The position numbers and the translations under genes were made by a program. Below, piece by piece: positions 1-64,000 of a stretch of 64,000 nt of DNA. The stretch is from Octopus vulgaris. Taxonomy: Eukaryota. Within the stretch, counting starts at the first letter, position 1. Each line of letters begins with the position of its first letter. A model generated the notes under the pieces. The model searched no databases. It worked only from the letters and a program-made list of their open reading frames with translations, and had not been told where the DNA came from. The DNA lies in assembly GCA_951406725.2 (NCBI GenBank), contig OX597815.1:133734001-133798000 (forward strand). Direction: 5' to 3'.

Positions 1-61
1 AATACTTACTACACATCCAGTCCTGCGCCTGGCTACAAAACAAATGAAAAACGAAAAATAT

Positions 62-293
62 CTATTTCTTTACTACCCACAAGGAGCTAAACACAGAGAG
101 GACAAACAAGGACAGACAAACGGATTAAGTCGATTACATCGACCCCAGTGCGTAACTGGTACTTAATTTATCGACCCCGAAAGGATGAAAGGCGAAGTTG
201 ACCTCGGCGGAATTTGAACTCAGAACGTAAAGACAGACGAAATACCACTAAGCACTTCGCCCGGCGTGCTAACGTTTCTGCCAGCTCGCCGCC
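62..293 (-). mobile_element. tRNA-derived SINE family A, tail-B variant
   Basis: Minus strand reads GGCGGCGAGCTGGCAGAAACGTTAG (A-box-like) ... GAGTTCAAATTCC (B box) ... GTCGATGTAATCGACT ... TTGTGGGTAGTAAAGAAATAG; near-identical to copies at 11942, 32866 and 56644. Confidence 0.9.
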
Positions 294-544
294 TTACCGA
301 CAGCACCCGCACGATCAACTGTTATACCCCCATATTTTCTATCGACCAATTACACTTGTACAAGTGTGATTAACATATGAGTGGTGTAGGAGTGGCGTGA
401 GTTTTTGAGATCAACGACAAAAAAGGACGATAGCATGCGAAAAATTGAAAGTCTTGAAATTTTTTAACTTAACTGTCTCAAGTCACCCTATTTTCACGAT
501 ACTTCAGTGTCCCTTCGCGGACCTCCTAAAATCGCGCGGTCTCC

Positions 545-586
545 AGTTTGAGAACCACTGGTACTTTGTACAGTGGTTCTCAAACT
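545..586. repeat. Perfect 16-bp inverted repeat made of hAT-Charlie-like termini
   Basis: AGTTTGAGAACCACTG (545-560) / 10-nt spacer / CAGTGGTTCTCAAACT (571-586); same terminus as the MITEs at 36928 and 47379. Confidence 0.7.
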
Positions 587-1405
587 TTGTACCAGTGGTT
601 ACTGCACTATACTATTCCAAATCACGTGATCACGTGACCGACCAGACCATCAGACGTTGTTACACATCGCTGGTCACAATGCGTTCGCATTATTTTAGCC
701 TTCGAATGATGCCACCCCGCATGCTAAGCGAGCAGGCCAACTATTCCAAATACAGCCTTATAATATACTATTACTCCAAGCATTGGCACATTGTATTCTT
801 AAAGAGAGATTTTAGTCTTTTATCGGGGTGGTCAAAAGTCTCCCTTGGTTTATTATAGAATCTTGTATACCATTATATAATATATGTTGCGTGTTCACTC
901 GTGGAAATAATACAAGAAACGAACTCTAAAAATAACAGTGAGTTGTATTCCTCCGTTAAACAGTACAGTGTATCAAATAAAACATCACAAATTCTGTTGG
1001 TTGTATAGTTTATCTATCGTTTGGATAATTCAGCTCGGGTCGTCGTTGGTTACATGTGCTCCTCTATATTAATTTTGCTCAGGTGATTAACGGCATGAAA
1101 ATAACATGACTCGCCTTCATGAAAATCGCTCACCCCTCTGATCATAGATGATTTGTTATACCAATTTATAGAAAAAGGGTAGACTACAGAACACCTACAG
1201 ATTAGCTGTTTGTGAATATATTACGCGCACCGTGATTGGCTCCTTAATCCAAACCCTGCGCAATACTCAACCAATGTTCAAAACTCACATGACAGGTAAG
1301 ACGACCAATCATTACAGATTAACGCGCTAAGCCTCTACCAGTTTAATGTATTCAATGTACCATAATAGAAAATGATCTCGTTACAGTCTCACTAAAAGCA
1401 CACAG

Positions 1406-1409
<4 letters not shown>

Positions 1410-1455
<46 letters not shown>
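1410..1455. repeat. (TA)n microsatellite
   Basis: Direct reading. Confidence 0.95.
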
Positions 1456-1458
<3 letters not shown>

Positions 1459-1670
1459 CAATTACGATTCAGTTGAATTAGGTATTTAAATCGAAGCACT
1501 TTGTTAGGTCGTAATAACATGCACATCCAAACAATATTAAGTGAATATCAAACTCGGTGCAGAAGTGCCAACACTAACGAAATAGCATCAGAATCAATGC
1601 AAATATATTGGCTCTGTGGAGTTGTGACTATGTTTGATAGTCGAATTGTCCTTTATATTTGAAGTTCATG

Positions 1671-1760
1671 CAGTCATCTGACGAAAACGGTTCCTTTGCA
1701 ATGATGTAATGTTTTCATTAATCAATTAAAAGAATCTCTTGAAACGGCCGTAATGAATTG
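1671..1760 (+). ncRNA. Minimal type I hammerhead ribozyme motif (Penelope-like element remnant)
   Basis: TCAT-CTGACGA (core 1678-1684) ... GAAAC (1741-1745), palindromic stem III ACGGCCGT (1744-1751), GTA triplet (1750-1752), then ATGA pairing with TCAT; stem II is long and degenerate. Confidence 0.6.
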
Positions 1761-1782
1761 ACACCTGTACCTCAATGTTACT

Positions 1783-1995
1783 GAACCCGGAACCATGTGG
1801 TTGGTAAGCTAGCTACTTACTACACATTACGATGGACTTCTTTCAATTTCCGTCTACCAAATCCACTCACAAGGCTTTGATCGGCCTTAGGCTATAGTAG
1901 AAGACACTTATCCAAGGTGTCATGCAGTGAGACTGAACCCGAAACCATGTGTTTGGGAAGCAAGCTTCTTATTACACTAGAAGCTTCTTACCACA
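1783..1995 (-). mobile_element. CORE-like SINE family C, 5' fragments
   Basis: Reverse complement of the head and CORE-like segment seen at 33334 and 61478. Confidence 0.8.
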
Positions 1996-2004
1996 CAAAT
2001 TATA

Positions 2005-2182
2005 TTATACACTGCACTTCCTTATACCACTCCAGCCACTATACTATACCACCCCAAGCACTACCGTTATACTATATCGCTCTAAACACAACACTATGCG
2101 ACACTGTACCAAACACTGCATTATACTCCAAGCTATACCACTTCAAGTACTGCACTACATTACTCCAAACATTATATTACAT
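2005..2182. repeat. Degenerate ~5-bp tandem repeat (ACACT/ATACT-like)
   Basis: Recurring acact/atact/gcact/ccact units. Confidence 0.65.
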
Positions 2183-2299
2183 CAAAGTGAATGATAGGTA
2201 GGATTACCTTCCACACTTAAAGACGGCGATATAGTGCAGGTACTGGTAACCTGTGTGATGACCAAAACTGGTCGCCACCTTCCTTGAATATAACATACC

Positions 2300-2690
2300 T
2301 TTGATAACAATTACACGTTTATAAAGTGACTTCTCTGTGTGGTCCGCATGCCACACGTTATATCGCTGCTTGAAGTCATTCCCCTTTAAAATGGTCTTCA
2401 ATTTGGTCTTTGAATAGCTTCTTTTGGTCCACAGTAAAACTGGCCGAAGAGGATCCTACAATGGAAACGCGAGTCAGACATTTATACATTTGTCCGAGCA
2501 TCTTTGCTGATGTCTGTGTAGCGTGGATTTGATACTGTTGTTGGTTCGAGTGAATAATATGTATTCTAGCTGGTGTGTTACCTTACTTATGATTGCAGCT
2601 CTGCGGATGGACGATCATAAGTAGAGAATTTGGGTCTTATGCTAACCCACTGCATATTGGACGCAGATGTGCAGCTAATTATATCGACTG
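2300..2690 (-). pseudogene. RTE-clade LINE reverse transcriptase C-terminal remnant
   Basis: Frameshifted minus-strand translation gives MSDSRF..RILFGQF and KLFKDQ-LKTILK, resembling the RTE C-terminal RMxDxRxPKxILFGEL...KRFKDxLKxxLK region. Confidence 0.55.
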
Positions 2691-3552
2691 TGCCAAGCTC
2701 CCCCCCCCCAAAAAAAAACGATCCTATTAAAAGAATAACACAAAAGAGAAAGATCAATAACCAGCAGCCTCATTATTATATTTACTAATTATACAAAACT
2801 AATTTATCTAATGAGTCGAACGCTGCAATCGAATAAATTCGGTTTATTTAGTTCTGGTACTTTTACAGAGACGTCAGTGCAGAAGAATGAAAAGTGGAAT
2901 ATAGGTTGTTGTGGTTGCTTTACTTGAAATAATGAAGTACAAAGCGAAATAGAAACTAATTTATTTCTTTAACACTTATGATAAAACACTTTTGGTTCTC
3001 AAACACTTTTGGCCATCGACCTTTTCATAGAATCCTTTATATGGTATGGCGATGAAGTATTCTGGGATTCAAAAGAGGAATACATCGACACAAGTCACGT
3101 GAAAAACCTCAATAATATTAATAATAATGAAAAAAAACCCCTCCCATATATTAATATCGGTAACATTAAACACATTAAAATAAATTAGCATACCTTTTAA
3201 TTGAATTAATTGACTTGTGCATTAGCAAGAGCATTGATCTTTGATTAGAGATTAATGAGTTTTAATAATAAAGTCACCTACCTCTTCCAGGTTCAATCCG
3301 TTTTTCTTCGTTACAATTTCATTTGCTCGAACATTGTATGAACTTGAGTGTATAAATAAATATAATTCAACAACTGCACTAAGCTTGGAATATTTGGTAA
3401 CATTTTTTTATAATTAGGTAGTACTTTATTTTATCAAAAATAGTTCCTACAAAAGAAAGACAAAGAAAAGAAAAAAGGGAGAGAGAGAAACAAGAGAAGA
3501 AAGAGGAAGAAAAAACATCAATGCAGCGCCAAGTGCTCGCACACCACAAGGT

Positions 3553-3720
3553 TCAACGGAACCTTCTGAAGCAAGCCAGCACACTCGCAGCATTAACATA
3601 GACAATAACGATGCTAAGGCGTTGAAAAGCCAAGCGCCCTCACGGACATCACTTGACACTTTGGTGAGTCGAGCTGCCAACGATGACAAGAACTTCGCGG
3701 TTAGTGGACCAGTCCCCCCA
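3553..3720 (-). pseudogene. CRE-clade non-LTR retrotransposon 3' fragment (end of the restriction-like endonuclease region)
   Basis: GPLTAKFLSSLAARLTKVSSDVREGAWLF, then after a 1-nt frameshift QRLSIVIVYVNAASVLA, matching the CRE C-terminal GPxAxxFxxxLxxRL...GDxRExxxLxQRLSxAxQRGNAASV pattern. Confidence 0.7.
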
Positions 3721-3859
3721 AACTTAGACCATACAATTGGCATTTGATGGTCTTCAGATAATGATTTGTACAGGTACAGAGAGTACAACTTGGAGGTGAA
3801 CTGGCATCATCAGTGAGGTCGGGTGTTCCAATCGTTTGTGAGGTGGGATTATTTTTTTT

Positions 3860-4075
3860 ACTCCTTTTGAACAAAGATTTTGAACACACACACATCAATG
3901 ATTTCATCATGTAAATTAATCTCAATTATCGGTAGTTCTCTATTTTAAAATAAAAATGGTGCAACAAAGCAAATCCGGCATGAGCATTTCTCTGGATCGT
4001 CATAACGAACTTCAAAGTCTTCCCTTAAATTTTTCAATCTATAACTCCAGATCACGACAGCTTATCCTTTGAGTT
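3860..4075 (-). pseudogene. hAT-Charlie-type transposase remnant
   Basis: Minus-strand fragments LKNLREDFEVRYDD and LHDEIIDVCV...KSLFK resemble the region preceding the hAT dimerisation domain in SCAND3/ZBED-like transposases; heavily frameshifted. Confidence 0.5.
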
Positions 4076-4216
4076 GCCAAAAACTTTGGACCCCCCCCCC
4101 CCCACAAACCCTTCACTTCAAGTTCAATGTATATTCAAATAAGCCTCTATTGACTTGGAACTCTTATTAGGATCGGTCAGGCGCGAATAATTCATTAATA
4201 TTCTTTAATGTGCAAG

Positions 4217-4389
4217 GCGGCGTGATGGCAGAATCGTTAGCACACCGGGTAAAATACTTAGTGGCATTTCGTCCGTCTTTACGCTTTGAGTTCAAATTCC
4301 GCAGAGGTCGACTTTGCTTTCATACTTTCGGGACTGATAGAATAAGTATTCTATCATGTAATGTAATCGGTTTACCTCCAACTGAAACC
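4217..4389 (+). mobile_element. SINE family A, tail-A variant
   Basis: Family A head and body; direct repeat AATATTCTTTAA at ~4197-4208 and ~4390-4401. Confidence 0.85.
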
Positions 4390-4901
4390 AATATTCTTTA
4401 ACTTGCAGTCATTTCTGTACTATATTAAATTTTGAATATAGGTCTGACAAACAGGATAGCTGCTTGTCCAGTCCTTAAGAAGTTCGCTTCAAAACTACTA
4501 GATTCCGGTTTCGATCCCACACTGAGGCATCTCGGGAAAACGTCATTTTGTATAACCTCGTGTTGTCCCATAACTTGTGAGAAAAGCTGGGAAGACGCAA
4601 TTGTATAGAAACTCGCCGAGTGGATTGTACTTGTAATTTGAATGGTTGAGTCTTGTCACATAGATTCAGCTACTTAAACGCTAATTCAGGAACCCTTGAT
4701 TCAGTAGATACCGAACAACTGGAAATCCACCATCATCACAACTCTTCACAGTAAGAAAACAGACATGTCGGCATTGAATCTCATTTACAAGTCACACAAG
4801 TAATAAAACCTTTGCAAGCTATGACCTCTTTTCATCATTTTCACTTAACATTCCAAACAGTCGCAAATTGAGCGGATCTACTTTAATTTTACTAATTAAC
4901 C

Positions 4902-6190
4902 GGCTTTCTTATAGGATAGGGTGGGAAATTATCTCGTGAGAAAAAAAGAAAAAAAAACACCAACTAATTTCTTTAGATCCGCATGTTTTAAACATCGAAA
5001 ACTATAAATCTGCCCGAGAGAAAATGACCTCCAGTACATATCGGAAGAGACGGCACAGAAGCGACATGCTACGTTAATCTAATTTACAAATAAATTATTG
5101 TTTTTACATTAGTGACTATTAAGATTAATTATACGGAGTTAATATTTTCATAGACATGAGGGCGGCCGAGCTGGCAGAATCGTTAGCACGCCGAGCAAAA
5201 AATGCTTAGCGGTATTTCGTCTGTCTCTGAGTTCAAATTCTGCCAAGGTCGACTTTGCCTTTCATCCTTTCGGGGTCGATATAATCGACTTAATCCGTTT
5301 GTCTGTCCTTGTGTTTGTTCTCTCTATGTTTAGCCCCTTGTGGGTAGTAAAGAAATAGGTATTTCGTCTGCCGCTACGTTTTGAGTTCAAATTCTGCCAA
5401 GGTCGACTTTGCCTTTCATCCTTTCGGGGTCGATTAAATAAGTACCAGTTACGCACTGGGGTCGATATAATCGACTTAAACCGTTTGTCTGTCCTTGTTT
5501 GTCCTTTCTGGGTAGTAAAGAAATAGGTATTTCATCCGTCTTTACGTGTTGAGCTCAAATTTTGCCGAGGTCGACTCTGACTTTCATCCATTTCGACGTT
5601 TATAAAATAAGTACCAGGTGAACACTGAGGTCGTTGTAAACGACTAGTCCCCTCCCTAGAAATTACCGTTTTAGTGCCAAAATTTGAAACCAATATTTCA
5701 CAGCACACCTCAGAAATTTTGTAGACATTGGGGAATTGCACCACATGTGTGGTGTAAATAATACTTTATGAGCTAGAGATTACCAAGACAGAAAAGATCC
5801 CCAAGATTAATTAAATTGACTTATTTACCTTTTATAGTATATTTTATATTTAATTTTTAACTCCCCCACCAAAAAGTTTATTATTTCATTTTTTTTTATG
5901 ACGGGGATCCCCCATTTTCCATGATTATTTTTACTTTTGACTCTTTAATTTTTTTCAATTAATGTTTTAAACATCTGAGATTGTTTTTTTTTTTTAACTA
6001 TGTTTCGCATAAACCCGAAAAAAATTCGGAAAAAGGCAAAACTTGAAATTTGCAGAAAAGTAAAAGTTTCCCGCCGCCTTTTTTTTTTTAAACATATTCA
6101 TAATCTACGATGCTGAAAACATGCAGATCCTAAGAAATTACGGTTTTTTGGCGGCCTAGATAATTTCCGATTCTATTATATGAGAACGCC
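4902..6190. mobile_element. Non-autonomous DNA transposon with long imperfect TIRs (Merlin-like), hosting a SINE stack
   Basis: GGC...GCC termini; 4966-5010 is an inverted match to 6097-6140 and 4902-4936 to 6157-6190; 8-bp flanks AATTAACC (4894-4901) and AGTTAACC (6191-6198). Confidence 0.6.
5161..5695 (+). mobile_element. Stack of three family A SINE bodies (tail B, tail B, tail A) under one head
   Basis: Junctions TAAAGAAATAG|GTATTTCGTCTG at 5358/5359 and TAAAGAAATAG|GTATTTCATCCG at 5526/5527. Confidence 0.9.
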
Positions 6191-6537
6191 AGTTAACCTG
6201 ATACATATTTGTGAAGCTTCTAAGCAGGGTATGGAAGGAAAATCTTTTATCACGGCCAACTATCGCAGCTCACCGACAGTGAATCTTGCCTTCAGATATT
6301 TCTCTAAACTTTGAAAAAGTTATCTTACCTTTTTCATCATCATTTTTTAAAATATTTTAATCGGGAGGAAAGGGCAGTGTCCATGATCCTTCACAGGGCC
6401 TCCGAGATTGGTAGAAGCGAGAGGGGAAAGTATCCTCAAACAGGAAACCTGGCTCAAATGGACCCCACTAAAAGCATCAGGTGCCAGGTGGTGATGTTAA
6501 ACAGAGTGATGAGTTAAATCTACTATTTATGTAGGCT

Positions 6538-6925
6538 GTGGAGGCGCAATGGCCCAGTGGTTAGGGCAGCGGACTCGCGGTCATAGGATCACGGTTTCGA
6601 TTCCCAGACCGGGCGTTGTGAGTGTTTATTGAGCGAAAACACCTTAAGCTCTACGAGGCTCCGGCAGGGGATGGTGGTGATCTCTGCTGTACTCTTTCAC
6701 CACAACTTTCTCTCACTCTTACTTCCTGTTTCTGTTGTACCTGTATTTCAAAGGGCCGGCTTTGTCACTCTCTGTGTCACGCTGAATATCCCCGAGAACT
6801 ACGTTAAGGGTACACGTGTCTGTGGAGTGCTCAGCCACTTACACGTTAATTTCACGAGCAGGCTGTTCCGTTGATTCGGATCAACCGGAACCCTCGTCGT
6901 CGTAACCGACGGAGTGCTTCCATCC
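6538..6925 (+). mobile_element. Young tRNA-derived SINE (family D), full length
   Basis: A box TGGCCCAGTGG (~6550), B box GGTTTCGATTCCC (~6593), CpG-rich body, CCATCCA tail, perfect 13-bp TSD ATTTATGTAGGCT (6525-6537 / 6926-6938). Confidence 0.9.
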
Positions 6926-8469
6926 ATTTATGTAGGCTATAGCGGGATTTGAACTCAGAACTCAAAAGAGTCGGAACAAAATATACCGCCTAGGATTAGT
7001 ACAATTTGTTTTATCGAACCCAAAGGGATGAAAGGCAAAGTTGATCTAAACGGCATTTGAACTCAAGAATAACCATCAAAAAGCATTCTGTCCGTTCCTC
7101 TAACGAGTCGGCCAACTTGCCTCCATGATAGTTGGCAAGTAAAAGTTCGTTAGTAATGCTAATAGCTTGGAAATTTATCTGAATTGCTGAATATAACGAA
7201 TGGGTTAGAAAGAAACTTGCAACGTTGAAGCTCAGATACCAAAGTTTTGTCTACATCATCGGCCATTTGCATTTTAGAACAGTTTAAAGGTCTTTCTTTA
7301 TAATAATTTTAACCACTTCTTTAATTATTAGTATTATAATCTCACTAGTGGCATACGCCTAGCCTTTCTTTGTTATATTAAGGGTGATAAAAAGTGGTAT
7401 CTTAAATCAATTTATTAGCTCAACTGACTTTAAAATGTTTTTAAATTTAGACGATTACTAAGTTTTTCAATGCACTAAAAATATTTAAAAAATGAAAATT
7501 AAGGTTCTTATTTCGTTTATCGGAGTGGAACCTTTTGGTGATTTTTCGTTTTCAGGTTTCCTGGCATTATTAATGAAAGTACACAGGGATTGTATTAAAA
7601 CAAATCCAAAATCTGCAGTTCTTATTTTAAAATTTTGGTCAGTTTCCTCAATTAACTCACAGTTATCAACTCAGAGGCACCAGATAAGAGTGTTGAGATT
7701 TCACTGGTTACCACGAAACTTTTTGGCTTGAACAAGGCGACATAAAGTAGAAAATTACGCGGTTGGGACACTCAGCATCGTATTTTCACAACCTAAATTT
7801 TCGCTATGTATTTGCAAATTAAGCTAAAGCAAAGCCAAGCTATTGTAAAATCTTACAAAACAGCATCACTAGATTGTCCACCGAATTATTGAAAAAGAAA
7901 AAAAAAAAAAAAAGAGCGTGTAGCAAGTGAGAGAGGGCGCTTGTTTTTTGTTTGCTAACATATTTATTTCTACGTTAATGTAGACGTTCATGCAATATTT
8001 AAAAAAACAAAAAGGATTATCCAGGCGAGACAACGTATATGTCAAGTGCAGAAACTAATCGTTAGAAATTGAACACTCGGGCTAGTTTTTACACATTAAT
8101 ATATATTCTTGTTGCCGTGGAGTGTTTTCTTCAATCGTTCCAGGTTGCATATGTAGTTGCAAAAGCCGTCATATGTGGAGAGTGAACTACTACTACTACT
8201 CGTATTTGTAGTATTTTAACCCGAGTTCAGCACTGACAAAGTAGATATATGCTAACTTTCTTCTAGCAATGACCATGACCTGTCATAGTTTTTATAATGT
8301 GCCTACTTTACAAAATGTATTAGTTTGACGCTCAAGAGAAATGGAAGTTTTTAATGTTTCGAGCCTACGCTCCTCTAAAGAACGGAATGAGGAGAGAAAA
8401 CAGATGGAGAGAGGGGAAAAAAAATCGTTATCTGTGTTAACAGTTGCACATGTTGATCATGGTAAGCTC

Positions 8470-8650
8470 TGACTGAAAAGGACATATGATCAAAGGCGTT
8501 TTTTGTAACGAACATCCTCCATTTCTGCCGAACCTTGCATATTAAGACTATATTTTGTACTGCGTCCATTGCTTTTCAAGACGGTAGGGTGAAATTTGAG
8601 GGAGTATGGCAGCTACTTCTGGCAACCAGGTTGAGGCTCCCTCGTTGGTT
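8470..8650 (+). repeat. Old interspersed repeat family E (representative copy)
   Basis: Recurring consensus ...TATGATCAAAGGCATTCCAGC...AAGACGGTAGGG...GCTATTTCTAGCAGGTCG...GAGGCTCCCTCGTTGG; more than 15 diverged copies in the window. Confidence 0.7.
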
Positions 8651-9470
8651 TGCTTTACGCGGTAGTTTTTAATCTAGATGGTTGTCTTGAATTGACAAGG
8701 AGTACTTAGAGGTGGTAGGTGTTCAGCAGTTTCGTTATTTTGGGGTGCTCAGAAAAAGTTTCAGAGAAAGGATCACATTTTATTATGAACAATTAAATAA
8801 ATCAAAAAACATCTTAAATCACTTTTTAACTGATAGTAGATGACTTGTACACAGTTTATATATGATGGCATCACACATGTAGGAAAAAACCTTTTATTCT
8901 ATTTCTTAAGCAAAGACAATGTAACAAAAGATTTAAGTTAGATATTTATTGATAAATCGAAAAAGCCTTCTATGATATTTTTCTTGTGATTTTTTTTTCT
9001 GTAACTTTTTTTTCTTGGATTCGATTTTTCTTAGAAATAAAATGTTTTAAACTAGGCCTGGCCAACTCGAATTACATTACGTGTCACTTTAATCACAGGA
9101 AGTTTGAAGGACCTCTTGTATACTGACAGAATTGAAAGCATTTTGCTTTCTCATGCTATTATTACAATAATGAATGAATGATCGTTGATTCAACATGAAA
9201 TATTATCGTTGCAAAAAAGAGTAGTATCTTTCTGTTTTACTTTTCATTACACTCTTTAATATTTTATAAAAAATTTTAAAATGTTTGTTTAAATAAACCC
9301 ATTTCAAGAAAGTATCAAGCGGGCTGCAAGATAAAGTTAGCAGAAACATTCTAAAAGTCCTCGCCTACTTTTAGTAATTTTCACACAAATTCAATAGGAG
9401 GCTCTTGTCCATGCAAGTAGCAAAAGAAGTACGTGTCAGGTGGAATATGATAAGAAAATATGAGTAATAT

Positions 9471-9506
9471 CCCCTCTGTGTCGCCCCTAGTGGGTAATAA
9501 AGAAAG
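9471..9506 (+). mobile_element. 36-bp 5'-truncated tail-B / Tx1 3'-end insertion
   Basis: CCCCTCTGTGTCGCCCCTAGTGGGTAATAAAGAAAG flanked by the 18-bp direct repeat AGAAAATATGAGTAATAT (9453-9470 / 9507-9524). Confidence 0.8.
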
Positions 9507-10710
9507 AGAAAATATGAGTAATATTTTCTAATACTAGCTCATCAAGCGCAAAGTTAGTTGTCGGATCAAAATTTTTTTTTCTCTTGCATTTTTGCTTTTT
9601 CAAAACAGGAGGAAGAGATATTTGTGAAAGCCGTTTGGTGAAATGGATCTGTCGCGCTGGTTTGAAGGAACTCAATTAATTGGTAAGAGGTTTGGCTGCG
9701 TGCTGTCCCATAATAAAACCAAGTACGAACGTTGCTTAAATAACATCTTTACAGAAGTAAATCACATTATTACATAATCATATCGAGACTTGCCAGTAGT
9801 GCATTGTGGTGTGCATGGAGAAAATGTAGTTCATAATTACATTAATAACTGAAAAGATTAGCTTCGCGTGAGAGGCGAAAATAATACTCTGTCTATCATT
9901 GTTGAATATTCCTTTAACTTAGAGCTAAGCTACAACCAAGGAAACTTGCTTTTTTAAAAGGCTTGTTGACTGAGCACCCTAAGTGCGCCTCTGGCTTGCT
10001 TTTGACTAAGAATTGGCTGGCTATTTATTTGTGTGGCGAGAGGTGAGGATATAGCATTCATGGTACGTGATTTGGAGAAGTGCACCGAAGACGAAGTAAT
10101 TCTTTTAAACACAGGCTGAGTGGAGATCAAGGATCCCGTGTTCGTCTATATTCTCTGAAATCTTCTCTAATCTCTGCCGTGCGTGCTTCACGCATCGGGT
10201 CCTTTGCCATTTCTGGCAGTGCTTGCCCGCCTTGTTGCTTGGAACTACTGGAACATGATTGAACACTCCACAATATGGGGTGATATTTCTGCAAGTTGAT
10301 TGGTTAATATTCAGAGTACGGCGCTTAATCAAAGTGTAGTCTGACCCTAGTTGCTAAAGCTGTAAGGTTTCTATCCTAGGCTTCGCCACAGACCTTTAGC
10401 TTCAAACAGTTGAGGACTGCTGACTTAATGGCTAACGCGATCTGACAACGAATTAGAAAACTGGCGTAAAATTATACACAAATGTTTGAAGATAAAACAC
10501 ACCGTAGGATGAAAAGAAAATCTGCTGAGATGGAATTTGATCTCTGAATGCAAAAGAATATAACTAGATCCTGTATCTCCGTCTCCTTATTTCCTAGTAT
10601 TGCACTCAACGACATCTCTACGCGTTCGTTTGATCTGTTAGAAAAAGCGTCCATATTTCCCTCTAATAACACTTCACCATGTTAAAAGGTTATGATAGTC
10701 TTCATATAAA

Positions 10711-10905
10711 GTGGCGAGCAAGCAGAATCGTTAAGAACGCCGGGCGAAATGCTCAGCGGCATTTCGTCCATCTTTATGTTCAAATTCCGCCGAGGTCAAT
10801 TTTTCTTTTCATCCTTTCGGGGTCGATAAAATAAGTACCAGTTATTCACTGGAGGTCTTACCCCCTCCCGCAAAATTGCTGCCTTTGTACCAAAATTTTA
10901 AATCA
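10711..10905 (+). mobile_element. SINE family A, tail-A variant
   Basis: Head, body and CCCCTCCC...GTACCAAAATTT tail. Confidence 0.85.
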
Positions 10906-11941
10906 GTATAGTCTCCCTTTTGTGGAAATAAGATGGAATAGCCACGGTTAGCTTGATCAGAGACGATCTGGTACTAAACAATAAGAACAACAATTCCTAA
11001 TAACACATAATGATCTCTTTATTAATAGAGATTTCTTACATGAGCATTAGGCTACAAAACTGAGGGAAAGAGTTAAGTTAAATCGATTCCAATATATTAT
11101 CGATAAGGCTGTTGTTTAGCTACAGAGCATTCTTTGAATGAGAGGACTTATGATTCCACTTCGTTTATATTTAGGTTACATTATGCAATGTGTCTTCCTT
11201 TTTCTTCAGGGTAAATTTTGAGAGGGGTTTGGTTGCTAATTCTTGCAGGTCGAACGAAGTTTTCTTATTAGTTCGATAAATAATAGATTTCTAGCACGGG
11301 CTCAAGGCCATAAATTTTTTGGAGAGGGTACACGATTAACTCAATTACTGGTATTTGTTTTATCGAACATTTGAGGAATGAAAGGCAAAGTCAAGCCCAA
11401 GGGTATTAGAACTTATGATGTAAAAGAATGCAATTAATTACTGTAGAACATTTTCGCTCGTTCTTGATGTTACTCATTACCCTATTCCAAAAATATTTAT
11501 TGGTGTTCATTTTAACGACTCCAGACGGATGGAAGCAATATTTGACTCCATCGGGACGGAACACTGCAAAGAATTTAGTTCAATGTTTCATCATTATTGC
11601 AATTTCATATTCATGAAGGCGCAAAACCATGCCACAAATGTTGAAAGAGTGGGTTTGTTGTAGCTGATTTGATCGATCCCACTCTTAACCAGTACTTATT
11701 TCAGAAACCCCAGAAAGATGAGACAAACACGATTCCAGTGGGATTCGAACATGCAATGGAACGTAAAGAAATGTAACTAAATACCTGAAGTCAGTTTGTC
11801 AGCCGCGCGACTGATTCCGTTGTCTACCGAACTTCTTTGTTTAGAGTGATGTCTAACTTGGGTATAAGGCCACATTTTGTGAGAAAATACAGTCAATTAA
11901 ATCGAAGCCGGCATTTTATCAATATTATATCTTATCGACTA

Positions 11942-12180
11942 GGGCGGCGAGCTGGCAGAAACGTTAGCACGCCGGGCGAAATGCTTGGCAGTATTTCGTC
12001 TGCCGCTACGTTCTGAGTTCAAATTCCACCGAGGTCGACTTTGCCTTTCATCGTTTCGGGGTTGATTAAATAAATATCAGTTACGCACTGGAGTCGATAT
12101 AATCGACTTAGTCCGTTTGTCTGTCCTTGTTTGTCCCCTCTGTGTGTAGCCCCTTGTGGACAGTAAAGAAATAGAAATAG
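11942..12180 (+). mobile_element. SINE family A head with tail-B body, immediately upstream of the LINE
   Basis: Ends TAAAGAAATAGAAATAG, followed by the target GTATTTCGTCTGTCT (12181-12195). Confidence 0.9.
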
Positions 12181-12360
12181 GTATTTCGTCTGTCTGTTAT
12201 TGAAAATTTATTGTTGGAGTGTGTTCTTAAGTTTCTGTTAATTGTTATATCCCTTGTTGTGCCTATTGTTGGATTTATTGTTTAAAAATTGTATTATAGT
12301 TTTCTTTCGAAAGCCATCAGTGGTTTTCCCCTGTGGGGGAAAACATTAATTGCCGGCAAG

Positions 12361-13672
12361 ATGCCGAAAAGTGTGTCTTCGTCGAGTGAAGATTCATCGG
12401 CCGAGCGGGAAGCAAGGAAGATAGAAAGTTTAATTTGTGATAACATTTCTGATGTTTCGGAAAGTGAATTCCCTGCATTGCCAAAAGTTACGGATACCAA
12501 AAGAAATATAGAAGCAAAGACCATTCAAAATGAAGAAAGAAAAAGTTTTGCGTCAGCAGCTGGTAGTGGAACGCGACAGCTGTTAACTGACAAAAAATAA
12601 TTATTAAAATACAAGGAAATGATAACAGAACGAGATGGAGTGGTAAAAGTGGAATACCAGAAGAATTAACGAAGGAAAAAAGGAAAATTATTATTTTTAA
12701 GACATTCTGCTTAAAAGCTCGAAGAATTCACAAGATATGTGAGCAAAAAATTGAAAAATGTTTAAAACCCATCTGGCAGGACATTACATATCTAGCCAGA
12801 GGGAAGAAGTTTGGAACCATCGTGTTAAGAACGCAGAAACGGCACAACAACACCCTGTAAAATCATTAGAGTCGGAAGACACAATATTAATCCTAATTTA
12901 CATGGGAATGAGAATATCAAAGGTTAGAATACCAAGAATTCCACCCGGAGTAAACCCTATGTGCTTGATGGCGGCAGTCCTGGCAAACAGGGAGGATAAT
13001 ATTAACCTCCTGCAGGCTACCGTCACAGAGAATACATATTGGACTGGACAAACGCTCAACCTGATACTGCTGGCTGACCAAAAAATTTTTAGAACAGCTC
13101 CCAAAAATAGTAGAAGTAGGGAAGGAAGTTCTAAATATTTTTGTTGAGGGATGTAAGCTCCGATGTTTCTAGTGTGGCCAACTGGGTAACATTAAAAGTA
13201 TTGTAAAGAAGGGGAAGAAGAATTGGACGGTGAGGAGGTAGAAAAAGAGAGAGAGAAACAAGGAAAAATAAGCAACAAAAGGAAAAAGGAAGGCTCGAAC
13301 CAGCAAAAGCAGAGCGAGCCAGCCGAGACAAAAAAATAAATAAATAAACAGCCAAGAGAGACAGACCGAGGATGGCGGAGGGGGAGACGAACAAAGAAAT
13401 AGTTGCACTACACACCAAAAACGAGGATTTAATGCGTGATATAAAAACAAAAAAATCAGCCACTAGGCTAATTGAACTATCAGACAAATATAAAAACTAT
13501 GAATTTTAAGAATTGGACAAAAAATACATATAACATCTTGTTTAATACGTATAGAAAATCGGTCTCAACATTGAGATTTGATTTTCATCAATCTATGTTT
13601 GAAGGCTTGCCACCTCCGACCCCAAGTCAAGAAAAGGTGGAGAGTCCCTCTCCACAGGACGCTCCGATCTGA
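12361..13672 (+). pseudogene. LINE ORF1 (disrupted; CCHC-type zinc knuckle)
   Basis: Co-linear ORF pieces 12289-12600, 12758-13147 and 13472-13672; VEGCKLRCF*CGQLGNIK at ~13144-13200, followed by a Lys/Glu-rich segment. Confidence 0.7.
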
Positions 13673-13689
13673 AAGGTAAATCACGTCTA

Positions 13690-16600
13690 TTCACATTGGT
13701 TGTATAAATGTCCGTAGCTTGATGTCGAGTTGGAAGCAAGGACGCTTCCTAAATGACATCAGGTCAAGAAATTTGGATGTAATTGTTGTAATGGAAACCC
13801 CGGTGAAGGGGCCAAGAGATCTGTTCCCCCTCCTGAACGACTACGAGAAATACGTTTCTCCAAGTCGGGCGGGCGGTGGGGGCGGGTGTTGGTCCTACTA
13901 AAAAGAAACCGGGTAATCGAGAAAAGGTTGGTTTTTTTCCTGATCTAGAAGACAGGCTGGTCGTTCTCGACCTGACTGTCAGTTGTGACAAGACAATCAG
14001 GCTGGTTGCAATTTATGCACCCAACGTTATGGGTCCGAAAAGTGAATATTTTCGTGACCTGGGCAAGTTCCTAGCCACGTCGCATTCGCTAGTATTGATG
14101 GGAGACTTTAACACAATTTGTGACGCGCGCACAGATTGTGTTGGCTCGAACATGAATAGAAAATGTAATCTTGGCTTTCGGGATCTGTTAAGTCACTTTC
14201 AACTGGCAGATCCATATAAGTTGGAACATCCGAACACTCCACAGTGGACGTGGCCAAATAGTGGCGAGTCTTCCAGAACATATAGATAGGGTTTTAATTA
14301 GAAAACAGATAAGTGCATAGCTAAGTGTCCACAGTTTCATCTAGTCAGCTACAGTGATCACATGATGATTACCTGTAAGCTGACAGTAGATAAGTTACAT
14401 AGACAGGGATCTGGCTACTGGAAACTCAATACGTCCCTTTTGGCGATTGAGGAGTACAGAAAGCAGATCAAGAAGTTAATTCAGAGGGCATTGACAGGTA
14501 CCATCATTAATAATAAATGGAGGTATGCCCTAAAAAGAGCCATAAAATGTGAGTCTATTAGGTTTAGCATAAGTTTAGCTAAGAAGGGACGTAGAATAAG
14601 AGATGGTATAGTTAAGGAACTAGAAGAAGTCTTGAGGTCTGGTAATGCGGACCAAGTGAAGGTAAAGAGACAGGAGTTGAACCAGTATCTTGAAACCCAA
14701 CACATGGGAAGTATTATCAGAGCTAAGTTACGTGCGATGGGAAGTGAAGGAATCAAGGCCGCTGGATGGGCCCGAGTGACGGAAGCTCGACAAGGAAATA
14801 GTTCCACTATTCGGTCTATGACGAACCAAAACGGTGTCTTGGTAAACGAACCCGAGGTAATGTGTGAGGCATTACGGAAGTACTTCGCCCAGCTGTTCGG
14901 GGGTTATGGCGGTCCTGATGGTAGGGAAATCCTCGAGGACTGTCTTATCGGGCTACCACGCCTCTCGGGGTCGGATGCGGAGGCTTGCGAGGGGCCTATC
15001 ACGTCTGGGGAGGTGACGGAGGCTATGGCTGACTATAAAGCGGGTAAGTCGCCGGGACTTGATGGTCTTCCTTACGAACTATATAAATGTATGCCAGACT
15101 TGTTCTGGCATCTACTGGCTAGCCTGGTGCGAACTGGCAACAGAATGGGTTTATTCCCAGATCTGTGCGCCGGGGAGTGGTGACGTTGATCAGAAAGGAC
15201 CCGGACCTGGCCCATCAGAATAATTTCCATCTTATTCGCTATACCATAGAGAGGGTTGGTGATAACTCTGGCAAAGGTGGGGCATTGGTGCATTTAGACC
15301 AATCTAAAGCTTTTGATAGGGTCGACCATTGATACCTGGCGACTGTGCTTGCGCGGTTTGGCCTGGACCTTGGCTTCATCAGGTGGTTCATCGCTCTGTA
15401 TCACAACAGTGACTCGATAGTTCGGGTGAACGGTTTCCTTTCGAAACCGTTCTGCATCAGACGCTCGGTTCAGCAAGGACGTCCGCTCTCGCCACTTTTG
15501 TATGTGGTGGCTCTTGAGCCCCTACTGCAAAAGTTGAGTGACATCCTGAGAGAACCAGATTTAGAGGAGTTTGTTTCAGCTTACGCGAACGATATCACTA
15601 TCAGCGTTACCACAGTAGCACGCCAATGTGAAGTGGGTAAGGCTATTGAGGTTTACGAGACGGTGGCAGGAGCAAAGGTCAACCGGGAAAAGTTGGTCGG
15701 CTTGCAGCTCGGCGCTGGGTTGACAAGTCGATGCCTTCAGACAGCGTTGTTGGGCGCTGGACGGAGGGACCGGTTAAATTGCCGGGAGTCTGGTTTGGAC
15801 CAGGCCTCCAGATACAGAAGAACTGGACGGAGGTTTCGAGCAGGGTGGCTGCAATAGTCAAGACCTGGTCTTGGCGGTGGCTATCCCTGAAAGGGAGGGC
15901 GGAGGTGTCCAATGTGTTTATCGCATCGGTCATTACTTACCGTCAGACCCCTCGTGTCCTGTCCGGATTCGTGGATGATCAGGTTGGAGAGGCAGCTCTT
16001 TCACTTTTTGTGGAAGAACAAGTCGCTACTTGTGAAACGCTCTATCTGTTGTCAGAAGCCGTTAAAGGGAGGTTTAGGGATGCCTTGGTTAATGATGCGC
16101 AGGCATGCGTTGAGGTTGAGGCATCTCTGTATTCTCCTGGATGGTGAACGGGTGTGGTCTCCGCTAGCCAGACAAATGTTCCCCGAGTTCAAAAGTTTTT
16201 GCGAACAGGAAGCCTGGTGTTCTCGTAGACCGAGGTCGAGTAAGTGGCATATGGAGTGTCGTAAGGCCTTCCTGCTATTCCGGCGCTCGGGCAACGCCAG
16301 CGGTGGGGGTTCTACACCTTTTTAATATAGTGGGTTGGTAGAGTCTGAATGTGACGATGGTCTGGGGGCGACTCTAAGTCTCGGGTATATTCAGCTCGAC
16401 AGCCTGTTCCACCATACATTCGGGTTGAGAACGTTGGACAATTTCCAAAAGTCCTTGACCTGGCAATGTTACAGGGGCGCCTTGACCGTTTGGGACAAAC
16501 TCGCAAGACATGTCCAAGATGCGTGGTGGGTGGGCTAGGGAAACCGTCTCTCACGCTATTGTCCGGTGCCCGGAAATATTTGAAATGTGGGTTTATGCTG

Positions 16601-16911
16601 AACACCTGTTGTCTGGCGAAGAAAGAGTACAGCTGTCGACTGGGTCAATTATAAAAATTGACCCACCGGAATTTTTAACAAATGAAGGTAAGAATTGTTT
16701 TCTCACGGTTGTTGCAATAGCGAAAGAGGCAGTCTGGAAGACTAAGATAAAAGGGATTAAGACGGGTAACTTTATCTCCGGCCACGAGTTAAGATCGTTT
16801 TTCACTTTTCACATGAGAACTTGGCTGGAGAAGAGATGGCTGTTGGAGAGTGTGTTCAAAAAAAGATGGAAGCATGTTGCACGAGTGCTGTGCGTGCAAG
16901 GAACTATGTGA
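13690..16911 (+). pseudogene. LINE ORF2 (APE endonuclease + reverse transcriptase), frameshifted
   Basis: Endonuclease: CINVRSL, IYAPN, MGDFN, WTW, YSDH, GYWKLN. RT: KSPGLDGLPYELY, LDQSKAFDRVDH, SVQQGRPLSPLLY, AYANDI (YADD mutated). C-terminal CPRC...ETVSHAIVRCP. The RPITLLN segment appears deleted near 15215. Confidence 0.92.
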
Positions 16912-17154
16912 ATAAGACGGGAAAAAAAGAACAAAAATAAGGGTACCAGCGATAGATCGGGGCTTGTGGGGTCGGAGCGTGGCCTAATCATCGCTTCATT
17001 TGTATTGTCTCTGTATTGTTAATTTCATTCGATTTTTTAATATTTTATTAAAATTTTTAAAGTCATATTATATGTAAATCATATTGCATTACTGATCCCA
17101 TCAGTTGTTCTGTCCATTTCTATGTTTGGCCCCCGGTGGGCAATAAAGAAATTG

Positions 17155-17291
17155 CTATTTCGTCTGTTTTTACGTTCTGAGGTTGATTTTTGCCTGTCAT
17201 CCTTTCGGGGTCGATAAATTAAGTACTAAGGTCGATCTAATTGACTGGCCCCCTTCCCAAAATTTCGGGCCTTGTGCCTAGAGTAGAAAAG
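17155..17291 (+). mobile_element. 3' remainder of the host family A SINE (tail A)
   Basis: Resumes TATTTCGTCTG...TACGTTCTGAG...CCTTGTGCCTAGAGTAGAAAAG; outer TSD ATTATATCTTATCGACT (11924-11940) / ATTATATCTTATCAACT (17292-17308). Confidence 0.88.
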
Positions 17292-17389
17292 ATTATATCT
17301 TATCAACTCCCAGAAGGATAAAAGTAAAAGTCAATCTGGGCAGAATTTTAACTCAATACCCTCAGGTTACTAGAAAATTAAATACTTGT

Positions 17390-17585
17390 TTCTAATTTAG
17401 GCACAAGACCAGCAATTTTGATGGGAGGAAGTTAGTCGATAGCATCGACTTCAGTAGTTTACTAGTATTTTATAGACCCCGAAGGGATGGAAGGCTTGAT
17501 GAGATTTGAACTCAGAAGATTGAGACGCAAGTAATACTGCAAAGTATTTTCCGCCAGCGCTTTAATGATTCAGCCAACCCACTGC
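17390..17585 (-). mobile_element. Diverged SINE family A copy
   Basis: Reverse complement of tail A, body and degraded head. Confidence 0.7.
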
Positions 17586-17689
17586 ATTGACAGAAAATAA
17601 AATAATTCTCACAAGACGAAGTTTCCGATAAGTCTTTAGTGGGAGGAGACAGCAGGGCCGGCCCTAAGCGTGATGATGGCCGCAGTAAA

Positions 17690-18088
17690 CTGAATTTCGG
17701 ATTATGTAGAGATAAAGTGTTTATTACAATTTATTGAATATAAGAATAATTTGTGTATCTTATTCATTTACATTTTCTTCTTTATTTTGAAGATCTCAGA
17801 CACATGACGTGGTGACCCCAAGCACATGATACCCCCGGTTACTGCCCGAGTTGCTGTCACCATCAGCTGCTCTTAGAAGACAAGAAATTGTGATGTTTTT
17901 CGTAACAACTTGGGCAGTCACCCGGGATGTCATGTGCTTAGGAGGACGGTGCTCTGAGCACCTTATCATGTGTTAGAGATCTTAGAAATTAAAAAAAAAA
18001 ATGAAAATAAAAATTGCTAAAATGAACACTTTATTCGTATATTAATAATTATAATAAACACTTTAACTGTACTTTATTCTGAAATCTA
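17690..18088. repeat. Imperfect inverted repeat, probably MITE-derived
   Basis: ~17690-17852 is an inverted match to ~17906-18088 (ACTGCCCGAGTTG / CAACTTGGGCAGT; AAGTGTTTATTA / TAATAAACACTT); hAT-like CAGGGCCGGCCCT at 17652. Confidence 0.6.
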
Positions 18089-19598
18089 GCTTGTTCTTCC
18101 ACTAAAAACTTGAGACTCCGTTTATTATTTTATATTCTGTTAGATTGGTTGGTTGGCACAAATGTTCGACCGATGGACAAAATGCTTTGCGGTATTTCTT
18201 GTGGTGTTTGTTTACGAGGACTATGAAGGCGATAAATGAAATAGTGTTAGCTGAAACTAAGTGTTATTCGAAACTAAGATGAAGTCAATGTCCACTGATC
18301 TCTTATCGACATAAAGTTAATTGCTATCGTAATTGTTTAGCTCCAGGTCAGCCCTAATCAAGCCGACCCATGACTTAAGGCATTCCACTCATCACTACAC
18401 GGCCTGCTAGGCTTAAGAACTACGTCAAAACAGTAGGATATGCCATGATTTCGCTGCTATATCTAGCAGATCGAACGACTGCGTTGAGGCTCCGTCGGAA
18501 GCCTAACGAAATTGTAATTTTGAATCGAAACCGCATCGAGTTACATACTGCCTCATTAATTGTTTAGTTCCTGATCAACTCTGATCGAGATCTGAGCAAA
18601 GACATTCCAGCTATGACGCTCACTCCTTTTAAAGGTTAGCTGGGATTAGATTGTCAAATATATCCTTTTTTTTTAAGACGCTAGAGGGTGATGCAAGAGG
18701 GATTCGGCTGCTATTTCCAGCAGATCGAACAGAGGTTCTCTCATAAGCCAGTACCTCACTAGAAATTCCTTGTAATATAAGAACATGGATTAGGGAGGGA
18801 AAGAAGTCACGACGTTCATGCTGATCCAAATGATATTTTCAAAGTAATTTCATATTGCACAGAAATAAATCATTTAGAGCGAGAATCGAAATCAGATCGC
18901 AGTCTCGTCAGCCTGGAGAAGCAGGCGGGATTAGTTCTGATCACTGATCGACAACCATGCTCGCTATTACAGTCGCATCATACTAATAAATAATATAACG
19001 CATACTATTATCAGTAGTAGGGGATATATGTGTAGTAGTTAACTACTACTACTACTACTACAATCGCGTGCAAGTAGTATTAGTAGTAGTAAGAACAATA
19101 GCAGATAATAGTATCAGCAGCAACAACAACGCATCCCTCTCTTTAAGCTTGTATTTAGTGATTTAAATAGTTTAAGGCTCTGTTGATAATTTCCCCACTT
19201 CTTTGTTGGATTCGATCTGTTTTCTCTATCTTTGAAACAAATACACATACATGCACGCGCACGTATATTCTTTGTCCTCTTCTGTTTATAATGAGTGAGA
19301 ACGAGCAAGTTTCTCCCAAAAGAGCCAGTTTCGATCCCTGCTGCAATAGCATCACTTTATAATAGATAAACCCAGCCCTTTCACTTTTCAAGGTTTCCGC
19401 GTACAAAAACAGTTTTCTTTCAATGGCCACGTTCTCCATTCAAAGTTGCATTCACGTCCGCCTGTATTTTTAATACTAGTTCTCTCGTAGCTAGATCTAT
19501 TTTTCAGAATTCATTCAAGGCTAAGTCTTGCTTAGAGATATATCTAGAGATATTAATGCAATGTTAAAAAGTATTAAAATTTGAAGGGCTTTAAACAC

Positions 19599-19602
<4 letters not shown>

Positions 19603-19642
<40 letters not shown>
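19603..19642. repeat. (GA)n microsatellite
   Basis: Direct reading. Confidence 0.95.
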
Positions 19643-19645
<3 letters not shown>

Positions 19646-19856
19646 TAGGAGGAGGATAACGAGGAAGAAGAAAGAATAGGAGTGATGAAGAAAAGAGAAA
19701 AGAGGAGGGATTATGAGAAAACTTAACGGGGAAAAAGGGAACACTTTAGCTGCTGTTGCTGCTGCCGTAGCTGTTGCTGCTATAGATGTGGTGAAGCAGT
19801 GAAGGAGTCCTTTAATTGTTGGTGTAGGTTCTAAACTGTATGTGTGTAAGTACGAA

Positions 19857-20070
19857 TTGTTTAACCTCTGGTCAGTTCCGATCAAGTAGACCTATGGTCG
19901 ATCAAAAAGCATTCCAGCCGTGACCATCCCGTTTTTCTGTTTTACAGATACAGTGTATCCCAGATCACATCCAATGTGTCCTTTTCTAAAGACGGTAGGG
20001 CGTGATTCGAGAGAGATTTGGTTGCTGTTTCTAGCAGGTTGACTGACCACGTAGATGTTTCTTTGTTGGC
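19857..20070 (+). repeat. Repeat family E, best-preserved copy
   Basis: TTGTTTAACC...GCATTCCAGCCGTGACCATCCCG...AAGACGGTAGGG...TTTCTAGCAGG...GTTGGCT. Confidence 0.75.
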
Positions 20071-20944
20071 TATTAGTAAGAGTGGTGTGCTAAGGAGGCG
20101 GAGTGAGGTGAAGAAGGAATGATTGCCACTATTAGGAAGTGAAAAAAGAAACAAAAAATAGGGAGAGATAGAAAGAGCGAGCGAGGAAGAGAGGGAGTGA
20201 GAGAAAGGCCTTCCCGTCAATGCCTAGCAGTTATACATCCTAACACTCACATGCATCATCTGAATGCTGTATGTCGGTAATTGTAATATCTCGACACATG
20301 TAATCAGAGATAGATAGATTGTGAGTTATTAGTGTAAAGAGAGAGAGAGAAAAATAGAAAGCGTGTCGGTGTGTGAGTGTGTGGGAAAAAAAGAGGGGAT
20401 GCTCTAAAAGAAAGCAAGTAAGTCTGTGAGTGAGAAGGGAGACACAAAGTAAGAAAGAGAAGAGAGAGACTGAAATGTGTTGGTATTCCTTGTTACGGCC
20501 GACTCCTATCACTTGTCCTTGCCAAAGAAGCGAAAAGCTAGATTGAATTAGGGAGAAAGAATGATAAGTCTGCTAGCAGATTAGTACGGACACATGGAGA
20601 AGGCGAATGAACAATGACCATGCGGACCAGACTTCCGGATACCCCAATTTACCAACAGTTGTTGCAGCACATTATGGCTTAGCTGAGAACTTGTTCGCTT
20701 CGAGTTCGTAACTCAGGTAGGGGAAGCATTGTTTTCTAATCCTCACACATTCTTCTATGTACCATGCTTACACAACGAATCCTTTGTTTGCTTTACAACT
20801 TTTTCTTCTATTTTAACACCGGCTCTATGTCATACTGTTTACCCGCAAAAAGTATTGGGTGATAGAAATATTAAAAATCTCTCATACAACGTGCATGATT
20901 GAAACATGAACCTTGCACATCTTTGTACACATTTGGTTCGCAAG

Positions 20945-21142
20945 TCGGCAAGCTAGCAGAATGCCTTGAGGTGTTTGTCCTGGCTCTTTACGCTCTGAGT
21001 TCAAATCCCGCCGAGGTCAACCTTGCCCTTCATCCCTTCAGAGTGGATATTAATAAAGTACGAGTCAAGTACTACGGTTGATAATAGCTTCTAATCCCGT
21101 CCCTCAAAATTGCCGACCTTGTGCCTAGATTAGAAACCATTA
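20945..21142 (+). mobile_element. SINE family A, tail-A variant (diverged)
   Basis: B box GAGTTCAAATCCC, body and tail. Confidence 0.75.
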
Positions 21143-22469
21143 TTTGTGTCTGCATGCGCGTTTACATTGACAATGTATTTACTATATACTTGCTCAGTGA
21201 GTTTTAGAAACCTCCTCTAAAGGCTCACAAAATATATACATATGCACAGAAGTGAGTGTATATGCACAAAGCATGCAGAATATTACTTTTATGTTTACTA
21301 TGATATATATATTTTTACGATGGAGGCACAAACTTAAGATTCGCTTTTATTAATTTGTTCGACATGTAGCGAGTTACTTCTCTGATTAAATAACCTGACA
21401 CACAAACAAGCTAAGAACCAAAATTCCCGAGAGAGAACATAATCGCACTTAATCAATTTGCAACCCTCTTTTTTCCCCACTTTTTTTTATTTAGCGAGAA
21501 CATATCAACAAGAAGGTAGATCTATCGTAGTTTCTGAAGTTTCTTTCTTCTTTCATTCTCAATCACCAAAACCTGCAATACCGCTGATGTAACATATATA
21601 TAATATAATATAATATAATATAATATATATTTGTGTGTGTGTAAATGCTTTTGAGGACATCTAGAATTGGACAAAGTAAAAAAGGACAGTATCGGTTTGG
21701 GAAAAGGAAATAAGCTGTATTATGCATACACACAAACACATAAAAATATGTATATACGTGTATGCATATAGATTTATGTGTGTGTGGTTTTGTTGTTTGA
21801 CCTCAGGTCAGCCATCAAAGATGTATTTTAACCGTATCCACCCCTTGTTTTTAGGGGTATGTAGAATTACATTAGCCATGTGTCTTCGCCTTATTTAAGA
21901 TAAATAGGGCATAGAGTAATAAAGATTTGGGCTGCTATTTCTAGCGTATGGAACAACCACTTTGAGATTCTCATTCTCATTTATCTTTTTGTAATTTTAT
22001 TAAGTCTTATTTATGCAATTTATTTTACAAACTGTATTTGCTGTCCCCTTTCCGATATTATTCTAGTGTGTCCGTGTCCGTGTGCGTGTGTATAAGTTGT
22101 TGCTAGCAATCCTTTTTGTAGCAACAGTCAGATTGACAACAATAGGACACTATCGTGTATGTTCCCTCGCCTCTTGTAGTCTGTTGCGACAAAACAAGAA
22201 ACAGACCTGAGCTTGCTGCCATCCAGTGATTCCAACAGCTGCATAGCTTTACACTTAGTATCATTCGCATTCTTCACATGCCTTTTATTCAGACCCCTAT
22301 CTGTCTATCTATTATAAATGGATGGAGAAATGAAGATATGTAGACAGTTTTTGTTGTTGTTGTTTTTATCTAATTTCTGAAAGATGAGTGTGTGTACGTG
22401 TACCTATATAGTAGAAGTGCATATATGCGTGTGTCATAAATTAATCACCCGCATACAAATCAAACTGAC

Positions 22470-22517
<48 letters not shown>

Positions 22518-23655
22518 TATACACTTGGTGTAAATTGTTTACGCATGAGGGTGTGTTTTTTTTGTATTTGTCTCGCCTATAGGAAAAGCTTATGTGCCCT
22601 GTGAATCCTGTTAATGACGCCGACAACGTTCCGCTTGAACTATTTGCGACTTATTCGTCTAAGTGTATTTAAAGTACTTTTGTATTCATAAGAGTGAATG
22701 CAGATACAAACATATAGATAACACACTATAGCCGGTGTGAGATCGTCTATGTGGTCGTAGAAATAGAAGCCAAATCTCCCTCATCTCACCCTAGTATTTT
22801 ATAAAAAAAGGAAAACAAAAAAAACGAACATTAGACAATGTAGTACCCCCCCCCCCCCAAGTGTGCGTATATATTATTATTATTATTAATAATAATAATT
22901 AGCAGAAGCAACAGAGTGAATCAAGAGCCGAGAGTTTCGTGCATTGGCACTTATCAAACTACACACACACACACACACATATATATGAAATAGACGGAAA
23001 TAATGGGTTATATACATTTATTTAGCTATACATACTGCATTTTCAGATATGCATTTGGGTGCGTTCATGGTTCAATTTTTGATCGATTGATTGATCGACC
23101 GAAAATATAAGGAAGCGATCCTCACAGTATCTTCGTCAGAGCCAAAACAAATCCACTGCCAAAGAAATATATATATATATCCATATATATTAGACAAAGT
23201 GGTCATCGTAGGAATGCTTTTGATCACATAATTGTTTTGAAATGGGCTGAAACTGCCTAAATGATGAACTACAATAGCCTTTGCCATTGAAGTAAAGTTA
23301 AACCTGGTGTGCTTGCTTGGGCTTTTAGCAGATTCATCACCAGTTCGTATGTGCAAAATCCCTAATGAGCACTGAATGAACCAGCTGTGATGTTAGACTG
23401 ATGTTAAGAGTCGGTAGTAGCGGGAGATGGAGCGAAGATATTATTCAGGGTACAAAAATTTCAGTAATTTCAAATGTAATGTAGAGTATATTCTATTTTT
23501 CAAAAATAACATGCAGTTTTAGCCTCACTACGAAAAGTAAACAAAGAATTTACACTGCAAGTTTTATTTTTCTGATGACAGAAATGTGGGATCAATATTC
23601 CCCGTTTCTTGCCTTTTAGCACCTTTATCACGCAGAGTAGTAAATTTTAGATGTT

Positions 23656-23656
<1 letters not shown>

Positions 23657-23688
<32 letters not shown>

Positions 23689-23721
23689 GTATATATATAT
23701 GTATATATATATATGTATATA

Positions 23722-23756
<35 letters not shown>

Positions 23757-24099
23757 ATATATGTATATGTATATATATATGTATATGTATATATATATGT
23801 ATATGTATATATATATGTATATGTATATATGTATGTATATGTATATATATATGTATATGTATATATATATGTATATGTATATGTGTATATATATGTATAT
23901 GTGTATATATATGTGTATATATATGTATATGTGTATATATATATATGTATATGTGTATATATATATATGTATATGTGTATATATATATATGTATATGTGT
24001 ATATATATATATATGTATATGTGTATATATATATATGTATATGTGTATATATATATATATGTATATGTGTATATATATATATGTATATATATGTATATA

Positions 24100-24144
<45 letters not shown>

Positions 24145-24157
24145 GTATATATATATG

Positions 24158-24192
<35 letters not shown>

Positions 24193-24209
24193 GTATATAT
24201 GTATATATA

Positions 24210-24255
<46 letters not shown>

Positions 24256-24509
24256 ATATGTATATATATATGTATATATATGTATGTATATATGTATATA
24301 TATATGTATATATATATGTATATATATGTATATATATATATATGTATGTATGTATATGTATATATATGTATGTATGTATATGTATATATATATATGTATG
24401 TATTGTATATATATATGTATATATATATGTATATATATATATGTATGTATGTATATGTATGTGTATATATATGTATGTGTATATATATATGTATGTATGT
24501 ATATATATG

Positions 24510-24541
<32 letters not shown>

Positions 24542-24578
24542 TGTATGTATGTATGTATGTATGTATGTATGTATGTAT
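23657..24578. repeat. ~920-bp compound (TA)n/(TATG)n microsatellite
   Basis: Direct reading; explains the long Y/I/M/C ORFs on both strands. Confidence 0.97.
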
Positions 24579-24719
24579 CACGGTGCACGCAAACTAAGCT
24601 GAACTGGTCAGTCGTGCTTGTGCTCACGACTTGGCCCTGACCTTCATCAGAGAATAAACAGTAGTAGAAGCGTATTTATATCCACCTCCCCCGTAGCTGA
24701 CATCTGATGACTCGTTGCT

Positions 24720-24980
24720 ATCACGTATTGTGTGTTTACACGCATCTGTGTTGGTATATCTGTTGTGCGCGTTGTACGTGTTTTGCACTCGTGCGAGCAG
24801 ATATGCAATGTGTATGTGCAAGAGTTAGCCTTCACAGTTTGTGAGTCTGAGCGCGTGTGTTCGCGCGCATTGTGTGTCAATGTATATCACCGTGCATTTT
24901 TATGTGCAAGTGTACGAGTGGGTTTGCTTTATATATGTTTATACATGAGTTAATGTATTCGAGTGCCATGTGTGTATGTG

Positions 24981-25021
<41 letters not shown>

Positions 25022-25490
25022 GCGTGCTTACGAGCAGCGCGTGTGCATGCTTGCGTGCGTGTGTTCTTACGAGTAGTTTTGTGTGTACGTGTGTTTACGA
25101 AAGCGCGCACCTCGATACATCATATGTTTATCTGTTCGTATAACTGTGTATATGTATAGGCATATGCAAGTCGTTGCCCGTGTGCTGCACGTACCTGTAG
25201 CATACGCGCACGAGTATATGCGTGCACGAGAGTGCGCCTGTGTAGGCGTCTCTGACTTATGTGTTCGTGTGCTCGCGAATCTCTACACGCATTATACACG
25301 TACGTTCTCATATGATTTGGTGTGTACAAATGTATAGCTTGCTTGCATGCGTGTTATGCGCGCGCGTGTGTGTGTGTCCCGGCGTGTAGTTCGATTCCGC
25401 GTACGTGCTTACAAGTGTTGTTGTGTGAGGTTTAGAGCGAGCGAGCGTATATGTGCATGCGCGTTTGCTTTGTGTTTGTTATTGTCGTGT
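24720..25490. repeat. Degenerate alternating purine-pyrimidine tract, CpG-rich
   Basis: Many CGCG, CGTG and TACG runs within TG/TA alternation. Confidence 0.75.
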
Positions 25491-26676
25491 TTGAGAAGGC
25501 GGGGATTGTTGAATAGCCTCAAGAAATGGGAATAGAAGGACATGATTGTTGCTATTAGTGTAGTTTTTTAAGGATTTGGGGGTTAACGTGTAAATTTGAA
25601 ATTTGTAATATTGTGTATATTTATTTACTCTGTATGTGCATTATTTATATTTAAGAGTGGAGGACTGATTTATACATAACCTGTGCAAGTCCTTCTCGGA
25701 TACAAAAGACGAGTGGGTTGCGTGAGACGGAGTGTGTTCAAAGTGGATCTTGCTCAGTATTAAATAATGCATGTTTTTGTGTTTGTATTGTACCACTCAT
25801 AGAGTTGATATATAACGTAATGACTCTTTCTATGGAGCGATCATTCTTGCAATGAATGACTTATATTTTAATATTTGATGCGGGTTATTGAGCGTAAGGT
25901 ATGTGTACAGACCGGGTGGCCAGAAGAATGCTGATGTTGGGGTTGGAGACAGAATATAACCGATAATTTCTGAAGAGCAATCAGTTATAGTAGCAGCAGA
26001 AGAGTGGGATGGGGGAAATCAGCACGACGATGGATTAAGGGATTGAAAATTTTCAAAGGAGAATTTTATCGATCAGGCTGATGGTATTCTTCCAATGCTG
26101 AGTAGGGTTGCAGTACATAAATGTAATGTGATTGGACTTCGAAATGTATATAGGCAATTCTTCAGTTTTCTCAACAAAACATAAAAGCAACCAGCGTACT
26201 GTTTATGAAATTGAAAATATTAAATTTCTGATATATTTTTTCCACATTTCTTAAAAACGTGTCTTATTATAGTATGCAAATGAATCATATCGAATCTCCT
26301 CTTTCTTATTTTAGTCAAAACATAAGAATGATATGTTTATAAAATACGTAGAAATATTGCTATCTGATCGAATCCTACGTTTACAATGAATATTCAAGTC
26401 TGTGAAGTACTTGAGTAAAAGTTAAACTAAATTCACTTGCATTTCTAATAATGCCTTCAGAAACAAACAAAAAGATATAACGATGTTTTAAGCACTTAAA
26501 TGATTACATTTTTTGTATTCGTCTGAAAAATATTTGTTATAGTTAATTCATCAATTATTCTAAGTCTTAAACATTTGATAAAAATGTGAATAAAAAACAA
26601 AGAAACACGATACAAATAGACTTTTGTGCACTGGAACGATTGGGGGTGGGGGAAACAAAACAGTAATTTAATTCTT

Positions 26677-26912
26677 TTACTTGTGTCAGCCATTGGAGTG
26701 CGGCCTTGCTGGGGCACTGTCTTGAAGGGTTTAGTGGAACAAATCGCCCCCCAGTACTTCTTAAAAGTCTGGGAATTATCCTATCGGTCCCTTTCACCAA
26801 ATCACTAAGTTATGGGGACTTCAACAAACCAACGCCAGTTGTCCAGCGGTTAGGGCGAACAAACACAAAGACACATACATTATATATATATATATGTGTG
26901 TATGTATAATAC

Positions 26913-26946
<34 letters not shown>

Positions 26947-27090
26947 GACGGGCTTCCATACAGTTTCTGTCTACCAAATTTTCTCACAAGGCATTGGTCA
27001 AGCTAGGGCTATAGCAGGTGCTGCGCACTGGGGCTGAACCTGAAACCACGTAGTTGCAAAGTAAACTTCTTAACCGCACAACCTGCGCCT
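26677..27090 (-). mobile_element. CORE-like SINE family C with internal microsatellite
   Basis: Reverse complement of the 33334 copy. Confidence 0.85.
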
Positions 27091-27372
27091 ATTTGTTGAA
27101 AAAATATCGGAAGTAAATTTTCTCGTTTAAAATCCACACGAACTGAATGCCTTATTTGATGTTTAACTTCCTGTCATCCCCCAATCGAGCAAATCTATGA
27201 TCAAAGTCCATGACCATCCCGTCTTTTTTTTCTTCTCTGGCTTAGATCCAAAATGCCAGACCACTTCCTCTATCTTCTTTACTCTCAGACAAAAGGAGTG
27301 ACCCGAAATGCTGATTTTAATAACTTTTATAACTTCCTCATTGTATGTATAGGACTACACTAGCAAATATAT

Positions 27373-27725
27373 TCGTGGCTGTGTGGTAAGAAGCTTGCTT
27401 CCCAAGCACATGCTTCTGGGTTCAGTCCCACAGCGTGGTATCTTGGGCAAGTGTCTGCTACTATAGCCTCAGGCCGACCAAAGCCTTGAGTGGATTTCAT
27501 AGACGGAAACAAATAAGTCCGTCGTATATGTGTCGTGCTTGTCCCTCACTACCGCTTGACAGCCGGTGTTGGTGTGTTTATGTCTCCGTAACAAGGCAGC
27601 TGGGCAAAAGGGGCCGATAGAATAAGTACCAGGCTTAAAAAAAAGTACTGGGGTTCGATTTATTCAACTAAAATTCATCAAGGCAGTGCCTCAGCATGGC
27701 CGCAGTCTAATGACTGAAACAAAAG
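27373..27725 (+). mobile_element. CORE-like SINE family C
   Basis: TGGCTGTGTGG A box, GGTTCAGTCCC B box, CTTGGGCAAGT CORE-like motif, tail CAGCATGGCCGCAGTC...TGACTGAAAC. Confidence 0.88.
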
Positions 27726-29856
27726 ATCAGTGGCATGTGATCCGTGGTAGATTTGGGCTATTATTTCTAACACGTGGAATGACCTCATAGAGACTCCGTC
27801 TTTGTCTCAGAGTAGAATGCCATTAGGTTTTGTAGGTACGATATAAAGGTTATTTTTTTTTTAGAATAGGCATCAGTGTTACAACTTTCCGTTCTTCAAA
27901 ACGTGCTTCCCGCAAGAAAGCAACAGCCTTCTCCCGAAGACAGAATAACAAGATCATAATAGATGGGCTGCTTAGGAGAAAAAGTCGACAGACTTCTTTA
28001 AGCTTCGAACTTTTACGATCAAAGAGCGGTGAATAAGAAACAAGAACGATGAATTAGATATCAGATCATCTCGGCGTCAGAGTTCTTATGCTTCATGCTT
28101 TCATAGAGAAGGACACTAGAAATCACGGTAGCCTTCTAAATTATGTTTATGACAAGATCAAAGCAAATTTAGTCAGCTTTGATCGGCAGATCTATATCAT
28201 TGAGGGCGTTCTAGACATGACCATACCGGCTTGTTTCTATCTAAGCTGGCGGAAGGCGGAATTGTTCGAGCGTCAGAAATCTCTTGTGGCATTTGTTCCA
28301 GCTCTTTATATTGTGAGTTCAAATCTTGCCAAAGTCGATAAGTACCAATCAAAAGCTGAGGTTAATTGTATTGACTAAATACTCTTCCCATCAAAATTGC
28401 TGGCCTTGTGCCTTTAAACTTTAATTAGAAACCATTGTATCTAAGACTACATTAACAATGTATCCCTGCATAAAAAAAAAAACAAAGAACAGTAAGGTAT
28501 GAATTGAGGGAAATCTAGCTTCTATTCGTAGCATTCAAGCGATCACATAGTGGCTTTGTTGGCCAGTATATATTTACAAGAATAAATATAATTGACTGTA
28601 TGCTATTCCTGCAAATACGTGGCCATAAAAGCCAATGCGATGAGACATTATTTCTTAATCTACTGCATTTTGCAACAAGTTTATGTATCAACGTAGACTT
28701 TATAAAGATTCCTACTTTTTAGCGTGAGAGGATAATTCGATCACTTCTATTATAAATCCATTCACACCTCAACTGTAATTAAAGAAAAATATAAAATGGA
28801 ACACAGTACTTGACTTGTATACTGTTATCTCTTGAAGGAAGAAAGGTACAGTCGACCTCGGCCGAATCTGAACTAAGAACAAAAGTATCGGAACTAAATA
28901 CCGCGAGGTACTAACGATTCTACCTGTCCACTGGTGGACATTGTGAACCACTGAACTAGATACCCGTTTCCAATTAGTTTGGTAATCTATAATCAGGTAG
29001 TTCTCACTGTGTTCCTATCTTCTTTAAAGAAATAGCAGATGGCCGAGTTGATTGAGAGTCGAACTATCCAGCTTCAGAATTGTTGGTTCTTATTCACTGC
29101 TTCAGCATTGTGTAGTGTCAGTAGCCAAGACTCTTTAACTTTTGCTGACTCTATCCATTGCGCTTCGATATGTGTGTTCTTTAGCTTGTAGCACTGAATT
29201 TAAGTTATAGTATAGACCTCGAGAAAGTAAAAGGGTCGGGTGCTTATTTTGTATAATATTAAGCAAAGCTTTTAATGATACGAACTTATGACACTTCAGA
29301 CGTGAGGTTGACACCTTATCCACTCGGTCATTACGGTTCCAACATATTCGAAAATATACTCAACAAAAATAGTTTTGCGTTTATACTTTCTGAAGTTTGA
29401 CACACTGTCACTTAAGACTGCGTCTGTTATGTGACACCGTCTTCTCTTCTGCTTGCTTCTTCAACTGTCTTCTGACAATTTTTAAGCGTTCTTTTGATTT
29501 TTTTTTATCTTTCTTGGTATTTTCTCTTTTCTGCTGTATTTTTTTCAATTCTTTTGTCTTCCACTTCGTTTTGTTATTTTGTTCCTTCTATTCTGTATTC
29601 CTCTTAATTTTTTCATTCATTCTTTTATCCTACCAGCGCCTCACTCTCATTCTGTCGTCTTCTTTCTAACTGTTTCCTTCTCTCATTTCACCGAAGTTAG
29701 TTCGCCGATAACGGTAACTGGATTTATAACTCAGTTCGATTCGAAACTGAAATCATTTCACATATTCCAAACCACCAATATCTTTGGAAAGACCATGAAC
29801 ATCATAATTACCCCTTTCTTTTTCGTCATAGAATTGAGGCGTTATACTTAGCGCAA

Positions 29857-29901
<45 letters not shown>

Positions 29902-30274
29902 CACCATCACATACAGAGTGAAAAGAAGAAAAAACTAGAGAGAAAGAAGTTAACAATTACTTGTTATTACAAATTGGTCATCTTCGCTTCTTACAACCAT
30001 TTCAATTAATATTCAATAATTTAATTACAATTTTGTACATTAAATTTGCATTTATGTGACAGGATAATTTCATGAGAGAAAAAATGTCCCTTGGAATGTT
30101 ATATGTGGGTCTATCAATTCATTACAGCAGACCATTTACTTAATACACAGCTATTGTTTCAAGGGAATCTCATTCCCCAACAATACTAGGTATTGAACCA
30201 GTATTTCCTTGAATGCAACCATCTCTTCACGAGGTTAACATATCCTCTAATTATATATATGTGTGTATGTGTGT

Positions 30275-30610
30275 CTTGTTTCAGTTGATGGACTACGGCC
30301 ATGCTGGAACATCACCTTTTAGGGTTTAGTCGAACATGTCGACCCCCGTACTTAATCTTTTAGAGCCTAGTATTATTCTATCGCTCTCTTTTTCCGAGTC
30401 GCTAAGTTATAGGACGTAAACCAACAACAATCGCCAAGCGATGCGGAGAGACATACACACATATACACAACAGATTTCGCTCAGTTTCCGTCTGCCAAAT
30501 CCAGTCACAAGGCTTCGGTCGACTCAGGGCTATAGTACAAGACACTTGCCCATAATGCCATGCAGTGGGACTAAACTCAAAACAATGTAGTTGGGAAGCA
30601 AACTTAAACT
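30275..30610 (-). mobile_element. CORE-like SINE family C (diverged)
   Basis: Homology to other family C copies. Confidence 0.8.
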
Positions 30611-31493
30611 ACATTTATGGTGTGAGATTATGTTGTGAGCTATATGAATTTATTGCCGTGCCTGACAATTAATTATAGAGGTTTACAAGTCAGAAATTCG
30701 ACAGAAATGGTAAATTATTGCTAAATGTCTAACAGTATTTAGTCTTATCTCTATAATCAGAATTCAAATACTCCTGTGATCGACTTTGCTTTTCGTATCT
30801 CGGGAGGGTCAATGAAATATGTACTAGTTGTAAACAAAGTCGGTTGCATTCGGCTGAGTCCGGTCCTTTACAATTATTCCTTTTGTGAAAACTATATAGA
30901 ACAGGAATGGAGGGATTTTCTACAAGACCACGGCGTTCGTAAGAAGGGATTTCATATAAATGGTGTGGAATTTATAGAGAACCATTGCCCTATCTCATAA
31001 AGACCGATGCAGCGTAGTGGCTCAAGTATTTTCTGCAGCTGGAAAGCTTAGCACAGAAGTTTATAATAGGGGAAAAGAGGAGTGAGAGTAACTCGATGGG
31101 ATAGATTTTCACAGAAAGTTGGAAGATGGGAGTTTGTCAGTTGGATGGATAGAGTTCTCATACGGTGACACAGATAACCCACATTGTATGTATCGACGAG
31201 AACCTGATATTTCTTGTTACAAAATTCTTTCAGCTTTCAAGGGTGGTAAGAGATTCCGATTTTAGGTAGGCCATCAAAAGAAAGTTTTACATAGAAATTA
31301 AAATCCTTGTTACGAACTGCTCTTTCTAAAAGTGACTCTTAAAGATTGTGTGATTGCCTTATTGAACTAAAGTTTGAATTATGTAAATAGCAGAACAATA
31401 AATACTAAAGAGAGAAAGACAGTCCTCGAAAGAAATTACTTTCCTCATTCGGTAGTTCCAGTAGGGTTGAGTAGATTTTGGTCGCTTCCTTCC

Positions 31494-31659
31494 CAAAGCC
31501 GTCTTAACAGCCTTGCAGCTCCTTGGGCAAATCAATGCACTGGGCCCTATAGTATTTTTTTGATAGCATGCTACGGCATACACAGATCATAACTGGGCCT
31601 CTAGACCCATGAGGCCCCCATGCAGCTGCCCAGTGTGTCCTTACACTAAGATAGCTTTG
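31494..31659. mobile_element. hAT-type MITE
   Basis: Termini CAAAGCCGTCTTA / TAAGATAGCTTTG; 8-bp flanks TTCCTTCC (31486-31493) and CTCCTTCC (31660-31667). Confidence 0.7.
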
Positions 31660-32743
31660 CTCCTTCCTTAAATCTAACGTGCCTTCGACTATAGCAAACA
31701 TACGTACATAAAGAGGCCGTCCTATCTGGTTAGCTCACTCCACGCTGCACCACTGGGTAGTTTCACTATTTTCTTTTTCGACACTCAAGTATTTGTCCGC
31801 AATGGAGGCTGTGAGTGCTAACGTTCATCTTTTGTCGGGTTTTGATCTGCTCTCACTTGAATTTGAACTCGCGACTTAGAAGTCTTGAATCCACTCTCAG
31901 GGATATATCGGTTGCACTCTTCTGTCATTAATCCGTCGCTCGGTTTAACATTATCGCATGAGATTTAGGTGTTTTATGCGGAGTGTCTCACTGTCGTAAG
32001 CATTCAAGCAAGATCTCCAATCTGCAGATAACTTCCTCTTTTTCGTCACTCGCGGAGAGGCATGCTGCCTTTCTCCCCTCTGAGATGTAAATTAAAAACT
32101 GCTATATTATCCTGGAACTTCGCTTATAGTTAGATATAGACTTAATGCAAAGGGCGGTCAGTTAAAGCTAAGATACAGCGCTGAATAAATAAATAAATGA
32201 ATACTTGCGTCTAGAAAGTTTTGTGTTTACTACAATATTTCATGTTAAATCAATTTAGTTTTCACTCTCAACGGGGAGTCGATAAAATAACTACCAAAAT
32301 TAGTAGGCTATCAAATAAAGGAAATATGCCCTTTAATCTCCAGTTCGTGTTGTATCCAGTAGAGCCTTCCACAAAAATGTAATTTGAATGTCATGGCTAA
32401 TATGTGGCTTCCGGGTAACTTTGGAAAAGTGAAGCCGTTGTTTACTCGAAATAGTTACGGTCTTAAAGGACACCGGATGTTTCCTCTAAACGGTAGTCCA
32501 ATTTAAAGGATTACAAAATAAAAGTATTAAAATATAAAAAAATGAACATCCGGAACAAAAGCAAGAAAAATATTTCATGCTCGATCAGATTTGACTGTAT
32601 TTGAACAAAAAAATAAGCTTTTCATTATAGTGGTATAAATGCCATTTATTGTTGCAATTTCACTGTGAGAGTGAATGAGAGAAAGAGATACAGAGATGGG
32701 TGGGGTAAATTGTCGAACATGTACGTTAACAACGATTCTTTCT

Positions 32744-33097
32744 TTTCTACTCTAGGCACAAGGCCCGAAATTTGGGGTGGGCGGGGGCCACTCAATTTGA
32801 TCGACCCCAGTACGTAACTGGTATTTAATTTATTTGAACTCAGAACGTAACGGCAGACGAAATATCTATTTCTTTACTACCCACAAAGGGCTAAACACAG
32901 AGGGGACAAACAAGGACAGACATAGGTATTAAGTCGATTATATCGACCCCAGTGCGTAAGTGGTACTTATTTAATCGACCCCGAAAGGATGACAGGCAAA
33001 GTCGACCTCGGCAGAATTTGAACTCAGAACGTAACAGCAGACGAAATACGGCTACGCATTTCGCCTGGCGTGCTAACGTTTCTGCCAGCTCGCTGCC
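32744..33097 (-). mobile_element. Family A SINE stack: tail-B body inserted in a tail-A copy
   Basis: Minus-strand junction TAAAGAAATAG|ATATTTCGTCTGCCG at 32866/32865; outer TSD TTAACAACGATTCTTTCT (32726-32743) / TTAACAATGATCCTTTCT (33098-33115). Confidence 0.9.
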
Positions 33098-33333
33098 TTA
33101 ACAATGATCCTTTCTGACATAAAAATGAAAGGGGCCACATAGAAAGGATATGCTACTTTTCTACCAATTTGCAAATCGCGCATTTTTACATAAGTGACTG
33201 CTAATATTAATTAAACTGAATTAATTACGGTTTTATGATATTTTTTATAGACATATGTAGTGTAAATAGTATTTTATGGGACTGTGATTACTAAGACTAA
33301 TTAAATTGACTTAATTACAGTTTCATAGTATAT

Positions 33334-33488
33334 GGGCGTGGCTGTGGTAAGTAGCTTGCTTACCAGCCATACGGTTTCAGGTTCAGTCCCACTACATGGC
33401 ACCTTGGACAAGTGTCTTCTACCATAGCCTCGGGCCGACGAAAGCCTTGTGAATGGATTTAGTTGACGGAAACTGAAAGAAGCTCGTC

Positions 33489-33556
<68 letters not shown>

Positions 33557-33735
33557 TTGTCCCTCCGCCATTGCTTGACAACCGATGTTGGTGTGTTTAT
33601 GTCCCCTCAACTTGGGGGTTCGGCAAAATTGATTGATAGAATAAGTACTAGACTTACAAAGCATAAGTCCTGGGATCGATTTGATCGATTAAAGGCGGTG
33701 CTTCAGCATGGCCACAGTCAAATGACTGAAATAAA
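33334..33735 (+). mobile_element. CORE-like SINE family C with internal (TA)n(TG)n
   Basis: Full head, ACCTTGGACAAGT, microsatellite ~33490-33556, tail. Confidence 0.9.
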
Positions 33736-33808
33736 ATTTTAAAAAAAGAATGAAACACGAATTAAGAATCTTTGTAGACATGTGGGGATTCCTGTATGTC
33801 CCTTTCAA

Positions 33809-33845
<37 letters not shown>

Positions 33846-33855
33846 CATATATATA

Positions 33856-34745
33856 TTAGCTGACGTACCCGGTAATTCCCGAGAAAGCGGGGCTTATCCC
33901 TTGGTTCCGTACTCATAATTGTTTCGCTAATCCAATAACAACAATATAAAGTATGTAGCCCTTAAAAAGGTTTTTGTGCATTTATTGAGAATACCGAACT
34001 GTCTTACACAGGATCTTGTTTTTAGGAATTCCCAATAAGTTATGAATACCCAGATTGTGAAGTCAGTTATGTAATAACATGAAATTAGTTACCCGAATAA
34101 AGTAGCCCCGAAAAGGGTTTTAATGCGTTCCCAGAGTATATAGAACATTGGCGGAAATACTAATAAGGTGCGTATACTAAAATCGTGAAGCATGTTACAC
34201 AATAACAGGCTAATCAGATATGAGATAATAACAATTCAAAGTAAATAACTCTGAAAAGGGCTTTTGTGCGTTCCAAGAGGGCGCTTGTGTTGGTATATTT
34301 GTGAATAATTACTAACCGAAATAAGTGGATCTGTTGTTTAGGAAAATACTATTTACTTGTTTAAGGGTTGTACTGCATAAATTGCGAAAATAACTCAACA
34401 GTTCAAATACTAAGAAATGAGCATACTCAATTTCATTTTCACCAAATAATTTAGGAAAATGAATGGGTTATTTCTCTTGGCTATATATAAGGATCCCTCC
34501 CAAGGCTTGAATGGGTTATTTCCCTTCGTTTTTAAAATAAAATATATTAGATATATATAAGGATCCTTTCCAGGGGCCCTATTATTGATTTTTTTCAACA
34601 ATCTGAGTATGCCATGAGATTTCCAGACATGAGTTCTACTCACGTGTCAAGTTTCATCAAAATCGATAAAAACGATGCAGGAAGAGTTAGCTAACAACTC
34701 CACCAAACACACCCACAGACAGAATTTCGCACATATGTAGTAGAT
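33856..34745 (+). mobile_element. Putative non-autonomous Helitron/Helentron-like element with internal tandem repeats
   Basis: Starts TTAGCTGACGTACCCGG..CCCG within a TA tract; ends AAGTTTCATCAAAATCG...ACAGACAGA...TAGTAGAT; three AAAGTA..GCCC..AAAAGG(G)TTTT units (~33948, 34098, 34237) and two GAATGGGTTATTTC...TATATATAAGGATCC units. Confidence 0.5.
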
Positions 34746-36927
34746 ATGTTATCTTCGCTTTCATGGTCCTAAATTGTAGGCTGGAAAATTACTATTGTCG
34801 ACGGCAAACGAAATACCAGAACATTGTGGCTTTTCACTGGTGTTCGCTGTCGGGTATGCTACGTTGTCGCGGTGTACCTCAGTTCCTATGTTGGAAATGC
34901 TCTTGCTATCACGAGAAGATATTATAGAACCAGATGCCTGTGTTTATGAAAATATAGGCCTTCACTATCGTCGCTTCTGATGCAGTTTACTTTTAGTTTT
35001 TTTACGACCCTAAACTCCATGTTTACCAACATCATTACGTATTGTTATAATTTCAAGAATCAGGACCAGTTGATGAAGCTAGCACAGTTTCACATATCAC
35101 CATTTGTCCTCTTTCGATTTAATACGTTCGTTTTATAACATGCTAGAAGTTACTGAAAAGATAAAGAAAAATAAACTAAATATTGCCGGTATATATGAGA
35201 ATACGATTCGAAAATCCAAAGGATCCAATAATATTTCGACTGAGACTTCACGATTACAGGTGATGATACAGTATGGAAGTTATGACGATGAACTAAAAGA
35301 CAGACAATGCTCGAGATATTGATAAAGTCCAAGAAAGAATTACAAGATTATGCATAATATTAAGGAAGTTAGTTATATTTTCTTTTATTTATTTATTTAT
35401 TTAGTATTAAGTAAATTCTTAATCTGTCATATTGTGGATGCTTATATGCTAGAATCTAACAGCTAGATCATCTTTGACCAAAGCTTTGTGAGCGGATTTG
35501 GTAGACGGAAGCTGGAAGAAGCCCGTCGTACATATGTGTGTGTGTGTGTGTTTGTCCCCACTACTGCTTGACAACCGGGATCGGTATGTTTAGTTCCCTG
35601 TAACTTAGTGGTTCGGCAAAACGGACCGATAGAATAAGTACCAGGCTTTAAAATAAGACTTGGGGGTCGATTTGTTCGACCAAAACCCTTAATGACTGAA
35701 ACAAGTAAAAGATAAAATATAACTATTTTAAATGGATGTAAAACGTAAGAGTTAAAGCGGCACTTAACTATTAGTGAGGTGCAAAACTATTGTAAAAATA
35801 AGCATCCATTCTTATTTATTCGTCCACGTATATAATAATATAACCGTGATATAGTTGCTTTGTTTAAGTACAGTATGGTGGAATGGTTAAGAAGCTTTCT
35901 TCGCAACCATGAGGTTACGTGGCATGTTAGGCGAATGATTGACCTAAATCTTGAGAAGAAAATTGGGTTGACGAAAATCATGTAGAAAACCGCCAGAAGT
36001 TAGTCATATCACCTGTCGTGCTGATTCTCTCAAAGATGTGCCACTTACACGTCCATTCAGGAGCAAGTAATTCAATTGATCGAATAATGAAACCTCATCA
36101 TCGAAGGACGGAAATTCGCCACTACTACCGCATGCCCTGTATCGTAAAAATAATTTAAACTCAAGACATCAGGAAGGAATATATATCAGATTCTTCCAAC
36201 TCCATTGTCTCGAAGATTCCCTAATTAGAAATAAAAAGAAATAAAAGGAAAAACTGGTAGTAATAAAAGAAATGTAGGTGGAGCTGTATAATTATAACCT
36301 TATGTGGCGGTATTTAGCGGAAGCTGCGAAGTTTGAATGAGAGATGAATGGGTTTAACTTGAAATTAAGTGGTAGCGGGAGAATAAATTTGTCTGAGATG
36401 CCCAGGTAGATTTTACGTAAGTTAAATAGATAACTGACGACTTAACCGTTAAAGCAAGAGATAAGCTGGTTCGCAGCTTAAGTACAACGTAAGGAATGCA
36501 GAGAGAAAGAGGGCGAGAGAGATAAGGGTGTTGGTTTATTGCTAGTTAGGTTCCGCCCTGCCTTGCCCAGCAAACTTGTGTAACCGTATAGGCTATTTTT
36601 TGTCAAGATTTCTATACCTTTTTTTTAAACATTTTTCTTATTCTTTGCGTTGTGTATACCCAATGAAATAAAAATAAAATTTAAAAACAAGAAGAAAACT
36701 GCCAAAATCTTTCTACCAAATATAGAATTAACATGTACATGTTAGCAGAAATTCTAACTCATCCAACACGAATTTGTTGGCGCGAGAATACTGAAGCTGA
36801 AGTAAAACGTATCCAGTTTGTGCTTCACGTTTCTAAGTTCAAATCTATTCTACTGTGGTCGGTAAATTAAGTAATAGTGATATACGAATATCGATTCAAT
36901 CGAGAAAAGTCATTAGCTTAATAAACC

Positions 36928-37262
36928 AGTGGTTCTCAAACATTTATTATATATGGGCCCCTTTGATTACAGTTTTATTCTAGTGGACCTCCATAGTTAT
37001 TCGATGTTTAAAAAACTAGTTTTATAGATACTTCTTTCAAAATACCTGCTTTGTTTTTCACACATTCACTTGTGTAGGTTGAACAATGTAAAACATTAGA
37101 GAAAGAGCCCTAGCTGTTTCTTGCAAAACAGTTAAAGCAAAATTTTTTCAAGGGCCCTAAAATACTATTGTGAATCCCCAATTTACTATTTTGTTGCGTA
37201 CTCCCACCTAAATCTTATATGGACCCTCAGGAGCCACACGAATCCCGGTTGAGAATAACTAG
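36928..37262. mobile_element. hAT-Charlie-like MITE
   Basis: CAGTGGTTCTCAA ... TTGAGAATAACTAG; 5' part homologous to the 47379 element. Confidence 0.7.
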
Positions 37263-37642
37263 CTTAAACGGGGGAAAAAAAAAATCACCTCGTTCTTGTA
37301 TTTTTGTTGGTTTTAATCATTGGACGGTGGCCTTACTAGAGTACCATCCTCAAGTTTGTTTTTTTAAAGTCATTTATATCGACCTCAGTGCTTTGTCACT
37401 TATTTCATCATTCCCGTAATATACGGAAAGCAAAGGCACCATTGGTGTAGGGGCAGAAGATTCAGACGACTTATTTACTATAAAGTATTTCTATTCGAAT
37501 GCACCGGGGTCTCACTACGCACTCTACACACACACGACGGCCTGCGGTTCAAGTATGTGTGTGTGTGTGTACAACAAATATGAATGAAATATTTCTTACA
37601 ATATTCAGTCAGAAGAGTATAGATTAAACAACATTTTCATTA

Positions 37643-37646
<4 letters not shown>

Positions 37647-37696
<50 letters not shown>
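37647..37696. repeat. (GA)n microsatellite
   Basis: Direct reading. Confidence 0.95.
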
Positions 37697-37698
<2 letters not shown>

Positions 37699-37892
37699 AC
37701 AGCTACATAGTGGCAATGATCGTTACACATTTTGCTACAAACACTTAATTGAGAAATTTAAGCAATTTGTAATACAAAGATCGTAGGCACTTTGCTGCGT
37801 ATGAAAGTTGTTAGCTATTGGTCAAACCAAAGCTGAGTACCTGCTATTTTTGTATTACAAATTTAAATAATCTTTGTACTTTACATAAGTGG

Positions 37893-38038
37893 AGGCGTGG
37901 CTGTGTGGTAAGAAGTTTTCAACCACATAGTGCCGGGTTCAGTCCCACTACGTGGCACCTTGGGCAAGTTTTTCAATTATTGCGTCAGGCCAAAGCCTTG
38001 TGAATGAATTTGATGGACGAAAACTGAAACAAGCCCGT

Positions 38039-38088
<50 letters not shown>

Positions 38089-38241
38089 CACGCGCGTGCG
38101 TATATATATAGTGTGTCTATGTGTCTGTTTCTCCCCCACTGCCGCTTGACAACCGATGTTGGTGTGTTTACGTCCTCGTGGCTTAGCGTTCGACTAAAAT
38201 TCTTCTAGGCGATGTCCCAGTATGACTGAAACAAGTAAAAG
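37893..38241 (+). mobile_element. CORE-like SINE family C
   Basis: GGCACCTTGGGCAAGT, internal (TA)n, partly deleted tail. Confidence 0.85.
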
Positions 38242-39172
38242 TTAGTGCTTGACTAGCGAGCTTACTATGCTGCGCTGGGAAAACATTTATAGAATTGATT
38301 TGCTTCTTGCGAGAGGTTGCACAAATACGAATTCTCTCAACTATTTGAAACTTTAACTTTACTCCTTAGTTATTTCGAAAACATGCAAACTTAAATCATA
38401 AAATACATAATCGTAATCTTGAAGCTCTTGGTATACAACGCTCTTTGTGTATTCCTCTTCATTTAACCCTGATCCGTCATCTCGCATATCCTGACCAAAC
38501 AAGGAATACAAACTCTTGAAATGGCTACGTAAAGATTAATAATAATGTGTTGCTATTTCATAATAACGTTTTGGCGTTGTCTGGCGATTGGCACGGGTTT
38601 CAAACTGTTTCCTGTTTATCAAACTCAGTAGTTTGACTAATTTAAGAAGAATGAGAAATCTAGAGATTTGTGGATACGCGTAACTAAGTTGGTGTATATT
38701 TGATCTAGGTTACTGTGTTTGGTTTTTGATTTGTATAACATATACTTGGGAGGGGGGGAGGCATATAGACCTGTGCAATTAAAACATTCGGAGCGTTTTC
38801 TCTTCCTCTGATTTGATGCCCAGTGGTGGGTACAAACTATATTATGCACAAGTAACGTAGTAGGTAGAGACGACAACGTGATTTTTCGCTAAGTATATAG
38901 GATAAAGTTCCTAAACATGTATTAAATCCTATTTGGACCGTTTTTGGTTGCATCCGATCTTCAGTGAATTAATTGGTTGCGAGTAAGAAACTTTTAGTCA
39001 TAAATCACAGTTTACCCTCTCAGAAAGCCTGATCAAAAAAGTCATGTGTTCGGCCGATTGAAAGTGCTGACAACACTGACGGCTTCCCAGGCACTACGTG
39101 CTACAAGTGTTTGGGAATCTTCGAACTATCGTAAATACATTGGATTATTTGGTAATTTTGTCAATAGAAAAT

Positions 39173-39389
39173 GATACTTTCTACTAAAGGCGCAAGGCTT
39201 GAAATTTTGGGGGAGGGGATAAGTCGATTACATCGACCGCAGTATTCAACTGGTACTTAATTTTATTGACCCCGAAAGGATGAAAAGTAAAGTCGACCTC
39301 GGTGGAATTTGAACTCAGAGCACAAAGACGGACGAAATTGCAGCTAAGCAGCTTGCCCGGCGTGCTAACGATTCCACCAGCTCGCCGCC
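39173..39389 (-). mobile_element. SINE family A, tail-A variant, intact (target site empty)
   Basis: Perfect 15-bp TSD TTGTCAATAGAAAAT (39158-39172 / 39390-39404). Confidence 0.92.
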
Positions 39390-39626
39390 TTGTCAATAGA
39401 AAATATTTTGAAAAAGTTGGATATAATTCGTACTGTAAAAACAATTGCAAATCTGAAATCCCCAACAAAATGTTTTACTAGAATTATTCTCCAGTATTCA
39501 TTCTTTTGTTTATATTTAATTTCTTAGGAGAAAATCCCTTATATCTACGATTTAACGGTACCTTTCACACTTTCTCTTACCTAACACGCATCTTACAAGA
39601 ATATGTAGATCATTGCTAGCAATATA

Positions 39627-39678
<52 letters not shown>

Positions 39679-39769
39679 AATATTAATGAAAGTTTTGAAA
39701 ACCTTGGAGCTGTTTTAGTTATTCGTTTTTAGATTGTATATATTATAAACAGTAGCTTATTATTCGTAG

Positions 39770-39912
39770 CGAGAGGGCCTGTCTGCCTTAGGCGACGCTT
39801 TTGGGGGTCGGCACTTTTGGGTCTGCTGTGTAAGCTTGTATACGCTTACACTTGGGGTCGGGGAACAAACAAAAGAGCTGCCCCGGGCGGCACATACTCT
39901 AGTACGTCACTG
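39770..39912. mobile_element. hAT-type MITE remnant
   Basis: Ends CTGCCCCGGGCGGCA...CTAGTACGTCACTG, the reverse of a CAGTG(G/A)CGTA terminus; GC-rich in AT-rich context. Confidence 0.5.
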
Positions 39913-41910
39913 ATAATAAACATTTTATTCCTATATTTACAATCTCTTTTCTTAGTGGAGAATTAAAAAATATATACATGTAAGGACACCGAAACTTAAC
40001 TAGCCTGCAATGTACTAGCTATTTTAGGTCGGTCTTATGCTTATATAATGTATTTTTGTCTAATGTGGGCTCAGATCAGTGGTCACCAAACTTAATGTGG
40101 AAATTACAGCTATATTTTCCAGACGGCCTCTACCACACTAACTTTTTTATTGTATTAATTGAAATGAATTATTTTAGAGAGAAAATTTGATCACATAAAA
40201 AAAATATTTTTAAATTGAATTTTATTAAAAGACATCGTGCAGAAACCACGGAAAGGGAAACAAACTTTAAAAAAAAACCCACTTTTTCTTCAATAAAATT
40301 TACTTTCAAAATAAGATCATCCTCTCTATTGAGATTCAGTCAACTTTCTTTACTCAAGTTACTTTTTTTTTCTTTCTAATTGTAAATTCTAAAGAAATCT
40401 TCATTATTTGGATTGGCAGAATCTTGTATTTTAGTCTCTTTACGTTCTTGAGCTCAAATCCTGATGGCGGGATCGTTAAATTTGGCATGATTCCAGACAT
40501 GCATAATCGACTGTACCTCACAACATTTGAGGCTTTATACCTCTGTTTACTTGTAGCTTTCGATTTTCTTACTGTTTATTTATTTATTTTTTCGTCACGG
40601 CAAAGAAACAAAACAGTATTCAAGTCCATTGAAATTAGTCTGTAACGTTTAGGACAGAGTTCTCATTTATTGTCACCCAACATTTCTTTTTTCCTTTTTC
40701 GACGAAGAGCCCTGACCGAAACGCTAGAATTCATCCCATTTCACAGTACACGAACTTCTTTTTAGATTAATCTATTGTTTCATGTGAAGAAATTGTTTTA
40801 AACACTCTCCTAAACGATTCGTTAAGTATACGTTCGTTGTCATCTCATATTCATTAAGGCGTAAATTAGTTTTCATTCATTTAATCAAGTTTCCATAATC
40901 CTAATCTCCTCTTCCTCCATCTCTCATACTCTTAGATACTTCGTGATTTTGATTTTGATTTTTCTTTCGCCCTCTTTATGTTTTTTCTGTTTTTCCCTTC
41001 CACGTTTCTTTCTCTCTGTCTTCTACTTTTGTTTTTGGTGTTATTTGCACTTTTGAGCGCTTTCTCTTTAATTCTCTCTTCTCGCTCTTTCCTTCACTGT
41101 TCTTCTCTTTCTGTCTTCTCATATTTTTCTATCTTTCTCATTTATCACTCACTCTCTCTCTCTCTTCCTCATATATTCATCTCTCTTTTCTTGAAACTTT
41201 CCATCTTTGTCGCACTCTCTCAACGCGCGCTCTCTCTCTCTCTCTGTATGTATGCACACACACGCGCGCAAACACACACACACACACACACACCCTCTCT
41301 CTCTCTCTGGATACACACACACACGCATATCCACAAAACTCTCTTCTTTTATATTTGTTCTTATCTCTCTGTCTCTATCTTTCTATCATCCTCTCTCTCC
41401 CCGTCTGCTCTGTGCCCAGGAAGTCTGGCACCATTCCAACGATTATTTGTATGGTTTAAGCAAGAGAATTTAAATCAATAGTTATTAAAACATAGTTTAT
41501 CTTCATTATAAATGTTGTCTATTTGCACCGCAACACAACATGAAAGACAAACTTTACAAACTGCTATTATATATGTCTCTGATGTATGAGCATGTTTTGT
41601 TTTGTTTCGTTTCGTTTCAATTTGTTTCGTTTCGTTTTTTTTTTCCATTCGTTGAATCGTATCTTCAATGGATTTATTGATATCATGGAAAAAAAAGAAG
41701 TAAAATAAAAGCGATATCACTTCAAAAAGCTTGATGCCTACTCTGCACCTCACCACATTACATTGTTACTGGTCTTTCTTTTAATCCATTACTTTTTCTC
41801 ACTTTCAGCCCCTCTCTCTCTTCGTATACACACATTATGTATTTGTATGCATATATGCATATGTATGTATAAACATATGCAAATATGTATAAATACATAT
41901 GCATGTGTAC

Positions 41911-41996
<86 letters not shown>

Positions 41997-44372
41997 CTGC
42001 TTACCCTCTTGCATGAAAATCTCAGTAAGGTCACATGTTTAGATAAGATTTGGTTTGTATGAGTCACTGTTTTCTTGGTGGTACTAACATTATCTCCACA
42101 TTCCACCCCCTCCTCCTCCTCTCTCCGAAGTGGTTAGTAACTGTAGTCCACTTTATACCAATTTAGAAACACACGACTTTGTAAAGCGAGCTGTATCACT
42201 AACAAAGCATTTGTAATAATACTATTGCTATATTATTACATCTTTCATTATTCTCTCTATCTGTTTCTCTCACGATAACGTAATAATATATAGTAACTAA
42301 CGAGAATGTCATATCGAGAGCTAAATATGAGAGGTGATGGAAAGAAAGTTGTTTTCTTTCTCATATTTTTGCATGAAAGATATATTGGTAGTACTGTTGG
42401 AGCTTCTGACATAGAAGAAGAAAAAAAATTAAATATCATGCAGCATTTAGTTACGGCCCTTTACGTTCTGAGTTCAAATCCTGTCGTGGTCAACTGTCTC
42501 ACATCCTTCTGCAGTAGATAAAATAAAGTACAATCGACTATATCCTCTCTAAAAAGTGTGGCCTTATGTCAGATCAGAAATGAATGTGGAAAAGGATAAA
42601 AAAATTCTCAATATACGTTGTTGGAAAGTGGAGAAAGGATGTTTTCAACACTTGTTTAACTTCAGATCAACCCTGATCAAATAAACTCTGTGATGAAAGA
42701 CATTCCAGCCGTAAGGGTTGTTAATAAGGTTACATTATTCAATGGGTTTTGTACTTTCTCATTGTAAAATGTTTGATAATGATTTGAAGAAAATTTGACT
42801 GCTGTTTCTAACAATTTGCGCACGTAGAAGATCTGTTTGCTCGAGTTTATCGAAGCATTGCGAGTTAAGTGAAGTGTTGCTACACAGGGAAATCTGTTCT
42901 GTTCAGCATAAATCCTGAGGGAGCCCCTTTTTGCTACTCCTAATTAATTGATGTAGAAACGAAACGGACCAAGGTTTGAGCACGGGGGACAAAATAACCA
43001 ATAAATCTTTGTTACATTGGGCGCGCGCGTACACTCATATACACACGCATTTCATATAGAATGTTATTAACTGGTCAAACTTTATTACCTGAGGGAATGT
43101 CCTTAATGGTCAAAAAGGCTGCTGTTTAAGCCAAGGCCAGCTCTGCTTAAGCAGACTTATGATCAGAAGTGCTTCAACTACTATCACTCGTTTTCCAAGC
43201 TGAGTATCTAAGATCACATTATCGAAGGTGGCTTTTCTAAGAGATTTGAGGTAAAGTTGTTGGTTATTTCTAGTTGGTTGTGTACCTACATAAAGGCTTC
43301 TTCATTGGCTCATGATTAGAGAAATGTATCATGAAGTACATATCTTACATGTGATTCTCCACTGAGATTTAGTAATTACTGTTTTGAATCCAGCTATCTC
43401 CTCTATAATTAATTTGGGAGATATTGAAGGATTTGTACTAACTCCTGTCTTTCATTATGCCTATTTACCGAAATCATTATCACCATCATAATTTAACATC
43501 TGTCTTCCATGTGGGCATGGCCTGGACACCCCAACAAGATTTGCTGAGTTAGAGGACTGAGTCATGTAATGTTTGTTTTGATTTGGGTTTTCTACCTGGA
43601 TGCCTTTTCCTAATGCCAGCCACTTTACAGTGTACTAGGTGCATCTTTTTGTGGTACCAGCACTAGTGAAGTTGTCACACAGCTTGCAAGACTTTGATCC
43701 CATTCAACTGAGTGGGGCTACAGTTGAGAAAGGTGGGTTTTTTTTACTATGTATTGGGAGGCTAAAGTCTTGGGAGGAACAGGTTTGTTGTAGTAAAGAA
43801 AATACATGGCTATTTTCCCATTATATAATGGTGGGTGGGTGGGATTAAACTGGAGTGGAACTGGAAGGAGAGAGAAAGATGATGAAATGTCATAGTGTGT
43901 ACTCAGGAAACAAGAAGGTGAATAGAAGAAAGGGTGAGGGCAAAAGATTGGGAAAGGTGAATGGATGAAAGTTGCAAGACTAACATTGAAATATGTATCA
44001 ATAAATACCAATGTGTACTAACAGGACTGATGTGGAACAGAGACCAAAATATTTAAAACCTGTTAAAAGAAAAATGTCCTCTATTACTATTCAATGCTCA
44101 TTTTGACAAGTCAGTCATATAAATATAAAGGAAGCTGGATAGATGGCTGAAGTAGAAGAGCATCAAATTGGAAAATATATAGTATTGAGTTCAAATCCTA
44201 TTAAAGTCAACTTTACTTGACATCCTCTTGGATTTGATAAAGAAAGTATCATTAACCCTTCAGCATTCAGATTATTCTGTCAAATGTAATACTTTTGTAT
44301 TCACGTTCTTTTGAATTAATCATGCATGATCTCATAGCTCCTACAAAACTGTAATTTTGTGCCAAAACTTAG

Positions 44373-44710
44373 GCAGGCATGGCTATGTCATTAAGAAATG
44401 CACCTAGTTAACCATATGGTTTGAGATCCAGTCCCACTGTGGCATCTTGGGCAAATGTCTTCTACTATAGTCCTGGATTAACCAGTGGCGTAAGCACATC
44501 ATGTGTGTGTGTGTTTGTTTGTTTGTTTGTCACCCAACCACTTGATAACTACTGTTTGTTTGTTTACATCATCCTAATATAACAGTTCAGCAAAAGAGAC
44601 TGATAGAATAACTACCTGACTTAAAAAGTACTGGATTTGACTACTTCAGCTAAACCCTTCAAGGAGGTGCCCCTGAATGATAAGCTCTCCAGAGATTGAA
44701 ACAAATAAAA
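44373..44710 (+). mobile_element. CORE-like SINE family C, CpG-decayed
   Basis: Homology to family C. Confidence 0.8.
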
Positions 44711-45284
44711 GATACGAAACTAAGTTCCAATGATATTGCTGGTATTGGTTCAGCTGACTGCTTCACTTTCACATAGAAACTCCTTTTGTGCTTTGTCAAA
44801 AGAAATCTATTTATACTAAATAACAATCTATCAAAAGTAATGAGGAAAGCAGGAATATATTTTAAACATATAAGTACTATTAACACTGTTACCCTACATA
44901 AGGTAATCTCAGAATTTATTTGTGCTATGTTGCATTAATTATCTCTAAGTTCTCTTATTTAGTTAGGTTTCATGGGATAAAAATAGGATTTTTTTTCTTG
45001 CTGGAATATAAAGGAAACATTGTGAATGAGACCTGTTGTGTTAACTAACCAATATACTCATTGAAACTGAAGAACAAAAATTCTTCTCTCTTCTAGTTTT
45101 AAGCTTAGACACATGGCTAAAAAATTTTGAAGTGAAGGAATAATTGATTTAATCCTTTTGATATCAGCCTGTGAGAAACCACCCTTGTTTCTATGGTACT
45201 AACTTTCTGTTTAAAAGTGATTTAAATCAAAACCTTCCATCAAAATTTCATGTTAATTTATGTTTCAAACATCAGCTTAATAAA

Positions 45285-45490
45285 GTTTTGACACAAGTCC
45301 AGCAATATCAGGGAAGGGTGTAAGTCGATTATGTTGATCCCTGTACTCAACTGATACTTATTACATTGAACCTGAAATGATGAAAGGCAAAGTTGACTTT
45401 GGCAGAATTTGAACTCAAAATGTAAAAACGGACAGCTGCCACTAAGGATTTTGTCTGGTGTGCTAATAATTTTGCCAGCTTGCTATCTTT
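45285..45490 (-). mobile_element. SINE family A, tail A, CpG-decayed
   Basis: Homology to the 39173 copy with CG changed to TG/CA. Confidence 0.8.
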
Positions 45491-45993
45491 CACACTAGCT
45501 AAATAATGACAGCTATTCTATTAGATTCTTCATTATTTTAAAACTAATTGAAACAAAAGCTGTATATCTCAACAGAACTATGGTAATAAAAGGGTTAAAC
45601 AATTCCAATACTTAACATATTTATTTTATGAACCTTGGAAAGATGTTGAGTCTGCTATGATTTGAACTCCTAAAAACAATGATTTTAATTAAATATCACA
45701 AAGCATTATGTCTAGCACAGATTTTAACATCAACAGCACTTTTGTGATTAATTATTAAAAATAAGAATAGTTAAAATTTCATTTACTTCATTTGAAATTC
45801 CTTTGTGACTTGTAGCATTTTCCTCTAAATCAATATAATTCTTACAGTTGTCTGAACCATAATATTTTAATGTAATTCAAACTTTGGTATTTTTAATGGC
45901 TAATTCATCCATGGATTGTAAGTTATTTCCCTGCTCCTGTAAATGTCAGTTGAGACTTATTCTTTTGTTTCATGCTAAATATATAACTAGATG

Positions 45994-46577
45994 TAGGCAT
46001 GGCTCTGGGCAGGGCGTTTGCTTCCCAACCACATGATTTTGAGTTCAAAAGCTTGGTATGGCACCTTAGGCAAATGTATTGTACTACAGCCCCAGACTAA
46101 ACAGAGCCTTGTGAGTGGATTTGGCTGATGGAAACTGAAAAAAGCCTGTCATATGTCCATGGCCAAAAGTTAGGAACATTTTTTAAAAATTAAAATTGTT
46201 ATGCTCAAGAACAATTCGAGTCACTTATATGCAATGCATGTATTTGATTATTTAATATAAAAATTCTAATTTTCAGACCTATGTTCCAAACTTTTGGCTA
46301 CAACTGTATATATGCCTGTGTGTATATGTGTGTGCATACATTTAATGTGTGTATGTTTGTGTCTCTTTGTCTTAGCATCATATGAAAGTTGTAAATGTAT
46401 GTCACTGTCATACAAGTAGTGTAATAACACTAGTTTCATTATTCTATGAAAATTTGCCTAATCAGCAGGTGAGTGTTGGTGAAAAGAAAGGCATCTGGCC
46501 ATAGAAAATTTGCTTCAATAAAGCTCCATCTGACCCATGCAGGCATGGAAAGCTGGATGTTAAATGATGAGGATGAA
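45994..46577 (+). mobile_element. SINE with family C head and alternative (GAT)n-ending tail (tail R)
   Basis: C head, TA/TG tract, then ...ACCCATGCAGGCATGGAAAGCTGGATGTTAAATGATGAGGATGA; same architecture at 47862-48272 (-) and 63130-63625 (-). Confidence 0.75.
46153..46306. mobile_element. Tc1/mariner-like MITE nested in the SINE's TA tract
   Basis: GGCCAAAAGTTAGGAACAT (46161-46179) is an inverted match to ATGTTCCAAACTTTTGGCT (46281-46299); ends ...CAACTG|TA. Confidence 0.7.
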
Positions 46578-47378
46578 TCTCTACTGAGTAACTTCAGTTA
46601 AACTGAATGAGGTGTTCTAGGGTCCTAGGGTAATCCAGTATCCTCACCAAACTCCTTCTAGCTTCCATCATCAAAGTGCATCTCACAGTAACATTGTTAT
46701 TTGCTATTTTATCAGAAAAATAAAGAGAGGTTAAAAGTTATGTCCCTGTAGAAGTGTGAATCCCTCATATTCTCATTTCTCTTCCCATGTGTTTAATAGA
46801 ACATAAATTCCATTAAACACAAGGAAAGATTAATGAGAATGTGAGATTCATACTTTTCTCAAATACACCCAGGAAACTGACAGGTAATTAAAATTATTTA
46901 GATTGATTATTGCTGGTTTACATCCATTTTCCATACAAGTGTATTTGTTAGGGCAATTGTTGTTTAGCCCCAAGTCAAACTGAGGGAGATTTATGATCAA
47001 AAGCATTCCAATGCTGACCACACTAGTTTGCTTTTCAGGCTTTGTGTCCAAAATCATATCATTGAATGCTTCTTGTTTGTTTATGTCAGTATGGTGTGGT
47101 TTGGGAGTTGCTATTTCTAGCAGGTCAAGCAACCACAGAAGCTCCCCGTTTCACCTTGTTGAATGCTCTTATTGCTAATCACTCAACTATGAAATAAAAC
47201 TGGAGCCTGTTTCCATTTTTGCATTTTGGTTAGTAAAACTCTTGATGTGAACTCATATGTTGAAACAGATTTTGTGGTATCTCATGAGGATCATTATGCT
47301 AATAATAAATAGATATATACATACTGGTTCAATTTCACTTCATTTATTATTATGGGTCATTCGGCTAACCATTTAACC

Positions 47379-47546
47379 CAGTGGTTCTCAACAATTTTTG
47401 CCCAATGGACCCCTTTTGATTCCTATTTTACTCTGGTGGACCTTCATAGTCATTTAATGTTTAAAAAATCCTATTATATTTTTGCTATTTATTGCAGATG
47501 AATTTTAACTACAAAATTTTATATTGACTTCAGTTGAGAACCTCTG
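47379..47546. mobile_element. hAT-Charlie-like MITE (internally deleted)
   Basis: TIRs CAGTGGTTCTCAAC / GTTGAGAACCTCTG; perfect 8-bp TSD ATTTAACC (47371-47378 / 47547-47554). Confidence 0.88.
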
Positions 47547-47861
47547 ATTTAACCAGTTAACTCTTCAATTGTTCAATTGACAGCTATGTTTGTCAAGGTT
47601 GTTTTGTCACCTTTGTGATGTCATCAATGACATGCCCTCTATATTCCACATCTGTTTCAGGTCTCCTTCACTATTTTCATTCTGTCAGGCAAACAGGAAT
47701 AAGAATAGCTAGGTGCTTTGTTCAGCAACACAGCATGTTTATTGACAACCCTGAGATCTGAAGTGATGATCATATGGTTTGTAGTTCAGGACCTTAACTT
47801 CCTTATGGTAGCAATACCTTCAAAGGTTGTGTAGCATTAAGTATAATATTTTTTAAATCAG

Positions 47862-48272
47862 TTTTAATGTCTACTTTTCCATGCTTCCATGGGTCAGATG
47901 GAATTCATTGAGGCTAATACTGTACAACTGGATGCCTTTCCTATCACCAACCCTTACTTGTTTTCAAGCAAGATTATATTTACCTACAGCTGGACTTGTT
48001 TTCAGGAGGGATTTGAAATACTCAAAACCACTTGAATGATGGTGATGCTCATTTTCAACCATCACTTGATGTCAAGACAGAGACATGGAGACACACACAC
48101 ACATGCATACACACACACTGGGCTTCTTTCAGTCTCTATCTACCAAATTCATTCACAAGGCTTTGGCCAGCATGGGGCTATAGTAGAAGACACCAGCCCA
48201 AAGTGCCATGCAACAGTATTGAACCTAAAACTATGTGATTCAGAAACAAACTTCTTACCCACACAGCCACAT
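47862..48272 (-). mobile_element. SINE with family C head and tail R
   Basis: Same architecture as the 45994 element, on the reverse strand. Confidence 0.72.
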
Positions 48273-48935
48273 CTAGAAAATTATTTCCGTTTTAAATCCG
48301 TAGACAATACAAATTATATACATAGATTGAATTTTTTTTTAGAAAATCAATATCTCATAACATTTCATAGCATTTTACAATGAACAAAGAGCATTAATAA
48401 AGCAAAAACAAAAAAAATGTAACTTATATATTTTATTGAGGTATTTAAAACTTAGAATTGAAACCAGATCACAGAATCTCTTCACTAGAAAAATTATCTC
48501 CGTGATCTTTTACAGGGTTTACCACTGAAGACAAAGAAAGACTTTTAGAAAATGTATGTAATGCACAGTATATTATTAGAACCCGGTTATTTTTAATATA
48601 TAATTGGTGAGATGGCTAGAATTATTACATAAAGCTTTCATTTTAATTGACATGGTGCTATATAATACCAAGCCATTAAAATACTTGTAAGAAATATAAT
48701 CTTATTTCAGTAGAAAACCCATACTTGGATTTTTGTTGTCTCCAATTCTGTATCATTGCATTGTAATGATGCTATTAATGAAATTATATAGATTATATTT
48801 CTTGTATTGTCTTGTATGTTTGTATGTGTGTGTGCAATTACATGTATATATACATACATATATTTATGTATATAATAATTATATATATATATTTATATAG
48901 TTATGTATGTGTGTATGCATGTACATGCTACAAAT

Positions 48936-48966
<31 letters not shown>

Positions 48967-49344
48967 AGTTCATATACAAATTATATACATATACATATGT
49001 ACATATACATGTATGTGTGTATGCATATACATATATGTGTGTATATATATACATACACACACATACACATCCATATGCACTTACATATATATGCACACAT
49101 TTATTTATCTACCTATACAGAATCCTACTTCCTTTCTGTCTCTCGTCATCTCAGTTTGCTCATTTCTATCTCACTAACATTTTTGTTACTTTCCCGTTGT
49201 GGGATATATTTGCAATTTTTAATTCTATTTCATGTCAGTAATGCTGAGACATGGTAACTCTCATGTTTAAAAAGCTGGCTTGGCACTTAACTGTAATTAT
49301 ATAACTATCACTCATTTTTCTCCTTTTTTTTTTCCATGTGTATT

Positions 49345-49354
49345 GTGTTATATG

Positions 49355-49403
<49 letters not shown>

Positions 49404-49684
49404 GTATATATGTATATTTATATATGTATATATATGTATATATATGTATATATATATACGTATATATATGTATATATGTGTGTATATATGTATATATATG
49501 TATATATGTATATATATATGTGTATATATGTATATATATGTATATATATATATGTGTATATATGTATATATATGTATATATATATATGTGTATATATGTA
49601 TATATATGTATATATGTATGTATATATGTATATATATGTATATATATGTATATATGTATATATATGTATATATATGTATATATG

Positions 49685-49756
<72 letters not shown>

Positions 49757-49790
49757 CACACATATATACGTATGCACACACACACATATT
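49345..49790. repeat. Compound (TA)n/(TG) microsatellite
   Basis: Direct reading. Confidence 0.95.
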
Positions 49791-50262
49791 CAAACACACT
49801 AGCACATACACACCACACAGATATACATATATCCTTACATGCATACATTTCACTTTATCTAGAATAAATTAGAAAGAAAATGAGTGCATGACACTAACTT
49901 TGATGGTTCCACCCCATCCTATCGATACACACATGCATCTGCATGTTCTTACACATACACACACGAGTTTTTACGCATACACACACACTTGCATGCATGT
50001 TCTCACACACATTAGCGCAGTTAGCTCCTTTGTTTAATTTTGGAATCATTCAGTGATTAATTATCTTTTTTTTTTATACACTCATTTATTGCCATCTATT
50101 TAGGAATTTCTCACACAATGATGCTGACTAAACACAATGCAATTTTTTTTTAAGCTTGTGCCCTCCCCCACCTCTTTTTTTTAAAGAAGAGCCTTTATAT
50201 TATGTAGAAATTTGTCAAAGGCATTTTATTTTCTTGTAGAACTTGATATGATACTTTTATGG

Positions 50263-50645
50263 TGCAGGCATGGCTGTGTGGTTAAGAAGCTTGCTATGCA
50301 ACCATGTAGTTTTGGGTTCAGGCCCATTGCATGGTTCTTTGGGTAATACCTTCTACTATAGCCGCAGGCCAGCCAGAGCCTTGTGAATGATTTTGGTAGA
50401 TGGAAACTGTGTGAAAGCCCATTGTGTGTGTGTGTGGTTTTGTGTTTGCCCCCACCCACTACTTGTTGATTGGTGGTGGTTTGTTTGCGTCCCTGTAATT
50501 TAGCAGTTTGGCAAAAGAGACTAATAGAATAAATATCTGATTCAAAAATTAGTACTAGGGTTGATTTATTTGATTAAACCCTTCAAGAAAGTGCCCCAGC
50601 ATGGCTACAGTCCAATATACTGAAGCAGGTAAAAGATAAAAGATA
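50263..50645 (+). mobile_element. CORE-like SINE family C
   Basis: Full-length homology to family C. Confidence 0.85.
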
Positions 50646-52301
50646 TAATATTAGGTGGCTGAGAAGTCACCCCCCCCCCAATCTCACTGGCCATGCTGAC
50701 TTCATGTTCTAGTAAAAATGAAGCAAATCACTATTTTTTCTTCTAAGGAGATTGCCTCACTTTATTCCTGGCCCCCCAATTCCTGACTGAGTTGTCAAAA
50801 TATCTTTACAACAACTCTCTCTTCTCATGCTGTGACTATGACCATTAGTGGTCAAGGATTTCCATGCCAAAGCCTGAAGATTTGTGTATTTTTTTGAAGA
50901 CACTACAGTGGTTTCCCTTTACTATCTGTTAGCTTTGCTTGTCTCCTAGCAAAGAATGAAAAGCATAATTGACCTTAATAAGGTTTGAACTCAGTGTTGA
51001 GAGCTGGAATGAAAATCATAAGTTATTCTTTCTGATACTCTAGCAACTCATCAAAACTAACACCTTTATTAAGATGACCTACAATTTAAAAAAATTGGTT
51101 TGCATGGGAATTCATGTTTATTTCTCCAAAAGTTAGTCAGAAAAGGGAGGTAAATGTCTATAGGTTTGGTCAGACTGATCACATTGTCATTGTCTGATCT
51201 GGACATCTGCAACGAAAAGCATGTGCTTGCCCCCACACCAAGTGCATTACAAGTTCGACTAGGCCCTTTCTCCTCGGTAGACTTTTCACAGACAGAACTC
51301 TGTTTAAGGCATCTAAGAACAAAGTGGTGGTGTTAAACTGAGTGGCATGCTATATTTATCAGCCAAGGATACTCTTTTACTCTTTTACTTGTTTCAGTCA
51401 TTTGACTGCAGCCATGCTGGAGCACCACTTTTATATGTTATTGAAAGGAATGTAGCAAAGTGAATCCAGAGACATAGTATTCAATGTGATTGTACTGCTG
51501 CTGCTGTTGCTTGCAGTAGTAGTTCAAGAGATGTGAGATTACTAATTATGACTGTATTTGTTTTTCTGAGTTGAGATACCTCACTCTTTTTGCATAATTT
51601 TACTTTATAGGGAATATACTCTGGTCCTTTCAAAGCAAATTACCTGTGATTAGTGTCCCATCCAGTGGCATATTCATTTTCCTCTCATTTAACAAGAGGC
51701 AACCTCTGCATGATCATTGAACCCATTAGAAACAGCAGCCAAATATTTAACAGATTTAATGATCACTAGCTACTGCCTCAAGATAAGACAAACATTGTCC
51801 TAGATAAGCTGTTTGAATATAAGATGAAGTGGTTCCAATTGGAATGCCTTTGATCATAGGTCTTTTGGATCAGTAACCTGGGGTTAAACAACAACAACTA
51901 CTACAGTAAATAGACCTAAGTATTAGGTGGAGACAAATTGGCTGAGTGGATAAGGAAATTATCTCTCAACTCATATGTCTTGATTTCAAATCAATATCTG
52001 GTGCTTCAATGTGAATTAGAGCAGCACACTGAATTAAATATGACTCTGTCATATTGATGTTGAGAAAGGTACCAGAGATGCTTTGAATGTCACCTGCTAA
52101 AGACAGAATGTCTCCTATCTAGAAAAAGATCTCTCTCTCATCCAGTTTACACCATGAAACTATAGTTTAGCTTTGATTCATATGAAGTAGCGAGGAGCTC
52201 TGGAACATTTGATATATTTTAAGTATTAGCTAGCATGGCTATAGTTTAGTACTTGACTTTGTTTCCTGATAGTTTTTTTTATAAAACATATTTTTATAGA
52301 T

Positions 52302-52503
52302 GCAGGCATGGCTGTGTGGTAAGCTTGCTTCCCAACCACATGGTTCTAGGTTCAGTCCCACTACATGGCATCTTGGACACTCATAGGGCATTGGTTGGCC
52401 CAAGGCTATTTTAGAAGACTCTTGCCAAAAGTGCCATGCAGTGGAAGTTGAACCTGAAACCCTGTGTTTGAAAGCAAGCTTCTTAACCACACAGCCATGT
52501 TTG
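52302..52503. mobile_element. Inverted fusion of two family C SINE heads
   Basis: Plus-strand head 52302-52380 joined directly to a minus-strand head ending ...ACCACACAGCCATG at ~52499. Confidence 0.8.
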
Positions 52504-52555
52504 TGAATTCTGTTTTTTTTAATGAATATTTTTTTCCTCAGAAAGAAAAGAAGTT

Positions 52556-52950
52556 CATGACTGTGTGGTAAGAAGTTTTCTTTCTAATTACATGGTTCTG
52601 GGTTCAGTTCCACTGTATGACACCTTGGGAGTCTTCTGCATTAGCTTTGAGCCAATCATAGCCTTGTGAGTGTATATGGTAGACAGAAACTGAAAGAATT
52701 CCATTATATACACATATATGTATATATCTATATGTGTGTGTATCCTTGAATTTATGTCTGTCCTCTAACACCACTTGACAACTGGTGGTTGGTTTGCTTA
52801 TATTCTTGTAGCTTAGCAGTTTGGCAAATGATACCAATGAAATAAGTGCTAGGCTTAAAAATAAGTACTGGGGTTGATTTGTTTCATTAAATCCTTCAAG
52901 GCAGTGCCCCAGCATGGCCATAGTTCAATGACTGAAACAAGTAGAACATA
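52556..52950 (+). mobile_element. CORE-like SINE family C
   Basis: Full-length homology to family C. Confidence 0.85.
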
Positions 52951-53711
52951 AAAGATTAAGAAAGTTATGAGAAAACAAAGATAGTGGAAGGAATGAGGTA
53001 CCAAACTGTACTTAAGCCCATTAGCTTAGTGTTTGCCTTCAGTTGTATATTCAAATAGGTTAACTCATTTTCCTTAATACAAATATCTACATTTTTATAA
53101 GCTTAAGAGTTATCTCCAATATCACTTATCTCTGTATTATATCTTAACAAGTTTGGTTTATGTTTAAGCAATCCAATAAAGCAGACAGTTGAATGTTTAG
53201 AAAGTGTGATAAAATACTTAGCTGTATTTTGAACTTACTGCAATCATCTATGTACCAGCTTGGTCCACCAGTACTCCAACCACAGATTCACTTTGGTGAG
53301 CAAACATGTCTATCTTTCACTGTTATTTTAGTATAAATGTGAAAATGTATGATACATGTGTATTTTTTTATGCATAATGTTATGTGTGTATTTTTACAAC
53401 TCTTAATACATGTAGAAACACTGACACATACATACACATTCTGAGTTCAAATTTCACACAAGGTCAATCAAAATAAGTGCAGGGGTCAATGTAATCAACT
53501 ATACGAGTTCCCTGTTTTTTCTACCCAGTTTGGTAAATCAATAATCATCTGTGACCTGTTTTCTTTTTAATATTTAAATGGAAAAAACAAGAACAAACTA
53601 TTTTTCCATCTCACTCTTATCCTTGTTCAGGGATATATTACTTGAGCCGGTAACAAAGCAATTTTCTCTCTCTCAGTAGAAGGCAGATTGTATGATTCTT
53701 TTATCTTCTTT

Positions 53712-54130
53712 TACTCCTTTCAGTCATTAGACTGTGACCATGCTGGAGCACTGCCTTGAAAAACTTTAGTTGTACAAATCCACCCAAGTACTTTTTTTTT
53801 CAAGCCTGGTACTTATTCAGTCTCTTTTGCTGAACAGCTAAGTTACAGGGATGTAAACACACCAACCCCAGTTGTCAAGCAGTGGCATGGGGGACAAAGA
53901 TACATACACACACACACACACACTCTCTCTCTCTTCCACTCACACACACAGACACACACATATATTACATGATGGGCTTCTTTCAGTTTCCCTCTACCAA
54001 ATCCACTCACAAGGCTTTGGTTGGCCTGAGGCTATAGCAGAAGATACTTGCTGAAAGTGCCATGAAGTGGAACTGAAACCAGAACCATGTGGTTGGGAAG
54101 TAAACTTCTAACCACACAGTGATACCTGCA
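53712..54130 (-). mobile_element. CORE-like SINE family C
   Basis: Full-length homology, reverse strand. Confidence 0.85.
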
Positions 54131-54530
54131 CCTACTTATATAGGAAGAGTGACAATAACGAGCTTATTATATGTAGTGCTCAGGTAGACTATAACTCATT
54201 AGAAAATAGAAAAAGATTGGACAAAATGCAGAGTTAATAATAAATATGAATAAAGACAAGACAGCAAAAATAATCAAAAATGCATGAATTGTAGACAGGA
54301 TAAGACAGCTAACTGAACAGTAGAAGAGTCATCAAGACAAGAGGATGCATAGGCATGTCAAGAGTAATACTGGGAATTTCAGAAAGCATGGAATTTTTCG
54401 AAGGGTACAAGGTTCTGGGACCTAACAACTGACAAGGGTAATTTATTTGATGCTTTGATAATTTGGAGTGTGAAAAAATGTTTCCAAAAGATATGGGTGC
54501 TGTGTTTTTTTGTTTTTTTTTGTTTTATAA

Positions 54531-54900
54531 GCATGTCAAGTGTGGTAAGAAACTTGCTTTCTAACCACAAGGTTCCAAGTTCAGTCCCACTGTATGGCAG
54601 CTTGGGCAAGTGTCTTCTACTATAACCTCAAGCCAACTAAAGCCTTGTGTATGGATTTGGCAGATGGAAACTGATAGAATTCTGTCGTGTGTGTGTGTGT
54701 GTGTCCCCCACCACTGCTTGACAAGCTGTGTTAGTGTGTTTACATGCTCATAACTTTGCGGTTCAGCAACAAGATTGATAGAAGAAATACTAGATTTTAC
54801 ACAAAAAAAAAACCCATTGCGGTCGATTTGTTCAACTACAATTTTTCAAGGCAGTACCTCAGTATGGCCACAGTCTAATGACTGGAACAAGTAAAAGATA
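54531..54900 (+). mobile_element. CORE-like SINE family C
   Basis: Full-length homology to family C. Confidence 0.85.
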
Positions 54901-55299
54901 AAATATATCTCTATCTATCTATCTATCTAACTATATATATATATGTATATATATATATGGATTTCATTGCTGTCTTCTGTATTTAATTTATTGCTGCTGC
55001 TTTCTGTCCCCCTTTTTACTCCTTTTCCTTTGAATTGTAGTGCACCTGAGCACTGTATACAATAAGCTTATATCTTTATATATAAATGTATATAACTATG
55101 TATGTAAATATATACAGGCACACATATATATATTTTATATGCTTAAACTTATCAGATGTTTCTTGTTATCTTCATATCTTTTCATATAAACATTCAAGGT
55201 TTGTCATTCAGTAGAGCTGTCCTGGCATCTATACATCTGAGCCTAGTTTGAAAGTGTGTATTTGTATGTATGTGTAGTTTTATATACACGTAGATAAAT

Positions 55300-55438
55300 G
55301 TATTTATGTCTCTATATGCATAAATGTGTGTGTGTGTGTGTATGATGGCTTTATATGTAAATATGTATTTGTAGTGCATATTCTTATTTGTATATGTGAA
55401 TAGTATATGCATGTGTGTGTGCGCATATATATATATGC

Positions 55439-55478
<40 letters not shown>

Positions 55479-55689
55479 TGCATTTTTATATGTGCGTGCA
55501 TGTACATATATTTGTGTATATATCTGTTTTTATTTGTATGTACATGCATATATGCATATGTTGTATGTGTGCATGTGTATATATATATGCATACATGCAC
55601 ATACATAAATGTATACACTGTGTGTTTTCATATGTATGTACATGCATATATGCATGCATATGTATGGTGAATGTACATGTACATACATA

Positions 55690-55764
<75 letters not shown>

Positions 55765-55810
55765 TCACATCCACATATACTTACACACACACATACACGC
55801 ACACACACTC
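55300..55810. repeat. Compound TA/TG/CA low-complexity tract
   Basis: Direct reading. Confidence 0.9.
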
Positions 55811-56369
55811 TTCACTATTTTGCTACATGATGACTAAATGCTTCATAGACAATTTCCTGCTGGTTTAGTTTCATTTTTTTTTTTTTTAAGCTTTCGTTTT
55901 GAAAGCCACCCTTCTGAGCATATGTTTTATGAACAGTGTTAGTTTGTATAAATAATACCTACATCATACTTATCATAATGCAGAAATCTATTTTTACCTC
56001 AACAAATTCTTGGTACAGATAATTTCCTTATCTGCGTTTTCCTTCTTTTCTTTTTTTCTTTCTTGCCTATAAGAACTCCTTTACCTACCCCCAGGAACTC
56101 TTTCTCATCATCTCAGTTTCAACTATAATTCAACTCATATTCATTTCCAAACCATTTTCCCTGTTTTACCCTGAACAAACATAATCAACATTATTTCCAT
56201 TATAGTATAGCTGTAACCGAGTTTTGTTTTTCCCCTTACTTTCTGTTTCCTTTTATTTATTTATTTATTTTTTTGTAACACTGTTTTCTTCATCTTTTAT
56301 CTGGGTTGGCTTTGTCTCTCATTCTGTTGACTCCACAAGGATAAAAGGCAAAGTGAGATTTGAATCCTT

Positions 56370-57991
56370 TACATTCGGAGTTAAAATCTCACCAGAATTG
56401 ATAAAATAAAGTACCAGTTAAGTACTGGGATTACATTAATCAACTGTGCCTTCCATCATATTTGTGGCCTTATGCTTTAACGAGAAATTATTATTATTAA
56501 CATTATAAGGCGGCCAGCAGGCAGAATCGCTTGCACATTGGGCAAAATGCTTAGTGGCATTTTGCCTGTCTTTACATTCAGAGTTCAAATTCCGCTGAGG
56601 TCGACTTTGCCTTTCATCCTTTCGGGGTCAATAAATTAAGTACCTATTTCTTTACTACCCACAAGGGGCTAAACACAGAGCGGACAAACAAGGACAGGCA
56701 AACGGATTAAGTCGATAACATCGACCCCAGTGCGTAACTGGTACTTAATTTATCGACCCCGAAAGGATGAAAGGCAAAGTCGACCTTGGTGGAATTTGAA
56801 CTCAGAACGTAACGGCAGACAAAATACGGCTACGCATTTCGCCCGGTGTGCTAACGTTTCTGCCAGCTCACCACCTTTATAAATTAAGTACCAGTGGAAC
56901 ACTGGGGTTGATATAATCAACTTGTCCCCTTTCCCCAAATTTCAGGCCTTGTGCCTATTGTAGAAACGATTATGATTATTATTATGGCTGCAAGCTAGCA
57001 GAATTGTTAGCGTGACAGGAAAAATGCTTAGTTGCATTCCATCCATCTTTATGTTCTGAGTTCAAATTCTACTGAGGTTGACTTTACCATTCATCCTTTT
57101 GGGGTTGATGAAATAAGTACCAGTAACACATTGGGTCAATGTAATCGACTTGCCCTTCTCCCCTAATTTCAAGCATTGTGCCTTTAATAGAAAGGATTAT
57201 TATTTGCAGAATTGTTAGCATGCTGGGCAAAATTCTTAGCAGCATTTCGTCTGTCTTTGCGTTCTGATTTCAAAGTCTGCTAAGGTTGAGTTTACTTTTC
57301 ATCCTTTTTGGATCAAAAAAATAAGCACCAGTTGAACATTGAGGTCAATGTAATCGACTTGTCACCTCCCCCAGAATTTCTGGTCTTGTGCCAAAATTTG
57401 AAATCATCATCATCATTATTATTATTATTGTGGGAAGTTGGCCGAATTGTTAGCATACCAGACAAAATGCTTAACTGCATTCCGTCTGTCTTTATGTTCT
57501 GGGTTCAAATTCTGCAAAGGTCAACTTTGCTTCAGTCAGGTACTTAGTTCAAAATAATTGATTAGCCCCCTCCCCCAAAATTTTAATATTTTTGCCTATA
57601 ATACAAAGAATTATTAGGTTGGTGGAATTGTTAGAATGTTGGACAAAAATGCTTTGTGGTTCCAGCTCTTTATGTTGTGAGTTCAAATCATGCCTAAATC
57701 AACTTTGCTTTTCATCCACTGGAGGTATGAAAATAAAGTGCCATTCAAGTGTAGGGGTTGATATTATTGACAGTTCAAAGGTGGAAAGCTGGTAGAATTA
57801 TTAGCATACCAGGCAAAATGCTTGGCAGCATTTCGCCCATTTTTACGTTCTGAGTTGAATTTCTGCCAAGGTCAACCTTACCTTTCATTCTTTTGGGGTT
57901 GATGAAAAAAGTAAGCAGTCAAGCACTGGCGTTGATGTAATCGGCTTACCCTCTGCCCCAAACTTGTTGGCTTTGTACCAAAAGTTGAAAC
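56370..57991 (+). repeat. Head-to-tail array of ~7 family A SINEs separated by (ATT)n-like spacers
   Basis: Units start at about 56370 (partial), 56508, 56986, 57205, 57430, 57617 and 57780; the last has a 20-bp TSD TGATATTATTGACAGTTCAA (57759-57778 / 57992-58011). Confidence 0.88.
56644..56878 (-). mobile_element. Young tail-B SINE inserted antisense into an array unit
   Basis: Perfect 13-bp TSD ATAAATTAAGTAC (56631-56643 / 56879-56891); retains many CpGs. Confidence 0.92.
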
Positions 57992-59569
57992 TGATATTAT
58001 TGACAGTTCAAGGAATATCTGAATAGTGTACTTTAGTGAACAATATATTTGTTCCTTTAAAAGGTTCAGGAGCTGTACAGGGTTGAAGCATTTTTGGTCT
58101 TGAAGAAGAAAACCTAGTTTCTAAGATAATAGTTTTGTTATTTAATAAACACACACACCACCAACACCACCACCATTATCATCATCAATGTCATCATTAT
58201 CATCATCATCACCACCACTCAGCTCCAAGTCAGCCTAGCTTATAATCAGTGGTATTCCAGACATGGTGATCCTGAATTTTTCCAGACACATTATATCCTG
58301 TGTATCTTTTTTGAAAGTTTAAGGTAGTATTTCAGTTCAAGGTGGCTGAGTGACCATGCAGAGGCTCCTTCTTCAGCTCATTTTAAAGAGAGATTGTCAG
58401 AGACATAAATACACCAGCATCAGTAATGGCAGTGGGGACAAACACACACACACACATAATGGGCTTCTTTCCATCCACCAAATTCACTCACAAGGCTTTG
58501 GTCAGCCTGAAGCTATTGTAGAAGACACTTGCCCAAGGTGCCATGCAGTGGGATTTAATCCGGAACCATGTGGTTGGGAAGCAAGCTTCTTACCACACAG
58601 TCTTAGTGAAGTTTTCAAAAGAAACTATCATTAATATTGAATAGTCCTTGGTATGTTTATCCTGCTCAGATTGAATAGACTTAGCACCCAACATTTCTTT
58701 CTATGAGATGGTGTGTGCACTGTGTTTTAATATTGCTGAAGAAGACCAAGTAGGTGAGATCTATTTTTGTGATGTTTTGGACGCCTTCTTCAGATATGCA
58801 GGTTTATTATCATTTTGTCACAGGCCAGCTCTAATACATCAGACCCATGATAAAAAGCATTCCAGCCTTGACCAGCTTTTTGTCAGACATAGTAATAAAT
58901 CAGGAATGTGATTTAAGAAGGATTTGGTTACTATTTCTAACATGTCAATTGATTTCTTTTTTTCTTATTCTTCATTGGATCCAACTTAACAATAGTTTAG
59001 GAATGATGTAATTAGTGCAAGAGTGTGTGTGTGTTTTGTGGGGGAGGTGCATGATGGCAAATAAATGATTGAAATATACAATGAAAGAAATTAATAGCAA
59101 TAACAATTACTGACTGACCTAAATTAATTCTGTCTTTTCTGTGTGCCAAAAGAAAGTTAATATTTCAAATCTCCTAAGCATAAGATACATTGAAGCACAA
59201 AATAGAAAACAGAAATGCAAGGCCAAGAAATAGAAAAAGAAGAAGAATGGAAGGAGGAGCAGAAAGAAAAGACAAAAGAGAACATTGGAGCATTGATTGT
59301 CTATAGGGTAAAAATTCTAACTAATTGTGAGGAAGGAAGATCTTGATTCAAGTGAGGCTTGAGTTTGGTTTGCCTAATAAAGCACCACTGCATGATGTGC
59401 AAGTAGAACTGCAAGGAAGTGCAACGGTGTGTTATTTCTAGCAGTTTTGCTAGGGTTCTTCATTCACGCTTCAGTAAAAATCAATTTTACTTCAAGCTAT
59501 TGAGTCTTGATGGTCTTTCTATGTCAACTCTTTTCTATACTGACTGTACTGCAGAAATACCATTTCTTC

Positions 59570-59985
59570 TGTTGTGTGTGCTTGTGTGCTTGTACATGCA
59601 TCTTTGCATGCTTGTATACATGCCTGCCTATGAATTCAGTGTGTGCACATGTGCATGATAGTACATACATGCATTTGTATATGTGTGCACTAGTATAATA
59701 CATGTATACATTAGCATATGTGCATACATGTGTTTATGCATATGAATACATATGTGTGTATATGGACATGTGTGCATGTAAATGCATATATGCATTTGTA
59801 TGTATATATACATATACATACATGCATCATGCATGCATGTGAATGTGCTTCCATGTGAATGCATGCATAATGTTACCTTTACATGTATATGTTTGCACAT
59901 GTATGTGTGCATAATGTTTATTGTTTGCACCTCCCTTGTGTATACAATGTAGTGTGTGTGTATAATGCTCTGTGTATATATGTGC

Positions 59986-60029
<44 letters not shown>

Positions 60030-60785
60030 ATCCACGTTGTGCATGTATGCATGTGTATGCCTGTGTCTGGTTGTGTGTGTGTGTGTGTGTGTCAGCTATA
60101 TAATTTATGCTATAAGGTTGTATTGTACCTACAAACTCATGCATTTTATGTTCATGCTTTTTATTGAATATATTGCATGTGTATATATGTTCAAGCAAAC
60201 ATCCAAGCTGTTGTGTATGTGTATATAATGTACATAAGCATACATTTCCCATATATGCATGTATTTGTATAAGATTTCTTAGTGACCCAGAACTAAGACA
60301 GCATTTACATAATAATATAATATCAAACGCTGCTTTAATTATGGGATACTGTATGTATGATTAATATCCTTTCAACAATTTGTGGTATGTGAAAATGCAC
60401 GTGCACATGCTTTTGCGTGTGCATGTGCTCATGTGTATGTATGTGCTTTGTGTGTGTGTGTGTTTGTATGGGTGGGCGCACTCTTATGTGTTAGGTGAAA
60501 GTCTGAACAAAGAAAGATTTCTGTCTGGAGGGATTTTTTCTTGTGTGTGTGTGTGTGTGTGTATGTGTTTGTGTTTGTGTGTGTGTGTGTGTGCAAAGAG
60601 GGTTCTTAACTTATTTTCTTAAACACATATATACTTGTGTATGAATGCATTTTCATATGTATGTGTTTATGTAATATATATATATACATCTTTGTGTATA
60701 TGAATATATATACATGCAGTCATCTACATGCAGCTACACATGCATATGCATATATAACTATACTATGAATATGCATGTGTATCTC
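59570..60785. repeat. Degenerate alternating purine-pyrimidine tract, CpG-poor
   Basis: TGCATG/TATG/TGTG-rich with very few CG. Confidence 0.8.
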
Positions 60786-61279
60786 TACAATGAAAATTGA
60801 ACGTTTTTTCTTTTTTTCTTTTTTTTTCCACAATCTATTTGAAGTGAAAGAATGTATAAATTATTTCTGCTATCACTGTTATTATTAGTATTATTATTAT
60901 CATAATCATCTTCATTTTTTTTGCTGATGTAGTAAGTGATTAACAAAAATGATGTAATGTTCTTTTCTATTGAGGATCGATGATTTAACACTTTAAGATT
61001 TAGAAGAATGCTATTAATGATGTTTAACCACAGGTCAAGCTTGATCAAGCAGACAAACTTATGATTAAATGTATTTCCAACTGTGACCACCCTATCTTTC
61101 TGTGAGCATTCTGGACTACATCATTTATATGTGTTCATCCTTTCTTTTTCATTAAAAAACAATAGTGTGATTTGAATGGGATTAACTGTAATTTTTGGCA
61201 GTCGCAGGACTATGTAGAAGCCACTTCACTGAAGAATGATTTTGAAGAAAACAATGATATTAACACACTTACACACTAT

Positions 61280-61455
61280 AAGGCAGTGAGCTGGCAGAAT
61301 TGTTAGCAAGACGGGTACAGTGCTTAGTGGTATTTCATCCTCTTTACACTTGTCCTGAGTTCATATTCCACTGAGGTTGACTTTGTATTTCATCCTTTTG
61401 GGGCCAATAAAATAAGTACCTGTTGAGTATTGGTGCCAAAATTTGAAATCAATAT
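61280..61455 (+). mobile_element. SINE family A, CpG-decayed
   Basis: GGCAGTGAGCTGGCAGAATTGTTAGC head, body and short tail A. Confidence 0.8.
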
Positions 61456-61477
61456 TCAAGGAATTTCGCATTTAAGT

Positions 61478-61870
61478 GCAGGTATGGCTGTGGGGGAAGA
61501 AGCATGCTTCTCAACCACATGGTTCTGGGTTCAGTCCCACTGTGTAGCACCTTGAGCATGTGTTTTCTACTATAGCCTTGGGCCGACCAAAGCCTTGTGA
61601 GGGGATTTGGTAGATGGAAACTGAAAGAAGCCCATCATATATATATGTATGTGTGCATATATCAGTGAGTGTGTGCTTGTGTTTGTTACCCCATCACCGC
61701 TTGGTAACCAGTGTTGGTGTGTTTATGTCCCTGTAACTTAGCAGTTTGGCAAAAGAGACCGGTAGAACAAGTACCAGGCTTAAAAAAATAAGTCCTGGAG
61801 TCGATTTCTTCAACTAAAAGGTGGTGTTCCAGCATAGCCGCAGTCACATGACTGAAACAAATAAAAGAAT
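61478..61870 (+). mobile_element. CORE-like SINE family C
   Basis: Full-length homology to family C. Confidence 0.88.
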
Positions 61871-62456
61871 AAAAGAATATACAGGCATGGAGCCAATAAA
61901 GGATTATCATTGAAACAGTGCTAGAACTTCCATGTACCCATAAACCTCAACTAGGTCTCACTCAAACAGCTGTCACCTGTCTTAATCACTGATCACAAAA
62001 TATGACAACTAAATGTATTAAAGTCTGAGGATTAAAAATTTTACTATATTTCCATTGGAATACATTGTCTTTGTTTAAAATTAATTTTTGAAAATAATGA
62101 AAAATCTATTAAAATAATCTTGTCATTATTCACAAGTGTTTCAGATTTATAGTAACATGACATTTTGATAGGAAGGTTTTAATTTATGTTTATGAATTTG
62201 TGTTGCAAGACTCCTGATTTAGATCTTTGTAAAACAAGGAATTTGTATCATAGAACTAAGAAACCGTCTCTGGTGTGTTGGTATCAAAAGGGTTAAAGAT
62301 TTCTAATGGAGGTCCCCCATCTCTCTCTCTCTCTCACACACACACATACCTCTTCCACTATTTTACTGGTTTCAGTCATGGGACTATGATAAAACAAACT
62401 TGAAACCTTCAATGTTTTAGGTTATCTTGAACAAACCAATCAATCCTTTTTCATTC

Positions 62457-62502
<46 letters not shown>

Positions 62503-62704
62503 AGAAAAATTGAAAATGGAGACAAATGCACTTCATATCATCAACATATGTTTCGATGGATGCATTCAAAATATAAATCCGACAGGATGAATAATGTGGA
62601 GCAATGTATCAATCTTATCAGGGAAGATATAAACACTATATATAATGTGTTGTTCTGTAATAGAAAAATCAACAAAAAAGTACTCCATCTAGTGAGAGAA
62701 AAAC

Positions 62705-62912
62705 ATTTATTTAAAGGACATGATACATATTTTTAAGTGCTACTAATAGTTTCATATATTGAGAAATATCTCAAAAATATTCATCTGGTACAAACCACAT
62801 ATCATATCATTATGATATGTGGTTTGTGCCTGATGAATATGTTTGAGATAATTGTCAACATATGAAACTATTAGTAGCACTTAAAGACATGTATTGTGTA
62901 CTTTAAATAAAT
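62705..62912. repeat. ~208-bp foldback (two ~102-bp arms, 4-nt loop)
   Basis: ATTTATTTAAAG...AACCACATATCATA | TCAT (62807-62810) | TATGATATGTGGTT...CTTTAAATAAAT. Confidence 0.92.
62826..62880 (+). ncRNA. Minimal type I hammerhead ribozyme (Penelope-like)
   Basis: Stem I GTGC/GCAC, CTGATGA (62830-62836), stem II ATATGTT(T)GA/TCAACATAT, GAAA (62864-62867), stem III ACTA-T-TAGT, GTA triplet (62874-62876). Confidence 0.72.
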
Positions 62913-62925
62913 AATATATATATCC

Positions 62926-63110
62926 ACTCCGAGAGTGTAAGCACCCTCTACACTCTTGGAGTAGTTGACGTTAGGAAGGGTATCCAGCAGTAGAAACCTT
63001 GCCAGATCAGATTGGAGCCTGGTACAGCTTTCTGGCTTGCCAGTCCTTAGTCAAACCATCCAACACCCTGCAGTATGGAAAGTAGATGTTAAACGATGAT
63101 GATGATGATA
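62926..63110 (+). mobile_element. 5'-truncated retroelement 3' end (tail-R type) with an inverted 5' junction
   Basis: Ends GATGTTAAACGATGATGATGATGA; ACTCCGAGAGTGTA / TACACTCTTGGAGT inverted pair at the 5' end. Confidence 0.7.
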
Positions 63111-63129
63111 AATATATATATATTTCATA

Positions 63130-63413
63130 ATCATCATTGTTTAATATCCACTTTTCCATGCTTGCATGAGTCTGATGGAAGGAATTTGTTGAACCAGATT
63201 TTCTATGACTGGATGTCTGGCTGTCCTTCCTGTTGCCAGTTCTTACATGTTTCCAAGTAAAGTGATATATTTCCCCATGGCCAAATATACTTTATTTTTA
63301 TGGAAGACTGGATTCGAACAATATCGCTTGTATGACAGTGATGCTCATTTACAATCATCACATGATGCCAAGACAAGAACAGACACACACACACAGATAT
63401 AAATATGTGTGTA

Positions 63414-63475
<62 letters not shown>

Positions 63476-63625
63476 CATACATGGGTTTCTTATAGTTTCC
63501 ATCTATCAAATCCATTTACAAAGCTTTGGTTCACTTGGATCTTTTGTAGGTGTCAGCAGTGGGACTGAACTTATGACCACACGGCTGGGCAACAAGCTTC
63601 TTAAGCACATGACAGTGCTTGTGCC
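63130..63625 (-). mobile_element. SINE with family C head and tail R
   Basis: TCATCATTGTTTAATATCCACTTTTCCATGCTTGCATG (tail R, reversed), then (CT)n(TA)n, then family C head reversed. Confidence 0.75.
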
Positions 63626-64000
63626 TATATTTTTATGTTGTGGGTATGGAACACTCTACTACCATTCTATCATTACTAAAGAAAACATAATTCCATCCAA
63701 TTTTTGAAAATTTTTCTAATGTTTTCAATCTTAAAACCATAATTTGAATAATTTATGTATTTTTAATGATTAGTGTTATTTGTGATGATTTATAAAAAAA
63801 AAATCAATTATCATTTACTGAACCATGAATGTCTGATTGGAATTGGTAAGTTCACTTCGTTCATAGTTCTGTCTTGGAAGAAAATGGTAATCATAATTTT
63901 GCTTTTAAATTATAGAATTAATTTTAGGATCTAGTTAATAAAATATAAATGCATAACTATAGATCACTTAAAACTGAGAGAAAATAATTAATATTTTGTT

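What the first reader, a model, noticed from the sequence alone, without database searches (positions are those of the whole stretch)
11924..17308. A SINE-targeting Tx1 LINE and a partner SINE that shares its tail and targets itself
Seen: the LINE sits in a family A SINE at GTATTTCGTCTG, between the Pol III A and B boxes, with a ~15-bp TSD (12181-12195 / 17155-17169; TATTTCGTCTGT identical). Its 3' end TGTTCTGTCCATTTCTATGTTTGGCCCCCGGTGGGCAATAAAGAAATTG aligns with SINE tail B TGTTTGTCCCCTCTGTGTTTAGCCCCTTGTGGGTAGTAAAGAAATAG. Tail B abuts the same position of family A at 5358, 5526, 12180 and 32866. Established: many Tx1-clade elements are sequence-specific for multicopy targets such as small RNA genes or other repeats, and SINEs borrow LINE machinery through shared 3' tails. 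Inference: this LINE uses a SINE as its landing pad, and a variant of that SINE captured the LINE tail. The SINE is then both cargo and target, so each new copy supplies another target. I cannot tell whether this has been described before.
Basis: partly seen in the sequence, partly recalled or inferred. Interest (0 to 1): 0.9.

Follow-up and report, generated by a model that had tools for sequence, protein, structure and literature searches.

The report
SINE that jumps into itself
In an octopus-like genome, one lineage of long jumping genes sits almost only at a single base position inside a very common short repeat, and about a third of the copies of one version of that short repeat sit at the same position in its own relatives, likely because it borrows the long element's aiming enzyme, so the passenger would also be the landing pad.

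Summary
Observation confirmed and extended genome-wide. The window holds a broken L1/Tx1-group LINE (12194-17153) between 14-bp duplications of a SINE motif, with a tail-B SINE stacked at the same site. Of 30 LINE 3' ends, 28 abut this motif, in SINE copies of at least three subfamilies. All 30 5' ends tested follow it, as do 8 of 8 young, 99%-identical relatives. Genome-wide, 26,784 of 79,264 exact tail-B ends are followed by the motif; in 600 kb of blind samples, 14 of 37. A single fixed dimer is ruled out: partners differ and look older, and doubled-head insertions carry copy-private duplications. Corrections: self-targeting is a strong preference, not a rule; tandem amplification inflates the count; the tail is shared by several sister LINEs, so the donor is not pinned; Tx1 membership was not tested with named references. 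Closest precedent: crocodilian Tx1-Mar/SINEU, which target a DNA transposon, not the SINE. I found no report of this case in nine paper searches; Repbase and Dfam were unavailable. The scan noted a LINE-into-LINE case in another genome.

The parts
11924..11940 (+). Left outer target-site duplication of the original tail-A SINE
   Evidence: 16 of 17 bases match 17292-17308
11943..11989 (+). SINE head with A-box-like motif; 5' arm of a long hairpin whose 3' arm is the target motif
   Evidence: fold z = -2.1 here and -3.2 for the copy at 33097; box consensus recalled
11990..12174 (+). Tail-B SINE unit: target motif, body with B-box-like motif, LINE-related tail (about the last 50 bases)
12180..12193 (+). 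Left copy of the target motif (inner duplication)
12194..17153 (+). Full-span but decayed L1/Tx1-group LINE: 5' UTR, broken ORF1, broken ORF2, 3' UTR, no poly(A) tail
   Evidence: Exo_endo_phos E 7e-5 at 13837-14286 and RVT_1 E 2e-8 at 15333-15854; 87% identical to intact young relatives
17105..17153 (+). LINE 3' tail shared with tail B and with sister LINE families
17154..17167 (+). Right copy of the target motif
17168..17291 (+). Remainder of the interrupted SINE, with tail A1
17292..17308 (+). Right outer target-site duplication
5161..5695 (+). Array: head, two tail-B units, then an older tail-A2 remainder; junctions at 5358 and 5526
32741..33097 (-). Tail-B SINE with the variant head, followed by target motif and a tail-A1 remainder (junction 32866)

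Best explanation
This is a site-specific L1/Tx1-group LINE lineage that sits at one position (GGTATTTCGTCTG) in the head of an abundant tRNA-type SINE superfamily, and the tail-B version of that SINE, which carries the lineage's 3' tail, is likely moved by the same enzyme and so lands in its own relatives. Shown: the LINE's position at both ends, the shared tail, duplications of about 14-16 bp for LINE and SINE, and independent insertion into different SINE subfamilies. Inferred: the ORF2 endonuclease nicks at the start of the motif and reverse transcription starts at the shared tail. Because the SINE RNA itself contains the head and the motif, the new cDNA usually joins the upstream half of the target by homology, giving one head followed by stacked body-plus-tail units; rare non-homologous joins give doubled heads. 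Each inserted copy brings a fresh motif, and the product keeps an A box and B box in register with tail B, so it would remain both a source and a target. The SINE is aimed more loosely than the LINE, and local tandem duplication lengthens some arrays.
For: LINE 3' ends: 27 of 30 followed by SINE body, 1 by the motif plus another LINE, 1 doubtful, 1 off target; downstream tails A1 11, B 9, A2 3, unassigned 7 (the query excluded the target; 30 loci from 40 rows of 386 candidates). LINE 5' ends: 30 of 30 follow the motif (18 after a head, 11 after tail B, 1 after a head remnant); six share one flank, so 25 are independent. Young family: 8 of 8, intact 1134-aa ORF2 with endonuclease, RT and zf-RVT. 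Truncated LINEs L003 and L015 have 15-16-bp duplications that share copy-private variants. Tail B: 26,784 of 79,264 genome-wide, 14 of 37 in blind samples. Downstream partners in 33 junctions: B 18, A1 10, A2 4, unassigned 1; the downstream unit carries more rare variants in 14 of 15 non-B cases. Old head + private duplication + new head at L103, L051, L039; 104 such doubled-head junctions genome-wide with varied spacers. No close dimer sibling for L114: best other hit 90%. A contig from an independent run crosses the young LINE's 3' end into the motif (run X20 record 23).
Against: Doubled heads are rare (104 against 26,784, patterns of unequal stringency), and in 3 of 10 tail-B-then-tail-A arrays the single head is of a type seen only in tail-B monomers (9 of 26, 0 of 42 tail-A monomers), which read-through dimers would also give. 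The upstream motif shares the downstream copy's rare variants in only 1 of 17 cases, so most SINE junctions lack a diagnostic duplication. 32 of the first 100 rows lie within about 200 bp of the previous row, one run has 10 units, and L150 shows whole-unit duplication. Nine of 12 LINE fragments whose 5' break lay within the held flank have no SINE head at that break; one is an interrupted full-length copy, the rest are unresolved. The common tail-B variant matches a sister LINE tail (39-40 of 45) better than this family's (37-38 of 46). About 95 exact LINE tails against about 79,000 exact SINE tails is a steep ratio.
Confidence: 0.8

Rival explanations
1. The LINE is site-specific, but most tail-B-plus-target junctions were multiplied as ready-made dimers or arrays: a few seed insertions were transcribed through tail B into the tail-A remainder and moved by tail A's own partner, or expanded by unequal crossing-over.
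For: Tail-B-type heads without an old head in L114, L118 and window 33097; rarity of doubled heads; long regular arrays; whole-unit sharing in L150 and 40-60-base sharing in L059 and L105.
Against: Downstream partners come from at least three subfamilies and look older than the upstream unit; no dimer sibling for L114 among 40 scored of 4778 candidates; isolated tail-B copies also start their duplications with GGT or TATA; 68 of the first 100 junction rows are separate clusters.
Confidence: 0.12
2. Aim comes mainly from RNA-DNA pairing, not from the endonuclease: LINE and SINE transcripts read into the flanking motif, and that extension anneals to loosely nicked sites that match it.
For: Off-target SINE copies match only the first 3-5 bases of the motif; LINE 5' ends carry motif-like bases with family-specific variants, and in L138 the two motif copies differ although the element is 99% identical to its siblings. 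Co-transcription with target strengthens targeting in R2, as cited in PMC4494074.
Against: Sister LINEs with near-identical tails use unrelated targets, and insertion is exact to the base; established work places target choice mainly in the endonuclease (PMC4494074 introduction). The two mechanisms can act together.
Confidence: 0.2
3. Tail B is moved by a sister LINE with a looser GGT preference, not by the family in the window; the shared site reflects common descent of the endonucleases.
For: Best tail match is to a different nested LINE; one relative's tail is followed by GGT (L149); the SINE is far less strict than this LINE; a second site in the head takes 3,141 exact junctions, mostly from the tail variant closest to this LINE.
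Against: The SINE and this LINE use the same base position and duplication length, and stack on each other in 11 of 30 loci.
Confidence: 0.3

Closest known systems
Tx1-Mar LINEs with SINEU-1/-2/-3 in crocodilians (Kojima 2015, PMC4494074; read parts 1, 3, 4 of 5 and passages)
   Same: A Tx1 lineage and SINEs share a target inside another transposon; 90% of SINEU-3 and 13-23% of SINEU-1/-2 are flanked by it; tandem insertions sandwich a duplication; two hot spots in the target; hitch-hiking was the rival there too.
   Different: There the target is a DNA transposon (Mariner-N4_AMi), the SINEs have U1/U2 heads, and no LINE sharing the SINEU-1 3' end was found. Here the target is the passenger's own head, the SINE has Pol III-type boxes, and the tail is shared.
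Tx1L of Xenopus (into Tx1D), Keno (U2), Kibi and Koshi (microsatellites), as summarised in PMC4494074 and PMC3747384 (passages)
   Same: APE endonuclease plus RT, L1-clade affinity, strict multicopy target, short duplication.
   Different: None of the targets named in those passages is a SINE.
Octopus tRNA-derived SINEs OK, OR1, OR2 (Ohshima and Okada 1994; paper not held, seen only as citations in PMC4758252 and PMC4824008; the name OK is recalled)
   Same: Likely the same or related families: abundant tRNA-type SINEs with a common head and body and different tails (recalled, not tested).
   Different: No sequence comparison was possible; the passages read mention no partner LINE or self-targeting.
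Tail-sharing SINE/LINE pairs such as UnaSINE/UnaL2 (table in PMC3747384)
   Same: SINE 3' end derived from a partner LINE.
   Different: The table rows I saw list L2, CR1, RTE and L1 partners, no octopus entry and no Tx1 partner; I did not read the whole table.

Membership tests
L1 group non-LTR retrotransposon | ORF2 with N-terminal APE endonuclease, RT and C-terminal zinc motif; separate ORF1 | tested here: met
   Pfam on intact relative L133; best solved match human L1 ORF2p E 2e-64 over residues 6-868, R2 only 1e-20; remnants in the window
Tx1 clade | RT groups with named Tx1 references | tested here: inconclusive
   No hit carried a Tx1 name; the tree has only unlabelled relatives and an Argonauta protein
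Tx1 clade | Sequence-specific insertion into a multicopy target with a short duplication | tested here: met
Tx1 clade | ORF1 with CCHC knuckle and no poly(A) tail (features recalled) | tested here: met
   zf-CCHC E 7e-5 in L135 ORF1; 3' ends abut the target directly
Tx1 clade | Endonuclease cuts the target in vitro | not testable with these tools
   needs bench assay
tRNA-derived SINE (SINE2) | Short, interspersed, high-copy, non-coding, flanked by duplications | tested here: met
   about 230 bp; 79,264 exact tail matches; duplications
tRNA-derived SINE (SINE2) | Head at least 60% identical to a tRNA, with A and B boxes | tested here: inconclusive
   Box-like motifs seen by eye; no tRNA hit by Rfam or ARAGORN; no host tRNA set compared
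Tail-sharing SINE/LINE pair | SINE 3' end homologous to partner LINE 3' end | tested here: met
   all 36 SINE-LINE tail pairs score above their shuffle maximum; partner family not unique
Octopus OR1/OR2 | Identity to the published consensus | not testable with these tools
   paper, SINEBase, Repbase and Dfam sequences not available
Fixed dimeric SINE | One junction and one downstream partner inherited from a master copy | tested here: not met

The most novel reading that the evidence does not exclude
A self-feeding three-way system: the SINE manufactures the landing pads for its own mobiliser, overwrites older SINE subfamilies by homology-led head capture, and has evolved a variant site (a double change that turns a U-G pair of the head hairpin into G-C) which tail-B copies rarely hit (296 against 26,784 junctions) but which the youngest LINE family now occupies (8 of 8 copies; most rows), i.e. 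target-site escape and pursuit between a SINE and its LINE, recorded in tens of thousands of datable junctions.
Probability: 0.3. Interest if true: 0.85.

Novelty: new variant of a known kind. Interest (0 to 1): 0.64.

Why it matters
Site-specific retrotransposons are usually limited by a fixed supply of targets such as rDNA or snRNA genes. Here the target is made by the passenger, so target number and passenger number would rise together, a feedback that may help explain why SINEs dominate octopus repeats (about 40% of them, PMC8967140 passage). The genome holds tens of thousands of junctions, intact young LINE copies, and close sister families with different targets and near-identical tails, which makes two open questions testable: how APE endonucleases change targets, and how the 5' junction forms when the RNA matches the target. 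It also warns that repeat annotation will misread these arrays as dimer families or satellites.

Tried and rejected
Assembly artefact: rejected; junctions recur on many contigs and in a contig of an independent run. LINE carrying a fixed SINE piece as its own 3' end: rejected; downstream tails differ and private duplications exist. LINE fragment plus SINE remainder moved as one chimera: no convincing flanking duplication in 9 loci, not excluded. Conserved tail structure: single-sequence folds not better than shuffles, z -1.2 to +1.0. tRNA identity: nothing. Naming the clade: no named Tx1 reference reachable. Expression: no RNA holder listed on record; runs were contigs only, no evidence either way. 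Upstream flanks of the nine unresolved LINE fragments and a larger dimer tree could not be fetched. Papers: nine searches gave no report of a SINE-targeting Tx1 or of octopus SINE self-targeting; PMC4795812 was not held; PMC3531059 passages added nothing; supplements were not opened, and those of PMC4494074 list targets of further Tx1 families that may bear on novelty. Earlier scan notes: nothing on this genome or sequence.

Full report
Setting. The window is G000:C2:133734001-133798000 in a 2.8-Gb genome. The nearest named relative of the LINE protein is from Argonauta hians, 63% identical, so I infer an octopod host.

The locus. From outside in: a 17-bp duplication (11924-11940 / 17292-17308), a SINE head (11943), a body with tail B (to 12174), the motif GGTATTTCGTCTGT (12180-12193), the LINE (12194-17153), the motif again with one change (17154-17167), and the rest of a SINE with tail A1 (to 17291). 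One tail-A1 SINE was therefore opened at the motif and received a LINE and a tail-B unit. The LINE here is broken, but endonuclease and RT remnants score in Pfam. Tail B meets the motif at 4 of the 7 tail-B-like ends in the window.

The LINE is site-specific. A search with the LINE's last 256 bases, excluding the target, gave 386 candidates, 40 rows and 30 loci. Of the 30, 27 continue into the SINE body at the motif, one into the motif and then another LINE, one is doubtful and one is off target; downstream tails are A1 in 11, B in 9, A2 in 3 and unassigned in 7. A search with the 5' UTR gave 30 loci of 40 rows; all 30 are preceded by the motif, 25 independently. Genome-wide, 63 of 95 exact LINE tails have an exact 12-base continuation into the motif; this is a floor, since the window's own copy fails by one mutation. 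Two truncated copies have duplications that repeat private variants of their target. Against this, 9 of 12 fragments with a 5' break inside the held flank show no SINE head there; one is an interrupted full-length copy, the others could not be followed.

Relatives. A protein search found a young family (79% identical in protein, copies 99% alike, intact 1134-aa ORF2) and a more distant one (64%). All 8 young copies fetched sit at the same motif. The distant family has a similar tail but other targets, and nests in tandem. The two are sister groups in an unlabelled tree. The best solved match is human L1 ORF2p. No named Tx1 reference was reachable, so it works like Tx1 but membership is untested.

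The tail. Tail B matches the window LINE's tail at 37 of 46 bases, well above shuffles, but matches another nested LINE's tail at 39-40 of 45; a minor tail-B variant matches the window's family best, 42 of 47. The tail comes from this lineage; which family donated it or moves the SINE is open.

The SINE hits itself. In sixty 10-kb stretches taken at round coordinates, 14 of 37 tail-B ends run into the motif and body (11 arrays), 1 into a second site in the head, and 22 into other DNA. The motif is about 76 of 1.2 million strand positions, and at most 76 of 909 GGTAT sites, yet takes 10 of the 15 ends followed by GGTAT. Genome-wide the figure is 26,784 of 79,264, inflated by tandem runs: 32 of the first 100 rows adjoin the previous one. 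Many off-target copies have duplications of about 14-20 bp that begin with GGT or TATA, the same size and, for GGT, the same start as the LINE's. A second head site takes 3,141 junctions.

Insertion or dimer. Of 45 junctions in all held DNA, 33 passed alignment filters: downstream units are B 18, A1 10, A2 4, unassigned 1, and carry more rare variants than the upstream unit in 14 of 15 non-B cases, part of which is subfamily difference. L103, L051 and L039 show old head, private duplication, new head, and 104 doubled-head junctions with varied spacers exist genome-wide, some of them short tandem repeats. One tested dimer has no close sibling. Most arrays, however, have one head; the upstream motif shares the downstream copy's rare variants in 1 of 17 cases, while longer shared tracts cluster in three arrays (18 of 106 variants in columns 16-60 against about 4 expected). 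In 3 of 10 B-then-A arrays the only head is of a B-specific type. I read this as homology-led 5' joining that replaces the upstream half of the target, with some tandem duplication; read-through dimers remain a minority possibility.

A variant site. The motif is the 3' arm of a head hairpin (z -3.2 and -2.1). A head variant found in 9 of 26 tail-B monomers and 0 of 42 tail-A monomers changes both bases of one pair. Tail B is followed by the variant start in only 296 cases, whereas all 8 young LINEs lie in variant heads. This may be a shift of specificity, or the young LINE may carry those bases in its own RNA; L138, whose two motif copies differ, hints at the latter. It is unresolved.

Mechanism, about 80%: endonuclease nick at the motif, priming on the shared tail, homology-led 5' join, new copy supplies a new motif. 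Position, tail homology and independence are shown; the enzyme's role, the joining step and Pol III activity are inferred.

Known or new. The closest case is Tx1-Mar with SINEU in crocodilians, which share a target in a Mariner element (PMC4494074). Nine searches found no SINE-targeting Tx1 or self-targeting octopus SINE. The SINEs themselves are probably the OR1/OR2 of Ohshima and Okada 1994 (recalled; seen only as citations). Repbase, Dfam and most subscription papers were out of reach, and a Repbase entry may already note the target. An earlier scan note describes a LINE targeting sister LINEs in another genome; it is not evidence for this case. Verdict: real, robust, a new variant of a known kind; interest 0.64.

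Noticed in passing
L142-L148, about 6500-7000: A very young sister LINE family (many 1132-aa ORF2 copies with the same score) inserts at CACATGGAGGAAA in another repeat whose end has a GC hairpin followed by CTAG (Helitron-like by recall), and forms tandem arrays and nests with other LINEs of the lineage.
   Followed up: partly
L046, L050, L059, about 1440-1460: Tail A1 also abuts the second site in the SINE head (about base 15), so the tail-A SINE may target its own family too; its partner LINE is unknown.
   Followed up: no
window 56509-56960: A tail-B SINE inserted in reverse into an older SINE body at GGTACTTAATTTAT with a 14-bp duplication; the same site is used in L015, suggesting a third, antisense hot spot.
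   Followed up: partly
L061:7365, L096:8612, L107:6483: Another repeat with a related tail is followed by ATCT microsatellite in all three copies seen, hinting at a microsatellite-targeting member of the same tail lineage.
   Followed up: no
L061, L094, L101, L107, L110: Tail-B variants ending GGGCA[AG]TAAAGAAAT are often followed by TATA-type DNA or the second head site rather than the main motif, suggesting several mobilisers.
   Followed up: partly
G000:C1:4676262-4677965 and C1:4607428-4608382: Runs of 10 and 6 body-plus-tail-B units at 184-187-bp spacing: incipient SINE-derived satellites.
   Followed up: no
L034, L041, L043, L053, L057, L060: One LINE insertion with its flank is present six times on two contigs, i.e. 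inside a duplicated segment.
   Followed up: no
window 56986-57948: Five or more older SINE heads and bodies lie in tandem at about 200-bp spacing.
   Followed up: no
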